Program-made: the position numbers and the translations under genes
Assembly: GCA_951406725.2 (NCBI GenBank)
Contig: OX597815.1
Span: 103,230,001-103,294,000 of the forward strand
DNA: 64,000 nt
From: Octopus vulgaris
Taxonomy: Eukaryota
Direction of reading: 5' to 3'
The notes under the pieces: model-generated
The model's input: the letters and a program-made list of their open reading frames with translations, nothing else
What the model was told of the DNA's origin: nothing
Database searches by the model: none
Part shown: positions 1 to 64,000 of the stretch, piece after piece
How the letters are laid out: every line of letters starts with the position of its first letter
How positions within the stretch are numbered: the first letter of the stretch is position 1

Positions 1-630
1 TGAACAACTGTTCTCGCGTGAGGTACGGATCCGTCTGTCAGTCCAATCTGTAGTGATGATTGCATCGCGGTGATTCTTCAATCGGGCAGGCAAGGCAGTT
101 TTCCTTTGCCTGATGGCAGCGACGAAAGATGTTGTTTGGTGGATAAGGCTGAAAGGCATGAGGATAAATACAATCCTCTTTGGTAGACCTCTCATAAAGT
201 TCTTCAAGATTCAATTGAAAAGGAAAATGAGAGTGGAGAAGGAAGTGCTGTCCTCGAGTGAGTTTATTGAAAGGTGGGTTAAAGTTGCAAAAATAGCAAT
301 AGTGAATGGTACCTCTCTAAGTGTAGATTTGTAAGAGAGAAGGAACTGGAGAGGGCACTTGCTCCTGGGGTTTCATGGAAATCTTGGACAGTAGGGTTCC
401 TCGATTATCCCTAGAGGCCCTCCTGCATAAGGAGGGCCACATCTCTATCATCTTCCCACCACTTTTTTAAACATTTGTATGCTATGCACGTGTCCCTTCT
501 TTTTCAGTGTATGCCATGTATACATACTAGCTTTCTTTATTTCTTTTATTTTTTTTTATCATTTCATCATTTGTAAACCTCAACACTTTATTGTCTCCCT
601 CATCCTTCACCCTTGGTGCAAATAAATGAA
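1..630 (+). mobile_element. 3' end of a Tx1/L1-like LINE (ORF2 C-terminus and 3' UTR)
   Basis: ORF 113-334 (KDVVWWIRLK...LSSSEFIERW) resembles the extreme C-terminus of Tx1/L1-clade ORF2. It is followed by a T-rich UTR, AAATAAATGAA (620-630) and an (ATT)n tail. Confidence 0.55.
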
Positions 631-692
<62 letters not shown>

Positions 693-737
693 CATTATTA
701 TTATTATTTTCATTATCATTATTATTATTATTATTAT
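631..737. repeat. (ATT)n microsatellite, probable LINE tail
   Basis: Trinucleotide repeat seen directly. Confidence 0.95.
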
Positions 738-1225
738 GCTGTTGTTGTTTACAAAGTTCGATGATAATCGAAAAGAAATATTGTCAAAGGTTTTCAAGTT
801 ATAGTGATCATAACCATTTTTTAGATATTATTACGTTGTTTAATGCATTACTGCTTCCGTACTGCAGTATAATATCAAAAGGTTGCTATTTTAAGTGGAT
901 CATGCAACCTGGGACAACAACGTTATTAACAGCCTGTCTGTCTAGTTACACCTCAGATGAATTTCTACACCATTTCATATGAATGCACAAAGCTGTCGCT
1001 CTATCTCCTATTTCCTTACCCAAGGTTTTGGCGCATACATATGGGCGGTGTTTTAATTTTAATGTTACATTTCAAGATATCATTATTACTTTTACTTTCC
1101 ATGTTTATTTAATGTTTAACATTTTATCAAATTCATATATTTCCTACGTTAAATTAACATCCTTGAAGGGCTTGCAAAATATCGTTGTCATGGTGTTGAT
1201 AGTTATTATTATTGCGTTATATCAG

Positions 1226-1318
1226 TGTATATATGTATGTATGTTTATATATATATGTGTGCGTGTGTGTGTGTGTGCGTATGTGTGTGTGTGTATGTAT
1301 ATGTATATATGTATCTAT

Positions 1319-1359
<41 letters not shown>

Positions 1360-1443
1360 TATACAAACATATATATATATATATATGTATGGATATATAT
1401 AATACTTACACATACATACATACATACATAAATACATATATAT

Positions 1444-1477
<34 letters not shown>

Positions 1478-1535
1478 ATATACATATATGTGTGTGTGTG
1501 TGTGTGTGTACGTATGTACACTAACATACGTACAT
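1226..1535. repeat. Compound (TA)/(TG)/(TATG) microsatellite
   Basis: Seen directly. Confidence 0.95.
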
Positions 1536-1851
1536 AAATATATCGTTCATATTATTACATTAATTTAATTTTCTGTTCAATGTTCTAAACTATTTGTGCA
1601 AACGTTAATGACATAAAGTGATTATTCCATTTAACTCGATGCATAACGGGAAAATTAAGAACTACATATAGCGACACATAAACAGATATGTTATTGTCTA
1701 GATACCTACTTAAATTGATTGATCCGTATGTTTGCACATACACATGCAAATTAATATATATATTGAGGGTGTGAGAATTCTGAAGCTATACGAATGTCTA
1801 GAAACAGAAGCGTAAGTAATAAAGAGATGGGGATACACAGACGCACACAAT

Positions 1852-1874
1852 TGTATATGTATATATGATATATG

Positions 1875-1951
<77 letters not shown>

Positions 1952-2256
1952 GTATTTATATATATACATATATATACATATATATACATACGTGTGTGTA
2001 TATACACATACATAAATGTATATATATGTGCGAGTGGGTATACATATATGTATGTATATGTATGTATATGTGTATCTGTGTGTACGTACATGGGTATGTG
2101 TAGATATATGTAGATATATGTATATATATATGTATATGTATGTGTACGTATGTATGTATATGTACATGTATGTATATGTGGGTATGTATGTATATGTATA
2201 GATATATGTGAATATGCGGGTGTGTATATGTGTATATATATATATATGTAGATGTA
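1852..2256. repeat. Compound (TA)/(TG) microsatellite and low-complexity sequence
   Basis: Seen directly. Confidence 0.95.
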
Positions 2257-2484
2257 CAAGTGAGAGTCTCCCCACTTACCTAAAACTCTATTTTTCTATT
2301 TATATTTTTTTTTTTTTTATTTTTTTATTCTTTTATTTATTCTTTTATCTACTTTACCACCGATTCCTTTGACCACTCCCCTAATAATGACAGTTTTGCG
2401 CCATGCCTACCCCCAAAAAGTCCCCCACCACCACCCATTTAAACCTGCCTAAATGTATAAATGCCAAAACAACTCTTGTCTACT

Positions 2485-2535
2485 AGCTTCCTGATGATTT
2501 CTTTTGAATGAAACAGTTCTAGTCCTGTAGAAGCT
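2485..2535 (+). ncRNA. Type I hammerhead ribozyme motif, probably in a Penelope-like terminal repeat (about 2280-2625)
   Basis: agcttc-CTGATGA-tttc tttt gaat-GAAA-cag ttctagtc ctg-TA-gaagct. Stem I is 6 bp, stem II is TTC/GAA, stem III is ACAG/CTGT, and the cleavage triplet is GUA. Confidence 0.75.
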
Positions 2536-2620
2536 CCTTCTATAAAATAAATTAATTTACTCTGCTATGTATTGAGTACCTTATTTACTGTGGTTAACCC
2601 CGACTCAACCCGGGACCTAC

Positions 2621-2666
<46 letters not shown>

Positions 2667-3261
2667 CACACATACACACATATTTATGAAAATTATATAT
2701 AAAATATATGTACGTATGCATATAGCTGTTCTGGTGGCATATGTTCTGTTTGTCAAAGAGGTAGATAGACACAAGAGAGACAGGTAAGAAGATAACTATA
2801 TTGATGAAGTTAACAAATGATAGGCAGACAATATGTGAAGATGACTTAATGTAATATGGTTGTGTGTATGTGCATGTGTGTCCGTGAATGTGTGGGTATG
2901 TGCATGTGAGTGCATGTATGCATATATAAATATGAATGTGTATGTACATGTCTATATACATACATATATATCTACCTCTGTCTATCTATGTACACACACA
3001 TATGATAAAACGAGTGGTTTATATGTGGTAGCTTACTAGTAAATTACTGGTACTTTCACAATGTTTGTTATGCAATATGGTATATGAAAGACGGAAGAAG
3101 GAATATACGAGAATTTTTATTAATCACGACAATTGTTTCGATACATCTAGCATCGATCCATCACGAGTGGGATACTGAACTGGTTCAAGAGCACCCGACG
3201 TTGCACATGTGTCTCGTAGGGTGATAAATAGATATAACTAGATATTATCATGATCATGATA

Positions 3262-3358
3262 ATAATAATTATTATTATTGTTGCCTTGATGCAGTACTAG
3301 GCAGTGGCTCTCATGGCTTCTGTTGCTAACTGTTTGGAAGTGTTATCATGTACATTGA
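3262..3358 (-). mobile_element. Short retroelement 3' tail next to (AAT)n, possibly Dong/R4-like
   Basis: Non-repetitive segment of about 80 bp abutting ATT/AAT repeats; family assignment is recall-based only. Confidence 0.3.
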
Positions 3359-3362
3359 TATA

Positions 3363-3414
<52 letters not shown>

Positions 3415-5614
3415 ACACATACACACATATTTATGAAAATTATATATAAAATATATGTACGTATGCATATAGCTGAATTAGGTACTTAAATTGAAGCACC
3501 TTTTTAAGTTGGAGTAACAAGCGCACCCAAATATATCAAACTCGGTACAGAGAAGCTAGCAACTGATATTCTCGCAGTGCATGCAGATAATAGGACCCAC
3601 CTTTGTGAAGAAATCCGGTCTTGGCTCTTCAGACATGTACTTTATATTAGATATTTTCTACATTTCCGAAGCACAGATTTCGAGATAGGTGAAATATTAT
3701 TCACTTATGTATATATATTTCCTCAAACAAAACTGCACACATCCTCAATTTCATTCAAATTTTTAATAAACTTTACTAGGCCCTTCTTTATGTGTACATG
3801 TGTGCATGTATGTAAGGATATATAGATCTATGTGAATGTTAGTGTATATATTTATGTATGTATAGTTATATATGGATATACATAATTATATATCCATATA
3901 GATATACTCCACAATTTCATGTAGCATGGCACAATAAATTGTTTCATACCATTTTATATCTTCTATTGCATTATGCTTTATTACTTTTTATATTATACAT
4001 CACATTATTGCATGTAAGACTTATATGTCTTAATCTATCGTATTACATAATATTTTACTTTAAAATATATCATTTTATACTTTATTTTGTCCCATACATA
4101 TTTATCATATATTTTCCCAATTCTTTTTAAAACACTTCTTCGAAATTAATATTTTTTCATGTTCTTTTAAACTTTCAGTTAACATTATTTTAAAATTTTA
4201 TGTTGTAATTTCATTAAAATTTTTAGTTAATTTTTGTAATTTAAAATACCTATTAAAATGTTTTTTTCATTTTCTATTTTCAAATTTTTTCAGTTATTGA
4301 TATATTTCATAGCTTTCATATGTATATTTTTTGTGTATAGGCGTGTGTTTTTGCCTGTATGTTTATGCGCGGAAGTGTGTGTATGTGTGCATGTCTGTAT
4401 GGATGAAAGCATGTGTAAGACAGAGTAGACTCAGTTCGGCTATACGCATAAATATATGACCGTATCTATATAGCCGTATGTCTGCATGAGTTTGCTCGTA
4501 TGTGTGCGAATATGTTTGTGTATAAGTGTATATTAAGGGTGCATATATATATATATATATATACATACATATGTAATGATCAATAAAGAATCTCGTGAAT
4601 TCCGTTTTTTCTCTCTCTCGTGTTATACACACACACACGGTGGATAATTGTCAGCTCATTACAACTATTTCTTACATATTTCATAGTTGGTCTCGAGATA
4701 CTTCAGCCACGTCTCTGCTGTATTCTTGGGATAGTCTTTTGTTTGTAAAATTACGTTTCATTTTGATGATTACGTTTTTTCAAACAACCTAACCTATGTT
4801 TCCACGTTTCGCCAATGACCTGGCATTGCTATTTTCTCTATTATACAATTTTTGTTATGGACGGCTAAAACTCATCCCGTCTCCTTCCATTTATCCCACT
4901 TCCACTGGCTTTGTCCTTCATGAGTATTTAAATAAGATGGTTACATGTCTATGATCCATACTATTTCCTCTCCGCAGACGTGCGCGATACGATTGTGTGT
5001 ACTCCTATTATAAGTTGCATGTATGAATTGCATATATAGTGTAATATCATTAACTAATTAAAGAATACAGTACACGTGTAACAGATGATTTAAAGAAACA
5101 TTGTGTCTGTGCCTATCTCTTTTATCTCTCACTGATGTGTTCTTTACATTACATTTTTGGATCGCCTTGAACCTATGGGAATACACAAGGCCTCAGCGTG
5201 ATTTCTAGGAAGAGCCGCAACCTTAACAACGAATTTGTCGCTCACTGAGCGCGTCTATTTCTATGTACATACACGCACTCACGCACACACACACACATAC
5301 ATACACACACACACACACACATGCACTCACGCACACACACACACATACACACACACACATGCACACACGCACGCACAAACCCACAAGATATAGTGCGATG
5401 TTAGGGTGTGAGTGTTTGCGTTAATTACATATTTGTCATTTATTTCACCCAGTGAATCATGGTCGTTTAGATTTTGCTCTGTTCATCCCATGTTGCAATT
5501 TCCATAACTTCATGATCTCATGTATTCTTCTATTTCAAAGATGATATTTTAAGAGAATGTTAACATAGCCAACTATTATTTTTAATGGTTTTCATTTTAT
5601 TTTGATTTTATGTC

Positions 5615-5800
5615 ACCTTGGGGGTAAATATCTTCTACTGTAGCTTCAAGTAGACCAAAGTCTTCTGAGTGGATTTGGTAGACGAAAACAAGATCTGGAA
5701 GAATCTGATTTTGTATGTATGTATGTATGTATGTATGTATGTATGTATGTATGTATGTATGTATGTATGTATGTACGTATGTATATATGTATGAATATGC
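5615..5800 (+). mobile_element. tRNA-derived SINE, 5' half plus internal (TATG)n, split by an LTR element
   Basis: cttgggggtaaatatcttctactgtagc...gagtggatttggtagacg matches the intact SINE at 32563-32998. Confidence 0.75.
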
Positions 5801-6010
5801 TGTTTTCTCCGTCTCCAGATGTCGTTGTATCACCACAACATTGTGACCGTTGGTTTAGATACACTGTACCAGTGTAGTAATAGTAGACAAGATGACGATG
5901 TAGACGTAATAACAACGTAACGATTGTCATGAGACACTAATCAATATTCCAAACGAACCAACCAACCGACACCTTCTGAATCCACTGCGAACTTAACTCG
6001 TACTAACACT

Positions 6011-7608
6011 GATTCTTTATTTTGGTACTCAGGCCACTAACACAGAGGGGACACTACAAGGACAGACACAACACCACAGTGGGGACAATAAACATAAAAC
6101 GAATGAGTATGCATATTATATAATGATGAAAAATGAAATGGCTGCATGGGCCCCACTCCTCACACAGTAGTACTATTTGAACGTTTGTATACACAGTCTA
6201 GTCACTCTATCTGTTGATCTTTTTTCTTTCCTTAACTATCGTTTTTTTTTTTGCTTCAAATACTTTTTCCTTTCTTTTTTTTCCGCTATTTTACCTTTTA
6301 GCGCCTCATATACGGTTCCAGCTCCAAGAGATCGATTAACGGTGGCGGCTCATTGAACTACACCAACGCAACCGGCTGAGTCAATTCTATCACCGCACAT
6401 ATCTCTAAGTTTCTTATAGGTTTCCCTATCGACCACAATGGCCTTCACACTCTCTGGGTACACGTCATTGGGCAGCTTTACCCTTATGATGTGCTTGAAC
6501 TTTACGACCTTTTTCTCCACCTCCTTGTTGTTAGAATAGGTCACAAAATTCCATTTTTTCTTACTTCCTATCGGTCTTCTCCTTTCTTCCTTTACTACCT
6601 TTCCTATCAAAAGTTCCTCTATACTCTTCTCTGAGTCTGGTACCTTCTCTTTCTCCGTCTCCACTGTACACAGCTTCTCCATCTCATCTTCTTGCAGTTG
6701 AGTTCTTAAGTCTTCCGTCAGTTCACCTGTCATCTTCATACTTGCTCCCTCCTTCTCTGACCCATTGTCACACACCTTAATTATTTGTTCACTTTCCTTT
6801 TCCGTCTCACTTTTATCGTCTTTCTTTCTCTTTACCTCTTTCTTTTCCACATCTACTTTCTTCTTCTTTTTTTTTTTTTTGGTTAGTTGGCGGCGGGGTT
6901 ACCCTACCGCTCCTTCTTTTTCTTTCCACCAGCGTGAATTCTTCTTCATCTGCTTTCTCCTTATTCTCAGCTGCCACTGCCTGTTCGACATTTTCTTCAG
7001 TCTCTCTCTGTTCCTTCCGTGGGCATCTCACCTTCATGTGTCCTTTTTCGCCGCATTTGAAACACACAGGCGGTCTTCCCTCCACCTTCATTCTTAGTGT
7101 AAAACCATCAGGTAACACTATATCCTCTGCTATTTTGTTCAAGTCTTCCACTGTTGCCTGGATTGTTAGCTCCAACCCGTAGGCCCAGTAGTCCAGCTTG
7201 TTTGTCCTGGTTGCCTTCAATATCCTGGCCTCTTCTTCCATGTTGTACATAATGGCCGTCATTAGCCACGCCTCCTCCAGCTCAGGGGGTACCTGACCCA
7301 CCCGAACTCTCGCCACACGTTTGCCGCAATAGGATGGCAGAATAATCCATTATTCATCTTCCTGGGCTCGACCTTTATTACAAAGGTCTCTAATGCTTCT
7401 TTCTCTGCTTCTCTTCCAGTTGCGTCTGCATAGCTGTGGCCGCCCTCTGGCCCCTCTCCATATTCCTCAATGGGAAAATTTACAACACAAAAATTTTAAC
7501 GATATTAACAACAGCAATAATCAACAATAAATCCACGCTCCACTCACAAATATAACTCGACTTCAACAACTCAACTTCAAAAACACCAAAAAACACCAAA
7601 AAACGAGG
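6011..7608 (-). mobile_element. ORF1-only retroposon copy A, TSD ACTAACACT (6002-6010 and 7609-7617)
   Basis: 9-bp direct repeat at the LTR breakpoint. The minus-strand 3' end ...GTACCAAAATAAAGAA is shared with copies B-E, and there is no RT or endonuclease sequence. Confidence 0.85.
6298..7470 (-). pseudogene. ORF1/gag-like protein of copy A (frameshifted)
   Basis: SYADA motif, LPSYCGKRVARVRVGQVPPE, MKVEGRPPVCFKCGEKGHMKVRCP (CCHC knuckle), K/E-rich linker, and a C-terminal domain ending PPLIDLLELEPYMRR*. Confidence 0.85.
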
Positions 7609-7639
7609 ACTAACACTCAAACTTCACTCCAACCGTTAC

Positions 7640-7647
7640 TATTTATA
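7640..7647 (-). promoter_or_regulatory. Putative LTR TATA box (TATAAATA)
   Basis: Conserved in both LTRs of copy 1 (also at 9271-9278) and 30 nt upstream of a TGAGT/TTAGT initiator-like sequence. Confidence 0.55.
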
Positions 7648-7804
7648 ATCGCTCGGTCCAGTCTATTTCTCGCAAGGGGGCGTCGTGACTCTCAACACAA
7701 TATCTCAACTTTTCAGATTTAGACTTACGTAAGAAATGAAATTTATTTTATATTTTACCTTTCCAGCACTTCTCCCTCTCGGTCGCATTTTTTTTTTAGA
7801 AAAT

Positions 7805-8655
7805 TTAATATATTTTTCGTTTTGGCATTATTTCTAAGTGTACAATCTGTTTCCTTTTTCTATTGCTGCTTCTACGAGGCTCAAAGATTTTAGGTGCTGG
7901 CACCTTAAGTATGTTATAGCAGTCTTCCACTTCCTTTCGTTTTTCAGAATGTCTCGCCTCTAAATGGTTTACGTGTCTCTTATGTTTCCAACTTTGTCCT
8001 TTAATCATATGCATCACATTTCCTAATCTTTTAGTTAAAAAACCATCCTCTCAGTCTTCTTTATTATTATAAATTTCAAAATGAACTTTAGCCCTTACTT
8101 TGAAATGTTTTGTTGCCTTTTCTGTATTTCCTTTAAATATACTTTTAATTGAAGATCGATATTAATTTTCGTGCGAGCGCTAACTCTGCCGAAGACTTTC
8201 CTGAAATGGTATTTAGATTGGGCGTTACTCTAGCCTCAAGAATTTAATTAGCACTTCATCATTTCCTACGTCATTCCTTGCTCTATTTTTAACGCTCGCT
8301 CGAAAATATAAACAAATGTTTCTACTTGCCCGTTTGACAGGTGACAGGGTGGGGTAAACATATGCTTTATCGCGTGTATTTTGCAGAAATTCTTGAATCC
8401 ACGACCCGTAAATTGTGTTACATTATCTGATACCAACGTGTCTAGAACACCATATCGAGAAAATAATTCATGCCGTAACATTATTTTTCTCTTTGCCGTT
8501 GGTTTATTGCACTTGAATGCTTCTAACAACAAGTATATAGCATTTGCTGTTTACCGGTCTAGCGTAGTCGATATGAACCATGGATCACGGACTATCCATC
8601 TCAGGCCACGATTGGTATTTCACCGGTTGTGGTTTGGCAGCTAGCGCAAAACCTC
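7805..8655 (-). pseudogene. Gypsy integrase remnant
   Basis: VHIDYARP, LVSDNVTQFTG..FKNFC...IKHMFTPPCH.SNGQVE (rve core), C-terminal WKHKRHVNHL. Confidence 0.85.
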
Positions 8656-8955
8656 TGATGTCACACAGATGGAGCTAACTTTCGAAATAATAACCTTACC
8701 TTTTCTTCGTCCGACCATGTTTTGCAATCTTCCTTTAAAATCCCCTCGTACCTCCTGTAGTACGCGGCAAAAGTTATACCCTCCTCTGGGTTATAACTGA
8801 ATTCCGTCTGGCGAAAACGAAGTTACTGCATTTTCGGATTTAGCGTATAGCTCCAATAATTGTTGTTGTTTTAGTTGTTGCTGAACTAGCTGCTTCTCCA
8901 ACTCCTGTTGCTGTTACTTTTGCAACTGTATTATAGAAGTTAATAGGTCTTCCAT
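8656..8955 (-). pseudogene. Gypsy gag N-terminal remnant
   Basis: MEDLLTSIIQLQK...Q-rich...FSYNPEEGITFAAYYRRYEGIL; homologous to 41440-41759. Confidence 0.7.
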
Positions 8956-9010
8956 AATTTAACAAATTGTATCAGGAACAAATTGTTAAATAACTTACGT
9001 GAGCTTCGAA

Positions 9011-9023
9011 ACCCTCGTCACTA
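9011..9023 (-). other. Primer-binding site (degenerate TGGCGACGAGGGT, tRNA-Ser GCU 3' end)
   Basis: Minus strand reads TAGTGACGAGGGT 5 nt after the LTR end; the intact version is at 41815-41827. Confidence 0.7.
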
Positions 9024-9028
9024 GATAT

Positions 9029-9333
9029 TGTATCCTCCGTCTCCAGATGTCGTGGTATTGCCACGGCATTGTGACCGTTGGTTTAGATACACTGTACCAC
9101 TGTAATAACTGTAAATAAGGTAACGATGCTGGCGTAATAACAACGTAACGATCCAACAATCATTTCACGAACCAACAATCAATAATCCAAACGAACCAAC
9201 CAACCGACACCTTCCGACTTCACTACGAATTCAGATCGAACTAACACACAAACTTCACTCCAAATGCTACTATTTATAATCACTCGGTCCAGTCTATTTC
9301 TCGCAAGGGGGCGTCGTGTCTCTCGTCACAACA
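9029..9333 (-). repeat. 5' LTR of Gypsy copy 1
   Basis: TG...CA termini, adjacent PBS, direct repeat of 5801-7702. Confidence 0.9.
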
Positions 9334-9340
9334 GTATGTA

Positions 9341-9406
<66 letters not shown>

Positions 9407-9680
9407 CGTGTGTGTTTGTGCATGTGTGTGTTTGTGTGTGTGTGATTATGTGTGTATGTATGTGTTTATCTTTCGTTTATGTGTGTCTCCTGCCACCGCT
9501 TTACAATCGCTTCTGGTTTCTGTACGTGAGCATAATGTAGCGGTTCGGCGAAAGACATCGATAGAATAAGAACGAGACTTAGAAAAATAGGTACTGGTGT
9601 TGATTTATTCGACTACGCCCTTTAAAGTGGTGCCCCATCATGACCGCAGTTACCTAGCTAAACGGATAAATGATGAAAAA
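9334..9680 (+). mobile_element. (TG)n plus SINE 3' half, continuation of the SINE at 5615
   Basis: tagcggttcggcgaaagac.tcgatagaataag...gatttattcgact...gtgccccatcatgaccgcagt matches the SINE tail at 32810-32998. Confidence 0.75.
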
Positions 9681-10288
9681 TATGTATTTCATCCTTGAAA
9701 TGTATAATATTTTGTAAGTTGTACATTAGTACTTGGATTATTTAAGATATCAAATTCCATACACTACACACACATAACCTTAGACGTTTTCGAAAGAGTT
9801 TCTGTTTTCCTCTATCGAAGACCATAATTTCGGCACGAAATTATTAATGAGTGTCCTTGTTTATTCAATGAGAATGAAAGAACATTTTTAATTCTATGCT
9901 TTTCCAAAACCTAATAGAACAGAAGTGCTATAACCCTGGAAAAATCTGAGTCATAGATTTGACTCTATAGAAATAGACTTATTGATTTAATTTTGGATGT
10001 CTGGAATAAATTACTTCATAAAAATTAATTATTTTCTAATTCATAGAAAAAAATGTGAAATTCATTATTTTTATATCAATTCCCTGATTTAGAAAGTATT
10101 GGTTAATTTCAAACAAATTCCGTCTTTAGTGGAGATTTAATCTTAGATGTCTATTATTCTCTTTGAGTTAAGATAACAAACGTGAGAATGATAAAATAAT
10201 TATTACACTCAGTGATGATTTACAGGCAAGAGTGTCAGTCATACATTCCTATTATGGTTTCATATTTAGAAATGTCATTAAAATTAGT

Positions 10289-10614
10289 TTCGTTTTGGGA
10301 TTTGGTTTGCAAGATTGAGTTCGTGTGTTGAAGCATATTCTGTTGTGTCTGGGGAGAGTCATTTTCTTTTTATGCCTTATTATTTAACACACTCACCGGT
10401 AAAATTTCCACTTATTTCTTATTTTTATTTTCCTGAAAGTTTCGTTGTGTGTTGCAACCTTTTCAATAGTTTTGACTCTAAAAACTATTGAAAACATTGC
10501 AACACTCAACGAAAATATTAGGAAAATAAAAATAAGAAATAAGTGGAAATTTTACCAGTGAGTGTGTTAAATAATAAGGCACAAAAAATAATGACTCTCC
10601 CTGGACACAACAGA
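10289..10614. mobile_element. Fold-back insertion with 12-bp TSD
   Basis: Inverted arms 10337-10473 and 10481-10616; ATTAAAATTAGT at 10277-10288 and 10615-10626. Confidence 0.8.
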
Positions 10615-11712
10615 ATTAAAATTAGTATTTTACAGAAAGATCTCCGACTTATTTTTACTGTATTTGCTACCCTAATCATCTGAATATGCTTTTACCCTTT
10701 ATTTGCTTTAATCCGAAATTATATACTGAATATTAGAATTGTGAAAATATCACTTGATGTCATAAGAAGAAGTCATTTCATATAAATTTGATGTCAGGAT
10801 GTTGTAAAACATACAGAGACTATACAGAGTTAATCAAAAATTAATTATTAAGGAATATAGGGATAGAATTTTTTCGTGAAACGGTAATTACAGACATAAT
10901 TGTTAATTCAAAAATTACTAACATCATATATACCTTATAAAAACAATTTATCTGATTTCATCTAGATTGTATTACAGAGAAGGATTTATTATCAAAAATA
11001 AAATTGGTAATGTCAACCATTAGTTACTACAATGTATTAAGCATTTATTTACTCAGATCACAAAGTTGTTCTAATCTATTAAACTGAATTACTGATTTCC
11101 TTATGTTAAGGAAAAGCATGCTAATTAGTTTCCATGTCAATTTTCGTTTGCAAAGCCATTTGCTGTCCTTTAATATCATTATTATATTCTTCTAATATTC
11201 AACTAATACAGTTGAAATTATTGCTACCATTTTAATGAGTCAGGTTGAATTCAGAAATATTTGAAGAAAATTCAGTTAGTTAATAGCGATGAAAGCATAA
11301 TGGTTATGATGTTGGTGCTTTTGATACTGCTGGAGGCTTTTTCTTTGTGAGTAGATTTTCACCGCTGCACGTCTGTTTTGTTCGTGTGGAGGTTGAAAAG
11401 TCCTTATTTAATTATCTTTAAAATAAGATGTGTTAAAACACCCAATTCCTTAATTTGTTCCATAAGCCATGCTTAAAATTGTTGTTTTGATCACTTATTT
11501 TTGAAGCATTGAACATGATGTTATATATTATGCTGGGGATTATGAAACTGGATGAGAGTATGAGAAAATATCTAAGTTTTTGCATATTAAATCATTATAT
11601 GTTTATAATGCAGAAACATTATTAGATTCTGTTTAATGTATCATACAAATATATAACAAAATTTGCCATCTCTTTCTTTAAAAATACGAAGAACTAAAAG
11701 AATGTTTAGCTA

Positions 11713-11861
11713 TGAGAAATGAGTAAATGACAATTTATTCCAGTACATCAGTCACACATCACTTTTCAGACACTTTGTAGTTACAAATTTGAATCACAAA
11801 GTGTCTGAAAAGTGATGTGTAACTGATGTACTGGAATAAATTGTCACTTACTCATTTCTCA
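11713..11861. repeat. Near-perfect palindrome (66-bp arms, 17-nt loop), MITE-like hairpin
   Basis: 11713-11778 is the reverse complement of 11796-11861 with 2 mismatches by my count. Confidence 0.9.
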
Positions 11862-11864
11862 CGT

Positions 11865-13405
11865 CATCAACATCATTACTGTTTAACATCCGTCTTCCAT
11901 GCTGGCATGGGTTGGACGGTTAGACTGAGGACTGGCAAGCCAGAAGGCTACACAAGGCTCCAGTCTGATCTGGCAAGGTTTTTACAGCTGAATGCACTCC
12001 CTAACGCCAACCACTCCGACAGTATAGTGGGTGCTTTTTACGTGCCGCCGGCACGAGGACCAGTCAGGCAGCACTAGTATCGACCACGCTCGAATGGTGC
12101 TTTTTACGTGCCACCAGGATGGAAGCCAGTCAAGCGGCACTGGCATTGACTATGTTCATATGATGCCTTTTACGTGCCAACGCACGAGTGCCAGTCAAAC
12201 TGTAATGGCATCGGCCATGACAATGATTTCACTTGACTAAACAAATCTTCCCAATCACAGCATACTGTCCAATGATTGAAGGGTACTCTTAAATGCGCAG
12301 GTTATGCGACACTGGCGTAGGCCACGACTACCGTCTCACTTGGCTTGCCGGATCTTCTCAAGCACAGCATATCTCAAAAGGTCTCGGTCTCCTGTCATTG
12401 CCTCCTAGACACTCAACGTTCGAAGTCGTGTTTCACCACCTCATTCCATGTCTTCCTGGGTGCACCTCTTCCACAGGTTCCCTCTACTGTTAGGGTGTGA
12501 CACTTTTTCACACAGCTGTCCTCATCTTTACGTAATACATGACCATACCAGTGCAGTCGTCTCTCTTGCACACCACATATGATGCTTCTTACGTCCAACT
12601 TTTCTCTCTGGACGCTTACATTCTGTCGTGTATGCACACTGACATTACACATCCAGCGAAGCATACTAGCTTCATTCCTTGCAATCTTATGCATGTCCTC
12701 AGCAGTCACGGCCCATGTTTCACTGTCGTGTAGCATGGCTGTTTGCACACATGCGTCATACAGTCTACCCTTTCCCTCTGAGCGAGAGGCCCTTGTTACC
12801 TGCAGAGGTAGGAGCTCTCTGAACTTTGCCCAGGCTATTCTTATGCTTGCAGCTACGCCCTTAGATCATCTACACCCGCTACTGACTTGGTCACCTAGGT
12901 AACAGAAGCTATCAACTACTTTTAGTTTCTCCCTCTGGTATGTGATGGAAGCTGTTTTCTGCACATTTTCAGTCTTCATTGCCGCTGTGCCACACACAAA
13001 AACTAACTTTGCAGTTAACATTCCTTTAATATTGCTGCACCTCTTATATGTCCATTACCTACATGGGGTACAGCTTATGGAGTTTCTACCTACGCCTTTT
13101 CTACGGACCGGAGAGGGCATCTATCTGAAGGGACTTGTCATTTGTCTGCCTTCTTATTTACTAATACTTTGGATTTTGCTAGATTCACTCTAAAGCCCTT
13201 CGATTCTAGACCTTGCTTCCACACCTGCAACTTCTCCTATAGTTCTGATAGTGACTTAGCTATTAGAGCAAGGTCATCAGCATTGAGGAGCTCCCAGATA
13301 TATCCTGTCTTGAATCCTTCTGTTATTGACTTGAGGACTATGATAAATAAGAGGGGGCTGAGGACTTATCGTTGGTGGACCTTTACTCGGAATTCTTCAC
13401 TGTTC
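11865..13405 (-). mobile_element. 5'-truncated RTE-clade LINE
   Basis: ELLNADDLAL (degenerate YADD), MLHDSETWA...MLRWMC...RRLHWYGHVLR...RGAPRKTW, 3' UTR and (TGA)n-type tail. Confidence 0.9.
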
Positions 13406-15029
13406 TTGAGTTTGTTAGAGTAAAATACACAAGACACAAATTGGTAGTAAGATATATTGCAAATGATGGAGTTCACACTTCCAATTTTCCTTCATATTAA
13501 ACTGTTGAAGCAGCTCAGTCTACGACGTAAAATGTGCAAATAGCGATAAAGGCAAGACAGAGGGAGTGAAAAATGAGAATCAAAGAAAGAGAGAAAAGGA
13601 GATATTATGAGACAAAATGCAAAGCCCTGTTAAACATTGTGTCTGTATGTGTTAAATTGAAAACTCGCGGGGGACGTATTTGATTTTCATCTCTTTGTAG
13701 TAGACATAATAAGTAAACGGAATGTAATAGCATCGATATAATCGATTATGTTTCCTCGCCAGCAAACATTGGTATTGTACTTAGAAATCAATATTATTAG
13801 CAAATGAGTATTATAGTAAGAGTTAATATCACATGGGACTAAAGCAACGATGCGGTCTAGATTCATCGTTGGAGGCATTTCACTTCGTATACGGCACAAT
13901 GTCTTTGCAGAAAGTAATGTATTCACTGTACTGTCGTCTAAGTAATAAGAATTATTCTACGAAAGAGTACTTGTTTTGTATCACAGGCTTTGAAATGTAT
14001 TACCTTTTACTTGCCCTGATATATTTAAAATCTTTTATATTTTGTGCCCTTTCCCTTGCATAATATATTTTCTTCGATCTAGTACAGTTTGTGTTCTACC
14101 TTATGTCTGTCATACATCATTTGTCGTATGTTGTACTAAGTCTTTTTCTTAGTTTAAGAATCATGTTTATAGCTATGTCATTTGTTGCTATGGCAAGCTT
14201 TTCGGGAATCTGTTTCATTAGTCGTCTTTTTTATATTTTTCGTCTTTACTGAAGGGAAACAAAAATACTTATGGTAATTTGAGGCAGATATTAAACCACT
14301 CAAAACGTTCAGAATAAATAATTTGGGGGCTCTCTCAGCTAGCATTGCATTTCGGCATATGACAATTCTAATTTATTAAGACGGTTTATTATACGTTGAA
14401 CCTAAGAAAAACAATTACTAAAAGCTTTTTCCGTAGGTAACATTATAATTTTGCCACTGAGTTGATCGCGTTCGGACGTGGTCAGACATACTTCACGTCA
14501 TTAATATAACAACATAAGAGGCTGGTATAGAGGCGACATTGTTCATGCATCGAAGTCGAAGCAATTAGTTACACCGCTCAACGTTCTCTGGTTCAAATCC
14601 TACCACGTTCAACTTCGCCATTCAACATTTGAAGGAAGACAAAGTAGACGGGGTTAGGATATTAAATCTACTGGGATAGATTTGATACCCTAACCCCATC
14701 TATAAAATCAAGTTCTCAGATGAGAAAATTATTTAATTATATATCGACAATGTTCATTGTATCATGTCTTCCCACCTACCTATAACGATTTGATTCGTCG
14801 ATTTTATGAAATGAAGTGCAATTTTACATAAATAATGGTTGTCTCTGAACATTTGAAATTATTTATGTTCATTGTTGAAATTCTCCAGTGAAATAAAGAT
14901 GACCTGAGTACATTATTTGCATTATTCATGAACAAGTGAGCGAATTCAGATTTGGTGCTTATGTCCATATAGGAATGGATGGTGATCAGTGGAACATATG
15001 AAGTCAATGATCCATTATAAAGTGCCATG

Positions 15030-15074
<45 letters not shown>

Positions 15075-16949
15075 CGAAGTTGAATCGGTAATAAAACAAG
15101 TGTTGTAGCTCATTCATTAGAAAACAGCTAGAGAATTGTGCATCGTTTGAAAATGCGCCTTCTTCAACATGTTAATTAACGTAAAAAAGACAGAAGACAA
15201 GCAGCAACCTGACTCTGTCATGGTAGAAAATAGATCCCAATCATCCTAATCACAATCTAGCCTCTAAATGTAGTGAATAAAATCACGATTTCTGATATCA
15301 ATAGATTGGAAAGCAGAAGGCTTGCTGCATACATTCTACTGCACTAGTTATCAGGATGTTTAAAGTTGGACTCTAAAAACAAAAATGCATAAAACTCTGC
15401 AAAATTCAACGAAGAGTAGTTTTATCATATCTGTTGTATTCTGCCGAGACTTAGGCACTTTATCGAGGACACATCGAAAAGCTGATGAGATAAGAGTTGC
15501 GCCTTGTTAGATATACAATTAACATGGTTTTAAGTGATTACATCTCCAGCCTGATTATCCGTTAGAGCTCAAACATTACTAGTCTACAATTTATCCTCCC
15601 TGAGTTTCGGCTTCCTGGACTTTAACAGGGGATCTGTATTGAGGCCACCGGGCATTCAAATACAGATGGCCTTGGTGGAGACGTATCGATTCCTTCTCCT
15701 TGGAAAAGACAGTGATGACTGCAATATATGGCGGCAAGTAGTGAGGAAAGAAATAAATGTTGAAAAGCCAAATTAAAAAGAACAAATACAAAAAGTTACA
15801 GAGAAAAAGTTAGAGCAAGCTTCATTACACTAGATCGACCAAGAGGATTCTACAATAACAGCAGTCATGCTTGTACCAGCGTTTGGGCTACAAATACGGG
15901 AAAGAGAAATGTATCGTAGAAGTTTATTAATTAAATTTGAAAAACCAAAGTTTTTCTACTACCAAGTCGTATTCTATTACGTGTGATTGCTGAAAGAATG
16001 AAAGAGGGAGAGAGAGAGGGGAAGGGAGAAAGAGAGGAGGAGGGAGAGACAGGAAGAGAGCGGAAAAAATATGAATTCACTTTTAGTTTTCTCAACACAG
16101 TCAAGGCTACATCATTTCTTATGGTGTCGCAGTAAATATTTTTATGCAAAATTCAATCTAAAACAAATACGAAATCGCAAAAGACACATGGTTATGATAT
16201 CGGCTGTTCGACTGGAGTGTCATCTGTTTATATCCTGTTGGGTGCTCATGTCCGAATGCTCCATTTAACTTAGAGCAAAATGGGTAGAGGTTAAAAGTAT
16301 GTGTGAGAGAGTGAAAGAGAAAGAGATGGGGAGAGGGAGAGAGAGAAAAAGAGAAAGATAGAGAAAGATGCGTGTGGGAGAGAGAAAAAAGAGAAAGCAG
16401 ATGAGTGTGTGTGAGAGAGAGGATGCGTGTGAGGGAGAGGATGCGTGTGAGGGAGAGGATGTTTGAGAGATTATGTGAGTGGGTGGAGTTACTGAGTTAA
16501 AGAAAACTCTTGAATAGCTGTAACATTGAGTTTATAGACAGCATGTCATTCACATGAAAACTGAAGGAAGAAAGGCATAAAATTTGAAGCACTGTGACAT
16601 GTGTACGTATAGTACTAAGATTAGGGTTAGGGAACCATTACTAAATATTTCAATCTTCCATCACTGGAAATAGGAGTTATAAAGCAAAGACTCAATACAA
16701 ATGATTACTAAACAAAATAGAAGAAAAATTATATTATCTCTGCATTTTTCATTTTAACCCTTAAATATCATGCACAATCTGAACAAGATTGTACACAAAA
16801 TATAAAGAGCTCAATCATAAACGCTGTTTTGTTTTACAAGAAATAGGTCTGTTTAAGATCACTTCAAATGCTAGAAACAAATGGACAAGAACCCCTAAAT
16901 ATTATGCGCTTGTCCTTAAAAAATAGACTTATTGAGTAATGCACATTTA

Positions 16950-17023
<74 letters not shown>

Positions 17024-17554
17024 GAAATTGAAAGATGAATAATCTTGTTGCAGATTAATCAAAAGTTTAACCGATACCTTGGTAGCAAAAATCACAGCAG
17101 AAGACAGCACGGTTGGAGGTACAACCATATGGTGTTGCAACCATGCGTTGGTGCGGATAATTGAATTTTAATATTATTAGTGAATTGAAGAAATGGAGTT
17201 GAACGAAGATTATATATATTTAGGAAGGCTCTAACTGTTCAAAGTGCTTATACTTTTGTATATGCATATGCATATACACGCCTTTTCAGTTAATCAGACT
17301 ACTACTGGTTTCAGGTTGAGAGCGGTATATTTCTTAGCAATTATGAAGCCTGTTTCATAGGACGTTACACCATGTCTATCACTCAACATAAAACCAACGG
17401 TAGCTAGCTAATGTGGTGATGAGCACCTATCCTCACTGTTCGGTAATTAACGGACATACATACTTACGTACATGCATACATACATATATGCACATACAAA
17501 CATACATACATACCTACATGCATGGATGCATACATACATACATATATACATACA

Positions 17555-17586
<32 letters not shown>

Positions 17587-17605
17587 CATATATACATACA
17601 TATAT

Positions 17606-17638
<33 letters not shown>

Positions 17639-17967
17639 GTCTGTAAATATATATCCGAAAAAAGAAGCACACTCTAAGTTATAGAATAGTATAAAGTCTA
17701 TTGCAGCAGGCTTGACAGTTCGAATAGCAGCAGCGGCAGTACCATCACCGCCGATGACAACACTTTACAGCGATGACAGCAGCAGCAATATCTCTAAGGC
17801 ATCTATAACAACAATAACAGCGAGTCTATCAATGCCCATGAAAAGAACAACGGCACCCTTACCAACACCGGCAGCGGCGGAACCAATACTATCGCCACTT
17901 CCCATGACGCCAACACCAGCAGACACACCATCGTCAACAGCCGACCACAGAAATAGATCGGCTGTTC

Positions 17968-18600
17968 CGGAAACTCATTCAAACAACGCCTCTCCAACCA
18001 CAGATCCTCCTTCAGGATAGCGGAAGGGAAACTCGTCACGTCATTAGCGAGACGTATATAGCAGCTGATAGACGACGGGACTCCATACACAATATCATGG
18101 AGAATCCTAGAAAATTCAGGTCCCTACATTAATGGGACTAATCGTTGTAAATTATGCATAGGGAAATGGAGAGTATCCTAAGGGACTCCCTCGACCCAGG
18201 GAACATCCTGAACCTCAGAACGGAAATCTTCGGAACGTGCTTATATTCCATGAAATTCATACTAGCCTATTGGAACCCACGAGAAAACAGGGTAACCGGT
18301 GATCGAGAGCCAATCCCTTTTGTTAACATTGAGAAACGGAGCCCTTTCCTCATTACTCAATGTAACTCAAGTCTGGGCTGGAAGAAAGCTCGAAGTTGCC
18401 AGGCCAAAAGTCGGTGAAGTTGTCTTCGTAGAATTTCTGCACATTCTTTGCTGTATGAGTAGGAGAACCATCTACAATGCGTTGTCTCTTGGCTTCTTAA
18501 GTGGACATGTTAGATCGTATTGCTGGAGCTTCTGCTTACATTAACTTTATATACCTCCACCCTAAAATAGAAAATAAAATTTTAGTATTTACGCTCAGGA
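17968..18600 (+). mobile_element. Penelope-like element fragment: GIY-YIG endonuclease C-terminus and downstream terminal repeat
   Basis: NSFKQRLSNHRSSF...ISWRILE...PY...RCKLC..E...ILNLRTEIFGTC..KFIL, with one stop and one frameshift. Confidence 0.75.
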
Positions 18601-18702
18601 ATATATGAAAAATAATCTTCCATTTCCCACCCGGTGCACATATATATGTATACATACACACACACGCACATACATACATACATACATACATACATACATA
18701 CA

Positions 18703-18738
<36 letters not shown>

Positions 18739-18741
18739 TAT

Positions 18742-18821
<80 letters not shown>

Positions 18822-19112
18822 ATAATAATAATGAAGGGTATCTAAGAGAGACCACCACGCTGGAAATAACAGCCAAAACGTGACTCTAAGACCACATTAA
18901 ATGTTCATACAGCACCAGGAGAGAAGACAAAGAGGCAAAATAAACTAGAAAAAATTACTGAATAATTCCAGATCCCAGAAATCTGAGCCAGAAATGCGGG
19001 ATCCTCTTCTCTCCCCCTCTCTCTCCCCCTCTCTCTCCCTCTATCTATCTCCTCGTCTCTCCCTCTATCTATCTATCTCCTCGTCTCTCCCTCTCTTGTA
19101 TATATTTATATA

Positions 19113-19240
19113 TGACAGGCTTCTTTTTCTTTCATTACATTAACAAAGCATTGGTTGGCCCAGGTGCCGTGCTGGGACACTGAACTGAAAACCACGTCGT
19201 TGCAAATTGAACTTCTTAATCACAGTCACACCTGCACCTG
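19113..19240 (-). mobile_element. Degenerate tRNA-derived SINE head
   Basis: Similar to 59930-60078. Confidence 0.6.
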
Positions 19241-20059
19241 TAGAAATTTGAGCAAGATATGCCCATAGTAGTTAGCTTTTTGACACTTCCTCGCTGATAT
19301 TGTAAATATCACCAAGGCCATCCTTAAGGATATGGAAGCCGGGAACTTTGATGGAACACTATTGGAACCATTTTATGGAAATCTGAATAAAAGATGCAAT
19401 ACACACAGCTGGAATACGATTCATGATAATTTCACTCTACCAGTTATAACATGGTTCTCAGTAAAACAAAATTTACTATATCTATAAAAGTGCTCACCAC
19501 CGTCACTTGTATTTGTTTAAACAGGGATTCAGAAAAATATTTATCAAAAATGTTTCAGCTGCTTATATTTTACAATATATTGTGCCCACATAATCATGTT
19601 ATTATTCTTATTATATATGCACATCTAGCCTGTTGTTTTAGCACAACTACTGCCATATTTTAGAAAAAATCCTACCTAGTCGGTAATTCAATCCTTAGAA
19701 CTTTGATCCCTTGAATACAACGCACATAGGTTATTGATTATTTCATTTTACAGCAACATGCGTCACATTTGTATCTTGCATTTCAATGTATTATATCTCC
19801 GAAGAACAGTTGCTTTCTATTTATGAATCACGGCTAATGACGTTAAAAATGAGTTCGTTTTGACGAGATATGTCGAACAAAGAAATAAAGATTTCTTCGA
19901 CTGAAAGCAATCAAATCGCTGCAGAGACTTCTTTATCTATACATGACTCACTTCACCTGTCTGTGATTATATCAATTGAAACCTCTTGTCGGAAATAAAG
20001 GCAATCAAAATAAGAATATACGATATCCTAAACCTATTCAGAATGATAGATACGGACAC

Positions 20060-20490
20060 TGCAGTTGTGATAAACTATTCAGCCAGGCAAACTTTAGCGA
20101 AATTAGCCATCGACAAGTAGTAATATATTCGACTGTATCATTGGATTTTCTCTGTTCTGTTACTAAACGCAAATTCCAATAGTACTTGAATTTTAGTAGC
20201 AAACTAACCATAGTAAGCAGTTACTGGAAATATACGTCACTACCATGCGATTATTGCACTTTTGTAGTTGAAGCAGTTTTCAACAATGTGCACTGGAGCT
20301 GATTATCAATTTCATATTTATAATATTTACCGTTCCACAGATGACATTTTCTACTGCAATTCTAATCCCTCTTGTCCGAGATTTCAACAACGTGAAGTTA
20401 ATATCTGTATCGCTGAAACCAGATATTTGCCAAGATACACGCACAAAATTTATACCGTCGGTGTGACGCTAGCCAAATATTTTGATTGAA
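20060..20490 (-). pseudogene. hAT (Buster/Charlie-like) transposase remnant
   Basis: Minus-strand traces in the expected order: LASV-TDG (frameshifted), ..HC.., EYITTCRWLIS, resembling YHTEVRWLS. Confidence 0.4.
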
Positions 20491-20580
20491 ATCTGTAGTG
20501 CTTGTTATTTGTCATCACAGTTATAACTTCATAACGCTATAAGTCTTATGATATTATAATAACTTGCCATTCATAAGTTA

Positions 20581-20703
20581 CGAGGGGTGTATGAAAAGTC
20601 TTGGGCCTCAAAAATACAAAACAAGGTACAAGGCTTCTGATGAATGTACAAGACTTCAAGGTCTTTAGGCCTTGAAGGCTCAAAACTTTTCATACATCCC
20701 TCG
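20581..20703. mobile_element. Tc1/mariner-type MITE with TA TSD
   Basis: TA|CGAGGGGTGTATGAAAAGT ... ACTTTTCATACATCCCTCG|TA terminal inverted repeats. Confidence 0.85.
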
Positions 20704-21640
20704 TATAATGTTAAACGGTTTTTCTTATGAGGATACGTATATGATGAACGATTTCAGATGCTATTACTAAAGATTGAAGAAAAAACATCCCATATCTTAA
20801 TACGATTCTAATGATGTATTGAGACCCAATTATCGGAAGGCAAAAAGGCATTTTTAATAAAGGTATATATACACATACGAGTGTGTGTGTGTGTATGTAT
20901 GACTAGGTGTGTGTGTGTGAGAATCCTCCAAGCGTATGCGTGTGTGCATAAAAAAAGTCTTTAATGTAAACAAGGCGGAGAAAAGTCAACTAGTGTATAC
21001 TGAAATTAGAATACGAAACTATATCTATTGTGAATGAAAATTGAGGTTTCGAAACTGTTTCGCATTTCCGAACTTGGAACGGTATTTAAGTAAACAAAAA
21101 AGCAGGAAATCATTAACCAGTACTTTCGGATAGCGACAGAAGTTGGGTGCATGTGTAAAGATAAACTCGAATAAATATTTGTTTGGATACTCATGCAAAA
21201 TTAAAATCAACTAACTGAATGACAAGAGTTGAATATATAAATAAATATCAGCATAATTCAATTATATTAGTTGCTTGTATTTTAGGTCATTCATAACAAA
21301 TCCTTCACAACAAAACAATAGAATATTAATGAATGAAAATTACAAAATTAGAAGAAAATTTGGCTGAATATACGCGAAACAAATACAGTTACCGTTGAAA
21401 TCACCGACAAGATTGCTCTCTACTTTTAAAGTCATATAGTATAAACAACCTTTAATGCTAGATTAATATTCTATTGGAACGACGGAACAATCTTTTCTCC
21501 GGTTATCTTTTAAGAGTATTCTGTATTGCGACATACAATTACAGTATGCAGCTTTTCAAGCTACGAAAGAGAGGTCTAGACTGAACTAGTATTTCATAAC
21601 TCTTTGTAAATTTATTAATTATTTACAAGCACACACACAG

Positions 21641-21700
<60 letters not shown>

Positions 21701-23339
21701 ATGTGTGTGTGTGTGTTTGTTTGTGTGTATGTGTGTGTGTGTGTTTGTGTGTATGGGTGTGTGTGTGTGTGTGCCTGCCTGTGCGTGCGTGTGTACAATT
21801 GGAGTTGTTAGAGAATCATACTGAATGCTCTGCGGTATTCTTTGCGGCACTCTACACCTTGATTTCAAATTTCCTACTCCATCGACGTCAAATTTGTTCT
21901 TTCGTTTGTTTTCGTTTCTCTGAATGAATTTGGTTTATGAAATTTGATGGAGATTTTAGGGATTTACTTTATATTTCTAACACGACTATATGCACACAAT
22001 ATCAACCATCTTTGAGCGATCATTGCTTAAAACCCAACATTTCCGAGTATTTTCCGAAATTCTTGGCCACTCTGAAAACATCGCAATTCTCGACAATTAA
22101 ACTGATTATAAAGAGATATGTAATAAACTAAACCAGAACAACAAACAATTCTATAATCAAATTGCCTTACTTAAGAACCCTTGAGAAATCGAAAATAATT
22201 CTACAAATAACCATCGAAAATATATGAGAATCCAAAATTATAACTTCTATACATATAAACAATCATACCTAATAATATATAGGATGCAATCAATCAGAGA
22301 AACTTAGAAACATAACAAATTCATGAATCACTTTAATAAAACCAGTCATTCCTTCCTCAGCTCCCCAAAGGATATCACATTAATTTCTACACTTCTAGGC
22401 AGGATCAGTACATCAGTCGATGTCAACCAGCCTTAGAGTCGTATAGTCTAACGCTATCTGAGAATATAAAAACCTTATATTTTGCACCCATATCATATTT
22501 ACAAACTTATCTATCTATAACCCGATTGCTTGCTTACACAAAACTCAATTAAATATATTACAAGATCAATAATTACACAAGTCAATCAACAAATTCAATC
22601 AAACATAAATAACATCTCCGAATAATAAACTAAGTAAAAATAGATGCAAATAACACACATTGCACCTACCAACCTAGGTACACTATATACTCAAATACTG
22701 CTATCTATCACGAGCATATTAAGGAAGAAATAGTCGTGACCAACGAATAAGATACTAACCAAATATGTTCACATAGACACAGATTTAAAATCTCAGGTAA
22801 GAATATTGATTGTACTTGGATCTATACTGAATAAACACAACTCAAACATCCCTAATAACCACTAACATGATATCGAATTGTTGATATTTGTGAATTTTCT
22901 GTTGAGGTAAATATCATTCATCCTGCCGAGATTAATGAATATAGTTTCAGTTAGCTCCTTTAATAGGTTCGTCTCTCTTCTCAGCGTAACATTTGATAAT
23001 GTCTCGCCTGGATTTGGCTATTTTGTGGCATCAGAATTATCGAGGTAAACTACTCGCAGCCATCCATTTTAAGGATATAAATGAATCGTGAAGTGCTAAT
23101 AATTTTTGCGGCAAATCTGATGTGTTACAGGAACCGAACAAGGAAAACCCGTTGTCTATCTCCTCCGACACACACACACACACACACACACTCTCTCTCT
23201 CTCTCTCTCTCTTTCCCTGCACATATATACATATTTTTATACTTTTATTCCTGTACTAATTTCAGCTATCACTTTCGCTACTCAGGGGCACTGCTCTTAG
23301 CTTTGCTACACTTTTCTTTCTCACTCGAATTCTTGTCTG

Positions 23340-25800
23340 TTATGTGGCATTTGGTGACTGGGGGAATTTAATGTTGTTGCCCTTATCTGCATTTGCTACT
23401 GCCAGATAGATTCATCCAGGACTCTTCACAGGAGGAGATCCAGTGTCGTTTTGAAGTACCTATATTCCCCTCAAGTAGGTTTTTGAAGCTAGATATCAGC
23501 CAGCAAGTCATTTTCATCAATGAGCGCAATTAAGTTCGTTCTCACTATTTGTTCCATGACTTTGACGCTATGTGAGGTCAGAGAGCTAGCCCTAGAGATT
23601 TTAGCATTTGCTTTACTTCCTCCTTTACGGATAAGGCATATTCCCTCCCTCAACTTGAAGTTGCAAGGAAGCTCTAAAATAGAAACTGCAGCGGTTTCGC
23701 TCGTTTGATCTGAGAATGCATAAGAACCAGGAGCTGAGTTGCCTCTGCCTCATCTACAGCCAGTAATACATTTTTTCTTTGATGCCGATGTAATGAAATA
23801 TTACCTCTCATTTTTACTTTGATGTCGATGTAATAAAATATTACCTCTCTGGTCACAGTGATTTCATGGATAGGTGCACAGACCTGCATTGGTTTTTCTA
23901 CTTGCATGAGTCCTAACGGGTAGTGAAAACACATTTGAACTGGTTGTTTAGAATTTCTATTTTTCTTGGGTTTCCTACGAGAGCGCCATTCTTTTGGAAG
24001 CGGGGATCTATCTCGTAGTGTACTGAGGCCGTTTCTTTGTCAAAATTAAAGAAAGCTAGATGATTTGACTTAATATTTTTTGTAACCTGGTCTTCTTCAT
24101 ATTCTCTCTCTTTTCTCAACCTCAATCTGTGTTGTTTAAAGGCGCGACTTTCATATGTTTGTTTAGACATTTTACAATCTTTATCCGCTACCTCATAAGA
24201 ACTTTCCCTAGGGATCTCCTTGCGTGAGTTGGTTTTGTGTATAAGTGTAATGGCGTTGTGCATATGTGTGTTGTTTTGTGCATATGCGTTTTGGCCTTGC
24301 AGCACATGGCTTGCATTACGGACATGAAATGTTTAAGTTTCATGTCGATGTCCGCTGCAGAGAGGTATTTAGGCCAATCGTATTTTAGAACAACTTTCTG
24401 AATCAGTTTCCAGTTCAGACTAGAAAGATTTGGGTGTTCATATGCTTTTAGTCTATACATAGTTAAATCCATTGTATTAGGATCCCAGACTAGTGACGGT
24501 GTCACTTTCACATTATGTTTGCTATCCATATTGACTGTAAAGCAGAGATCTAGTATATCATTTGCCCGGCTTAATTACCATGAATAAAGCACTGATAAGC
24601 TTAAGCAGGGATTCCACCTGTATTTGCTGGCGATGTTATTCTTGAAATCATGAGTCCTTCGGACCACTACACATTGAAGTCACCCGGAAGGAAAACACTG
24701 ATGTGCTGTTCCAATTTGGTTAGAATTTATTTTATTTTTCACGGCGGTCTTCAAATTGGCCTACGTTATTTGAAGAATTCAGTGGACGATACGTAGTGCA
24801 TATAACAATATTGAGCGGTCTTATGTATACAATTTTAGTGTCACACACTGAATGAGAATATGACAGCCGGATCTGCGGTGTGAGATCCTCATCGATGTAT
24901 ACTGCAACACTATTGTGGCTCTTTTCTCTTCTGCCCGTTTGTAATACAGTGTACATCTTCTGCCCGTTTGTAATACAGTGTACAGTTTGCGCATTTTTGC
25001 ATCTGCTATATCAGGTCTAAGATTTACTTCCACGAGTCTGCACTTGATGAAGCCAGATCAGCAACTTCACAATCTTTAGAGACATGCACAAAAAAAATGT
25101 TCAGCTGCTGCACTTTTCACATCTGAGTGATACTGGTTGTTTGAAGTAGTACGCACTACGCCAGCATAACACTTTTTAGGAGCAGACAGTGCGGGATATT
25201 TCTTCTTTGGTGCCCCTCCCTTCATTGTTGTTTTTCTGGAAAGAATTTCTGGTTCAAGCCCATGCAATCTCGAATATTCGAAACAGCGATTTGCACCATT
25301 GTCTCCGCTTCAGCCGTTTCCTTGCAGATAAAATCTGCATATGTTTCCACTTCTGTATCTCCTACTTCTTTTGTCCACATTGTCTGATCTTTATTTTTGC
25401 TCCAAAGTTATATTTTCCTTTTATTTTGGTGGTTCCACTGGTAACTTCACATTTGTGCAGCCAATGTTGTTTTTTGTCATTGTTTATCTCCGAAACTTTA
25501 TTTTTAGTTTTTTATTTTCTTCCTTTACTTTTCCTCTTTGTTTTTGGTCTTGATTGTTTGTAGTAGGCTTTGGTTTTTCTTTGATTTATTTTTGTTTTGG
25601 GGCTTTTCCTTTTTCAACCCTCTCATCTCTCTGGCTGTCTAGATTGGTGAGGGCAGAGTTAGTATCATCGGGTTCCATACATTAGCAGGTGACTTCTATT
25701 TTATGATTCATTATCTCCACTTTTATCATCCTTGCTGTAATCGATTCCCAGAATGGCAGCCAGTTTGTTGAAGTGTGACCTCATGAGGGATGGGAACGGA
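23340..25800 (-). mobile_element. Degenerate CR1-like LINE with internal deletion
   Basis: ORF1 CCCH-like CRFYLQG, APE traces (TTYRP, PGDFN, DILDLCF), linker KNIKSN...LNNQFKCVFT, RT start (SLTSH.VKVMEQIVR) joined to the C-terminal FKTTLD..PDE-like block. Confidence 0.75.
24927..24984. repeat. 29-bp perfect tandem duplication inside the CR1 element
   Basis: tcttctgcccgtttgtaatacagtgtaca present twice. Confidence 0.9.
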
Positions 25801-27777
25801 AGAATTCGAGTTTCTTCTGCTCAATCTTGGCTGTAGTTCAAATGTGATTAAGTATGTTTTGGAGTTTGATAAAAGATATTTTAAAATGCTGTTTTGTTTC
25901 AGAAAATATTAATTCCGTGGCAGTTAGAGTATAACAATTATAAGTGATTTATATGTATTTCCAAATTACTGATGGTATCTATACAATTTTCAAATCACAC
26001 AATTACCTGGTTTGCTCTAAAAGTATCAAACTGTCGTGTAACTTTTCTTTAAAAAACTCGTTGAAAGTATCCTATACGTGTTTGCTTGTGATTCGTTGAG
26101 CGAGAACATAACAAGCGAAATATTAAGCCACAATATAAGAATTGTTATTAGTCATGGTGACAAGTTTGTTTCGGATTTTATTTTCTCACTCTCATTAGAA
26201 GTGAATTTAATAGAGCTGATTAGTGTAGTGGGCTAGTGGCTACAGATGCTAGGTTTGCGGTGCTTGCAAAAGAATATGAAAGTTTTAGGGTTTGTGTTTA
26301 GTTCTCAGTATGATGTTTAAGAGTGTATTTGTAGTGTTTATTATGGAATTTGAAGATAGATTGTAACTTGCACTGTTGCACTGTTTGAAACGATTTTGTA
26401 AACGTTTGTACTTTTGTTATAATGTACATCAGTATTTATCTGTTTCTTGTTATCGATTTTTATGGGAAACCCCACAGCATGACGTTGAAAAATTGGTAGA
26501 GCCGCCATTTGAAACATTCTTCATTTTCTCCTCATCGTGGGCAACTCCTAAAGGATGACAGAGAAGTTTAAACGGCAAAATATTCGGCTGGTACTCTCAA
26601 ACAAACGTAAGCAATATTGAATTTTACAGAGTTTATTATCGGAGCACATAATGCTCACTGAAACAAACGCTGAATGGTAGAAAAAGATACAGAGAATCTA
26701 AATCCGAAGATTATTTTCAATACACTACCTTGATATTGCTTTTCAATTATACAGCGGTTCGATTATTCATTTGGAGAAACATTTCAACCTATATTTTATA
26801 GTGAGTAGTACAAGCTAGTGATTGATAAAGCTAGAGTACTTGTTATAACTACGTGTTATTCGGATAAGTTCCGTTCGTAAATTCTAAGAATGATCATTTG
26901 TATATGTCTGTCTCTTAAATTACACAATTATAAACATAATATCACGTTCAACCATGCAATCCATCAGCAACCCCAAATTCAATCACTCAGGCAATAAATG
27001 TATAAATCATAAATGTTTATTATCAATCTCAATAACAAAGCATAAGTATCTTAATTATTTATCAGAAGTAGGTGTTTACTTAGTATTAGCTGCTAAAGTA
27101 ATTGACCCAGAAAATAGTCAACAAATGTGCTGTAAACACGTAAGCTATTATAATTTTATTCTTTCATCTAGTATCGGTCTTTTTATAATATAATTATCAC
27201 CATTGTGTCATTTCCCCACTGGACAGCTGTTCAATATCAATATATTTTTGTACATGATTACACACACACACATACACAGAATTTTTTGCAGTTCTCCCAC
27301 CCGCAAATATTACATAGCCTACTTCAAAGAATCAGCGGGAAACCATGAGAGATATTAAATATTGTTACGCTTAAGAGACAGAAAATATTTTCTTTTATTC
27401 ATGTTCATGTTAGAGAATGGACACAGCGTCATAAAATTCCCAACAAAATGACTTATTGACCAGTGTTTACTTTCCCGTTGAGGACACGGTGTTTGGTAGG
27501 AGATGTTCCTTCAAGCTGGTATTTTTAAAGCAGGATATAAATAGAGTATTTTATTTATGATTGTTATAACGGCAAATATATATCTGGTCAGTTTCTTAGG
27601 ATATTTTTGGAATATTTTAGTTGTATTACATTTCATTCCCTGTGAATTTACTTTCTGCTACATTTCAAAACCATTTTATTGAGATTGTTCGAGGAAATGA
27701 TTCAGTCTTAACAAACATTTACTCAGTTGCTTTTTTCTCAATGATGGCGTATTGGGTCTATTCTAATATATATTAAA

Positions 27778-28174
27778 CTAGCAGTATCGCCCAGCGTTGC
27801 TCGGGTTTGTAAGGGAAACAACTATATAAGCATTTTTAGAGAGTTATAGCAAAAAAATAGCAAAAAAATGCATTAAAAATGCAAAAAGAGTGATGGTAAA
27901 TTTTTGTTTAAATCGTTGACTCATCGTAGACATTTTTAGAGAGTTACTTCCCTTATATAATAGCGAAAGAATGCATTAAAATGGAAAAAAAATATGGTAA
28001 TTTTTTTTTAAATCGTAGACTCATCGTAGACGCGCGCTAATACCCAGAAGGGCTCGATATGAATCACGACCAAAAGATACGCGGTTTTGGTTAAACTGCA
28101 CCGCAAAATGTGGGAGCAGTTAGGAATCTAAATCGTAGGAGACAGACACACAACCTCTCTTTTATATATAAAGA
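27778..28174 (-). mobile_element. Non-autonomous Helitron
   Basis: Minus strand starts TCTTTATATATAAAAG and ends with the GC hairpin CCCGAGCAACGCTGGG plus CTAG. It is inserted between A and T and has an internal repeat of about 100 bp (27831 and 27931). Confidence 0.85.
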
Positions 28175-28304
28175 TATATTTTTTCTTTCATTTTCCGATA
28201 ATTCTACGATTCGTGTAGTGTGTAACATCCACGTGTTAAGCTTAAACATATTTCGGACAACGATATCAAAAATGAAGTATGAAAATCCTTCCCGAGTAAT
28301 ATAG

Positions 28305-28521
28305 ACTCATGTGACTGGTTTCCGGTTCTCATGGCGTATACATGCCCGACCCACCTAGACAAAACGCCGGTCCGTTTCAGGATTATTACTAAATTTTGCC
28401 TACTGAGTGGACTGCAGCAACGTCAAATGATGTGCTTTGCTCATGAACACAACAGGAATCGAAACAAGAATCTTATGATCATGAGACCAATACACTAATC
28501 ATTAAGCCACGCGCCTCCACT
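28305..28521 (-). mobile_element. tRNA-derived SINE of a second family
   Basis: Minus strand: A-box GTGGCTTAATGATTAG, B-box GTTTCGATTCC, then GTTGTGTTCATGAGCAAAGCACA, typical of invertebrate SINE cores. Confidence 0.7.
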
Positions 28522-29759
28522 AACAATATCAAAGAAGCCAAATCTTTTAGACAAATAACCTAAAGTATCATCAATTCTGCAAGAACAATATTTTTCCATG
28601 TACAAATATTATTACATGATTTAGAATTATGATTTTATAGCATCCCGGGAAAGATTCGAATTTATGAATGATTCTCTTCTGGGATGAATTCTACATGAAA
28701 TGCTATTTTACAGACTGTTATATTCTCAAGAGGACGTATGAATGAACTCGCACTATAGAGAGAAAACTGGTACACATCTTGATTATTAAAATTTGGCTTA
28801 AATACACATTAAAAAGACAGCTTGTTTTGAGATGAACCAACAAGGAAGACATAATAAGACTATTAACATTTTTGCATGTATTTCGTAATTAAGATTGTTT
28901 TCTATGTTCTTCTAAAACGAAAGTGTTGACTAACAAAGTGTAAATTTGTCAAAAGTTTCATAGTGTATGATTTTGTTTTCCTATTCTAATTGTTACATTC
29001 TGCCACTGAGACATATCAAAAATGTAATTTCTAAAATTAGCTACTTTAGAATACTCAACGATTTAATACCCCACTTTATTTATGTATCAAATGATAATTT
29101 ACATATGTGTTAATAAACACCATCATACATGGTAGCATTTAAAGTCATAAAACACTTTATAGTTATTTTATAATTATAACACACACTTACTACATCAGTA
29201 TTTTCAATGTCATTATATGAAAAATATTAAAATGCAGAACGAGTACATCCTCTCATCAACTTGAACTTAGTATACTAGTTCGATTTTTAACGACTACAAC
29301 TTCAGACGGAAACAATTAAATGTCTAGATTACTTTATAATCATACCAAACTTATGGCCGTCTAACTAAGCAACACTTATATGATTTTGCAATTCTAATAC
29401 AGTTCGTGTATGCTTGTTTCTCCTTTAACCCGTTGATTACAATCGGGTTTCCATACAAACACTATGTCTCTTCCAGTTCACTGACTCGAATGATCAGAAA
29501 AAGGGTAAAATTCTCTTTGAATTGTAAATGTTCTTCCGAGTGTGATACTTAACTTTGAAAAATATTCTAACTGGTCTCAATAAATTAGTTCAATATGAAT
29601 GCAATAACAGACACAGTAACAAAAATCAAAGTAGTTTTTAATTTTAGCATTGTTTAAATTTATACGATATCAATTTAGTTTATTTTTAATGTGAATATAT
29701 TCCGTAAATGGCCTCACTTAAAATTTTTGGCTTTTGAGTAAATGGGGTTTAGTATCCTA

Positions 29760-30030
29760 CATAATATTCTCCTCTAGGAAAAATTGTGAGTAAAATTTTA
29801 CCCTCTTTTCCCGAATAAGGAATCCTTCTACATTCGGAGCATTTTAGCTCGGGCTGCCCGATTCTGGAACTCTCTTCCATTTCATTATATTCTTCTTTAT
29901 GGCCTGAACTCTTTGAAGCGTAAATTAAATTATTTATTTCGTCTTAATTTCTCCTTTTTCATAGTCCCTTTCATGAAATGGGTTCTCGTCTTACTTGGGA
30001 CTTTCTTATGAGGGAAAGTAAAATAGTTGT
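29760..30030 (+). mobile_element. CR1/L2-like ORF2 C-terminal fragment
   Basis: SILARAARFWNSLP...LNSLKRK resembles the SF..R....WN.LP...FK motif. Confidence 0.45.
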
Positions 30031-30649
30031 CCATTACATGAACGAACTTCATTGTTTGAGAAATGAAAGGGAAGTGAAATATAATCTGCAAGGGTTTTGG
30101 CTAGCTCCATCGCTCTACTACTGTTGCAGAGAGGTTTTCAGAACCTACGATACAATTTTAAGTCCATGAAATAACACCAAGTGATATAATACTGATACAT
30201 TTCATCATATCGTTAAGTGTGTGTGTATGTGTGTGTGGGTATATATGTGAGAAAGTGAGAGAAAGAGAATGTGTGTACATTTATCTATACATACCTGCTC
30301 ACATACATATAAACACATGTATATTTGTTGCTGAGTTTACAATTAGATGCGGGACTATTAACGGAGAATTTACAGATCTATGTGCAGTATCATCATCCAG
30401 CCTATTTCAGCTTAAGTTAAGATATACAGAACAAATATTAGACAAATATGATAATCACAAAATGAAGTTTCTCGCGTTTGTTCTTTACACATGTTTCACC
30501 AATGACACAATTTAGGGATTTTTGAGATGATGTATGTGACTAGCGAGTGTTATAGACTTACTGTGTTTCTCGTATCTAAAAAAAATGAGATGAGCGGCAT
30601 ATCACTATTTAAAATTTATATTTGACCCTATATATATATAGCTGTAAAA

Positions 30650-30735
30650 TTTTATTCGACTAAAACCCTTTAAGGTGGTGCTCCAGCATGGCTACATTCA
30701 AATGACTGAAACAAGTAAAAGAATAAAAGAATAAA
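30650..30735 (+). mobile_element. SINE 3' tail fragment
   Basis: gactaaaaccctttaaggtggtgctccagcatggc...aatgactgaaacaagtaaaagaataaaag. Confidence 0.75.
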
Positions 30736-30779
30736 TACATAAACATGTAGACATACATGTGTGTATGTCTGTGTGTGTA

Positions 30780-31560
30780 TTCGCAGTGCATTCCAGAAGT
30801 CGTGAAACATTTTAAAGAGAGGCAATTATAACTGTCCTAGTAATTTTAGTATGTCATTACTATACAACTAATAAGCTAGAATGCTAACATTTATTATACT
30901 TGTTTGAAGAAGGTGCTTTTGAGAGTACTTTGAACAAACCCTACTATACAGTGCTTGTCAACTGATTAGATTGCAGAAAGTAGTCGAGACGTGAAGACAG
31001 TTTGCAAGTAACTATGCAGTAAAAGTTTATGTTACGCTGGCCAAAAACACTACAGAAACATATGAAGTGCTACAGACTGTTTATAGGTTAACTTGTATGA
31101 AAGGAACATCTGTTTTTTCACTGGAACAATGAACCAGGCAAAGCTAGTTCACTCGGAAGCAAGACCATCATCTACCTCTACTGAGTTCCCTCTAGCCAAG
31201 CGATCAACAAAGAGTACATTGTGGAGGTTTTGTGAGAGTTGAGGAAGAGATTTTGTCGTAAAAGGCAGGGAGCACCTGTATTAGAACAATGTACTAGTCC
31301 ACAGTTCCATTCTGCAAGCCAACTATTTGACAGTAATGGGTATCAAAGCTTTTCCTCACCTTTCGTATAATCCAGAGGTGGTGACTTTTCTTGTTTCTTC
31401 AAGCTGAACGAAGGAAGGCCTCTCATGAAAGAGTCTGAAAACTCGTGGAATGATCTTCGTATATAGTTGAACTAGTTGAACAACCGGGCTTCTTGAAGTT
31501 CCAGTCAAATCGACCTTCACTTTAAATCTTCTCACTATTAAATCAACTCGCGATAAATGC
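30780..31560 (+). mobile_element. Internally deleted mariner transposase remnant
   Basis: AVKVYVTLAKNTTETYEVLQTVY...CMKGTSVF (mariner HTH) and VPSSQAINKEYIVEVL.ELRKRFCRKR, followed by a degenerate HDN/YSPD region. Confidence 0.7.
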
Positions 31561-31619
31561 TCAGTTTTATTCTTAAACTTGTTTAAAAAGGAAACCTTAT
31601 TTTAACATAAACACACATA

Positions 31620-31673
<54 letters not shown>

Positions 31674-31676
31674 TAT

Positions 31677-31751
<75 letters not shown>

Positions 31752-31754
31752 TAT

Positions 31755-31816
<62 letters not shown>

Positions 31817-32404
31817 TGCCCTGCATATATATGTGTTTGTCCTCGAAAATTGATTTGTACTAACGTACGCATAAGAAAAACTGGATAAATCATACAGTCC
31901 TAAACTGTTTATCAAAGTAGTATCTATATAACTCCATCTAATACAATATGTACCGTGATTATTGTTGAATGTTAATATGTATAAGTGTAGACTGTTCATC
32001 AAAAAAGTACGTACTATGTAATTCCATCTTATACAATATGTATTGTGATTACTGTCTGATTATATATGTATCCATGAGAATGAGTCTGTGTATCCGAGTG
32101 CCACTAGACATATATGTGCCTTTGATATATACAGACGTATGTAAATACAAAAATATAGCCGTGTAGATGCACGTATAAACATGTTTATATGGGTGTGTGA
32201 GAGGGTGAGTAAATATTTTAATACACATAATGAGGTGCGATTATACACCTGGAATATAAATGCTTGTATATGGCCCCGTACACGTTAAGACCTATATGAA
32301 CATAGATAAATGCAATGAATGTGTATGTGTGCATATGTAAATACTTATATAAGTGGCCCTGCATATATAAAATATGCATATACACACATCGAAGACCGGT
32401 GATT

Positions 32405-32460
32405 GACGTGTGCTGACGACGGGTAAATACCCAGAAACCCGTATCCGTGCGTATCACGTC
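32405..32460 (+). ncRNA. Hammerhead-like motif with imperfect stems
   Basis: gacgtg-tg-CTGACGA-c gggta aa taccc a-GAAA-cccgtatccgtgcg-TA-t-cacgtc. Confidence 0.5.
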
Positions 32461-32562
32461 AGGTCGACGAAGGGAAGGATGGCTTCCCTTTGCAAATACT
32501 GATAGGGCACAGAAAGTGTGTCAATAGCCAGCTGGAGAAGATATTCTCCTGGGGATACAACT

Positions 32563-32998
32563 AGGCGTAGGAGTGGTTGTGTGATAAGTAGCTTGCTTAC
32601 CAACCACATGGTTCTGGGTTCAGTCCCACTGCGTGGTACCTTGGGCAAGTGTCTTCTACTATAGCCTCGGGCCGACCAAAGCCTTATGAGTGGATTTGGT
32701 AGACGGAAATTGAAAGAAGCCTGTCGTATATATGTATGTATATATATATGTGTGTGCGCGCGTGTGCGCGTGTGTGTGTGTGTGTATATGTGTATGTTTG
32801 TGTGTCTGTTTGTCACCTCCAATATCACTTGACAACCGATGGTGGTGTGTTTACGTCCCAGTCACTTAGCGGTTCAGCAAGAGAGTCCGATAGAATAAGT
32901 ACTAGGCCTACAAAGAATAAGTCCTGGGTTGATTTGCTTGACTAAAGGCCGTGCTCCAGCGTGGCCGTAGTCAAATGTCTGATACAAATAAAAGAATT
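32563..32998 (+). mobile_element. Full-length tRNA-derived SINE with internal microsatellite
   Basis: A-box GTGGTTGTGTGATAAG, B-box GGTTCAGTCCC, body, (TA)/(TG) tract, conserved tail ending AAATAAAAGAA; multiple copies in the window. Confidence 0.9.
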
Positions 32999-34030
32999 TA
33001 AAGTATATGTATTTGTAAATGTGTGTGTATAAACGCTTGTATATATGCGTTTGCGTGAGTCAAACCACCGTTAGATATAAGTATTAGTGAGCGTCTATAT
33101 ATATATATATATATACAAATACTTGTGTTTGTGTGCGAGTGTCTACCAAACCACCGCTTAATAAGCTGGATCAGTCATCCGAAAGATACCATTAATCTGT
33201 TTGCCTTTAATACGATCATCTTGGTTGTTTATGACACACACATTTCCTTGACAGCGCGAGTGAGTGTGTGTGTGTGTATGCGTGTGCACGTCTACGTCTA
33301 TATAAATATATGTTCATGTCAACAAGTGTATACTTATCTTTCTTCATGTTATCCTCCAATTCGTATATTCTGTCGCGTTTTATTCGCTATCTTTATTCCT
33401 TTTATCCTTCAATTCTTATCCCTTGTCAGGTTTTATTCTCCATCATTTATGACTGCAGTTTATGTTATGTATCCACTGTAAACTATAGCCAGACCCAGCC
33501 AGACCCATCTAAGAGATATAACGCCAAAATTATTCGAACCTATATCAATGCAGCCGCATTAACGAAAGTTATTTACACCTGAAACCTGACGAAAAACAGT
33601 CTGTATTGATGGATGCAACACAACTAGATGTACTCTATTTCACCCTAAGGGACAGATGCGAGATGGCTCGAAACGATTGTTGTGCCGAATAAAGATTCTT
33701 GCTAAGTCCATTTTCCATTTCCCTCATTCATTATAAACTCAACGAACACAGTGGAATTCCTGACGAAGATCCAATGACAATTACATCGTAACTGTGGATG
33801 ACATCAGATAACCTAAATTGTGACAGTGTTCTAATCGACATACTACTAGACATATATACGAAGTCCAAATAATTATATATATATACATACATATATATAT
33901 ATATACATGCATAAATATATATAAATTTAAAGTAAACAGAAATGGAGAAATATTGACAAACAAAAATTAACTAACATCAATTATTACTTTTTAATACAAA
34001 TAGACTGTATCCTATCTAACAGCTGTTTCT

Positions 34031-34452
34031 GCTTCCAATATTCTACGATATTGCCATTGAAAATTCTGAAAATAATTTTTATCATGCTTGGTAACAAATC
34101 TGCTCTGGAACATGGAGATTCATCAGAATGAAGAAAATACATAAAAGAAAAGAACAGAAAAGAAGAAGAGCCCCAAGAAGAAGATGAATAGTTTCATATA
34201 TTTAAACCATACCATTTTGCATATGTGTTCCTTGAGGAGTTTGAGTAAATGACGTCCTGAAGGTACACATAGGCAAGATAGTATGATTTAAATATATTAA
34301 GCCTTTCATCTTCTAGGGGCTCTTCTTTTCTTTACTTTTATGTATTTTTCTTCACTCTGATGAATCTCCATGTTCCATACCGGATGTATTACCAAATATG
34401 ATGAATATCATTTTCAGAATTTTCACTGGGGACACCGTAGAATATTGGAAGC
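34031..34452. repeat. Diverged inverted repeat (arms about 34031-34188 and 34305-34452) containing CTGATGA
   Basis: gcttccaatattctacg...ggaacatggagattcatcaga...gagcccc versus ggggctc...tctgatgaatctccatgttcc...cgtagaatattggaagc. Confidence 0.85.
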
Positions 34453-35292
34453 ATATTGATCATGTAGGAGATGAGGTAACTAAGTAGAGTGGGAATATAA
34501 TGGCAGATCTTCTGATCACAATAACTGCTAATATTTGGAATAGGTTCCAAGTTTCACATAATTAAGGATATGTTACATAGATTTCATCGTGAAAGTAAAA
34601 AGGTACAAATTCCTACTCGTTAACATTCATTATGTTTCCTTACTTGTAACTATTGGTAAGTTATCGTATAAACATTTATTGAGTCGGCTGTAGACATACA
34701 TATGCTTCATCGTTGTCATAGTGATTTGATATTGGCTCAGAACTAATAGTGACACTACAGATATAAACAAATTTCCATTGGTCCAGCAACGAAAATGTCT
34801 CACATTGAGAATGGAAAGATCTCGAGAAAATCTACAAAACCTTCTGTTGCAACGTAATTTGTTACGTACAATAAATATGATAACCAGACAACAGTAAAAA
34901 CAATGTAACGAACTAGTAAATCTCTTTACGAACTAACAATCAATATTCGTTGTGAACTAACGAACCGACACCTTCCGACTTTACTGCGAACTTCACTCGA
35001 CTAACACGAAAGTCACTCGACTTTGAACTCTTGAACTCACTCGAATCTTTAATATATTTTACTCAGACTAATCTATCTCTCACAAGGGGGCGTCGTAATT
35101 CTCATCACATCATCACTCCTTTTGAGATTTCAACGACTATGAGAAAGTGGAATTTCTTTTCATTTTTCCTTTCCAGCAACTCTCCACCCCTTTTTCGTAT
35201 CTTAATTGTTGCCCGACTTTTAAGGTAATATTGTTCGTTAAACACAGTACTTTTTCTTCCCGTTGTACTAAGCACACTTGTTGGCACACTTG

Positions 35293-35626
35293 ATTGAAAG
35301 AACTATTTGGAGATATGAAGAATTTATATCCTTCATAAATGGTAATAGAGGAGTCGTTTAAAAGGATAAAAAGAGAAATAGACTTTTTAAAAATGGGAAA
35401 AAAGATGCAAAAAGAAAAAAAAGGTGTTTAAAAAATTATATAAATTAACACTTAAGTGGTACTGCTTGAGAGTTGGACATAATGCAGCCATTTCAACATC
35501 GTCGATTTCATTATACATTTTTTTTCATTGTTTTCATTCGTTTTATGTTTTTTGTCCCCGCTGTATTGTTGTGTCAGTCCTTGTGCTGTCTCCTCTGTGT
35601 GAATGGTCGCAGTACCAAAATACAGA
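35293..35626 (+). mobile_element. ORF1-only retroposon copy B (5'-truncated)
   Basis: Closely matches 37050-37437 of copy C. Confidence 0.85.
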
Positions 35627-35633
35627 GAGAGTC

Positions 35634-37438
35634 ACCTCGCAACTTTTCGGTTGTTGGTGTTGGCTTCGTTAAACGTGAGTTAAATTGTTACATACTGTTA
35701 TTGTTACACTCTGTTATTATATATTGTTGTAGGTCTCCCCGCCCAGGTGAACCAAGATTCGTTAAATTGTTAAATTGTTGAATTCTCTCGCTGCTTTCGC
35801 CTATTTTGGAGATTGTTTCTTCACTAGTTATTGGTGAAGTGGTGGAAGGAGGCGAAATAGTGCGTGTCGCAAGTTATGCATCCGCAACTATTCAAGATAC
35901 TACGACCAACACCCTTGAAGTTCGCGGAATAAAAGTAGACACAAAGGAATGGGAAAAAGGAAATAAATTGTTACAAAAGGAAGGGGCCGTTATAAAGCTG
36001 ACCCCACCAGAAGTGACGAAGAATGTAGCTAGGAAAACGGTTGTGTGCAGGACGTTATCAACTACTACCAAAATAATAGATATTGCCCTAAGAGAGGCAA
36101 TTAAGGAATAACTTCGTGACGTGAAAGGACTAAGCACCTTCTATACACGTGGAAGAAAATACGGCACTGTGGAGGTTAGGTTCTCCAGCGAGGAGGACGC
36201 TATTAACTACTCCGCTGAGCCGATAGGACACAAGATTGGGTGCTGCTGCCGACATACTGTGATAAACGTGTTGCCAGAGTGATAGACCCCTGATATCGAA
36301 GAGGCATGGCTGTTGGTAGCAGTCATGCACAGAATGGATGCAAATGCAAGGATTCATTCTGGAGATAACTAGACCGAAGAAAGTGAATTAGTGGGAGTAC
36401 GGCCTAGAGATAGCGATTGAAGTTATGTTAAAAGACCAACACGTAATTGTAGAAGAGATTCTTCTACTAGAAGACATTACGTTAAGAGTGGTAGTGAAGG
36501 GAAGACCTCCAACATGTTTTCTATGTAAACAAAGAGAGCTCATGAAGGTAAGGTGCCCTCAGCAAGAAAGTAAAGTAGAGGAACAACACGAAGGACAACC
36601 CGCCTAAGAGGAGGGGCCGGAGAAAAGGGAAATACAGAGGAGTCAGTTACTGTCGTAAATAGGCGAAAGAGGAAAGAGCGGGTGAGCTCTCCGCCAGAGA
36701 GCCAAAAAAGAATGAAGGAAATAGAGGAGAAAATAGAGAAGGCCCCGGAAACTGGACAGATATAACAGTAGAGGTAGCGTAACATAGAGCGGAAGACATA
36801 ATCGTGGATGATTATTCTAATGTACAGATGGAGGAACCAAGGGAAACGACTAACCCGGACGGTTCCGGTCCGGAGCATAAACAAGTAAATAGGAATAAGA
36901 AAAAGTGGCATGTATTCACATGTGAAAAGCACCGCCATAGAGCGGAATATAACGAAGTTTAAAGGTGCCGTAAGGATTCAACTGCTAGCAGAAAGGTACC
37001 CGGAACACATCAAATGTGTGGTGATTGACAAGGAAAGGTATTGAAGACCGAAAGAACTATTTGGAGATGAGGTGAACCATTTGAAGGAAGAGATTGAATT
37101 TGAGTAAGTACCAAAAGTAGTTAAATATGAAGAACTAATACCCTTAATGCATGGTAATAGAGTCCTTTAAAGGGAAAAAAAGGGAAATAGACTTTTTTAA
37201 AAATGGGGAAAAAAACATGCAAAAAGAAAAAAAATCTTTCAAAAATTGTATAAATTGACAGTTAAATGGTACTGACTGAAAGTGGTGCTCAATGCAGCCA
37301 TTTCAACATCATCAATATCATCATTCATTTTTTTCTTATTTTTTCATTCGTTTTATGTTTTTTGTCCCCACTGTGGTGTTGTGTCTGTTCTTGTGCTGTT
37401 CCCTCTGTGTGAATGGTGGCAGTGCCAAAATAAAGAAA
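35634..37438 (+). mobile_element. ORF1-only retroposon copy C
   Basis: 5' UTR, decayed ORF, 3' UTR ending AATAAAGAA (37429-37437); flanked by GAGAGTC (35627-35633 and 37441-37447). Confidence 0.85.
35806..37170 (+). pseudogene. ORF1/gag-like protein of copy C
   Basis: SYASA, RGRKYGTVEVRFSSEEDA, LLPTYCDKRVARV, RVVVKGRPPTCFLC......KVRCP, and IERNITKFKGAVRIQL..ERYPEHIKCVVIDKERY. Confidence 0.85.
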
Positions 37439-37453
37439 GTGAGAGTCGGTGAG

Positions 37454-39137
37454 CCTGTAAAGAACGGTGTTTCTCTATGTTAAATCACTTCTGATTCTGG
37501 TACAGATAAGTTAATTTTTGTCGAGGGTTTACCTAACGGGTTTACCCATTGTTACAACTGTTGAGCTATTGTTGACTAATTGTTGTACTGTTTTACTTGT
37601 TTTTGCTTTCTCTTCCATTCAGGGCGAAAATAGTATTTAGCTATAGAAGTGGTGCAGGTACCCAAGCAAATACAAGCCGGGCGCTACGTGTCTGTAGCAA
37701 GCCGCGAAAATGTTACAGCTACTGTTAACCTGCTGGAAGTGGAAGAAGTACGTGTGGATTTGGATATTTTCAAGAGGAGCAAGGATTTAATTCAAAGAGA
37801 GGGGTTAAGGCTAAAGCTGACTCCCTCTGAAGATATTACAAAAATGAAAAATAAGAAAATGGTGGTTTACAGAACGTTGTCAGTCAAGAGCAAGAAAATA
37901 GAGATGGCATGTGAAGAAGCCAGAGAGGAGAGCCTGAGAGAAATTAGGAATGATATCGAATTTTTTGTAGAGGAAGAAGATTCGGTACAGTGTAAGTGTG
38001 TTTTGCTACCGCAGAGTAGGCAATAAAGCACTCCACTTCAACACTAAGAACGGATGAATGGGCATTCTTGCCAACCTACCTCGGTAAACGAGTGGCGAGA
38101 GTAAAGATCGGCAGGGTGCCCCCTGAGATAGCCAAGTTGTGGCTGCTTGCCATAATTTTGGTGGGGACAAAAGAGGACCCAAAAATACTGCAAGTGACTC
38201 GGACGAAGCAAGGAAACTGGTGGGAATTTGGCCTGGAAGTTGTAATCCAGGCCATCTCACAGGACATGGAAGAAATTGTAGAGGAAATTGAGCTGCCAGA
38301 AGAAGTGAAGCAGCGAGTGGTAGTGGAAGGGAGACCTCCCACCCGCTACTACTGCAGAAAGAGGAGGCACATAAAGGTGAGCTTCCCCCTTTTAAAAAAG
38401 TGGAAAGTATAGACGAAATGTTCTAGTAGGTACAAAGCAGAAAGGGAAAGGGACTAAAAACTTCATCCCCAGCCCCCGAAGAACCTAAACAAAAAGAAAA
38501 AGAAAGAAACAAGTAACACACAAGCACCCATTACACAGGAAGAAATATAGAAAACATACTCACACAGTCTACCATACCGCTGTAAACACCCAAGAAAACC
38601 ACAAATATCCCTAAATACCCAGAGTCCCCAGTTAAATATACACCAACACAAGCAGACACACAAACCTCAAAGGCCAGTCACAAAAATATGTCATGAGACG
38701 ATCACGGCCATCGAGAGAAACATTTCAAAAAGGAAATCAACAGTAAGAGTCAAAATGTCTGAAGAGTACTACCCAACAAACATAAAGATTATACTAATAG
38801 ATATGGACAGGTACAAAAAACTAAACGAAAATCTGGGAAATGACATAGACCCATTGGGACCTGAAGTGAGATGCAACTCTCTACCTCCAGTGATAGAATA
38901 TGACAACTTGAAACCATACATGATCCGATAAAGTAAGTTTAGATTTGATTTTAAATCGATAAACATTTAAGAAAAAATAGTAAAATGGTACTTCGCGTGA
39001 GTGTGTCTCGAGTAGCCATTCCACCTTCATTAATTATATAATTCATTTCATTCATTCGTTTATGCTTCATGTCCCCACTTTGTTGTATGGCCTTGTGCTG
39101 TACCCTCTGTGTTGGGCCGACGTGGCAACTAAAGAAA
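37454..39137 (+). mobile_element. ORF1-only retroposon copy D
   Basis: Flanked by GAGTCGGTGAG (37443-37453 and 39140-39150); same 3' terminal block as the other copies. Confidence 0.85.
37649..38931 (+). pseudogene. ORF1/gag-like protein of copy D
   Basis: RGRRFGTV..CFATAE, LPTYLGKRVARVKIGRVPPE, RVVVEGRPPTRYYCRKRRHIKVSFP (decayed knuckle), and IERNISKRKSTVRVKMSEEYYPTNIKIILIDMDRYKKL...PPVIEYDNLKPYMIR*. Confidence 0.85.
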
Positions 39138-39139
39138 TT

Positions 39140-40010
39140 GAGTCGGTGAGTTGTGTAAAGCCGAGAGTTGCGTATTGTCGTAATTACAAGTAATTACAAG
39201 TATCTTGAGTAGAACGATTGGCGATGACGTTATTATCCATTATATCGTACGTCGAACGTGCGCTACAAGGGAAATACGATAGAATGATTTTCAGCGGACA
39301 GTGTTGCGAACTCCATCGAAGAATTTTAGTACCAACCGGATGAAGGAACTACCTTTACTGCGTATTACAGACGATACGAGGACAGAATTGTGTCTCGATG
39401 AAACGATACATATTTTGACTAATATTTTTAACGAACAAAGTGGGAATGTTTCAATTTTAAAATAAATGGGTCCGACGATTTGTAACATATGCCGGTATTG
39501 TTAATAAGGCTTGTGAAAGGTTTAAGCTTCAAGAATTAACGCCAGATATGTTTAAGTGCGTAATATTCGTTAAAGGGCTTGTGGTAACGGAAGACGCGGA
39601 AATTAGAAAAAGAATATTATTAGAGTTGAATAAAGATGTTGAACTAACTTTGCAGAAAGTGGCTGAGGAATGCCAACAAATAATAAACCTTCGAGAAGAT
39701 ACAAAAAAATAAATGATGATGATGATGATGATGATGATGATGTACAAACGTGTAAAGAAAGTATTGAAAGACAAAAAAGACATAAATCCAAACCTAAGCT
39801 ATGGTTGCGGAAACCTGCATTTTAAGAAAGAATGCCCTTTTAAATATTAAAAAGGTCTTAAGTGCGGTAAAACTGGGCATAAACAGTCAAAATGGTGGTT
39901 GAAGAAATATGCAAAAAATGAGAAACCGAAGAAAGTCTAATCAACAAAAATAAATTACACCATCGAAAACCAAAAATTTGTGTCGGTAAAGATAAACGGT
40001 TTTGTCGAAG
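39140..40010 (+). mobile_element. Plus-strand Gypsy fragment: possible LTR end, PBS-like TGGCGATGACG (39219-39229) and gag remnant
   Basis: FKCVIFVKGLVVTEDAEIRKRILLELNKDVELTLQKVAEECQ plus two CCHC-like knuckles (GCGNLHFKKECP, KCGKTGHKQSK). Confidence 0.75.
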
Positions 40011-40011
40011 A

Positions 40012-41759
40012 CCGATTTTTCTTCTGTGAACATTAACTCTGTTGATGACTTTCCTGAATTAGTATTTGGATTTGGCGTTATTTATATACTCTCAAAAATT
40101 TCGTTAGTACGACGTCATCATTTACCTTACTCCTAGCTTTTCCTAGAACTTTTTTGAATGTGTCGTCAAATCATTCTACCTGACCATTTGTCCTCAGGTG
40201 GTAGGGCGAGGAAAAGATGTGCTTTATGGTATGTATTATGCAGACATTTCTTAATTCATATCTCGTGAATCGTGTTCCATTATCTGAAAATAACGTGTCT
40301 GGAGCACGATATTCGGCAAGAAATTCGAATAGGAACATTATTGTTGTCTTTGCTATGGGTTTATTACATCTGCATACCTCTGGCCGCTTTGTATAGACAT
40401 TCACAATGATTAGATAGTGTGCATCGTTCATTGGCCCAGCATAGTCGATATATATCTTGGACCGTGAGCTCCCAGTCTTTGTGTATAGACTTAGTTTGTC
40501 TGAGAGTACTTGCGGAAACATTAAAAACAATTCCCTTTAACTCTTCAGACGAATTATTTTTAGAGGGAGAAACATTTACGTTTTTGAAATAGCGATTTAT
40601 GGGGAGGTCCCATAAATCGAACAATTCTAACCAATCGGTACTAAACATATCGGTTGCATTTTTAACGACGAAGACTTTCGCCTTGCATGTTTTACCCTCT
40701 ATGTCCATATTTCGCCTATGAAATGTAATTTATCGTCCGTCACACTACGAGCAGATTTCGCTGTTTTTCTCAATACAGGTTTCCCTATTTTCTTCTATGT
40801 TTCCATATTTACTATTGAAATATCACTTCTAGTATCCAATTTTAATATGTATTCCACTTATTTTTACGTGTACGAATTCTTTTATTTGGGAATCGATTTA
40901 TGCCTCTGCTGCGAGAATACTAGGATTTTAGCATCTGACCTTCGTAATTTTGTTCTGAAATATGAACTCTTGTGACCATTTCTTTTGTAAATGTAGCATT
41001 TTTGATTTTTAAATGGACAGCTGTTTCTGAAATATATATGCCAACATCCATAACATAGATTAGGACGTAGCGCTCTTCTTTGGCTGTACTTTTCTGGTCG
41101 GCATATCTGTATTTTTGATAATCGTTTTCTTGAATTTTTTCAACATTGTCTTTCAAATTTATCATTCTATTGCATTCTTCTACCAAGAACTGTAAAATTA
41201 GATCTTGACACTTGAACATCTCAGGTGCATGTTTATTGAGTTAAGAACTTTTACACATCCTGTTGACACTTCTTGCGTATGTGATAAAATCATCATTCTC
41301 TGTTTTCAGTACATTGCAAAACTCCATTCGAGTGTTAGAGATGTTTGTTATCATCGAATATGTTAAACAGTAATTGTTTTGCTTCTTTAAAACAAAATTT
41401 CATTGGATGTTTTTGGCAATATGAAATTACAGTAGCCTTCATGCCGTAACGGAGCTAATTTTCGCAATAACACTTTCACTTTTTGTTCGTCCGACCATGA
41501 TTTCCAATATTGCTCAAAAATTTTCTCGTACCTTCTGTTGTACGATAGAAAATACACTCCTCTGGGTTATAATTGAATTCATTAATCGAGTTCGAAACGC
41601 CGTCTAGCTAAAATAAACTTCAATTTTGGACTTGTTTGAATATACCTCCAATAATTGTTGTTGTTGTAGTTGTTACTGTGATAGTTGCTACTGCAACTCC
41701 TGTTACCGCTCTTGTGGTTGCTTTTGCAACTATACTATGGAAGCTAATAGGTCTTCCAT
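40012..41759 (-). pseudogene. Gypsy gag-protease-integrase remnants with RT and RNase H missing
   Basis: KVFVVKNATDMFSTDWLELFDLW (protease end) joined at about 40490 to IYIDYAGP...SDNGTRF...SSPYHLRTNGQVE. Confidence 0.85.
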
Positions 41760-41814
41760 TATTTAACAAGTTGTATCATGAAGAATGTTTTAAATAACCT
41801 ACGTGAGTTTCGAA

Positions 41815-41827
41815 ACCCTCGTCGCCA
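41815..41827 (-). other. Primer-binding site TGGCGACGAGGGT (tRNA-Ser GCU)
   Basis: Complementary to the ...ACCCUCGUCGCCA 3' end of metazoan tRNA-Ser(GCU); 5 nt from the LTR end. Confidence 0.8.
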
Positions 41828-42459
41828 GATATTGTAACGTAATTTGTTACAATAAGTAAAATAACCAGACAACAGTAAAAACAATGTAACGATCTAACAA
41901 ATCTCTTTACAAACCAACAATCAGTATTCGTTGTGAACTAACTCCAAACTGATATGAAAGCGTATTTCAACTAAAATAATATTCTGTCAGATTCGATCCC
42001 ATTGGCCAATGGTGTTGTGTTAACTATGGGGATATACCAGCACCAATTTCGTTCTCAATATACCTCGTAGTGAGAATCGATCATGCATGTCAAGAGTTTT
42101 ATCAAAACTTCTTCGTCAACTATTGCGTAATTGGTAAACTAGAGTTCGCTATTGATTACTTTCTGATGATTGTATCATTCTGGCCCACTCTTAACATGAT
42201 ATTAAAAAAAAACAATGGTCCCTCTTCTAGTAACTGTACTTCTTTTGTAAGATGATGCTTACACTTGCTCTAGGAGAAACGGACGTGAAAGCAAATATAC
42301 TTTGACAAGAGACCAGATAAGATGTAATAGATTCTTTTGTATTTCTCGAAAGATTTTACCTCCAGAGATGGATATCTTGAATCTAAAATCAAATTTGCAC
42401 AAGACTCTCTAAAAAAAGATTTGTTGCACGCTCTCGCTCTCTCTTTCTGTATGTGTGTC

Positions 42460-42525
<66 letters not shown>

Positions 42526-43096
42526 GAGAATCACATTCATGGCACCAAGAATTACTAGTGACAACTGTTTCATTGTTAGGAGAATACGCAATGATATGGT
42601 TAACTTTTTTACGTTTAATGGCTTCTTTTACTTGTCATACACAGTTTTATCATCACCATTAATTAATTTCAAACATAGTCATGGGAATTAGACTGACTGT
42701 GGCAGATCCAACCTTTACAAGTGGTGACCTTTATGCTGACACTTCAACAGCAACAAAGCCTAAACGTTTGTTTGTACATGGGAGCACAATGAAAAATAAT
42801 GATTTGAACAATTTATAACACGATTTCATAATTCCTGTCTTAATCACAGTAGAGAGAATGACTAATATTTTATTTAGATATAATTTGTAAAGCATTCCGA
42901 AATCTCTATATTTTATTTTTGAAAATACAGCTTTGGCAAAATATCTGGGCATCACCGGGTAGGTCAGCTAAGATTTGACGAAGTTATGATAATGTAGACC
43001 AGCACTCATTATTGAATTATTTCAAGATTTTCACTTGAAACAGCTGTATGTAAGTTAATGAATGCAATTATGTAAATATCGTTTTTTACCATATAG

Positions 43097-43150
<54 letters not shown>

Positions 43151-43214
43151 AGTGTGTGTGTAGGCATGTGTGCGAGTGCATGCGCGTGTGAGTGGGTAGG
43201 GGTATTGCATAAAC

Positions 43215-43450
43215 GTATGTGGTCTAGTGGTTAGGATGTTGCAATGGCGATCGCAAGAACTTAATTCTCAGACCAACGTTGCGTTGTGGTCTACATCACG
43301 ATGCTTTATTCACCTCAGCTGTAAAGGAGTAACCCTGAAAACGACTTTTGTCCAAATTTTGGGATGTATTAGCTCTTCGTTTACTCGGCGGGTATCATCA
43401 TTCGAAAGCTACAGCCAAACGAAGAAGCTCATCGTTCCCACCGGTTTTTT
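43215..43450 (+). mobile_element. Degenerate tRNA-derived SINE
   Basis: A-box GTGGTCTAGTGGTTAG followed by a decayed body. Confidence 0.5.
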
Positions 43451-46056
43451 AACAACATTCGCACACACACGCACATGTACACACACACGCACACACACAC
43501 GCGCGCGCGCGCACGTACACACACACACATTGCATAAATGTTTCACACGAATTCTGAAAATACCGAAATGGAGTTAAATCTAATCCCCTTACGATATTTT
43601 GCCCGTGGGGATAGTATGATCACTTCAGAGTTTAGATCCATAAATATATTTTCCATCTAGTTAGAAATATATAGTTGCAGCAGCTTTCAAATGTAGTTTC
43701 ATTTTCTTCTCTTGCTCATATGATTCAGCCTTAGTTGGTTGAACATGAATTAATTACACTGTTATTAACAGTAACAGTGTTTCAGTATTAGATTACATAA
43801 ATTGCGACATTCTAGGAAGATACCAACATTGTAATTGTTGGACAGAAGAAATTCAATTGTACTAACACTTCATTTCTTTCAAGGGTTCATTTATCAATAT
43901 TTGGGGTTAGATTTTCACAGTTATCAATTCAACAAAAACTGGTTACGCATCACTTGATTCGACCTCCAGCACAAATTAACTTATGCAGCTTTGTGATGTG
44001 AAAACAAAGGTGTATATCAATTGTTCAGAATACAGTATTTAATAGACACAGAGAAGATTAAATGTAAGTGAATTTCCTTAATTTTTGTACAGAACAAAAT
44101 AATTATATACTACTAAGATCATTTTGTTTAGCTGACAAAAATAATTATGAAAAGATACAACATGAATCTATGAACAGGGAAATCAGTGCCTGTTGGTAAT
44201 TGTTTCACAGCAAGCAATACTGAGATCAAATATTAACGCTTCTCTTGTCAAATAAGCAACAAAGTTTAACAATAAACAAATCAGATGAAACGTCCTTGTG
44301 ATTATATAAATATATCAAGGTATCTATAAATCAGGAGAAATATTCGTAGCTGGTTCTGGTAGCCACAACCAGCTGAGTCCAATATATGTGTCAAGTATAG
44401 TACTAAATTCCTGAATCCATGACAGCTGTCATTATACTCTACTACCGAAGTTGATAAGGCAACAGTTATATCTTTCTATACCAACGAATAAAAATTACTT
44501 CAAATTTCTTAGCGTATTCTTCGTACGCTCACTCTGGTTTGAAATATATGGGTGTAGCAATGGCGTACAACATCACCCATTGCTACTATATGATTTATTG
44601 AATGTCATATATCTACTATTGTGTATTTCACGTCAATCGTAATTTTACTCATATTCTTTACTGACAACTTGGAAACATATTCAGACTTGGAAAGCCTTCA
44701 GTAATGGCTGTTCCTGGTTTTCTGCACCTGGACACGCATTCGTCAAAATAGATTAAAGAAAATGGCTTCTGTGAAATGCTAGAAAAGTTTACTTAACCAG
44801 ATTTGAACTCAGCTCTATCTTATTCTCTAACGACTCGGGATTATCAGCCTTGGAAGCGTGTTAAAAACCGTAAATATAATTTTATATAGCTTTCTAAGTC
44901 ATCTTCCTAATTATAAGTTAATACTTCTTTCATCTCAACTCTCTTGTAATAGCAATGTGTTCGACATTTTAACATACATTTTGTACCCCGTAATTTTATA
45001 TTTAATTTTAATAATTTTAGAATGGAATTTCGCAATGAAAAACCCATTCAAAAAGCATTGTAAAAATCAATATATAAGGTTTTGCTTTTCAACTTTCTCT
45101 CACTTCAGCATTCATAATTAATTTGTTTTGTTTCACATAACCTCTTGAAATCTTATTAATGCAGCAATTAATTTTTATGTATTATTTTTCTTTTCAGTAT
45201 TCTTAGACTCACTATCTAATACACACAACGTTCATTTTTATTAATTTATTTATTTATTTTAGTCTGAATCCTATAAAACATAACTGATCATAGCCGATGG
45301 CATTACCATGGTTAACTAAAGTAATGCAACAAAATATTTGAGGAGGATAAATTTTCAGATATAGTAAATCACCCACTGTTTTCCTTCTTTTCATCCACTC
45401 TTCACTACTTCTTGTAGCTTCATCTGATTAGCTGCTATTTAAACATACCCAGTAGTATGTATGAGTGGATGTTGGTTTTGTAAGTTCGTTGAGATTGTGT
45501 TCGCTATTAAAAGTGTGATTTTCTTTGGTTCGATGTATATCTACAACAAATACAGCATTGTGGTAAAATCAGTGCTGGCTATATAGTTTCTATGGAATAT
45601 CTGTAGAAACACCATTACAAAACGTTCCACTCAACCAGCCTCAGATACCAGCGTTAGGATATTTATCGTTGCTGTGTATGTCCACAATCGCTAACCAAGC
45701 AAGAAATCTATTCGTATTAAACTTTCGTTGAAGGGAGAATTACAGAAACATAAGTTTTTCTACACCCCACGACAATTCCCATTTCAACGAAATCTCATAT
45801 TATACACTTGAAAAAAAATAACTGAATCTCGACTATACTTTACATCCTGCTTGTTTTTCAATTTTCAGTTCTGTTTTGATAGCTAATATGATACATATTT
45901 CTTATAGATAAAATATATTTTTAGTAGAAACATAGTTATGGAGTTATTTCCAATCGCAATTGAAGAAGAGTAATCGAAAAAAGTATTGACTATGACATGA
46001 GTGATATGAAAGGGAATGTCAAAGGAAGAGAAAGAACGAAAGGGAGAGAGAGAGAG

Positions 46057-46091
<35 letters not shown>

Positions 46092-47006
46092 AAGAGAGAG
46101 AGAGACGTTAAACTACGATAGCACCATTTTATAGATAATTTAGTAGAAGGATACACAAAATGCTGGTGCTCACGTTCATGAATGAGTTCCACAGTAACTA
46201 ACGGTAATTCCACGGAATGCATGACATTCAATTTAGGTATAAGAATCCCTATAATGAATAGTAAAAGACATACGATGCCGAGAACAAACCTGCTGCTGTC
46301 GCTTCCTCTACTGCTATGTATATCTACAACAAATACAGCATTGTGGTAAAATCAGTGCTACATTCTTTGATAATAATAAGAAAATGTTAAAAACAGTTTA
46401 CGAGAAAGTATTTAAGAAAGTAATCAGAACTGGACTCCAAAAACATTTAGTATACTTCATAGCGAAATACGAGGTACCTACAAATCTTGAAAGTTAGAAT
46501 TTGTTGAATTTATTAGATAAGCCTCTTCCGAGTTGGTTTATGAGAAAATTAAGTTTAGACACAATTTTTTATTATTGCTGATTGTTTAATATTTTATAGT
46601 AGGTAATGTCTTGAAGTAGAGTTAATTCGGCATTTTTGTATTGTTTTTCATATATATATGTATATATATAGATCAAATTTACAGAAAGCAAAAGACGAAG
46701 ACAGGTATAGGAACAACAAGTAGGTGTATTAGTTTAACGCTATATAGTTTTCCAATCTATTGAGCTAGGGATGCATTTCTGTATAGGCTGAGGGAGTTCA
46801 TTGTAAGAGAAATTGGATGCGAAATCATAAGATTCTAAACACACACAGTGACAGACACACTCACACATACATACATATATACATGCACAAACACACACAT
46901 ATAATATATATATATATATATATAATAATAATAATATATGATGATGTGATATATATACGTGTACATATATTTGCACGCAAATATATATACATACATATAT
47001 ATATAA

Positions 47007-47043
<37 letters not shown>

Positions 47044-47710
47044 ACAACATAAGATGAAGACAAAGTAAGGTTGTAAGGTACCGCACGAGTGGAAATATAT
47101 ATGAAAGAAGGTTTGAAAATGCAATTTTAAACATATTTATTTACTTGACCGGTTTCCCTTTTTTAAAAAAAAGATTATCAAAAGTAAAATGTACAGCTTT
47201 GTATAAGTGTTGTTGTGTTGAGTTCTGGTTATCACAAAAGTATTAAAATACAGATATACATTCTTTGATAATAATAAGAAAATGTTAAAAACAGTTTACG
47301 AGAAAGTATTTAAGAAAGTAATCAGAACTGGACTCCAAAAAGTATTATGACTTCAACAAAAATCATGTTTGTTTGGTAATGTATATATACACAGAAGGAG
47401 ATATATTTAAGAATTTACAAAAATTGTAGATGATTAACTGACCTGTCTCTCTGAAATTTTGTCTTCTGGGTATATATGTATATATATTTACGGCGAGGTA
47501 AATTCGATCTGCGTGTCACAGAGGTTGACTGTCCTTCGCTAGACATAAATATAAATACGTAAAATGTTTTACAATGTCAGATTTTATTTAATTATTTTCC
47601 TCAGGAAAGTTTCAAGACTTATATAAACGTACAACTATATATTACTCCTAAGAAAATTTTCTTCACTTTTGATATATTCTTCAGAGCACCACCAATCTCT
47701 GCTCGTTTCC

Positions 47711-47787
<77 letters not shown>

Positions 47788-47864
47788 TGTATACACATAT
47801 TTAAACGAGCGGATATATATATATATATATATACACCTACACACGTATGGAAACGAGATAGACA

Positions 47865-47952
47865 GAGGAGCAAACGTGTTTGTACAGTAAGATTGCTTCC
47901 CACCGTCCATGGTTTCGGCTTCAGACCCCTGCGTGGTACCTTGGGCAAGTGT
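47865..47952 (+). mobile_element. SINE head fragment
   Basis: ctgcgtggtaccttgggcaagtgt is identical to 32629-32652. Confidence 0.7.
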
Positions 47953-48215
47953 ATATATATTCTGTCTGTCGCTGGTATACAATAGCGTCTTCATAGTATG
48001 TTTGGCTGGCTGTCGTCTGTCGTTCGAACTGGAACATGGCTGAGTAAGCTCTGTGTGGTCTCCGACAAGACCTTAGAAGGTCTAAAGCCGAAAGACGATG
48101 ACTAGTGGAAATACTAGCTTATTTAAAGAGAGAAAATGGCTCAATATATATATATATATATATATAAACACATATATATGTATATCCTTACACGCACGCA
48201 CACACACACACACAT

Positions 48216-48248
<33 letters not shown>

Positions 48249-48282
48249 ATGGGTACAGTGGACTTGCCGTGGGGTGTGTAAT

Positions 48283-49835
48283 ATCCAACGTTTCCGATTC
48301 AATCCTTCGTCAGAGAAGAAAGAGAAAAATTCAAACAGAGTTTACATCCTCTCATCTTGAAAAGCTGGCTGCAGCTGATAATGGACGCTGGATCACACGG
48401 GCTACTAACGTGAACCAGAAGATATAGGAGGGCGCATGCAGAAAGGGGAAGTGAAAGGATGCGGAGAGAGTAGAAGTAAGTAAATAGGGGAATGTTACAG
48501 AGAGATTGTGGGAGCAGGATTAAAAAGGGTTAAAAAGAATTAAGAGAGGGTGAAAGGATGAAAGGAAAAACGTTCATTCATATTGGTTGTGGACATAGTG
48601 CCAAGATCAAATATGAGACTTTTCTCCATTCTTTTCTAGAGAATGGGGATCCGAGGTGCAAGGCCATATCACACACTGATAAATCTGAAATAGAATGATT
48701 CACAGTGTTGAAGTGGGTAGTGACAGGTTGGCCTGGTATACGAAGCATTATGCCTCTGATGTGTTCGTAAATGCGATTTCCAAAGCGTCGCCCTGTGTCT
48801 CCAATTTAAAGAGCACTGCAGATTTTCCATATGATGCAATATATCAGATTCGCCGAAGTGCAACCGAAGATGTGTGTTATGAGATATTGCTTCTTGGACC
48901 CCGTGATGGTGGTAATATTGTTTATGTAGGGACATGTTATAAATCGTCAGTGATAACATTAAAATGATCCGGGTTGTGCGAAGCTGGGAGCTGTGAAGCT
49001 TCTAACAAGGAGATCTCTAAGACTCCTATCTTTTTTAAAAGACAGGAAATATGGTGTGGAAAAGATAGGGGTACTTGTTAGGTCAGAAAAAAGAATGCGA
49101 AGTTGTGGGTGAGTTTGTGCTTTAGAGGGAGGATGGACGGGTGAGAAAGAGTGGAATGCGGTCGGTGGAAGTGCATGAAGATGGTAGGAGATCTGCAGTG
49201 CGGTTGATGGCTTGGGCTTGGCGGAGTGCCGGATCGACAACTAATGGAGGATACCCCTCGATTTAGAAACAAAGTCGTCGAAGGCGAAAACGTCGAGAGA
49301 AAGGTATAGTAGATTTAATGTGTTTAGGATAAGAGGAAGGGTAGTAGAGGCAGGACTGGAGGTCGGTGGGTTTATAGTAGACAAAGGTGGAGAGGTGGGT
49401 ATTGTGTATTTTGATGGAGATGTTAAGAAAGCAAGCAGAAATATCAGATATGGTGTGGGTGATTTCCAAGGCCGGGTTAAAGGTGTTGACAAAAAAAATC
49501 GTTTAGTTGTTGTTTGTTAAGGCTTGTAACGCCAATACAGTCGTCAATGTAACGACCATAAAATTCTGGGATGGATCCAGGGAAGTGAGCAAAGATTTGC
49601 TCCTGCACATAACCTACAAAGAGGTTGGCATAATTAGGGCCCATCCAGGTGCCCATAGCAACACCGCAGAGGTGCTTATAGAATTCACCAGAGAAGGAAA
49701 AACAATTGAGTGTTAAGACGAGCTCAGCTAGGTGGTGGAGTGTATTCGTGCTGGGTTCAAGTATAGAACGACGGTATAAGAAGTATTTAAGTGCTAGTAG
49801 ACCGTCATTGTGAGGAATAACTGACTACAAAAAGT
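48283..49835 (-). mobile_element. 5'-truncated Penelope-like element (RT C-half, GIY-YIG endonuclease, terminal repeat with minimal hammerhead)
   Basis: AMGTWMGPNYANLFVGY, RYIDDC, VYYKPTD, IYCI.....AL.IGDTGRRFGNRIYEHIRG; CTGACGA...GAAACGTT at 48287-48313. Confidence 0.9.
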
Positions 49836-49891
49836 TAATGTCTATGGTGAAAAGGCTTTTGGATCCACCAGGTGGAAAAGAGACACGCGTT

Positions 49892-49945
<54 letters not shown>

Positions 49946-49989
49946 CGCATTTATATGGGTGAGCACGTCTATGCAGCTGTCTATGCAGC

Positions 49990-50125
49990 TCCGCTTAACA
50001 ACAAGTGTTGGCGTCTTTATGTCCTTGTAACTTAATTGGTATGGCAAAAGTGAATGATAGATTAAGTACTAGGCTTTAAAAAAAGAATAGTTTGATTAAA
50101 ATTTCTTTAAAAATAAGTAAAGAAT
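49990..50125 (+). mobile_element. SINE tail fragment
   Basis: gcttaacaacaagtgttggcgtctttatgtccttgtaactta...gatagattaagtactaggct. Confidence 0.6.
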
Positions 50126-51227
50126 AAATAATATAGTGTTCTATAAATCGGAGAAAAACGAAAATCGGCCTAGCAGCAGCAACAAGGCCGCCAGATGCAT
50201 TTTACTCTGGTGGGTCCTTAATAATTGAATGTGCTCACACCAAATCATATGTCTAGACGAGATTCCACATCTCCGATTTTTAGAAAAAATGTATAATACC
50301 TTCTCTGTTATTACAAATAGCCATCAAAATCAGAATATTGGGAATATTAGTCGATACACATAAGAGTAGGTTATCGGAACAAAATGAAGCATATAAAAGG
50401 TTCGAAGTAACAATGAGGAAACAACAAAATATCTAAGTTATGAAGGTTAGAAAACGGGTAACGAGAATATATTTGCCGTCATATATTCATCTCCCACACT
50501 GAATTTGTCGGAAGTTGAAAGAAATTTATGGAATCCATATCTTAATGTATTGACTGAGGGCTAAAGCTATACTAAATGCTTGAAATTCTCTCTCTCTCCC
50601 CCCCTCTCTCTCTCTCGTTCTCTTTCTTCCCCTCTCTGTCTTACACAAACACGCGTACACACACCTGCATACAAGCTGACATACACACGCACAATACTTT
50701 GCTTCCTACATTTCTTGATAGAAACATATATTAGTTATTGATTATCGATTAGCTCAATGTTTGTAATGAGATATCTGAAAGCCAAACTACTTGTCTTCCG
50801 TTTTTTCTGTTAAGCTGTATGACTATGGATGCGTGTGTTTGTGCGTATGCGTGTGTGTGTGCGTGCGCGCATGTGTGTGTATTCGGTTCCATACTCTGTA
50901 ACAGAAACCGGGTGGACGGAATCTCTGTAGACGACCGACGGATGGATGAGGCGTATCACTCAAAAGGTACATCATTGTCACACATTATGTCATGGGACTG
51001 TGATGAGAGTATATGTGTCGGTGGGATAATTACACGTTCATTCAAGATCAAGAAATTCAAATGATCAAAGGCATGCTCAAATTCTAATGACAAGAGACTT
51101 CTATATATAAATATATAGATAGTCCCACACATATATATACACACATACACACACCAATACACGCACACAAACACATACACATACACGCACATACATACAT
51201 ACATACATACAAATATATATATATATG

Positions 51228-51350
<123 letters not shown>

Positions 51351-51429
51351 GTAACTATCTATCTATATATATACGAGCAATGCCGACGTGCTCTGCTGTA
51401 AATATCGGTTTGTATTTTTCTCTCTTTCT

Positions 51430-51634
51430 AAACAGAAATAAACTGTCAGTTGTATTCGCAGGAGAGAATCAAATCCTTGAGCAAGTCCATCAATGCCGTA
51501 TTCACATACATACATAAATATTCAAATACAAGCATATATATACAAACATATGTGCATGCATCTTCACATGTTTGTGTGTGAGTGTGAGTGTGTGTGAGTG
51601 TGTGTGTGAGTATGAGTGTGTGTGTGTGTGTGTG

Positions 51635-51676
<42 letters not shown>

Positions 51677-52305
51677 GATGATGCAGGTAGGTAGATAGGT
51701 AGGTAGGCAAGTTGATTGTCGATAGATATTTATGTATACATGTAAGTATGTGAGCATGCATGCGCATATATATGTGAATACATTAATGAGGAAAATATTC
51801 TTTATTTTTTTCTGCGAAGATGGTTCACATTTCACATCTGTTGAGAAAGGAATCAGATGTATCCAAACTATTAGCAGAAATATGTCGTGATTGCATTAAA
51901 AAACCTTTCGGAGCATGACAATAGTACTGAGATATTAGAAACGTTCATATATTAGAACCGACCTAATTCTCTCGACTGTAATAGACTACTTTTCTACAGT
52001 TAACATTTTGTTCGCTGTACCTTTGCAGTTGTTTGATTTCAGAACCTCATTTCACCCAATATACATAAATATCTACCTACCCAATAACCTCTCTATACAC
52101 ACACACACACACACACACATATACTCACACACACTCACACATACACACACAAACGCATACACACACATGCTGGTGATGCAAATATGCTTGTATATATGTA
52201 CATGCATGTATGGGAATATGTCTATATGTATGTGAATACGACATTGATGGAATTGCTCAAGGATTTGATTCTCTGCAGCAAAAAACAATTGACATTTTAT
52301 TTTTG
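51430..52305. repeat. Diverged inverted duplication (arms about 51430-51740 and 52058-52305)
   Basis: agagaatcaaatccttgagcaa.tccatcaatg.cgtattcacatacata occurs on both strands. Confidence 0.85.
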
Positions 52306-52624
52306 TATAGAAATATCGTTATTACCGTTATTTTAAAGATTTCATATGTCACGTGCATTTATTTAATTTACTGATGACCTACATCTTTACTTTAATTATC
52401 TATTAAAATGTATGTCTGTTGTCTTCCAATGGCATTCATTTGTTTAAGATCATATATACACTTTTTGTTGGTAATCTTGACAATTACAAACAGAAAATAT
52501 TTGATATGCAAAACTATAAATTGTTTTTTATTTTATAATTTATATAATTTTATATATTACATTATAGCATTAGATTAGAATATTATTTTAATAATATAAT
52601 AATGATAATAAAAATAATGCTGAT

Positions 52625-52752
52625 TTCAGGTTTTGGCACAAGTCTAGTGCTTTTAGAGGAGGGCGTTAGTTAACTACATCGACCCAATATCCTGCTGGTA
52701 CTTATTTAATCGGCCTCAGAATGATGAAAAACAAAGTCGACTACGGCGGAAT
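52625..52752 (-). mobile_element. CORE-type SINE fragment
   Basis: Minus strand ATTCCGCCGTAGTCGACTTTGTTTTTCATCATTCTGAGGCCGATTAAATAAGTACCAG resembles the CORE domain. Confidence 0.6.
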
Positions 52753-53615
<863 letters not shown>

Positions 53616-53650
53616 ATGATAATAATAATAATAACAACAACAACAACAAC

Positions 53651-53695
<45 letters not shown>

Positions 53696-53932
53696 TAATA
53701 TCATCATCATCATCATCATCATCATCGTCTTCATTACTACCATTACTATTATTTTATTCTTTTATTTGTTTCAGTCATTTAACTGTGGCCATACTGCAAC
53801 ACCCCCCTTTAGTCGAACAAATCAACCTCGGGCTTAATCTTTGTAAGTAGTCTCTTTTGCTGAACCTATAAGTTACGGAGATGTAAACACACCGACCAGC
53901 TGTCAAGTGATGGTGGGGAAAGAAATGCAACC

Positions 53933-53977
<45 letters not shown>

Positions 53978-54148
53978 AACACACACACACACATACACAC
54001 ACAAACACACACACACACACACACACATATACATATATACTCTTTCATTTTCCACTCACAAGGCTTTGTTCGGCCCAAAGCTATTACAAAAGAGACCGGC
54101 CCAAGTGGGACTGATCCCAGAACCATGTGGTTAGGAAGGAAGCTTCTT

Positions 54149-55540
54149 TATTTCAATATTTTTCCATGAAGGTTTTACATAGAGGGGACACTACAACACG
54201 TGGGGATATATAACAATTAAAAATATATGAAAATAAAATATGATATTATGAATGACACATGAAAATGAACATGAGAAAGAAATTAAAATTATGATAACAT
54301 GCGTAATAGTTGAAAATGAAAATTTGAAGAGTGTGCTACTCATCCCTCACCGTGCAACACCACTCGATGTGTCTGAGTCCTAAGTTCCTTTTAGTCTCTG
54401 TTCCAGTTCCGCTATCGCTCCATGACTGCACTCTCTCGTAACCTTTTCCATCGGGGAAGGGGTCTTCTAAATTCTGAGGTGTCTGCCTTTTTTTCTTCTT
54501 TCCTGTGGGGAAATGAGGTGGGTGGATTTGTTGTCTGTATGGGGGGGGGTTCAGAGTGGTTTTGAGTAGGATGGAGTTGGACTAGGGTACCACATCACAC
54601 TCAGTTTTCTTCCTTCTACTCTCTGTTACTCTCCGTTCTTCCTCTTTGTTCTCCTTTCCTCCGTCTGTCTTCTTCCTCTCTTTTCTCTTCCGTCTCCACA
54701 ACTGTTTCCTCTGCTTTTGTCCTCTGTAGAGAGCAGCATGCGCTAATGTGGCCCTTTTGGCTACATTTAAAACAATGTGGTACTCTGCCCTCTACCCACG
54801 CTCTCAGCACAATTTTCCCCAACGTCACCGTCTCTGTCAAACTCTCCAGTTGTTCCCTCCTCCGCCTGTATAATTAGTTCTAGTGTGTTCCCTTCCCCCC
54901 CTGTTTCTGTGGCTTGAAGGACAGCCACCTTCACATCGCTTCCAGCAATTACAGTCGTTGCCACCAAGCTACATCTATATCAGGTGGGATTGCTCGACCA
55001 TTACCTTGAAAGATTTTCTTCCAAGGTATGTGGGCAGAAGCACTACCTCCTCTGCTTTCATCTCCTCGCATCCTCTATTGTCGTAAATCGGACGACCATT
55101 GTCCCATATCTCCATCCTTTAGTTATGTATGTTATTTCCTTTGACTGCTCCTTTAGCGTCTTTTGCATTTCAGCTTCCACCTGCTCGGCCTTTTTTCCCT
55201 TTTAACGAGAACACCTTATAAGTGATCGTTTTTCTCTCCATTCACTCCATAATTCCTTTTGGGTGGAGGCAACCTCACGTCGCCGCCCACTTTCTGTACC
55301 ATCTTCTCATACTCCTTCAGACCAGCTAAAGCCAACTCCCTTCGCTTCATCTCCATGGCCTCAGCAAAACTCCTTGTCTTTTCCAACACTCCGTCCATCT
55401 TTATGACCGCCTTTACCAGCTCGTCCTCTGCTAAAGACAACTCAGAACCGTTAAGGTCTGAATACATTTTCTAAGCAACCCGAAAAACACCGTCCGACTC
55501 TCAACAAATTCACACAACAACTGCTGGATAACGCATGCGT
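54149..55540 (-). mobile_element. ORF1-only retroposon copy E, 15-bp TSD
   Basis: GGAAGGAAGCTTCTT (54134-54148) and GGAACCAAGCTTCTT (55541-55555); 3' block TTGTAGTGTCCCCTCT...AATAAAGAA. Confidence 0.8.
54380..55467 (-). pseudogene. ORF1/gag-like protein of copy E
   Basis: RSFAEA, YGTMVVRFTTIEDA, LLPTYLGRK, LRAWVEGRVPHCFKCSQKGHISACC; the true stop is uncertain. Confidence 0.8.
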
Positions 55541-56504
55541 GGAACCAAGCTTCTTACCATACAGCCACGCTGTGCCTATCATCACTATTAATATTATTCG
55601 TTTATTTTATTTTCCACTAACGAATACTCCACAGAATTATTGTTACAGGCTCAATAATTCATGCTCTACCACCTTCTTTGTAATTGTAGAGTCAAAGAAA
55701 TCCATCCAGTTCTACTTTATCTTTCATAGGAAATAGAAATATTGTGATACAAGAAGTGGATTAAGAGTCAAAGTTGATTTGTTAAGTTTGAGAATAAAAG
55801 TGTGGTCATACTAAAATTTGCAGCTATACAGGTTGTGTGAGATACATAAAAGGAGAACAATACGAAACGTTTTCCAAGGGTAAAGAAATTATATACGACA
55901 AACTAAAAGTATTTAGGAGGATCATTTCATTCTTTAGCTGTTTAATTCCAGGTGAGTTCTAAAGGAGTATACCTCTGGCTTTTGTTTCCGATGCTGTCTT
56001 AAACGCCATCTATTTTTAAAAAGGTGGGACGGAATTTAAGGGGGAATTGGTGGCTATTTCTGCCTCGTAGGTGATCAAATAGCAGTTCGCTCACTAACGT
56101 GCTTGGAGTTCTGATGTGGAATATTTACACATCGTGGGAGGTCGTTGGAATAGTTACACAGTAGAAAAAGTGTTTGGGCCACATTCTTATAAGAATATAT
56201 AACATTTAAGGGTAGTAGATGAATACAGCTACTCTATTTTATTTTCAAATCTGACATATCTATGACAACGTTATTTAATGTGTTCTTCAAGTTTTTAAGA
56301 CGCGATGATATGACTTAACATAGATTAAGCGAATTATTTTTAGATGGGCCACCACGTACAGATTTAGTTATCGGATTCTTTATAGCATTTTGCTTGATTC
56401 AGATGGAAAAATATTCTTGTATCTAAACTCATAACGGGACAATACACACACACGCGCGCGTGCATATGAATATATTTTTGTGTGTGAATGTGTGTCTTTG
56501 TGTG

Positions 56505-56520
56505 TATAGATAGATAGAAC

Positions 56521-56588
<68 letters not shown>

Positions 56589-56619
56589 CATACATACATA
56601 CATACATACATACATACAA

Positions 56620-56655
<36 letters not shown>

Positions 56656-56690
56656 CATACATATATACATGCATACATACACAAATACAT
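56505..56690. repeat. (GATA)n(CATA)n microsatellite
   Basis: Seen directly. Confidence 0.95.
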
Positions 56691-58571
56691 GTCCTCCTAT
56701 AGAAGTGATTGTAGTATTCTAGAGTGAACGTTTTGAAATCTTTTCCAATTATACACTCCCAGATGTTTCTTTCGTATCTTTAGCGGGGTACACGCTGTTA
56801 CAATAATTTTGACCAGGTTTCCATTATGAGAATGATTTTCTCACATACTTCTCATATCATCGGTTTCATTGTCGTTGAGAAAGATCGTAATCGGTGCTCT
56901 TAATCTTAGGAATAACATGTGGGACGAAAATATCATTGACCATTACTATGATAATATTATACTATAGTTTATTCGTCAATTGTATGAGTTTCTATTTCAG
57001 AGCATCATTTTAACTACATATATTATTTGTACACACCTATTTGTGTGTCAGCACTTACATTCACCTGAGTTGATGATAAATCTTGAATAGTTGGTATTTG
57101 ACATCCTCCAGAAAGATAAGGGCATAGTTAACCTCAGTTGAATTTGAACTGAGAACATACTCTACTTTGACTCTCTACCTGTTTTGCCCATTATACTATA
57201 GTATTATGAAGTTACGCTAGATTTGAAAATGTTTCAAACACCAGCACTATAAAAGAAGAATGCTGAGTTGTTAAATTGGTGTCAAGAGTTGGGATATCTA
57301 ATTATCTTGCTCTATTACCTTTTATAAATATATGCTTTACTCTTAAGGAACTATAAATATGTTTACTGTTTGTCTCATATCAGTCGCAGTCATGGTACCG
57401 AACTGTATTATAAAAATCACAGCGTTACTAAATGCTCTACCTATATATACATATATGGACTAACAGGGATATAATGTCAATCAATGGCGGATTTGTAACA
57501 CAAAATTCTTGCAGCAAACTGCAAAATTATGTTTCGTTTATAGACATTATACTAGTTATCCCATTTTTTATTTGCTTTGATATTCAGTAAACGTGAAAAT
57601 TCAATAAACGTGAATATTATTCCATCTCGCGTTGCGCTATCTGCTCAAGATCAAAACAAACATTAGGATTTTTATTTCAGCCGATTATACGTCTGAACTT
57701 CATATATGTATTCTTACTTTCATCGATATGAATTAAGAATGAAGCAACACGGGAATGTTGTTTCTATTTGTTGGCTATATGCAAATGCTAAGTAGATTAC
57801 ATCTATACGTTATTTATAAGAATATCTGAAAATATTTGGTTGTGCTTTGATAATTCTGTCTATTTAACGGAATCAGCATTTTCTGATCTACACTCGGGTT
57901 CATTATTTAATGTTGTTTCGTCTTCTTAAAATTTCTTATATTACATATATATTTGATTTTGACATGGTACAGTTATGAAATAAATCTACAAAACATTAAA
58001 ATTATAAGTCAAGAAAATTTATTAAAAATGAAAATCTATAGAAAATCAAATGCCATAGGTACTATAAGAAACGAAAATCTAAAGAAAATATATGTTCCTT
58101 TAATTCATTTTGTAATGTCCCATACCAGTTATATATTATGTATCGTGATAAAAGTGTCTCGAAATTCAAGCCATTTTCCTAGGAATTCATCAATTTCAGT
58201 GATTAAACAAAGGATAGAAAGTATTTACAACTCTGAAGTAAACTGAAGTCGAGAGCTAGCATGCAAAGTGTTATACTCGCTTGCAGTTCACGGTTATAGG
58301 TATTTCACCTGACTTTCATCATTAACGCCGTAGGGAAAAAAGTATCAACAACACAAAACTGAATACTTTATCCTTATATCAATTCTCTAATCACCCATTC
58401 ACAGAATCTTGTAATTAAATAATTAAATCACGCAGCTTACTTCATGTGTCACGCTCATGAAATGCCAACATTATCACATAGCATATATATGAATGTGTGA
58501 GTATGCGTGCATGCGTGTTTGTGTGTGTGAGTCTGTATATGTGTATGTATATGTGTGTGTACGTATTTATG

Positions 58572-58608
<37 letters not shown>

Positions 58609-59564
58609 TTATAAATATATATACACATATACACATTCAGAAATGAGATTGTGCATGCACACGTGTGTGTGTGCGTGCATGTGTGTCTATGTGTGTTTAT
58701 GTGTGTGTATCTGTACGTGTGTGTGTGTGTACGTGTGTGTGTGTCTGTGTCTGTATACGCATAAACGCTTACAAGCAGACAAATTGCCAAATTAAATCAT
58801 CTGACGTTAGATTTGGCAATAAGTGTATGAGCAAAATTACGCAGTACCTCATGAACCATCAAGCATATCAATTAAATTATTCCATAAATGTAATATACAA
58901 TATTCCACCTTGATCATATAAAGTTTATGAATATCATAGTGTCGAAATTTGATGCGATTTGTTAATCCCTGCTGTGGAAGTACTAGTTCTAAAAAGCATT
59001 GCGAATACTGAGCAATTAAGCAAAAACTTACGGGAGGATAAACAGTTTGAAATCTAACGATTAAATATTGCCATTTAATGACTTACCTTCTTTTAGTAAC
59101 ATAAGCTATAATTAGAAGGCAATTACTTTCAGTTATTTGAGTGTTTAAAATAATCTATCTCCTTCATTTCTTGTATATTTTAATGCAAGCATAGTTAATT
59201 GTATAATGATTTCTTTCTTCATTATAGGGTAATGTTTTCGGTCTCATTATGTGGTATGAAGAGGCGATGCTTATTTTTTTGAAGGCTTGGGTGGGACGAT
59301 GACTTATGAGAGAAACTGGGTAAAACGAACGCTTGTGGAAGACTCTTGGACAGATTATGCCTATATTGAGACGTACGTCGTTATATTTTACGAGGTGAAC
59401 GCTCTTTATTTTTTAATAACATGATTGAAAATCCATCGTATTTGTGCATACCGACCGACATTTTTGCACATGCGATCAAATAAACTGATGTACATGATCA
59501 CATGCACAAATATATGTTTGTATGTATGCATTTCTCTCTCTCTCTCCTTCTCTTTCTCTCTCTT

Positions 59565-59663
<99 letters not shown>

Positions 59664-59664
59664 T

Positions 59665-59855
59665 TTTCTTTCCTTTTCTTTTACTTGTTTCAGTCATTTG
59701 ACTGCGGCCATGTTGGAGCACTGCCTTTAGTCGAGCAAATCGATCCCGGGACTTATTCCATCGATGTCTTTTTGCCGAACCGCTAAGTTACGGAGACGTA
59801 AGTACACCAGCATCGGTTTTCAAGCAATGCTAGGGGGACAAACACAGACACACAA

Positions 59856-59923
<68 letters not shown>

Positions 59924-60078
59924 ATATACACGACAGGCTTCTTTCAGTTTCCGTCTACCAAATCCACTCACAAGGCATTGGTAGGCCCGGGGCTATAGCA
60001 GAGGACACTTGCCCAAGATGCCACGCAGTGGGACTGAACCCGGAACCATGTGGTTGGTTAGCAAGCTACTTACCACTT
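59665..60078 (-). mobile_element. Near full-length tRNA-derived SINE with internal (TA)/(CA) tract
   Basis: Reverse-complement homologue of 32563-32998. Confidence 0.9.
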
Positions 60079-63000
60079 ATTCATTTATACTGTTTCGCTT
60101 AGGCAAAGCGATACTAATAGCCTGATGTTAGAACTCATTCTACATATACTTGACAACAGAGGGTCAGTGGAGTACAGAGCAGGAAGAAGAAATTAAAACC
60201 GCAAGGAAATAAGAAATTATGTCATGAGAGTCATTAGCATACAGCTGTTTCTGATATAAGATGCAACGCACTCATAGTCGAATGATTTTGTATAAGCTTA
60301 GAGCTTCATTGGATCAGACACTCACACGCACACACATATGATGAAAGAAAGTTAGAGAGAGAGATGGGAAGAGATGAGATACATAAAAATTTGAATGTAA
60401 GGAGGACTCCTTCATAAGTAAAATATTTACCTCCCCTTTAAAATTTAAATAAAGAAGGCCGAAAGTTTTCTGTCCTGCGTCAAAACCTAACTGATTATTG
60501 TAACTTTTAACTTGTTATCACTTCATTTCTCTTGAACGTTTCTCTTGAACATCTATCACATGAACGTTAATTATATTTTGCAATTTGCTGTGCATATATA
60601 TTCAGGCATAAATATATGTATGCCTAATTTACATAACACTGCAATCACAGGTAATAGAAATTTAGAGAAAACACTTTTAGTAAATGTATTTTAGTTGGAG
60701 AAAAGGTAGAATATTCGTCTAAATGTTAAGTTTTCAAAGACAGTACTTTAAAAGTTTTAAGGCCGTTCAAGAACAAAACGATTCATTAATCTGTTAGTAT
60801 TTGAATTAACTACCATATTTTAAGGTTCGTTACTAAATAAATCCGTATTAATAGATAGTATGGAATTTCCACATTTTGAGTTGAGGTTGAGTAAATTAAT
60901 TGCGATAAACGTATAAACTATTTACAACATAAAATCGTTACTGCCTTTCAGAAAGACAGACTGGATACACAATAATTAATCGAAGTCTACTGATTAATAT
61001 TAGTCAATTACTAGCATGTTACACATTAACTATTACAGAGGCAGTAGACGGCTAGAGATAAAATTATTGACTAAAAAAGCCTAAGGCATGAATTATGTTC
61101 ATTTATCTTCTGTGATAAAATCCTGCATAACAAGTTTTATCTGTCACCTAGTATGCATCAATAAATTAGGTACCAATTAAATTAGCGGTAAGATCTGATA
61201 GTCAATATTTCACCGATATAGATTTTATTTTCGAGCCTCTTTCAGAAATCAACTTTCTATTGTTTATCTCACTACACGCAAAACTAAACGGACAGACACA
61301 AACATATATACTAATCACGAAAATATATATGATTTTCATTTAAAACGTATTCTTTACATTTTAAGATTATAATTGCATAAAACGTTAGTTTAAGACCTTC
61401 TACAAATGCTGCTTCCGATGTATTTTGTATAGTGTTGAATTACATTTTAGCAAATTTATCGATCTACAAAAATACGTTTCTAATAATTTGCCATTCGGTT
61501 AAAAGAACTTTGCTCAATGTGTTTTCAATGAATATACTTTACTCACTTAAGCGCTTTTCCCCCTATAAGTCATAGACCGTCATTGACGTGTCTACATTTA
61601 TCGATATTGGGCTTTCTTTTATGCAACTGCTTTTTCACCTCTACTTCAGTATCCTGTCTCCAGTTACTTTTAAGGCGTCTTCTTTTCTGCATCCCCTATG
61701 GGCTCCCTGTCGGGCCCTGACTTGTATTTTAGTGCCCCGCGTCATATATTTCCCAAACGGAAACCGTCATACATTTTGCAGCTGGAAGATCGTCATCTCT
61801 CAGGTATTGTTCATATTGAATTTCCATCTATGTATCTGTAAATTTGTTTTCTTTTCCCGGTAGAAGTGTTGGCTCTCTGCAAACAAATCGTTTACCTCTC
61901 GGGAAAGAGGTGGTCCACATTAGTCTGACTTCTCTCCTTCCAATGGTCCTAAATGATTGTAAGTTCTCAGGGTCATTGAGACTCTCAAGACAATCCATCA
62001 TAACCAGGACATGTTGGTAGTTCTGAAAACTATAATATACCGCTTGTGTGTGTGTGTGTGTGTATGTGTGTGTTTGTGTGTGTATGCGTGTATATATATG
62101 CGTGTATAAGTGCATCTATACATATGCACAGACACGTATGCGTTTAGACATATACACAGATACGTATGCATGTGTGTATGTATATGCGTGTGTGTGTGTG
62201 TGTGAAGAGAGAGAGAATGAGAGAAAGAAAATGAGAGACATATAAATAAGTGTATATGCGTATATACACACACAGCTATGCGTAGTAGAAATGAAACCAC
62301 AAAATGAAACTCTGGAATGCAAAATAAAAAGAGAAAGACTACCAGCAAAATCTATCTCTGTTTAGTTCCTGCAACATAACAAGAGTTGTAGTGGATAAAG
62401 TATCTTAGACACCATTAAAAGGAGTTTTCATTCCTTGCAGGAATTTTATTTTTTATCACAGTTCTGTTCCAATAATACTGACGTGAGGGTTAAATTATAA
62501 CATAAACCAGCATTGAATGGTAAAACGGAAATATATAATGTCCAATCGTAAATGGCCTAAACACCTTTCTTTCACTTGCGTTTCCGAACCACAGTGGAAG
62601 GTCGTCTAAATAATTCGTCTTCAGTGAAATTAAGTTTTTGTGAGACATTTCACTGATTATATGCCCACCAAACAACAACATTGTACGAGAGACCTTTATT
62701 TTGTAGTTGGATAATATTTCATTCGAAAGAGATACCTAAACTGCTTTCAAGGCGAGTCTGTTTTACATCAACGTCAAATAAAACGGGAATTTTAGACTCT
62801 TGCAACCAAAATAGTAAGTTAGACTACGTAATTCTAGCATTTAAATCGATGTTTTGTAGATTAAACGAATAACTTGATTGATTTATATTTTCCTGCATAC
62901 AGCAAGAGACTTCAAGGTTGTGAACTTCTTCATTTTCAACATAATCTGTAAACTTTTAGTAGTCGAACTGTTCAGCTTGAATATATGATTTATACTTATA

Positions 63001-63091
63001 TTCACATATCTCGATATTCTTTTATCCATGTGTGTATGTATGTAATTACTTATGACTATATATATATATATATATATATGTATATACACAC

Positions 63092-63123
<32 letters not shown>

Positions 63124-63606
63124 ATATATACATACTTACACATATACATATATATACATATATATACATATATACATACATACTTACACACATATATATA
63201 TGTATATATATATATTTACATGTATATATATATATAGTACAACAGTTGCAGTTTCTCATTCTACCTGACATTGGGCGTATTGTTGTGACGTTAAACTAAT
63301 TATGATTGAATTCACTATTTCGAAGAATAAAGAAAATTCCTTGAATATCTGTTTAACGCTTTTAATTTCATTGAAGCATTTTGAAACCTGCTACAGTATA
63401 AACCGCATTATACTGTCTCCTTCAAAAGAAATACAGTAGCATTTGACGAATTACCGGGCCGTGTTTTTCCAGAGGAGATCTGTGAAAATTTCACTGGGTC
63501 AAACCTATTAATGCTGTTTCAATTATCAATGCAGGGATATTTTCATTTGAAAGCACTTTAACATACTTAGTGTGATCTTTAACTTAAGTTATCAGTTGGG
63601 TGTATG

Positions 63607-63664
<58 letters not shown>

Positions 63665-64000
63665 TACATGCGTGTGTGTGTAATGTATTCATGAATAATA
63701 TCGAAAATACCCAGAGCTGTCTTATATAGATATCATTACCTCCGCATATCATGAATAATTAAACGGCCGCCAGAGATTAAAACATATTTTATCGTGCACA
63801 ATAGATATAATTAAAATAAAGGCAATATACTTTTCTTGGTCTATTTTAAGATATGTAATTTAATGAAGATCCATTGGCGATAGGTTATTTGGAACTTAAG
63901 TACAACAATTTTATTTGGCTATTTAAATTATATTCCTAAAATCGTTTCAGTAAAGTGTTTTATTTTCTTTCCCATAAACCTGAAATTAACTTCCGTACAT

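What the first reader, a model, noticed from the sequence alone, without database searches (positions are those of the whole stretch)
35293..39137. Family of ORF1-only (RT-less) retroposons, five copies in 64 kb
Seen in sequence: copies at 6011-7608(-), 35293-35626(+, 5'-truncated), 35634-37438(+), 37454-39137(+) and 54149-55540(-). The four long copies each carry one decayed ORF with an S[YF]A.A-like start, RG..[YF]GTV.V.F (deleted in A), LP[TS]Y.G[KR], VEGRPP.CF.C...GH....CP and a charged linker. A UTR of about 200-300 nt then leads straight into a shared terminal block (TTCATTCGTTT..TGTCCCCAC..TTGT.GTGTCCCCTCTGTG..AATAAAGAA), with no RT, no endonuclease and no poly(A). Four copies have flanking direct repeats. 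Established: RRM plus CCHC is the Tx1/L1-type ORF1p layout, and ORF1-only 'half-L1' (HAL1) elements are known in mammals. Inference: A, C, D and E are strongly diverged yet keep the same one-ORF plan, so this looks like a long-lived parasitic lineage that supplies its own RNA chaperone and borrows ORF2p. I do not know of such a family described in cephalopods.
Basis: partly seen in the sequence, partly recalled or inferred. Interest (0 to 1): 0.82.

Follow-up and report, generated by a model that had tools for sequence, protein, structure and literature searches.

The report
Octopus ORF1-only half-LINE retrotransposons
Five decayed copies of an octopus jumping gene carry only a predicted RNA-binding gene, sit inside other repeats, mostly between short duplicated ends, and likely borrow their copying enzyme from a complete relative; such half elements are known from mammals and insects, and this is an octopus version with an extra protein domain.

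Summary
There are five related insertions (A-E). Four are long, with one decayed ORF running straight into a shared 3' block and no room for an endonuclease or RT. Target-site duplications are verified against empty sites for A and E and are exact for D. C's is short, and B has none. Three corrections. (2) E has only part of the 3' block. (3) All five sit in other repeats: A in the 3' LTR of a Gypsy-type element, exactly 30 nt behind its TATA box; B-C-D stacked before another LTR remnant; E in a SINE. The ORF diverged under purifying selection, has a predicted RRM-like fold plus one zinc knuckle, and has about 350 relatives; all named ones are octopods. Best reading: non-autonomous ORF1-only LINE derivatives moved by a Tx1-like helper. 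The helper was not seen, because no genome is held. The class is known (HAL1, HeT-A, Ag-Sponge); I found no octopod or Tx1 case in print. This scan has already noted the same kind of element many times on other DNA of this genome. New variant of a known kind.

The parts
6011..7608 (-). Copy A, ORF1-only element (1598 nt), internally deleted in the first RRM-like region
6298..7461 (-). Decayed ORF1 of A: S-Y-A start, second RRM-like domain and knuckle (7349-7014), charged linker, C-terminal domain (6583-6304)
6002..6010 (-). 3' copy of A's 9-nt target-site duplication
7609..7617 (-). 5' copy of A's duplication; its first base is 30 nt after the first T of the TATA box
7640..7647 (-). TATAAATA in the host LTR, upstream of A
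   Evidence: chance 0.0046
5801..7700 (-). 3' LTR of an internally deleted Gypsy-type element, split by A
9029..9330 (-). 5' LTR of the same element: empty site with one copy of the target, followed by a primer-binding-site-like word
35293..35626 (+). Copy B: last codons of the C-terminal domain, UTR and 3' block; 87% identical to C over 308 columns; no duplication
35627..35633 (+). 5' copy of C's 7-nt duplication (10 nt with one mismatch, 35624-35633)
   Evidence: by eye
35634..37437 (+). Copy C (1804 nt): decayed ORF1 about 35860-37168, C-terminal domain 36910-37152, UTR 269 nt
37438..37453 (+). Overlapping 3' duplication of C (37441-37447) and 5' duplication of D (37443-37453)
37454..39139 (+). 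Copy D (1686 nt): decayed ORF1 about 37682-38931, C-terminal domain 38647-38922, UTR 208 nt
39140..39150 (+). 3' copy of D's 11-nt duplication
39140..40005 (+). Host remnant after D: 3' part of an LTR-like stretch, primer-binding-site-like word near 39217, decayed gag-like frames
   Evidence: gag and PBS labels from recalled motifs
54149..55546 (-). Copy E (1398 nt): divergent ORF1 with knuckle (54855-54715), no C-terminal domain, reduced 3' block
54140..54148 (-). 3' copy of E's 9-nt duplication; overlaps the terminal AATAAAGAA word by 5 nt; host SINE continues to about 53757
55547..55555 (-). 5' copy of E's duplication, inside the SINE head

Best explanation
These are non-autonomous non-LTR retrotransposons that encode only an ORF1-type protein and are likely copied by the endonuclease-reverse transcriptase of a full-length, probably Tx1-type, LINE that would recognise their shared 3' block. 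Shown: one ORF (predicted RRM-like domains, one CCHC knuckle, charged linker and, in A, C and D, a conserved C-terminal domain), a 200-290 nt UTR, a shared 3' end, and insertion as a unit with 7-11 nt duplications inside other repeats. Inferred: the RNA is coated by its own ORF1p, recruits the helper ORF2p in trans through the 3' block, and is copied by target-primed reverse transcription at sites the helper's endonuclease prefers. Each insertion rebuilds the target, which explains the B-C-D stack. A, C and D belong to one old lineage that lands at AGTG-type sites near LTR starts; E is a second lineage that lands in a SINE head.
For: Units of 1.4-1.8 kb are bounded by duplications, with empty sites for A and E. 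There is no RT or APE motif and no room for one. A, B, C and D share a UTR motif about 170 nt before the end as well as the terminal block, although their ORFs are only about 60% identical in DNA. Codon-position identity is 0.60/0.73/0.38 for A-D (149 codons), 0.60/0.72/0.41 for A-C (133) and 0.63/0.69/0.37 for C-D (248), with pS 0.76-0.80 and pN 0.32-0.34. The A-D gap of 0.35 between positions 2 and 3 exceeds all 2000 neutral simulations (maximum 0.24). zf-CCHC matches at E 3.9e-5. The model of A's core has beta-alpha-beta-beta-alpha-beta order (pLDDT 69), and its best structural matches are mostly RRMs (best Z 7.9, rmsd 3.0, 84 aligned). There are 350 relatives at E<=0.001; 17 of 30 looked up carry names, all octopod. 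None of 52 scanned relatives has an endonuclease or RT domain. Eight fetched proteins end on the same terminal motif as A, C and D. O. vulgaris has 13 recently active L1-Tx1 families averaging about 5.4 kb per insertion (PMC13282606 Table 1). Tx1 families that prefer LTR elements, and tandem insertions around a shared duplication, are described (PMC4494074).
Against: No helper was found: none lies in the window and no genome is held. Selection on ORF1 could date from autonomous parents rather than from the ORF1-only stage. Contigs laid on A were short; none spans the element, so ORF-to-tail continuity in other genomic copies was not measured. Gene models rarely fuse ORF1 with ORF2, so one search is weak evidence. 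Structural Z under 8 may reflect a common fold only, and Foldseek gave no match at E<=0.001. No sequence link to any named Tx1 ORF1 outside octopods was found. All five copies are dead; no RNA or activity was shown.
Confidence: 0.78

Rival explanations
1. Several independent ORF2 deletions from different autonomous Tx1 families, each amplified only briefly; the deep divergence and the selection belong to the full-length parents.
For: HAL1 arose several times independently (PMC5753468). The 50-130 nt right after the stop does not align among A, C and D. E differs in domain content, tail and target. D and E fall outside the starred group that holds A and C.
Against: A-D keep the same ORF end, a similar stop-to-end length and the same UTR motif. 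B and C share the same junction at 13% divergence. This rival still makes them ORF1-only mobile elements and changes only their history.
Confidence: 0.3
2. Dead full-length LINEs that lost ORF2 after insertion, or by template jumps during insertion, and never moved as short units.
For: All copies are decayed. A and B carry further internal deletions, so deletions do occur.
Against: Four of four long copies would need a clean loss of the whole ORF2 with ORF1 end and tail intact. B and C share the same junction. Duplications flank the short units.
Confidence: 0.07
3. Gag-only derivatives of an LTR or tyrosine-recombinase element, or processed copies of a host RRM-zinc-knuckle gene.
For: The single knuckle resembles nucleocapsid proteins only weakly (E 0.11). 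Four copies lie in LTR sequence, and relatives are annotated as Octopus genes.
Against: There are no terminal repeats or primer site of their own; the LTRs are hosts, since the empty LTR lacks the element. There is no poly(A). Hundreds of divergent relatives share the 3' design, and some gene models span two copies or fuse with a host gene (P0007, P0028).
Confidence: 0.05

Closest known systems
HAL1 (half-L1) of mammals (PMC5753468, PMC5786205; passages read)
   Same: Non-autonomous LINE derivative that encodes only ORF1p and depends on an autonomous partner.
   Different: HAL1 comes from the L1 clade. Mammalian L1 ORF1p is type II (Transposase_22; PMC5203782); here it is type I with one knuckle and an extra C-terminal domain. 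There is no poly(A), and the copies land in other repeats.
HeT-A (Jockey clade) and Ag-Sponge (CR1 clade) (PMC5786205, passage)
   Same: ORF1-present non-autonomous LINEs. HeT-A forms head-to-tail arrays (recalled; PMC5537684 and PMC13534243 seen as search listings only).
   Different: Other clades and hosts. The copies here are interstitial, with duplications, and stack inside transposons.
Tx1-clade LINEs that target other transposons: Xenopus Tx1 in Tx1D, crocodilian Tx1-Mar and its SINEU-3 passengers, Tx1-8_Crp and Tx1-4_AMi in LTR elements (PMC4494074, passages and section 15)
   Same: Insertion into other repeats including LTR elements, tandem copies around a shared duplication, and passengers that share the helper's target.
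   Different: Those Tx1 elements encode ORF2, and SINEU encodes no protein. No protein-coding passenger and no landing at a transcription start is described in the passages read.
Octopus vulgaris L1-Tx1 families (PMC13282606; parts 1-2 of 3 and a term search of the supplement)
   Same: Likely source of the helper: 80 consensus families, 13 recently active.
   Different: No ORF1-only form is mentioned. The consensus library on Zenodo could not be seen and may hold these elements unlabelled.

Membership tests
ORF1-present non-autonomous LINE (class of HAL1, HeT-A, Ag-Sponge) | Encodes an ORF1-type protein | tested here: met
   zf-CCHC E 3.9e-5; RRM-like model
ORF1-present non-autonomous LINE (class of HAL1, HeT-A, Ag-Sponge) | No ORF2 between ORF1 and the 3' end | tested here: met
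   4 of 4 long copies; UTR 208-288 nt in A, C, D; no motifs
ORF1-present non-autonomous LINE (class of HAL1, HeT-A, Ag-Sponge) | Moves as a unit (dispersed copies, duplications, empty sites) | tested here: met
ORF1-present non-autonomous LINE (class of HAL1, HeT-A, Ag-Sponge) | 5' and 3' parts derive from an identified autonomous LINE | not testable with these tools
   No genome held; no helper in the window; 3' block pattern absent from metagenome and viral contigs
HAL1 proper | Mammalian L1-type (type II, Transposase_22) ORF1p | tested here: not met
   No such Pfam match; knuckle present instead
HAL1 proper | Poly(A) tail (L1 trait; its use for HAL1 is recalled) | tested here: not met
   Ends are AATAAAGAA-like with no A run
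Tx1 clade | RT phylogeny within Tx1 | not testable with these tools
   The elements have no RT, and the helper was not found
Tx1 clade | Type I ORF1p (RRM plus CCHC) | tested here: met
   the type is not exclusive to Tx1 (PMC5203782)
Tx1 clade | Sequence similarity to named Tx1 ORF1 proteins | tested here: inconclusive
   Only octopod hits; the word index limits reach
Tx1 clade | Target preference (over 20% of flanks in one repeat type, PMC4494074) | tested here: inconclusive
   4 of 5 copies in LTR-like sequence that covers about 1.7% of the window, but B, C and D are one stack, so there are only 3 independent sites
LTR retroelement derivative (gag-only) | Own terminal repeats and primer-binding site | tested here: not met
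   No direct repeat beyond the duplication; flanking LTRs are hosts

The most novel reading that the evidence does not exclude
An octopod-wide radiation of promoter-seeking half-LINEs. The A/C/D lineage inserts at RNA polymerase II start sites (TATA+30, here in an LTR), is transcribed from the promoter it lands on, and uses its family-specific C-terminal domain to dock on the helper's ORF2p or the initiation complex. That would be start-site targeting by a protein-coding passenger of a LINE.
Probability: 0.2. Interest if true: 0.8.

Novelty: new variant of a known kind. Interest (0 to 1): 0.5.

Why it matters
It would add a fourth LINE clade and a new phylum to the short list of protein-coding LINE parasites. 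It supplies many natural subfamilies with which to ask why a passenger keeps ORF1 under selection, and it shows that dozens of 'CCHC-type' Octopus gene models are transposon ORFs. If landing at start sites holds genome-wide, it is an insertion rule worth testing biochemically and a route by which these elements could alter host promoters.

Tried and rejected
No whole genome is held. The 3' block pattern gave 0 matches in metagenome and viral contigs. No RNA holder was listed among 24 runs, which is no evidence on expression. Summed contig depth over the 3' block of A was far above that over the ORF, but the tool says depth cannot rank parts, so it is not used. Rfam at gathering threshold gave 0 matches in the window. 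The consensus fold of the 3' UTR of A-D gave a weak stem at the shared motif with 1 of 24 pairs compensatory, so it is not claimed. The C-terminal domain model was poor (pLDDT 57, 3 sequences) and matched nothing (Foldseek none; best Z 4.1; Atlas no usable hit; no profile match to the RRM core). My guess from the sequence pattern that it is a third RRM is unproven. The Atlas search of the first RRM-like region gave only leads under 0.9 (RRM_1, PRE_C2HC). The PDB sequence search gave only weak knuckle matches. The tblastx shuffle control returned no hits at all and was replaced. The tree used 30 of 36 rows (6 dropped for poor trimming), did not converge, and is a rough guide only. The bacterial promoter scan does not apply. 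B and C show no A-to-G bias (8 vs 5). Bao and Jurka 2010 is not held and was seen only as a citation. Ten paper searches found no ORF1-only element in cephalopods or in Tx1. Repbase, Dfam and the Zenodo library could not be searched.
Full report
Observation. Translated pieces of A, C, D and E find each other. Five of six pairs score far above shuffles (85-297 against maxima of 49-58, 30 shuffles each), while D-E does not (58 vs 54). B is 87% identical to C's 3' end over 308 columns. No APE or RT motif lies in any of the five, and only 288, 269 and 208 nt separate the ORF stop from the end in A, C and D. The host is an octopod by inference: 17 of 30 looked-up relatives have names, 9 from O. bimaculoides, 4 from O. 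vulgaris, 3 from O. sinensis and 1 from Argonauta hians.

Insertion as units. A has a 9-nt duplication, D an 11-nt one and E a 9-nt one. C has 7 nt exact, or 10 nt with one mismatch, read by eye, because the script found the tail shared by B and C instead. B has none. In a tight null, 3 of 3000 random pairs reach 9 nt and 76 of 3000 reach 7 nt. In a wide null, 83 of 2000 reach 9 nt, so the empty sites carry the weight. A's flanks match the uninterrupted LTR at 9029-9330 with one copy of the target, and E's flanks match two uninterrupted SINE copies. Contigs join 6001 to 7609 with 8 ambiguous letters in 4 of 4 runs; these may be any copy of that LTR family. E's duplication overlaps its terminal AATAAAGAA by 5 nt, as expected if the RNA end pairs with the nicked target (inference).

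The protein. The knuckle passes Pfam in A (E 3.9e-5). A model of A's second domain (7 sequences, pLDDT 69) has beta-alpha-beta-beta-alpha-beta order. Its structural neighbours are mostly RRMs (best Z 7.9, rmsd 3.0, 84 aligned), though Z under 8 is not decisive and Foldseek gave nothing at E<=0.001. The first RRM was not folded; it rests on sequence pattern and weak Atlas leads. RRM plus CCHC is type I ORF1p, consistent with but not exclusive to Tx1 (PMC5203782, passages). A profile of the last 95 residues of eight relatives hits A, C and D at E 2e-20 to 4e-26 and does not hit E; 13 of 154 fetched proteins match it, the eight seeds included. Its fold is unresolved. The profile search found 350 proteins at E<=0.001 among 50%-identity representatives (the two longest listed are unrelated knuckle repeats), so the family is large and diverse. 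None of 52 scanned has an endonuclease or RT domain, which is weak evidence.

Selection and age. In-frame segments show identity of 0.60/0.73/0.38 at codon positions 1/2/3 for A-D, with like values for A-C and C-D. Synonymous sites are saturated and pN is about 0.33. The A-D gap is larger than in all 2000 neutral simulations. This shows that the ORF diverged as a working gene, but not whether ORF2 was already gone. For early loss: A-D share the ORF end, the stop-to-end length and a UTR motif about 170 nt from the end. Against it: the spacer just after the stop does not align, and HAL1 arose repeatedly (PMC5753468, passages). In a rough tree, A pairs with an O. sinensis protein inside a starred group with C and O. 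bimaculoides proteins, while D and E lie elsewhere (30 of 36 rows, not converged). The two LTRs around A differ at 14.4% of 291 columns. At the rate cited in PMC13282606 that is about 22 million years, an upper bound for A's insertion.

Targets. A lies in the 3' LTR of an internally deleted element whose interior matches a neighbour with an integrase domain (rve, E 4.2e-8); the Gypsy label rests on recalled primer-site and gag motifs. The first base of A's duplication is exactly 30 nt after the first T of TATAAATA, and 0.46% of window positions have TATAAA at -28 to -32. I looked for this after a lead from an earlier scan note, and it is one case. B, C and D are stacked in front of an LTR-like remnant with a primer-site-like word and gag-like frames. 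The upstream half of that LTR is missing, so TATA spacing cannot be tested there. The 3' junctions of A and C share AGTGNNAGT, a word found 18 times on both strands of the window, so plain sequence preference explains A as well. D's nick is 5 nt further on. E lies in a SINE head at an unrelated word with no TATAAA at -30. In one search, 20-27 contigs per run leave A at 6106 into other T-rich sequence, and variant 3' ends diverge at 6038-6047, so further families share the block. One joint in one run shows a 3' end followed by another copy's UTR.

Mechanism. Shown: one-ORF units with a common 3' end, inserted with duplications inside other repeats, with a selected ORF of RRM-knuckle type. Inferred: ORF1p coats its own RNA, a full-length helper's ORF2p binds the 3' block, nicks its preferred site and primes reverse transcription, and the duplication regenerates the site so that later copies stack. 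Candidate helpers exist in print: 13 recently active L1-Tx1 families in O. vulgaris, 421 insertions over 2.29 Mb, about 5.4 kb each by my division (PMC13282606). Not seen here: the helper, a transcript, an intact copy, or ORF-to-tail continuity in copies outside the window.

Comparison and verdict. ORF1-present non-autonomous LINEs are named from the L1, Jockey and CR1 clades (PMC5786205, passages). Tx1 families that prefer transposons, LTR elements included, with tandem passengers, are described (PMC4494074). These elements work like HAL1 but fail its defining ORF1 type and tail, and Tx1 membership cannot be tested without RT. Ten searches found no cephalopod or Tx1 ORF1-only family. The octopus LINE paper PMC9115989 (passages) does not mention Tx1. 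Repbase, Dfam and the Zenodo library were not visible and may already hold consensus sequences. Earlier notes of this scan report the same kind of element in SINEs, Helitrons, ribozyme repeats and at TATA+30, some beside an autonomous partner; these are unchecked AI notes, not support. This window adds LTR hosts with an internal empty-site control and an age bound, and the C-terminal domain that separates A/C/D from E. Verdict: real, new variant of a known kind, interest 0.5.

Noticed in passing
window 5801-9330 (-): Internally deleted Gypsy-type LTR element with both LTRs (14% apart); a short non-autonomous form of the element at 34847-41945.
   Followed up: partly
window 34847-41945: Minus-strand Gypsy-type element (integrase remnant 40171-40536) interrupted by a plus-strand block made of B-C-D and a fragment of a different LTR element that lacks both ends; looks like a rearrangement that also cut B.
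   Followed up: partly
window 6159 and 6032 (run X2): A contig shows one copy's 3' end followed directly by another copy's 3' UTR at a GAG(A/T)G-like word: possible self-nesting.
   Followed up: no
window 37454-37462 and 39151-39160: D's first bases resemble the target sequence that follows its 3' duplication (TGTAAAG in both), as if its 5' end carried host sequence from an earlier landing.
   Followed up: no
P0007, P0006, P0028 (O. bimaculoides gene models): P0007 spans the end of one copy and the core of the next; P0006 seems to join an E-like core to an A-like tail; P0028 fuses a copy with an RGS host gene. Many 'CCHC-type' Octopus models are transposon ORFs.
   Followed up: partly
window 12413-12865(-), 49477-49824(-), 52670-53107(+), 23913-24574(-): Decayed fragments that look like other non-LTR or Penelope-like RTs (weak RVT_1 and zf-RVT scores for two); none carries the 3' block.
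   Followed up: no
window 32586-32997, 53757-54148, 59676-60071: Three copies of an abundant SINE; one is E's host and two are empty at that site.
   Followed up: partly
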